From: Candidatus Thorarchaeota archaeon
Lineage (GTDB): Archaea > Asgardarchaeota > Thorarchaeia > Thorarchaeales > Thorarchaeaceae
Reading direction: 5' to 3'
NCBI GenBank assembly: GCA_048882385.1
Contig: JBHLRQ010000055.1
Span: 1 to 14,254 of the forward strand
DNA: 14,254 bases
Under the pieces are notes generated by a model. The model was not told the origin of the DNA. It ran no database searches and saw only the letters and a program-made list of their open reading frames with translations. Within the stretch, counting starts at the first letter, position 1. Each line of letters starts with the position of its first letter. Positions 1 through 14,254 of the stretch are shown one piece after another. Position numbers and translations under genes: made by a program.

Positions 1-70
1 AAGTCAATGTGACAATAAACATCGAGAGTATAATGATTGAAATCAAGAGTCGCTTGCTCATATCCCTCAT
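1..70 (-). CDS. 5' end of a secreted/membrane protein running off the window (signal-peptide-like N-terminus)
   Basis: Manual translation from ATG at 70: MRDMSKRLLISIIILSMFIVTLT..., a basic n-region plus hydrophobic h-region, open to the window edge. AGGTG SD-like motif at 71-75 is better spaced for the second in-frame ATG at 61. Not in the ORF track because it is truncated. Confidence 0.7.
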   Translation of the reverse strand, partial: MRDMSKRLLISIIILSMFIVTLT

Positions 71-198
71 CACCTGCAGCCTGATGATTACGTAAACTAG
101 AGACATACCTATTGAAAAGGTATGTCCAGACATATCATGAAATTCATCTAATTATGTTTGCGTTATAAATCAAAAATTAGTTAATTCACAGGTATTGA

Positions 199-3100
199 CT
201 ATTCTCTCTCATCAATGCCACGTTTATTGAGAAATTTATGTAGATCAATATCAGTGTCTGGAAACTCACTCTCCTCGCAAAGAACTATGTATTCCTTTTC
301 AATTGCTTCGCTAACAAGTGTGCATCCTCTAGATTCTGGAACACCATACTTTGACAAGGCTTTAGCAAGGTAGATTGGTTTTGAGCAGTGTTCCGACTCT
401 AGATCAAGTAAGACTTGCTCAATAGATACATATCGCTTTGGCAGCTTCTTTTTGTCACGGATTTTGTGATACTTGAGTAGCTGGCCATCCATTGTCTCAT
501 CAAAAACATAGTTGATAATCTCTGTAATTCTGGTATCCATTACTGATGGTGGTTTGGCCTCCATATAGAAATCATCGAGATATCTGCTGGCCTCTTTCGC
601 AAACTCCTCAATCTTCCTGTTATGCTCAATTGATGCTGAACGCACTGTCACAAAAGCACAGATCAAGTTCCTAGTCTGGACAGCACGAATGATATCAGAT
701 ATTGGAATAACACTCAAAGATTCCTCATCAAGGAATTCAAACTCTTCTCGAAAATGAGTGACAGCTGATATGAAGGCAGCAACAATGCCCTCTTCAAATC
801 CTCCTTTGACAATACGTGAATATATTGGGATACCACTCGCTTTGTGCATCACAATAACTCCGATGATGTTATCAGCATCATCAAAGCGTCTTTGGTTTGC
901 CAGGTCAATCTTGAATTCTGCTTTCTTTTTGCGTATGTAGACAAATCTTCCAGACACAGATATTATAGCGATGGCAGCCACTATTGCAACTGGAGGGCCA
1001 TATATCGTCACCAATATTTGCCAGAGGATACCTGGAGGAGTGTACTGAAGGACTTGATATTCAAAAGTTCCAACTAATTCATAGTTTGCTTTTATAGCAA
1101 AAATACGAATTGAATATCCCGTATCATCAACCCATTGTGGCATAATTGAAACAAAATAGACTCCGGGTGAGTTAGGTAACTCAGACAAGTAACCTTCCAT
1201 CACAATTCCACCAAATCTTGTGAGTCTATAGGAAACATTGGCACCTGAAATTGAAAAATTCGTTTCAGCTTCTACCAGCTGCAGAGAAATTTCTAAGTTG
1301 CTCAAACGAGTCCATAAGGGAGCATCCATGATGACTCTCATTCCTCGTGCTGTAACAAAAAGCGTGAATGATTCGAAATCACTTTGATACCCAGTTTTGT
1401 TCGCATATATGGTAAATTCATAACTTCCTATTCGACTTGCATCCAGAATGATGATATATCCTTCAGCACCGTCAGCAAGTGGTGTGATCATGTAATCCAA
1501 ATTTTCGTAGCTCGTGAAGTTCAGCTGCAAATCAGCCAAGCTTATGTTAATAGGATTGCTACCCGTTTTCTCAAAGAAAACAAGTAGCTCAAATGAGGTT
1601 TCAACTTCTATAGAAGCTGGAGAAGATGTTCCAATAATCTGAAGCTGTGTTGATATCACTGTTGCAGTAAGTGTGAAGGATTTCAGCTGTGTTTCATGAT
1701 CCGCAAGTGATGCTCTAATTAGGAGAGTGAATGTTTCAGTATCGGCTGGAGTTAGAATAAATGAAAAGAACCCATCTCCTTCGCTTGAAGCATTTGAGTG
1801 GCTAATTCCGTTTTCAGGGGTCGTACTAAACACAGCCACGGTGGCATTATCCAAACCATAACCAGTCCCATTAGTAAATCTCACAACCAATCTATATTGC
1901 TCTCCAAAACTGATTACAGCAGAGGTCCCATTCTCTAGGGTGAAAGTAGTAGATTTTTCACCCACAAACATGAAGAGAACGTCCTCTCCAGGATTGTAGT
2001 GATCTTTTGATACTGAGATTGTTATTGCATAACTGTCTGAGTGAATAGCTGTAAATTCGAGTGAGTAGTCACCACCGCCAAGATCGTTCAGTTCTCCCCA
2101 GGTGACTCCATCTGGTGTGCCAGAATAATCAACACTCACATTTGCACCAGGGATACCGATACCGAATGCATCGGAGTATGTGAAAGTTACCAGATATTTA
2201 TCACCTATCCCAACATTAGCAGTTGGATTGTCAATAGTGAGCTCATTATTCGCGAATCTGATTGTAATTGTGAATGTACATGATGAATCGTCATAATAGG
2301 GACTGCTTGCATTGACAACAACAAGATGGGAACCAGGTCCTACCAAAGAGGTGTCGAAGTTACCAATCCATCTGTTTAGAAGAGGGTCTGGCACGAAGTT
2401 GATTGTCGTAGATGACCAGTTTGCTGAAATTGATGCAAGAGGATTGGTCAGGAATTCACTATTGTCTGAGTCTTGGAAGTAGACAAAGTTAGAAATGATT
2501 TGTCCACTTTCGATTTCATCAGAGCTCCAATGAGGGGTGAGTGTTGTTTTATGATAAACTTGGAAACTGGCACTACCAAATGCTAATTCGGTTCCGTTGC
2601 TCCAAAACACTATGACTTCCCAAATTCCTGCGGTTGTATTAGTGGCTCCAACCTCCAACTGGGTACCGTTGATAGCACCATCTATCCCCCCACTTATCAA
2701 CTCAGTAAACCATTTTGTGTCGTCAGGCATCAACCAAGTAATGTTGACATCTTGTAAGGACCCTAGAATCGGAGCAGTATCGCCGATTTCGATCATCGGT
2801 TTTGTAACGTTTGTACTTCTAAACAAAGTATCTGGAAGCCAGGTCATTCCAGGTTCGATTAGCTTCAGAGTCTGTATATTTCTAGCGTAATTTGGAGCGT
2901 TTATGTGAATCTCCCACCATCCCAGGTTGTCCAAAGTAAGAATTGAATTTGGAATCACAATCAATCCAGAAGTGATTGAACAGGATGATGTCACAACTGT
3001 GCCAGATGGATTATAGATTGTGGCATTCTCCCAATCAAATGGAGTGTTAATGAACATAGTAAAATCATCCAACACGGGCAATGTACCAATAAAGGTGTAA

Positions 3101-4251
3101 AACTCGATTAGCGACGGAGTATTCAACTCTGCATTAAAATGAACACCATCATCTAGAAGAGTGAGTGACTTTGTAGAATTGATATATCTGTGACTCAACA
3201 AGGTGGCTATGTAATCAAATGAATAAGCAAGATCACTAGTAAGCTCAATCATGACATCATCAGTCTGCCAGAGTGATGAGTTAGTTATACTTGCATACCC
3301 TGTAGTGGCTCCAATTACTGTAGCTGAATTCAAACCGATGTCCATTGTTATTGCAGCAGCGTCAAAGGTAGGATTAGTCGCACCAAGGAATTGGATATTG
3401 TCGAGTATGAATCCAATGAATTGTTTATTGTGATAGAAAGATCCATTCATGTAAATTCCGATTTTGAATTCAAACTGGCTATCGATACCTGACAATCCAA
3501 CCTGAATATTCCCACTATTGTACCACAATGAAGTTGTCATGGTTTCAGTAGTATTCGTCCAAATCTCGATATCATTAGCAAATACCTTGAGCGTTACATT
3601 CGAGCTCAGATCAGGACCTTGATCGTAAAGGTAGTCAAAATTGAGAATGAAGTTCTCCAAATATGGTGTATTGTTCACAAACTGGGTCCAATAGACATAG
3701 GATCCATTAGCATAGAAATAGTTGCCTCCTGTCCCATATCCGTTTGCAGTTACTCCAATCTCTTGGTTGGTGTATTCTGCAAGCATATCCATTGACGGAT
3801 CACTACCGCCACTAATAGCATCCCAACCATATGGATAGAAAGAAACGCCACCAGTTGGATTTGTGGTTTGTCCCTCGATTCCCTCTGATAGACTACCATT
3901 TGCGACATATAATCTCTTGAGATTCCAGAGATTGACAGAGGCTCTACTACCAACCCAATTATTTGCTGTATCAAGTGTCAGAGCTGTTTTAACATTGGTT
4001 TTTGAATCAGTTGCAGCTTGTAAAGTAGCTGAAGTCTTGTTTCCTCTCTGTTCAATAATAGCAGGATTGAGATTTGCACCAATTGTGAAATGATCTGAGA
4101 GAAGATTAGTTTCCTGAGGTTTTAGTTCGTGAGCCTTACCAGCTGTTTTTGGCTCAAAGTAGTTGTCAATAGAACCTGTATCAAGGGGATTAGAGATTCC
4201 ACTAGCTAGAATAATGAGTACAATTACAGCTAGTATTGCTCCTCTTTTCAA
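199..4251 (-). CDS. Giant single-pass membrane protein: Ig-like/beta-sandwich ectodomain, TM helix, cytoplasmic longin-like plus winged-helix-like domains (paralog A)
   Basis: 1357-aa ORF. Likely start is TTG 4251 (GAGGT 7 nt upstream, giving MKRGAILAVIVLIILASG); TTG 4272 is the alternative. About 5 repeated ~100-aa beta-rich units, TM PPVAIVAAIAIISVSG followed by RKKK, and a C-terminal IIGVIVMHKASGIPIYSRIVKGGFEEGIVAAFISAVTHFREE longin-type pattern. Confidence 0.85.
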   Translation of the reverse strand: MKRGAILAVIVLIILASGISNPLDTGSIDNYFEPKTAGKAHELKPQETNLLSDHFTIGANLNPAIIEQRGNKTSATLQAATDSKTNVKTALTLDTANNWVGSRASVNLWNLKRLYVANGSLSEGIEGQTTNPTGGVSFYPYGWDAISGGSDPSMDMLAEYTNQEIGVTANGYGTGGNYFYANGSYVYWTQFVNNTPYLENFILNFDYLYDQGPDLSSNVTLKVFANDIEIWTNTTETMTTSLWYNSGNIQVGLSGIDSQFEFKIGIYMNGSFYHNKQFIGFILDNIQFLGATNPTFDAAAITMDIGLNSATVIGATTGYASITNSSLWQTDDVMIELTSDLAYSFDYIATLLSHRYINSTKSLTLLDDGVHFNAELNTPSLIEFYTFIGTLPVLDDFTMFINTPFDWENATIYNPSGTVVTSSCSITSGLIVIPNSILTLDNLGWWEIHINAPNYARNIQTLKLIEPGMTWLPDTLFRSTNVTKPMIEIGDTAPILGSLQDVNITWLMPDDTKWFTELISGGIDGAINGTQLEVGATNTTAGIWEVIVFWSNGTELAFGSASFQVYHKTTLTPHWSSDEIESGQIISNFVYFQDSDNSEFLTNPLASISANWSSTTINFVPDPLLNRWIGNFDTSLVGPGSHLVVVNASSPYYDDSSCTFTITIRFANNELTIDNPTANVGIGDKYLVTFTYSDAFGIGIPGANVSVDYSGTPDGVTWGELNDLGGGDYSLEFTAIHSDSYAITISVSKDHYNPGEDVLFMFVGEKSTTFTLENGTSAVISFGEQYRLVVRFTNGTGYGLDNATVAVFSTTPENGISHSNASSEGDGFFSFILTPADTETFTLLIRASLADHETQLKSFTLTATVISTQLQIIGTSSPASIEVETSFELLVFFEKTGSNPINISLADLQLNFTSYENLDYMITPLADGAEGYIIILDASRIGSYEFTIYANKTGYQSDFESFTLFVTARGMRVIMDAPLWTRLSNLEISLQLVEAETNFSISGANVSYRLTRFGGIVMEGYLSELPNSPGVYFVSIMPQWVDDTGYSIRIFAIKANYELVGTFEYQVLQYTPPGILWQILVTIYGPPVAIVAAIAIISVSGRFVYIRKKKAEFKIDLANQRRFDDADNIIGVIVMHKASGIPIYSRIVKGGFEEGIVAAFISAVTHFREEFEFLDEESLSVIPISDIIRAVQTRNLICAFVTVRSASIEHNRKIEEFAKEASRYLDDFYMEAKPPSVMDTRITEIINYVFDETMDGQLLKYHKIRDKKKLPKRYVSIEQVLLDLESEHCSKPIYLAKALSKYGVPESRGCTLVSEAIEKEYIVLCEESEFPDTDIDLHKFLNKRGIDERE

Positions 4252-4355
4252 GCTTGCAACCTCTGAGCCCAAAAATAGAGCAATTCATCCTAGTTATAAC
4301 TATAATTCGTATCAGAAAACAATGAAAAATTGCCTGACCTTCCAATTATTGGAAA

Positions 4356-7300
4356 TCACGCAGATTCAGATAGTCCTTCATCATTACGGGGATAAAGAGG
4401 AACAATATAATCTTCTTCGAGGGATTTGACAATCTTGATGTAAACATCATCCTCTGAAATGTGAGTGGAAGTCAATAAACGTACTAACCGAACAAGATTG
4501 AATGAACCTTCGGTTTCCTCTAATGAAATTGCTTTTTCTATGAATTTCAGTGATCTTGGAAACTTCTTGTCACCTACTTTGTAACTCCTAACAAGACTAC
4601 CATCCATAAGATCATCAAATAACCACTCGATCGATTTGCCTGTTTTGGAATCGATGACTTCAGCACTATGGTGTGCAAGAGTATCATCAAACATCATGCC
4701 AATTGCACGGGTATAGCTGATCATTCTTGTTTCCTGTTCTGTTGATGGTGACGTGATAGTAATAAAGGCGCACACTAGATTTTCAGTGGGAACTGTACGA
4801 ATAACGTCGGATATTGGAATCAGATTATATGTTGTTGATGGAGCCTTTGAATTCATTTCTTCTCGGAAATGCATACTGGCTGTGATGAATGCAGAAAGCA
4901 TTCCTTCTTCGAATCCACCCTTGAATATCATTGAGTAGATTGGTACTCCGCTCAACTTGTGAAGAACTATAAATCCGAGAATATTATTTGCATCGTCAAA
5001 CCGATTCTTGATTTTTACAGCTCTGACGTGTTTTTCTCTTCTTCTTCTAGATCTGACTCGTTGTCCAGCAATTGTAGCAATGGCGAATGTTGCTAAGATA
5101 CCAATTGGCCAGCGATATGTAATCAATGTCTGAATCAACCGAGCACTAGTATCGACTAATGGAACAAGAGTTGCGCTGAAATCTTGCGCCATTTCATGAT
5201 GGTCCTTCTCGATTGAAATCCTTACAGTATATGTTCCACTTGTAGCATCTGGCATAACTATAGAGGTTGCATAAACACCTGGATTTGTTTCATTCATTAG
5301 GGTGTCAAAGTGGAGGAGACCACCAGGTCGATAGATAGCTAGAGTAACATTGGCATCAGAAACCAAATTCCGCGTATCGGATTCGACTACCTGAACTTCG
5401 ATACTGAGCGGAGAATACTCGGATCCTACTAATGTTGAAATTGATGCCACTTCGACAGCCACGTTATTAACAAGGAATGAGAGAACATGAGTTTGGTTCT
5501 CGAATCCAACCTTAGAGAAGCGGATACGAATGCTGTAATCACTAGGTTCCAATGGAATCAGTGTCAGGTTATAATGACCATTGCCAGAATTCTCAATGGA
5601 TGTCCACTCAGACCCTTCATCATAAACCTCCACTGTCGCGCTGTCAATCCCTGTTCCATTGTAAGACATGGCATAGAAGTAATCAAAGCTATATTCTCTT
5701 CCATATATTAGGGGCTCCAACGGTCCAGTTGGAGCATCAAGTGTTGTTAGGAAATGAGAAATAATCGTAATCTCAAGAGGCGTGGTTTCAAAGTAAGAAG
5801 CCGTAGATACGATATTGACTATGAATTCACCTGCACCCACTTCAGCAGTATCGAAATCAGCTTGCCACCAATTGTTCACCAAATCAGAGGTGAAGGAAAC
5901 ATCTGTGCCAGCCCACTGTCCAACTATTGAAGCTCCATCATTCAGAAGGTATTGACCAGTTTCATTATCTTTGAAGTTTATTACCACTGTCACAGGTTGA
6001 CCAACGACAGTAGATAGAGTATCAGAAAAGACCAATTCTAATACAGATGTGTGATGCAATTCAAAATCATAGCATCTGTATGCTAATTCAGAACCATTTG
6101 ACCAAAGATATCGAACACCCCATATGCCAGCTGTTGTGTTCGTGGGCCCAAATGTAACAGGAGAACTGATAGCAGAACCCAGTCCACCAGATGAGCTTGA
6201 TTCAAACCAGATCGTGCAATTTGGTAATGCCCAAGTAAAATTGACAGGATCGGATATAACAGGAGTTTCGAAAACGGTTCCAATAGAAACCGATAGGCGA
6301 GCTAAATCAAAACTATGGAAAACATTCTCGTTCACCCAACCTGGAAATCCTGGGTCATATCGCTCAACCTCAGCTGAAGATGCATAGTTTGGTGCATCAC
6401 ACGTGATTTTCCACCATCCAAGTCGATCAAGAATAGATTCAGGGATGGTAATGACTTGACTTCCAAATATGCAGCTAGAAGATACATCACTCAAGAAAGG
6501 ATCATGGACTGTAAAGTTCTCCCAATCACCGGGATGGAATATTTTTAGTACTAGGTCATCATAGATACCATAGTATCCAATATATGTGTAAATCTCCAAT
6601 ATGCTATTTTTCCCAGATTCAATTGAATAAGCTACTCCTTGTTCCAAGATGTCCGTAGTCCAACTCGAATTTATGAATCTGTGATTCAACAATTTTACGG
6701 AGTAATCAAAACTAATGGAAACGTTTGAATCGAATGATATTGGAAGACTGGAATCAGACCAATAGGAGCTGTTAATAATAGTACAAGTCCCAACACCTAA
6801 AGATTCAGTGACCGTTTTACTAGCACTCCCTGCATTGAATGTTAGACCAACCTGTTCTGGTATAGGAGGTGTATTTCCAGTGAAAACAACATCATCAATC
6901 ATTACAGTAAGATAGTTTGAATCGAGAAAACCATAGTCAGTAGGATAAAGAGCTAAATTTGAATTAATTGCGAGACGCACATCAAATTCGAAGGTGTCTG
7001 GTGCTCCGACAACACTGACATTTATTGCGCCCGAAGAATACCAAACATCCCTGCTTCCAAGTTCTGGCAAACTCTGATTCCAATAACGAGTACCATTAAT
7101 CCAAACCTCTAAACAAATAACATCATCGAGAGAAACATCCAAGGGTCCATTAAGATATAAGAAATTCAAACTGAAAACAAAGTCCTCTAAATAAGGTCGG
7201 TTATCAATCATCTGTGACCAAGTGACTCTCGTATCTGCATCATGTAGAAACCTTGTGTTTGAACCAGTTCCAGCAATGTCACCCTCATTTTCTAGACTCA

Positions 7301-7862
7301 CGAAGTTGTTCTGGCTTTCAATGTACTCACTTCTTTGAATTGTGTTAGGGTTTGTTGAATAGCTATAAGAAGTCCATCCAAATGGGTAATATGAAGCAGA
7401 ACCATCAGGATTTTCATTTACACCTGGAATTCCCTCGTCGAACGTTCCATTTACCGCATATAACCTCTTGAGATTCGTTACAGTGGCATTTGCTTCACTT
7501 GCTACCCAGTCATGAAGTGTATCGATATCCAGTGTATCGTTTATGTTTTCCATTGTATCTGTACGTGCAGATACACTACCAGTTCCAGAGTATCCTATCT
7601 GTTCGATAGGAATAGAATCTATTGCCCCGGACGCGGGGATTGTGGTGTGGGTTTCAGAAAGTGTCCAAATATCCTGAAACAGCGAAACAGGAGATACAGA
7701 GCTTTCAGGTTCCAGAGGAGAGGGAAAGCTTCTATTGTCTATTGGTATAGAAGAATCAATAGACGAAAGTTCCTCTGAGAATTGCCTAGAAAAGTGAGAT
7801 ATAGGAAATGCAATGAGAAGTATAAGAAGTATGCTCATGTTTCTACTATTTCCTATGTGCAT
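4356..7862 (-). CDS. Giant single-pass membrane protein, paralog B (Ig-like ectodomain, TM, longin-like plus winged-helix-like tail)
   Basis: 1185-aa ORF, start uncertain (ATG 7874/7868/7862/7838; TTG 7913 in track). Colinear with paralog A (NLKRLYxxNG, YPxGW, PYLExF, LGWWxI, TNTTAGIW, WSNGxELA, RFDDAxNI, KGGFEEG). TM WPIGILATFAIATIAG followed by RVRSRRRR. Confidence 0.85.
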   Translation of the reverse strand: MHIGNSRNMSILLILLIAFPISHFSRQFSEELSSIDSSIPIDNRSFPSPLEPESSVSPVSLFQDIWTLSETHTTIPASGAIDSIPIEQIGYSGTGSVSARTDTMENINDTLDIDTLHDWVASEANATVTNLKRLYAVNGTFDEGIPGVNENPDGSASYYPFGWTSYSYSTNPNTIQRSEYIESQNNFVSLENEGDIAGTGSNTRFLHDADTRVTWSQMIDNRPYLEDFVFSLNFLYLNGPLDVSLDDVICLEVWINGTRYWNQSLPELGSRDVWYSSGAINVSVVGAPDTFEFDVRLAINSNLALYPTDYGFLDSNYLTVMIDDVVFTGNTPPIPEQVGLTFNAGSASKTVTESLGVGTCTIINSSYWSDSSLPISFDSNVSISFDYSVKLLNHRFINSSWTTDILEQGVAYSIESGKNSILEIYTYIGYYGIYDDLVLKIFHPGDWENFTVHDPFLSDVSSSCIFGSQVITIPESILDRLGWWKITCDAPNYASSAEVERYDPGFPGWVNENVFHSFDLARLSVSIGTVFETPVISDPVNFTWALPNCTIWFESSSSGGLGSAISSPVTFGPTNTTAGIWGVRYLWSNGSELAYRCYDFELHHTSVLELVFSDTLSTVVGQPVTVVINFKDNETGQYLLNDGASIVGQWAGTDVSFTSDLVNNWWQADFDTAEVGAGEFIVNIVSTASYFETTPLEITIISHFLTTLDAPTGPLEPLIYGREYSFDYFYAMSYNGTGIDSATVEVYDEGSEWTSIENSGNGHYNLTLIPLEPSDYSIRIRFSKVGFENQTHVLSFLVNNVAVEVASISTLVGSEYSPLSIEVQVVESDTRNLVSDANVTLAIYRPGGLLHFDTLMNETNPGVYATSIVMPDATSGTYTVRISIEKDHHEMAQDFSATLVPLVDTSARLIQTLITYRWPIGILATFAIATIAGQRVRSRRRREKHVRAVKIKNRFDDANNILGFIVLHKLSGVPIYSMIFKGGFEEGMLSAFITASMHFREEMNSKAPSTTYNLIPISDVIRTVPTENLVCAFITITSPSTEQETRMISYTRAIGMMFDDTLAHHSAEVIDSKTGKSIEWLFDDLMDGSLVRSYKVGDKKFPRSLKFIEKAISLEETEGSFNLVRLVRLLTSTHISEDDVYIKIVKSLEEDYIVPLYPRNDEGLSESA

Positions 7863-7946
7863 CCCCATAAACATCCAAAGCAGATTTCTAAGAGGTTGAG
7901 TCCAGAAAGTCAATATAATCTTACTTCGGATATCAGTTAATATTCA

Positions 7947-8759
7947 CTATTCACCATTCGTTACAATACGTCCTTGAGCAATGACATCGTGTTTGTGGAT
8001 GCTCTCAAGAGACCTGGCTTCAGCAAACATCTCAAGGTCCCGATCCTGATATTTCTCCTTTGCATGCTGGAGAATGTTCCGGCAGACATCTTCAACAAGC
8101 AGAGGATTATCATGCATCTCTTTTGTGACATGAACCTCATCCTCTAGCTTCAAGAGAGAGTATGTCTTGCTGGAGAAGGACCTTTCAATTATCTCAATCA
8201 TGGTCCCGTAAGTCGGAATCTCCTCCACTTCACCAACTATTCGCAACTTTCCAAATGCTCGTTGAATATGCGTTAATCCAGCATTATTTGCCATGCAGTG
8301 TGGACAGACAGTATTTCCAATGACCTTTACTTCCACATCATGCATGAATGGTTTGCCCTCTTCCATCGTAGTTTTTGCAGTGACATCACAGACCTCCCAG
8401 GTCCGTTTTTTAGAAACCGGAGTATGACTCACATAGCCAAACTCAAAATCGAACTTCACTTCACCACGCTTGAAGCTATGTTTCTTTGAGAGACCTTCTA
8501 GAATACGCATCTGGAGGTGTTCAATGGAGGAGTGAACTCTAAATTGGTCACTGAGCTCCTCTGTCATTGATTCAACAAGACGGGACATATGGACGCCCTT
8601 CAACTCTGCGGATAGATCGATTGTGATATCGACTTTTGGCAGGATATGATGTCTAAGACCACTACGCTCAGTTATCACAAAGGTCTTGAGATTCTTTACC
8701 CCAACCTTGCTAAGTTGAATCCTGTGTTTTGGTCGTTCGTTTTGAGTATCAATCACCAA
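7947..8759 (-). CDS. mptA: GTP cyclohydrolase IB family (FolE2/MptA)
   Basis: Family motifs DTQxExP...LSKVGV, KGVHMSRL, TVCP, THIQR, YSLLKxxDE, NPxxVED, ESIHxHD. Probable start TTG 8759 or GTG 8756 after GAGG. The track start at 8834 overlaps the upstream gene. Confidence 0.88.
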   Translation of the reverse strand: MVIDTQNERPKHRIQLSKVGVKNLKTFVITERSGLRHHILPKVDITIDLSAELKGVHMSRLVESMTEELSDQFRVHSSIEHLQMRILEGLSKKHSFKRGEVKFDFEFGYVSHTPVSKKRTWEVCDVTAKTTMEEGKPFMHDVEVKVIGNTVCPHCMANNAGLTHIQRAFGKLRIVGEVEEIPTYGTMIEIIERSFSSKTYSLLKLEDEVHVTKEMHDNPLLVEDVCRNILQHAKEKYQDRDLEMFAEARSLESIHKHDVIAQGRIVTNGE

Positions 8760-8790
8760 GTTGTACGCCTCATGGATGTCCGGGATGCAA

Positions 8791-9240
8791 TTATTCCTTG
8801 TAACAACCAGTGTTTCCTTCACTCTCACTAACACAGACCTTTACCTTGAAGTCCTCTGGAAAGTCCAAGTGTTCATGTATATACTGAGCAAGGAATTCAG
8901 CAGATGTCGCCTTTGTGGGTATTAGCACACAGTCTTCATCAGGGAAGACGTATCGCTTCTCACCAACTGTAACTTCGATGAACCCTTCGGACTTGCTAAC
9001 GTTGATGGTCTTTGAATCTCGAGGTAACAACACTTTATGATCTAGAGTCTTGCAAATATCGAGAGCCTTTGATTTTACCAGTCTAAAATCATAGACCATC
9101 CCATCATCGTTCAATGGTCCTGTGACTTTTATTGTCAGTGAATAATTATGACCGTGAAGGTTCTCTATTTCACCCTCACTTTTTAGAAAGTGTGAAGCAC
9201 TAAAGTGCATCCGTTGATCTTTTACATATATACTATACAA
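8791..9240 (-). CDS. 6-pyruvoyl-tetrahydropterin synthase/QueD family (COG0720) protein, PTPS-III-type ExxHGH motif
   Basis: FSASH...ENLHGHNY...DF...LDH...TSAE motifs. Start TTG 9240 lies 7 nt after GGAGG. Adjacent to and co-oriented with the GTP cyclohydrolase. Confidence 0.88.
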   Translation of the reverse strand: MYSIYVKDQRMHFSASHFLKSEGEIENLHGHNYSLTIKVTGPLNDDGMVYDFRLVKSKALDICKTLDHKVLLPRDSKTINVSKSEGFIEVTVGEKRYVFPDEDCVLIPTKATSAEFLAQYIHEHLDFPEDFKVKVCVSESEGNTGCYKE

Positions 9241-9304
9241 TAGATAGCCTCCAGGTACTAATCTGGCTACCAACAGGAGTATATGTAAAACTGTCGGAAG
9301 TGCA

Positions 9305-11062
9305 CTATTGATTAGTTCCACGTTGTCGCTCGAAGGCTTCAATCAAGTCGTCTACGGTTGTTGCTTGAGTTGGGTCTTTATCATCTCGCCATCGACCAGT
9401 AAATCGCGGAAATCGAATTGCTAGTCCACTATCCTTCAAGTATTGTCTTCCAGCAGGATGTGTTGGACTTTTAGTTATTTCATCACCAAGAACTTCAATG
9501 ACCTTGACTGGTTCGAACCAGACGTCAGCATTCATATCCGATATTACCTTTGCATGTTTATTTTCAATCTTGAACTCGTCAAGGCGTTCCTTGAACTCAA
9601 CCAACACGTCATCAGTAAAACCAGTACCAATCTTACAAACAGTTGGATATGTATCATTATTTTGGTCATAGACAGCAGCTAGAAATGCCCCATAGAGACC
9701 AGCCCTCTTCCCACGACCATGAATTGCACCAACAAGCACCAAATCTGCAGAGTCTGCAAGACCTTCTGTGTATGATGCCTTCAGCTTAATCCAAAGCCAG
9801 CTTCTTGAGCCAGCCTGATAGGTTGAGTCCTTGTGGACAGCCTTAGCAATAACACCTTCATGACCTGAGCTGATAGATTCTTCAAATATCTCTTGGAGTC
9901 TCTCTGGGTCTTCTGTCAATTCTGCTGTTGTGAGCTGGACTCGGTCAGTTACCTCTATTGTTTTCTCTAACAGATCTCTTCGCTTCAACATAGATTCTGA
10001 TGTGACGTCTTCTCCATTGAGATAGAGAATATCAAAAAGAAAAATCGCCACAGGAACTTCTTTTCTTGTAGCTTCGATTTCTGTCTTTCTTCGTCGCCTC
10101 ATTAGTTCTTGGAATGGTCGCATATCGCCTGTTTCAGGATCTATTGCTACACACTCACCCTCCATGACACAAGTATCTGCTTTCACATGTTCGATGACTA
10201 GGTGTACCACATCAGGATATTGCTCAGTGATGACTTCTTGTCGTCGAGAAAAGAGAATTACCTCTTTTCCGTTCTTATGGATTTGGACTCGTTCACCATC
10301 ATACTTGTTCTCTACGAGTGCTTTTCCACCAGCCTTCTCAATTATCTCAGAAGGTGTTGAAAGCTTCTTTGCAGCCATCATTCTGATGGGAACACCAACC
10401 TCAGTCTTTATAGATCTCACCGCATCTATTCCATGGTTTGCAAGTACTGATGCCACTCTACTTAGATCACTACAAACATTGAATGCATTCTCAATCTCGC
10501 CTCGAGAGTCTCTACTCCCGGTGAAGGCTGTTGCCAATGCATCAATGAGCCCCATATCTCCTAGGCCAAGACGAAGAGAACCGGTGACAGTTCTAAGAAT
10601 GTATCGGGCTTCGATTGGTGCGGCATCAGTTAGCAATCCAACAAGTTTGGAAATCTTGGTTTTACTACTTCCAGACCCTGACAAATTTGCAGTCTGATCC
10701 AAGACATCATAAACGTAGTCTACTGTAAGGTCTTCTGCAAACAAAGTTGCTTGAGCACTCTCCAGCAATAAATGCTCAGCTGTGCTCCCAATATCTCCAG
10801 TCTTCTGTAGGATTTTCTTCACATCTCCCTCAGAAACTGATGCCGCAGAAGCTACAACTTGAACAGCCATCTTCTCTGCGATTCCAATCTCAGGTTGGCT
10901 TTTCCAATCAGGATGCAGCTTGCCCATTGTGAGAGATATTATCTCTCCTATTTCTGAAGAATCGGCTCTTGACAGAAGCTCTGAGAACAGTTGTATTTTA
11001 TCAAGAGTTCCACTTGTGTTCTCGATATTATCATATGCTTGAGCCAAGATTTCGTAAAGCAA
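9305..11062 (-). CDS. lig: ATP-dependent DNA ligase (archaeal)
   Basis: Motif I ENKYDGER, III EGE, IIIa FDILY, IV EGVIAK, V WIKLK, VI IRFPRF, with an N-terminal DNA-binding domain (LRLG). Probable start TTG 11062 after GGAGTGA. Confidence 0.97.
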   Translation of the reverse strand: MLYEILAQAYDNIENTSGTLDKIQLFSELLSRADSSEIGEIISLTMGKLHPDWKSQPEIGIAEKMAVQVVASAASVSEGDVKKILQKTGDIGSTAEHLLLESAQATLFAEDLTVDYVYDVLDQTANLSGSGSSKTKISKLVGLLTDAAPIEARYILRTVTGSLRLGLGDMGLIDALATAFTGSRDSRGEIENAFNVCSDLSRVASVLANHGIDAVRSIKTEVGVPIRMMAAKKLSTPSEIIEKAGGKALVENKYDGERVQIHKNGKEVILFSRRQEVITEQYPDVVHLVIEHVKADTCVMEGECVAIDPETGDMRPFQELMRRRRKTEIEATRKEVPVAIFLFDILYLNGEDVTSESMLKRRDLLEKTIEVTDRVQLTTAELTEDPERLQEIFEESISSGHEGVIAKAVHKDSTYQAGSRSWLWIKLKASYTEGLADSADLVLVGAIHGRGKRAGLYGAFLAAVYDQNNDTYPTVCKIGTGFTDDVLVEFKERLDEFKIENKHAKVISDMNADVWFEPVKVIEVLGDEITKSPTHPAGRQYLKDSGLAIRFPRFTGRWRDDKDPTQATTVDDLIEAFERQRGTNQ

Positions 11063-11097
11063 AGACTCACTCCCATATTTTATGGCCCACCACATGC

Positions 11098-11105
11098 TTT
11101 ATAAA
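11098..11105. promoter_or_regulatory. Palindromic TATA box (TTTATAAA) between divergent lig and rps17e
   Basis: Matches the archaeal TATA consensus on both strands, ~36 nt from the lig start and ~49 nt from the rps17e start. Confidence 0.5.
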
Positions 11106-11153
11106 CTCAATCTGGGGCACACCGGCATTCACAGATTACTCGGTGAGTAGAAA

Positions 11154-11402
11154 TTGGGTAGTGTAAGACCTCGATACATAAAGAACGCGGCAAAGAACCT
11201 GTTGGCTCTTTACCCGGATACATTTACAGATGATTTTGAAACTAACAAGAGATTGGTTGAACAGCTCACTGATGTAAAGACGAAAACTGTCCGTAACCGA
11301 ATTGCTGGTTACTTGGTACGACTCATTAAGATTGGAATTGCCAGGGAAGAAGCTGAAGCACTAGAACCCGGTGAAGAAGTCATAGACGATATGGAGATGT
11401 AA
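11154..11402 (+). CDS. rps17e: 30S ribosomal protein S17e (eS17)
   Basis: MGSVRPRYIK...LLALYPDTFTDDFETNKRLV...KTVRNRIAGY is the canonical eS17 signature. TTG start with GGTGA SD. Confidence 0.97.
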   Translation: MGSVRPRYIKNAAKNLLALYPDTFTDDFETNKRLVEQLTDVKTKTVRNRIAGYLVRLIKIGIAREEAEALEPGEEVIDDMEM

Positions 11403-11480
11403 ATCTCTCTTCCAATCTTCTCATCCACTCATCTTCAGTGGCACAAAGGTATCATAAGGAGGATTGCCTAATCATTCAGT

Positions 11481-12518
11481 ATGAAGGATTGGCAGAACCT
11501 GATCCTGTATGGCGATTGTCTTAACGCCATTAGAAAATACCATGATTCCCTCAAAGGACAGGTTCGCCTCATCTATATTGATCCACCTTTCTTCTCAGGA
11601 ACAGATTACACATTGAAGACACGATCAAGTGGAGATAGTAGTTCTGCAGGTATGCTGAAAGAAGAAAACACGTACAGTGACAAATGGGAGGGAGGTCTTG
11701 AAGAATATCTAGATTTTATGAAATCAAGACTTGAAGCTATGAGATCTCTTCTCAAAGAAGATGGGTCACTCTGGGTTCATGTTGACTGGCATGTTTCACA
11801 TTATATTAAGGTCATTCTTGATGATGTGTTCGGATATTCAAATTTCGTAAATGAAATAGTGTGGAAGCGTACCAATAGTCCAAAATCGCAAAGTAAGGGA
11901 TTTGGAAGTCAACATGATGTCATCCTACTTTATGCCGCTGATGCTTCGAAGTTTAGTACAAATCAAGTTTACAAAGCTCATAATGAAAAATCTCTGAAAC
12001 CCTATAGTTACGAAGATGAAATTGGAAGATTCCGGCTCATAGAGATTGAAGCTCAAGGTATTCAAAGGACTGAGAAACGCAAACAGTTTGAATGGAGAGG
12101 TCGAAAAGCACCCTATCTCTATCGAAAGGAAACTCTAGATGATTGGTGGGAGAAGGGACTCATCTACACAAGCAAGAATGGAAGATACACAAAGAAACAG
12201 TATCTTGCAGATATTCCAGGAATTCCTGTTTCTGATCTATGGATTGATATTCCTCCTGTCCAAGGATTGTCAAAAGAAAATACTGGATTTCTAACACAAA
12301 AACCCGAAGCATTGCTGGAGAGGATCATTGAATCAGCATCAGACGAAGGTGATCTCGTTGCAGATTTCTTTTCAGGATCTGGAACAACAGCTATTGCGGC
12401 AATTGCTACTGGACGTCGTTGGATTCTTTGTGATTCATCTGAAACTGCCATTACTGTTACAAGAGAGAGAATTGGGAGAATGCAAGACCAGACTCTGTAC
12501 AATGTGATAAATATATGA
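11481..12518 (+). CDS. Site-specific DNA methyltransferase, N6-adenine/N4-cytosine family, beta class (Mod-like)
   Basis: Catalytic IYIDPPF precedes the SAM-binding DFFSGSGTT. Also contains NEIVWKR, HDVILLY and TQKPEALLERII. Confidence 0.92.
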   Translation: MKDWQNLILYGDCLNAIRKYHDSLKGQVRLIYIDPPFFSGTDYTLKTRSSGDSSSAGMLKEENTYSDKWEGGLEEYLDFMKSRLEAMRSLLKEDGSLWVHVDWHVSHYIKVILDDVFGYSNFVNEIVWKRTNSPKSQSKGFGSQHDVILLYAADASKFSTNQVYKAHNEKSLKPYSYEDEIGRFRLIEIEAQGIQRTEKRKQFEWRGRKAPYLYRKETLDDWWEKGLIYTSKNGRYTKKQYLADIPGIPVSDLWIDIPPVQGLSKENTGFLTQKPEALLERIIESASDEGDLVADFFSGSGTTAIAAIATGRRWILCDSSETAITVTRERIGRMQDQTLYNVINI

Positions 12519-12588
12519 GAATCTCCATTCGAAATGAACAACCTTATCCGTCTTTAGTACTATATGGAATATATAGGAGATTTCAGAT

Positions 12589-12813
12589 TTGTCTGTAATA
12601 TTTGGAGTTTTGATATTTGGAATCTGCATAGGAATCTATCTCTATTTCAGACTCTCTGGCCGAATCCAAACCGAACCTGCAAAAATTACTCGGAAAGAAA
12701 CAAGTTCGGAGAAGCTATTTCATTCAAAAGCTGAGGATGTAGCTTTCTTTGATGGTGAATCTGAAGACTATGCCGAAGCGCAGTCTCGCATAAGACAATA
12801 TGGTGGTGCATAG
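12589..12813 (+). CDS. Small single-TM hypothetical protein
   Basis: TTG start with upstream AGGAG. N-terminal hydrophobic helix VIFGVLIFGICIGIYLYF followed by a charged tail. Fills the gap and ends 5 nt from the convergent gene's stop. Confidence 0.55.
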   Translation: MSVIFGVLIFGICIGIYLYFRLSGRIQTEPAKITRKETSSEKLFHSKAEDVAFFDGESEDYAEAQSRIRQYGGA

Positions 12814-12818
12814 AAGAC

Positions 12819-13892
12819 TTAATCCATCCAGACCGGCTCATGAGAATCTGTCGTTTCCTTGAAAACATCCCCCATTGCGTTTTTGTCCCATCTTCTCATA
12901 ACAAAATAGACCACCATGCCAATTAGAATTGCCACAGCGAAGGGAGCATAGATTAGAAACATGTTATAGTACGGAAAGTAGCCAAATCCTACAGTCAAGA
13001 AGAACAATATGATTCCAATGGGTATTGTAACAATCGTACCCACACCTAGTCTTCGGGAAGCACGTCTCTTTTTCTCCCACTCTCTCACACCCCAGATTAC
13101 AGTCTGCATTTCCTCTTCATTCAAGGGTGAACCTCGTTCGACCTCTACTTTTGCCACTTGTGGATGCATTCCATAGACGTCTGTAACTCGTAAGAACGCT
13201 GGTTCATGTCTCCAAAATGCCCCCTTGATGATTAGGGCAAGGAAGAATGGAAAGAAGAAGTTATACAGGAGTGAGGAAAAAAGGCTGGCTATTATATAAA
13301 GTCCAAGCACATCAATCATTGAAAGCATGGAGATCACAACAGGGACCAGAATCAATCCAGATGTATAGGTTAGAACAAGGAGTAGAACTAGGGAGCCTAC
13401 ATAGTCACCGAACCATGGTTTTCGAGGCATTCTCGCCAGATGGAAAGCTAGGAGGACTTCACCAGCCTCAGACCTGTTCAACATAAGCTCTGTCATGGGT
13501 TCAGAAACAATTACTGCGCTAAAAACAGGATTGAAAGTGGAGGTGATGAATGGATCTTTGCTCTGACGAATCCACACTTGTGCATTAGAGGGAACCAAGA
13601 TTTTTTGATGGACACGACCAATCAATTCATGAAATGATGGATTTGTTGGTGGATTTTTGTATAGAACACTCAGAATCAGAAGAAACACAAAATAAAGCAA
13701 AGTCCCGATGGATAGTATCAGTAGAAAGGGTCCGAGTTGCAATGTATATAGACTTGAATATCCAAAGAAGACATAGATAATTCCTGAGAGAGGCAAAGCA
13801 ACGAGCGCTACAAATATCGCAAGAACTCCTCTCGAGATCATGGCAACTCGTGTGCCAAACCATTTTACCAACCTACTTGAGCTCGTGCTCAT
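12819..13892 (-). CDS. Polytopic membrane protein, M48/HtpX-like fold with degenerate zinc site
   Basis: About 6 TM segments. VWIRQSKDPFITSTF...AVIVSEPMTELM...EVLLAFHLARM follows the HtpX layout but has FHLAR in place of HExxH. ATG with AGGTG SD. Confidence 0.7.
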   Translation of the reverse strand: MSTSSSRLVKWFGTRVAMISRGVLAIFVALVALPLSGIIYVFFGYSSLYTLQLGPFLLILSIGTLLYFVFLLILSVLYKNPPTNPSFHELIGRVHQKILVPSNAQVWIRQSKDPFITSTFNPVFSAVIVSEPMTELMLNRSEAGEVLLAFHLARMPRKPWFGDYVGSLVLLLVLTYTSGLILVPVVISMLSMIDVLGLYIIASLFSSLLYNFFFPFFLALIIKGAFWRHEPAFLRVTDVYGMHPQVAKVEVERGSPLNEEEMQTVIWGVREWEKKRRASRRLGVGTIVTIPIGIILFFLTVGFGYFPYYNMFLIYAPFAVAILIGMVVYFVMRRWDKNAMGDVFKETTDSHEPVWMD

Positions 13893-13925
13893 CCCGCCAC
13901 CTGTTTGTCTAACACCTCTGAAGCG

Positions 13926-13931
13926 TTATAA
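13926..13931 (-). promoter_or_regulatory. Putative TATA box (TTATAA) for the 13892 gene
   Basis: TTATAA 34 nt upstream of the ATG, preceded on the minus strand by A-rich CAAACAAG (BRE-like). Confidence 0.4.
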
Positions 13932-13966
13932 CTTGTTTGTTAGTAAAAACCGAGACCTATCCAACC

Positions 13967-14029
13967 AAAAGAAAAAAAGAGAGAATGCACCAGTGAAAGC
14001 TCCGCAATCGATACCGATGCTCACTGGTG
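13967..14029 (-). terminator. Stem-loop plus pyrimidine/U-tract, putative terminator of the sdh/frd transcript
   Basis: Perfect 9-bp inverted repeat CACCAGTGA (13988-13996)/TCACTGGTG (14021-14029), followed on the minus strand by TTCTCTCTTTTTTTCTTTT. Confidence 0.5.
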
Positions 14030-14139
14030 TTTATACTGATGAATTGGAAGAACTGTCTAAGTCGCTAAGACTAGCATTTCTGAAAGTTAAGGATCACTTG
14101 GTTGAGGAGGCATTTCTATCCAAATGAGCTTTTCAAGTA

Positions 14140-14254
14140 TTATTGCAAGTCCTTGATCTTTCTTATCGCACCCCCCGGAGCAACTCCCTTTGGACATGCT
14201 TTTACACAGTTCATTATCAGGTCACAAAGAGGAGCTCCTTCGGGTTGCTTCGCA
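14140..14254 (-). CDS. sdhB: 3' end of succinate dehydrogenase/fumarate reductase iron-sulfur subunit (partial)
   Basis: Manual translation ...AKQPEGAPLCDLIMNCVKACPKGVAPGGAIRKIKDLQ*. The Cx5Cx3CPKG...P..AI pattern is the third Fe-S cluster motif at the SdhB/FrdB C-terminus. Stop TAA at 14140-14142. Confidence 0.85.
   Translation of the reverse strand, partial: AKQPEGAPLCDLIMNCVKACPKGVAPGGAIRKIKDLQ

Follow-up and report, generated by a model that had tools for sequence, protein, structure and literature searches.

A tandem family of Asgard type-I surface glycoproteins with a predicted longin-type tail

The window (the whole stretch of 14,254 nucleotides analysed) carries two large genes, A and B, and the 5' end of a third, C (Table 1). 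All three belong to a multigene family whose products are type-I glycoproteins of the Asgard cell surface and whose diverged copies sit in tandem arrays. The original prediction described two genes spanning 199 to 7862; both reading frames are real, but the third paralogue was missed. Read from the TTG at 4272, gene A encodes 1357 aa, while a start at position 4251, giving 1350 aa, is more likely; the database copy (P0003) has 1350 aa, begins at residue 8 of the TTG version and is 100% identical to it. Gene B would encode 1185 aa from the TTG at 7913 and probably begins at the ATG at 7862 (~1168 aa). Position 7862, the end coordinate originally given, is the ATG of MHIGNSRNMSILL. For gene C there are two candidate starts (ATG at 133 or GTG at 73), and the fragment covers the n-region and h-region of a signal-like segment. 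In genome G044 the A orthologue is followed by a gene of 1789 aa, the start of which is matched by the stretch of the fragment from VMRDM through the hydrophobic residues. The remainder of gene C is probably found on contig C165 as a 5'-open frame of 1698 aa.

Table 1. Features located in the window.
Feature	Positions	Strand	Basis or remark
Gene C (third paralogue), 5' end	2..133	-	Open-ended reading frame, runs past the window start
Gene A, type-I surface glycoprotein	199..4272	-	Reading frame and P0003
A C-terminal acidic-aromatic peptide DIDLHKFL	229..252	-	Pattern in relatives
A winged-helix-like domain, tail residues ~156-218	280..468	-	
A longin-type domain (predicted), tail residues 22-153	475..870	-	
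A basic stop-transfer and juxtamembrane helix, tail residues 1-21	871..933	-	RKKKAEFKIDLANQRR; AF2 model
A transmembrane helix, residues ~1086-1108	949..1017	-	Kyte-Doolittle 19-mer score 2.37
A ectodomain, 27 sequons	1018..4182	-	N-terminal ~570 aa, then putative Ig-like repeats
Gene B, paralogue	4356..7913	-	Reading frame; BLASTP against A
B longin-type domain (predicted), approximate	4590..4985	-	Alignment to A (alignments A1 and A3)
B transmembrane segment, residues ~930-950	5064..5126	-	Read from the translation

According to BLASTP, A and B are paralogous both in the ectodomain (31% identity over 894 columns, E 8e-109) and in the distal part plus tail (31% identity over 489 columns, E 4e-55). 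Together with the translations, these alignments bear out the build proposed for both proteins: a signal-like N-terminus, an ectodomain, one transmembrane (TM) segment followed by a basic stop-transfer stretch, and a conserved ~230-aa tail. Two hydrophobic 19-mers of A (residues 12-30 and 1086-1104) score above 2.3 on the Kyte-Doolittle scale, while the TM segment of B (WPIGILATFAIATIAG, followed by QRVRSRRRREK) is less hydrophobic and lies under the 1.6 cut-off. Basic clusters directly follow the TM in both proteins, the tails of A and B contain no N-X-S/T sequon, and the K+R content is 3.7-3.8% outside versus 12-15% inside. The features of a single-pass type-I protein (N-out, C-in) are thus present, namely a signal-like N-terminus, one internal TM, positive charges on its C-terminal side and sequons on its N-terminal side only. 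Charge distribution, sequon distribution and composition place the tail in the cytoplasm, as originally predicted; this topology is a rule-based reading (charges, sequons, composition and hydrophobicity) and not the output of a dedicated predictor.

The ectodomains are rich in sequons, with 27 in A and 21 in B where the composition of each would predict 14.8 and 10.8, respectively. Their distal part may consist of Ig-like, beta-rich repeats, as suggested by sub-threshold Pfam hits, a weak PDB match and the domains annotated in relatives. Big_1 reached only 16.2 bits in A (cut-off 34.9), and Filamin, YtkA and MG2 scored 14-16.5 bits in the B ectodomain, each under its cut-off; the family profile matched an intimin/FdeC-type chain weakly among PDB sequences (E 0.0016). 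In the relatives, precomputed Pfam beta-sandwich domains were found in 44 of 71 proteins, and Big_1 in 34 of the 71. The N-terminal 550-600 aa of the ectodomain (about residues 31-600) matched no family of Pfam or NCBIfam and no PDB sequence, and a query with this part in the ESM Atlas returned only the family's own Ig-like clusters, with scores up to 0.82.

The tail had been predicted to adopt the beta-beta-alpha-beta-beta-beta-alpha-alpha topology of longin domains, on the basis of strings (IIGVIVMH, IPIYSRIV, FEEGIVAAFISAVTHFREE, LSVIPIS, IIRAVQT and LICAFVT) that are all present in the A translation. This order, with a five-stranded sheet, was found in the AF2 model of tail A (pLDDT 84.9, pTM 0.81, all five models 83-85). 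According to DSSP on this predicted structure the element order is H, E, E, H, E, E, E, H, H, in which a juxtamembrane helix (tail residues 2-21, pLDDT 94-96) is followed by E23-30, E36-41, H48-65, E75-77, E82-86, E90-96, H102-119 and H134-147. When the model was compared with solved structures, whole-domain similarity to longins ranked above that to other folds, and all of the top 50 structural matches were longin or roadblock proteins, as anticipated, with longins the highest; the best Foldseek matches comprised AP sigma/mu, VAMP7, Sec22b, TRAPP, Gtr1/2 and LAMTOR. Sequence searches gave a different picture. No Pfam longin family was matched by tail A at E up to 10, by any of the 29 tails in alignment A1, or by 12 tails from other Asgard families and the soluble family described below; NCBIfam and PDB searches with single tail sequences and profiles returned nothing meaningful; and Pfam NPR2 and NPR3 had no match in tail A, nor genome-wide at E up to 1. 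Roadblock/LC7 (PF03259) was looked for as an alpha-beta-beta-alpha-beta-beta-beta(-alpha) order with one C-terminal helix and a Robl_LC7 match, and was not found. Tail B was placed by alignment (profile match to A1, E 3.6e-89). One predicted model, that of tail A, together with this alignment therefore points to a longin-type domain in both tails, and we consider the combination of this fold with the surface-protein architecture to be very probable.

In the model of tail A the longin-type domain is followed by a winged-helix-like fold, and many of the weaker Foldseek rows for the tail are DNA-binding winged helices. This part is acidic (median pI 5.1 and median net charge -3.5 among 22 sequences), a property more in keeping with binding to protein than to DNA, and no Pfam HTH family was matched in the tails. 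An acidic-aromatic peptide of the form [DE][FILMV][DEKNSTG][FLWI]xx[FYW][FLM] occurs within the last 45 residues of 52 of the 71 relatives; it is found in A and C types, while B-type tails are without it.

Of the 87 genomes of the class, 80 have members of the family, at two to eight copies each; in the source genome six tail matches represent five genes. The tandem pair of the original prediction is linked in relatives as well, but it is in fact part of a conserved B-A-C triple, the same order being present in genomes G044 and G033. At least 13 arrays from five genera were identified, with 29 of the 150 strong matches listed. Identity across 16 A-type relatives is 71-88% in the longin part, compared to 33-67% in the parts of the ectodomain. 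A search of genome contigs with a single tail sequence found no relative. The sequencing runs listed comprised 19 with DNA and none with RNA. A similar build, with weak similarity, was present in other Asgard families: in 11 of 12 loci (five genomes, four other families) a TM and a basic stretch lie directly before the match. The 12 frames are mostly 1100-1900 aa long (range 441-1933, the shortest ending at contig ends), and the same build, with 38-43 sequons, was found in P0200-P0203.

A soluble ~400-aa family, present in 77 of the 87 genomes of the class, has an N-terminal half that is homologous to the tail (hhalign of A1 versus A5: 96.6%, E 6.4e-10, 193 columns). One soluble copy in the source genome lies in a same-strand cluster with a Robl_LC7 gene, an Arf-like GTPase and a histidine kinase; this neighbourhood is not conserved, as no Robl_LC7 was found within 6 kb of the soluble gene in five genomes of other genera. 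A more distant soluble relative on contig C10 scored 25.7 bits for Fuz_longin_1 (cut-off 26.1) and is weakly linked to the tail (hhalign with A1: 65% probability, 38 columns).

The best overall explanation, which we hold with moderate confidence, is that these proteins are type-I surface glycoproteins with a partner-docking longin/winged-helix tail; a docking role for the tail, taken on its own, is likewise somewhat probable. The ectodomains would bind external ligands, partner cells or surfaces, and the membrane-tethered module would serve as a docking platform that keeps a cytoplasmic partner beneath the surface protein. The most likely class of partner would be another longin/roadblock protein, in a dimer with the neighbouring paralogue or a soluble relative, and through such a dimer possibly a small GTPase, of which the genome has roughly 30. 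The original prediction proposed such a dimer between A and B, formed through their alpha-1 helices. Longin/GTPase docking has eukaryotic precedents in TRAPP, Mon1-Ccz1, SRX-SRbeta and Ragulator. The window has no small-GTPase gene. The source genome gave 30 Ras and 30 Arf matches, which largely fall on the same loci, and all of them are on contigs that lack a family member; nor does any GTPase, roadblock or other signalling gene adjoin the arrays in G000, G044, G052 and G019. The proposed GTPase signalling therefore draws entirely on the behaviour of eukaryotic longins, many of which (SNAREs and adaptor sigma/mu, for example) have no action on GTPases. That the partner is a small GTPase is doubtful, and we regard as unlikely the further claim of a receptor-like class, widespread in Asgard archaea, whose tails would bring in or control small GTPases directly, either singly or as dimers with neighbouring paralogues or with the ~400-aa soluble relatives.

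An alternative that we consider possible, though only tentatively, is that the proteins are structural, forming the main coat or adhesins of cells without an ordered S-layer, with a tail that only oligomerises or anchors them, for example to a membrane skeleton, and relays no information. Several copies per genome, very large glycosylated ectodomains and the absence of signalling genes beside the arrays are consistent with such a role. So are the cryo-tomography data on a cultured Lokiarchaeon in the accessible part of PMC9834061, in which complex surface proteins are numerous and an ordered S-layer is not seen, and the dimerisation common in roadblock and longin domains according to the part of PMC10933270 that was available. 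However, the tail is the best-conserved part of the protein and has soluble homologues, which suggests a specific shared partner over a simple anchor. The structural and docking explanations overlap, and sequence by itself does not separate them.

The conserved C-terminal peptide could also be a sorting motif, in which case the tail would act like SNARE or small-adaptor longins and steer the protein to protrusions, vesicles or division sites via coat-like or ESCRT-like machinery. We think this improbable, as the peptide is missing from B-type tails, coat genes are not linked to the arrays and there is no SNARE motif. Moreover, longin SNAREs have an N-terminal longin domain and a C-terminal TM, the opposite of the order seen here. 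A membrane-tethered transcription factor, whose winged helix would bind DNA at the membrane or after proteolytic release, agrees with the predicted fold and the Foldseek rows, but is very unlikely given the acidity of the domain and the lack of a Pfam HTH match. Equally remote is the chance that the longin fold arose as an artefact of modelling and that the tail is an unrelated alpha/beta domain: no longin or roadblock family is matched at the sequence level, the alignment is shallow (29 sequences from one lineage) and pLDDT falls to 71-72 at residues 41-70, but all five models score alike, the order of elements had been independently predicted from sequence in the original prediction, and the C10 relative, weak as its link to the tail is, comes near the Fuz_longin_1 cut-off.

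The fusion of a longin-type domain to surface glycoproteins that are giant and diversifying, and that occur in several Asgard families with several copies per genome, offers a physical connection, concrete and open to testing, from the cell surface to eukaryote-like cytoplasmic machinery, for which the ~230-aa tails are defined baits in partner searches. As sequence-profile libraries miss this conserved type of longin, counts of Asgard longins are underestimates. If GTPases do prove to be recruited, the family would represent a prokaryotic forerunner of the eukaryotic membrane-anchored longin/roadblock GTPase platforms (Ragulator/GATOR, TRAPP, SRX-SRbeta), and what happens at the cell surface, for example contact with a syntrophic partner, would be coupled to the control of internal membranes or the cytoskeleton.

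Few eukaryote-like features of Asgard archaea are better known than their longin/roadblock proteins and small GTPases. The tail on a surface protein is a new architecture among the known Asgard longin proteins, the function of which we infer. The original statement that no characterised system has this architecture fits our literature searches, which found nothing relevant on an Asgard longin/roadblock tail on a single-pass surface protein (the word "longin" is absent from PMC12962969), but has to be narrowed, since Asgard longin fusions already appear in the available part of Liu et al. (bioRxiv 10.1101/2020.10.19.343400). In Thor and further Asgard genomes, that part reports families of NPRL2-like longins and their fusions, including a longin with a small C-terminal domain that is present in most Thor MAGs and is fused to other domains; the asCOG category for the NPRL2-like longin is also named in the accessible portion of PMC9834061. 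The soluble ~400-aa family fits this description as far as that part of Liu et al. gives it, while for the fusions the main text, in the portion available and compared by text only, gives two-component domains and not surface proteins. Pfam NPR2 and NPR3, which mark the NPRL2/NPRL3 (GATOR1) family, are without a match in the source genome. The solved Asgard proteins (Lokiarchaeota Roadblock-Longin 8yqg/8yqk, Prometheoarchaeum Roadblock3 9jue and LokiRag 9m28/8yl2) are, by title, soluble or GTPase fusions, and show 6-16% identity.

Eukaryotic longins (sedlin/TRAPPC2, Sec22b, VAMP7, Ykt6, the N-terminal domains of AP sigma/mu and the SRX of SR-alpha) have no detectable sequence similarity to the tail, and differ from it in that here the domain lies C-terminal to the TM of a giant extracellular protein, with a winged-helix-like domain next to it. 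The closest analogy may be with Ragulator on LAMTOR1 and the SR-alpha SRX on SR-beta, in which a longin/roadblock surface at the membrane positions GTPases (in part after the accessible text of PMC10933270). Ragulator and SRX are anchored by a lipidated or separate membrane protein, whereas the module described here is fused to a receptor-like ectodomain.

The window opens contig C55 (its first 14,254 bases), part of a 3.7-Mb genome of 95% completeness. At NCBI, the closest database relatives go by the names Thorarchaeota, Sifarchaeia or Promethearchaeota archaeon. The window carries two long paralogous surface-protein genes, A and B, preceded on the same strand by genes for an ATP-dependent DNA ligase, a PTPS-like protein and a folE2-type GTP cyclohydrolase (GCHY-1). 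The database copy of A has 1350 aa and starts from residue 8, while for B the most likely start is an ATG in the interval 7874-7838, and the coordinate 7862 given originally is one of the candidates there. No restriction enzyme was recognised beside the DNA methylase gene of the window.

Features of the window, with strand and basis
Feature	Window	Strand	Basis
5' part of gene C	2-133	minus	open-ended ORF; VMRDM and hydrophobic start like the 1789-aa gene of genome G044
Acidic-aromatic peptide DIDLHKFL	229-252	minus	conserved at C-termini of relatives P0003-P0067
Gene A	199-4272	minus	long ORF, 1357 aa
His/Cys pattern	about 265-410	minus	HC...GC...C-E-x-H
Gene B	4356-7913	minus	long ORF, 1185 aa
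Ligase, PTPS-like, GCHY-1 (folE2) genes	7947-11095	minus	precede the array
N6/N4 DNA methylase gene	11481-12518	plus	Pfam N6_N4_Mtase, E 7e-47
357-aa ORF	12819-13892	minus	sole match weak, DUF2207_C

A and B are paralogous over their whole length (31% identity; two BLASTP segments, E 8e-109 and 4e-55), and the architecture originally described for them is confirmed. Hydrophobic segments were found in A at residues 12-30 and 1086-1104, and in B as an N-terminal MSILLILLIAF and as WPIGILATFAIATIAG followed by QRVRSRRRREK, with Arg/Lys clusters directly after the transmembrane segment (TM) in both proteins, as expected of a basic stop-transfer stretch. The ectodomains contain 27 (A) and 21 (B) N-X-S/T sequons, about twice the 14.8 and 10.8 expected from composition, and K+R make up 3.7-3.8% of their residues versus 12-15% in the conserved tails of ~230 aa that follow the TM, in which sequons are absent. 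On a rule-based reading, this pattern of sequons, charge and TM marks an archaeal glycoprotein with its N-terminus outside and its C-terminus inside. The Ig-like character ascribed to the ectodomain is weakly supported in A and B themselves, with Pfam matches below the cut-off and one PDB sequence, an intimin/FdeC-type chain (E 0.0016), retrieved by the family profile, but better supported in their relatives: precomputed beta-sandwich Pfam domains are present in 44 of 71 (Big_1 in 34 of those). The N-terminal ~570 aa of the ectodomain gave no match in Pfam, NCBIfam, PDB sequences or, outside its own family, the ESM Atlas.

Sequence searches with the tail returned nothing: neither tail A (Pfam, E up to 10), nor any of the 29 members of alignment A1, each run separately against Pfam, nor a single-sequence or profile query against PDB sequences. 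The fold of the tail was assessed on an AlphaFold2 model built with A1 (pLDDT 84.9, pTM 0.81; all five models 83-85). In this model a juxtamembrane helix (2-21) precedes strands 23-30 and 36-41, helix 48-65, strands 75-77, 82-86 and 90-96, and helices 102-119 and 134-147, i.e., the very order of longin elements that had been predicted; strand 156-158, helices 166-177, 186-196 and 200-212, and strand 216-218 follow. The best structural match was Sedlin (2j3w_A; score 11.6, rmsd 3.3 Å, 128 residues), followed by Sec22b and AP-3 sigma (both 10.2, 117), a VAMP7-type longin (10.1, 119) and a Lokiarchaeal longin (8yqg_B; 9.3, 129), with roadblocks (LAMTOR, MglB, MglC, Asgard Roadblock3) at 7.7 or less over about 98 residues. 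Foldseek, the check proposed for this fold, gave four matches at E 0.001 or better, all AP-2 sigma or mu, and the remaining list belonged to the same superfamily. A longin fold of the tail is thus supported at the level of the model.

The C-terminal domain of the tail was also modelled alone from its own alignment (pLDDT 71.7). Its structural matches were weak: Foldseek returned nothing at E 0.001, and winged-helix DNA-binding domains make up many of the weak rows. We call the modelled domain winged-helix-like. It is acidic (median pI 5.1 in 22 sequences), a point against DNA binding. At the very C-terminus of A- and C-type tails, after a short linker, stands a conserved acidic-aromatic peptide. 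Its pattern occurs in 52 of 71 relatives, with close variants in most others, and is absent from B and B-type tails. With two aromatics in an acidic tract, the peptide resembles a short linear docking motif; in C-type tails it reads DMEFxDFF or EIDFAEFF. A His/Cys pattern that could be a metal site is also kept in the winged-helix-like domain of A- and C-type tails, and is missing from B and other clades.

A and B are adjacent, as described originally, but the array is a triple rather than a pair. In the related genome G044 the ligase, PTPS and GCHY-1 genes are followed on one strand by genes of 1178, 1354 and 1789 aa, and genome G033 carries these three tails consecutively as well, so that the linkage of the paralogues is kept in relatives. 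As the start at the edge of the window matches the 1789-aa gene of G044, the array here is B-A-C, cut at the contig end. Six tail matches were found in the genome: A and B, and one each on contigs C165, C59, C111 and C34. The C165 match, a C-type, 5'-open frame of 1698 aa nearly filling a 5393-bp contig, is probably the remainder of C across an assembly gap. The C111 frame (1703 aa, at the 3' end of its contig) ends in the same 25 residues with which the C34 frame (at the 5' end of its contig) begins, indicating one gene of about 1865 aa split by a contig break and a genome total of five genes. The order of the three preceding genes is kept in G044 and G052, of the same genus, and GCHY-1 also lies directly before the array in G019, of another genus (g9). 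A maximum-likelihood tree of 45 tails groups the A tails in a clade (support 100/98) that sits among the genus's C-type tails, and the B tails in a separate clade (100/99). By this tree, A arose from C by a recent duplication, and B is older.

Tail A as query found matches in 80 of the 87 class genomes (1-6 per genome). With the A1 profile, 211 of the 301 phylum genomes sampled gave a match at E 1e-5 or better. Strong matches of nearly full length (E below 1e-50) were limited to family f1 and one f12 genome. In the latter the tail lies on a 2.7-kb contig (G156:C331; Thor-type profile, E 1.3e-52) and may stem from contamination during binning or from a transfer. Of the 150 strong matches listed, 29 stand in 13 same-strand arrays, counted where tail starts are no more than 8 kb apart, in five genera (g1, g9, g10, g13, g15); given the many short contigs, this is a lower bound. 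Four other Asgard families, represented by five genomes, gave weaker matches, with E values of 1e-6 to 1e-21 and a single one of 1e-52; most of these lie inside frames of 1100-1900 aa. At 11 of 12 loci inspected there, the match directly follows a basic stretch that is itself preceded by a hydrophobic 19-mer with a score of at least 1.9; the remaining one encodes a soluble protein. Four database relatives of one non-Thor tail have 1313-1367 aa and 38-43 sequons, and three of them have both terminal and C-proximal hydrophobic segments above threshold. The build is therefore shared by other Asgard families and not peculiar to Thorarchaeota.

Compared part by part with 16 A-type relatives, A showed identities of 71-88% in the longin part, 49-71% in the C-terminal domain, 52-67% in the Ig-like region and 33-60% in the N-terminal ectodomain, and ectodomains of paralogues within this genome share 25-37%. 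By these identities, the outer part is diversifying and the inner part is held.

Soluble relatives were also retrieved with A1: two cytoplasmic proteins on contig C23 (403 aa, E 1e-9; 439 aa, E 1e-8) and, weakly, a 308-aa protein on C10 (E 0.03). The latter reaches 25.7 bits for Fuz_longin_1 (Pfam cut-off 26.1), also has wHTH matches, and is weakly linked to the tail by hhalign (65% over 38 columns). The 403-aa type was found in 77 of 87 class genomes, and an alignment of 21 soluble members matches A1 over the longin and winged-helix parts (hhalign probability 96.6%, E 6.4e-10, 193 columns); no significant Pfam family was assigned to any of them. One soluble gene (C23:7472-8680) lies in a same-strand cluster (C23:600-8700) with genes for a PAS protein, Robl_LC7, an Arf-like small GTPase, two unknown proteins, a histidine kinase and a MarR-like protein. 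This cluster is not conserved: Robl_LC7 was found within 6 kb of the soluble gene in none of five genomes from other genera.

The genome has 30 Pfam Ras and 30 Arf matches, largely at the same loci, none of them on C55, C165, C59, C34 or C111, and no GTPase or roadblock gene was found in the flanks of the G044, G052 and G019 arrays or of the C59 copy. Signalling by the tails to small GTPases, as originally proposed, is suggested solely by the roles of longin and roadblock domains elsewhere, and the A:B heterodimer proposed with it is likewise hypothetical.

Asgard longin proteins and fusions of NPRL2-like longins are already known; Liu et al. (bioRxiv 10.1101/2020.10.19.343400) describe an NPRL2-like longin with a small C-terminal domain “in most Thor MAGs”. 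By that description the soluble ~403-aa family would fit the NPRL2-like family, and the C23 cluster echoes the two-component fusions reported there. A fusion of longin and surface glycoprotein was not found in the literature on Asgard longin/roadblock domains and surface or transmembrane proteins, and giant type-I surface glycoproteins with a longin module, occurring in tandem arrays and in several Asgard families, appear to be unreported.
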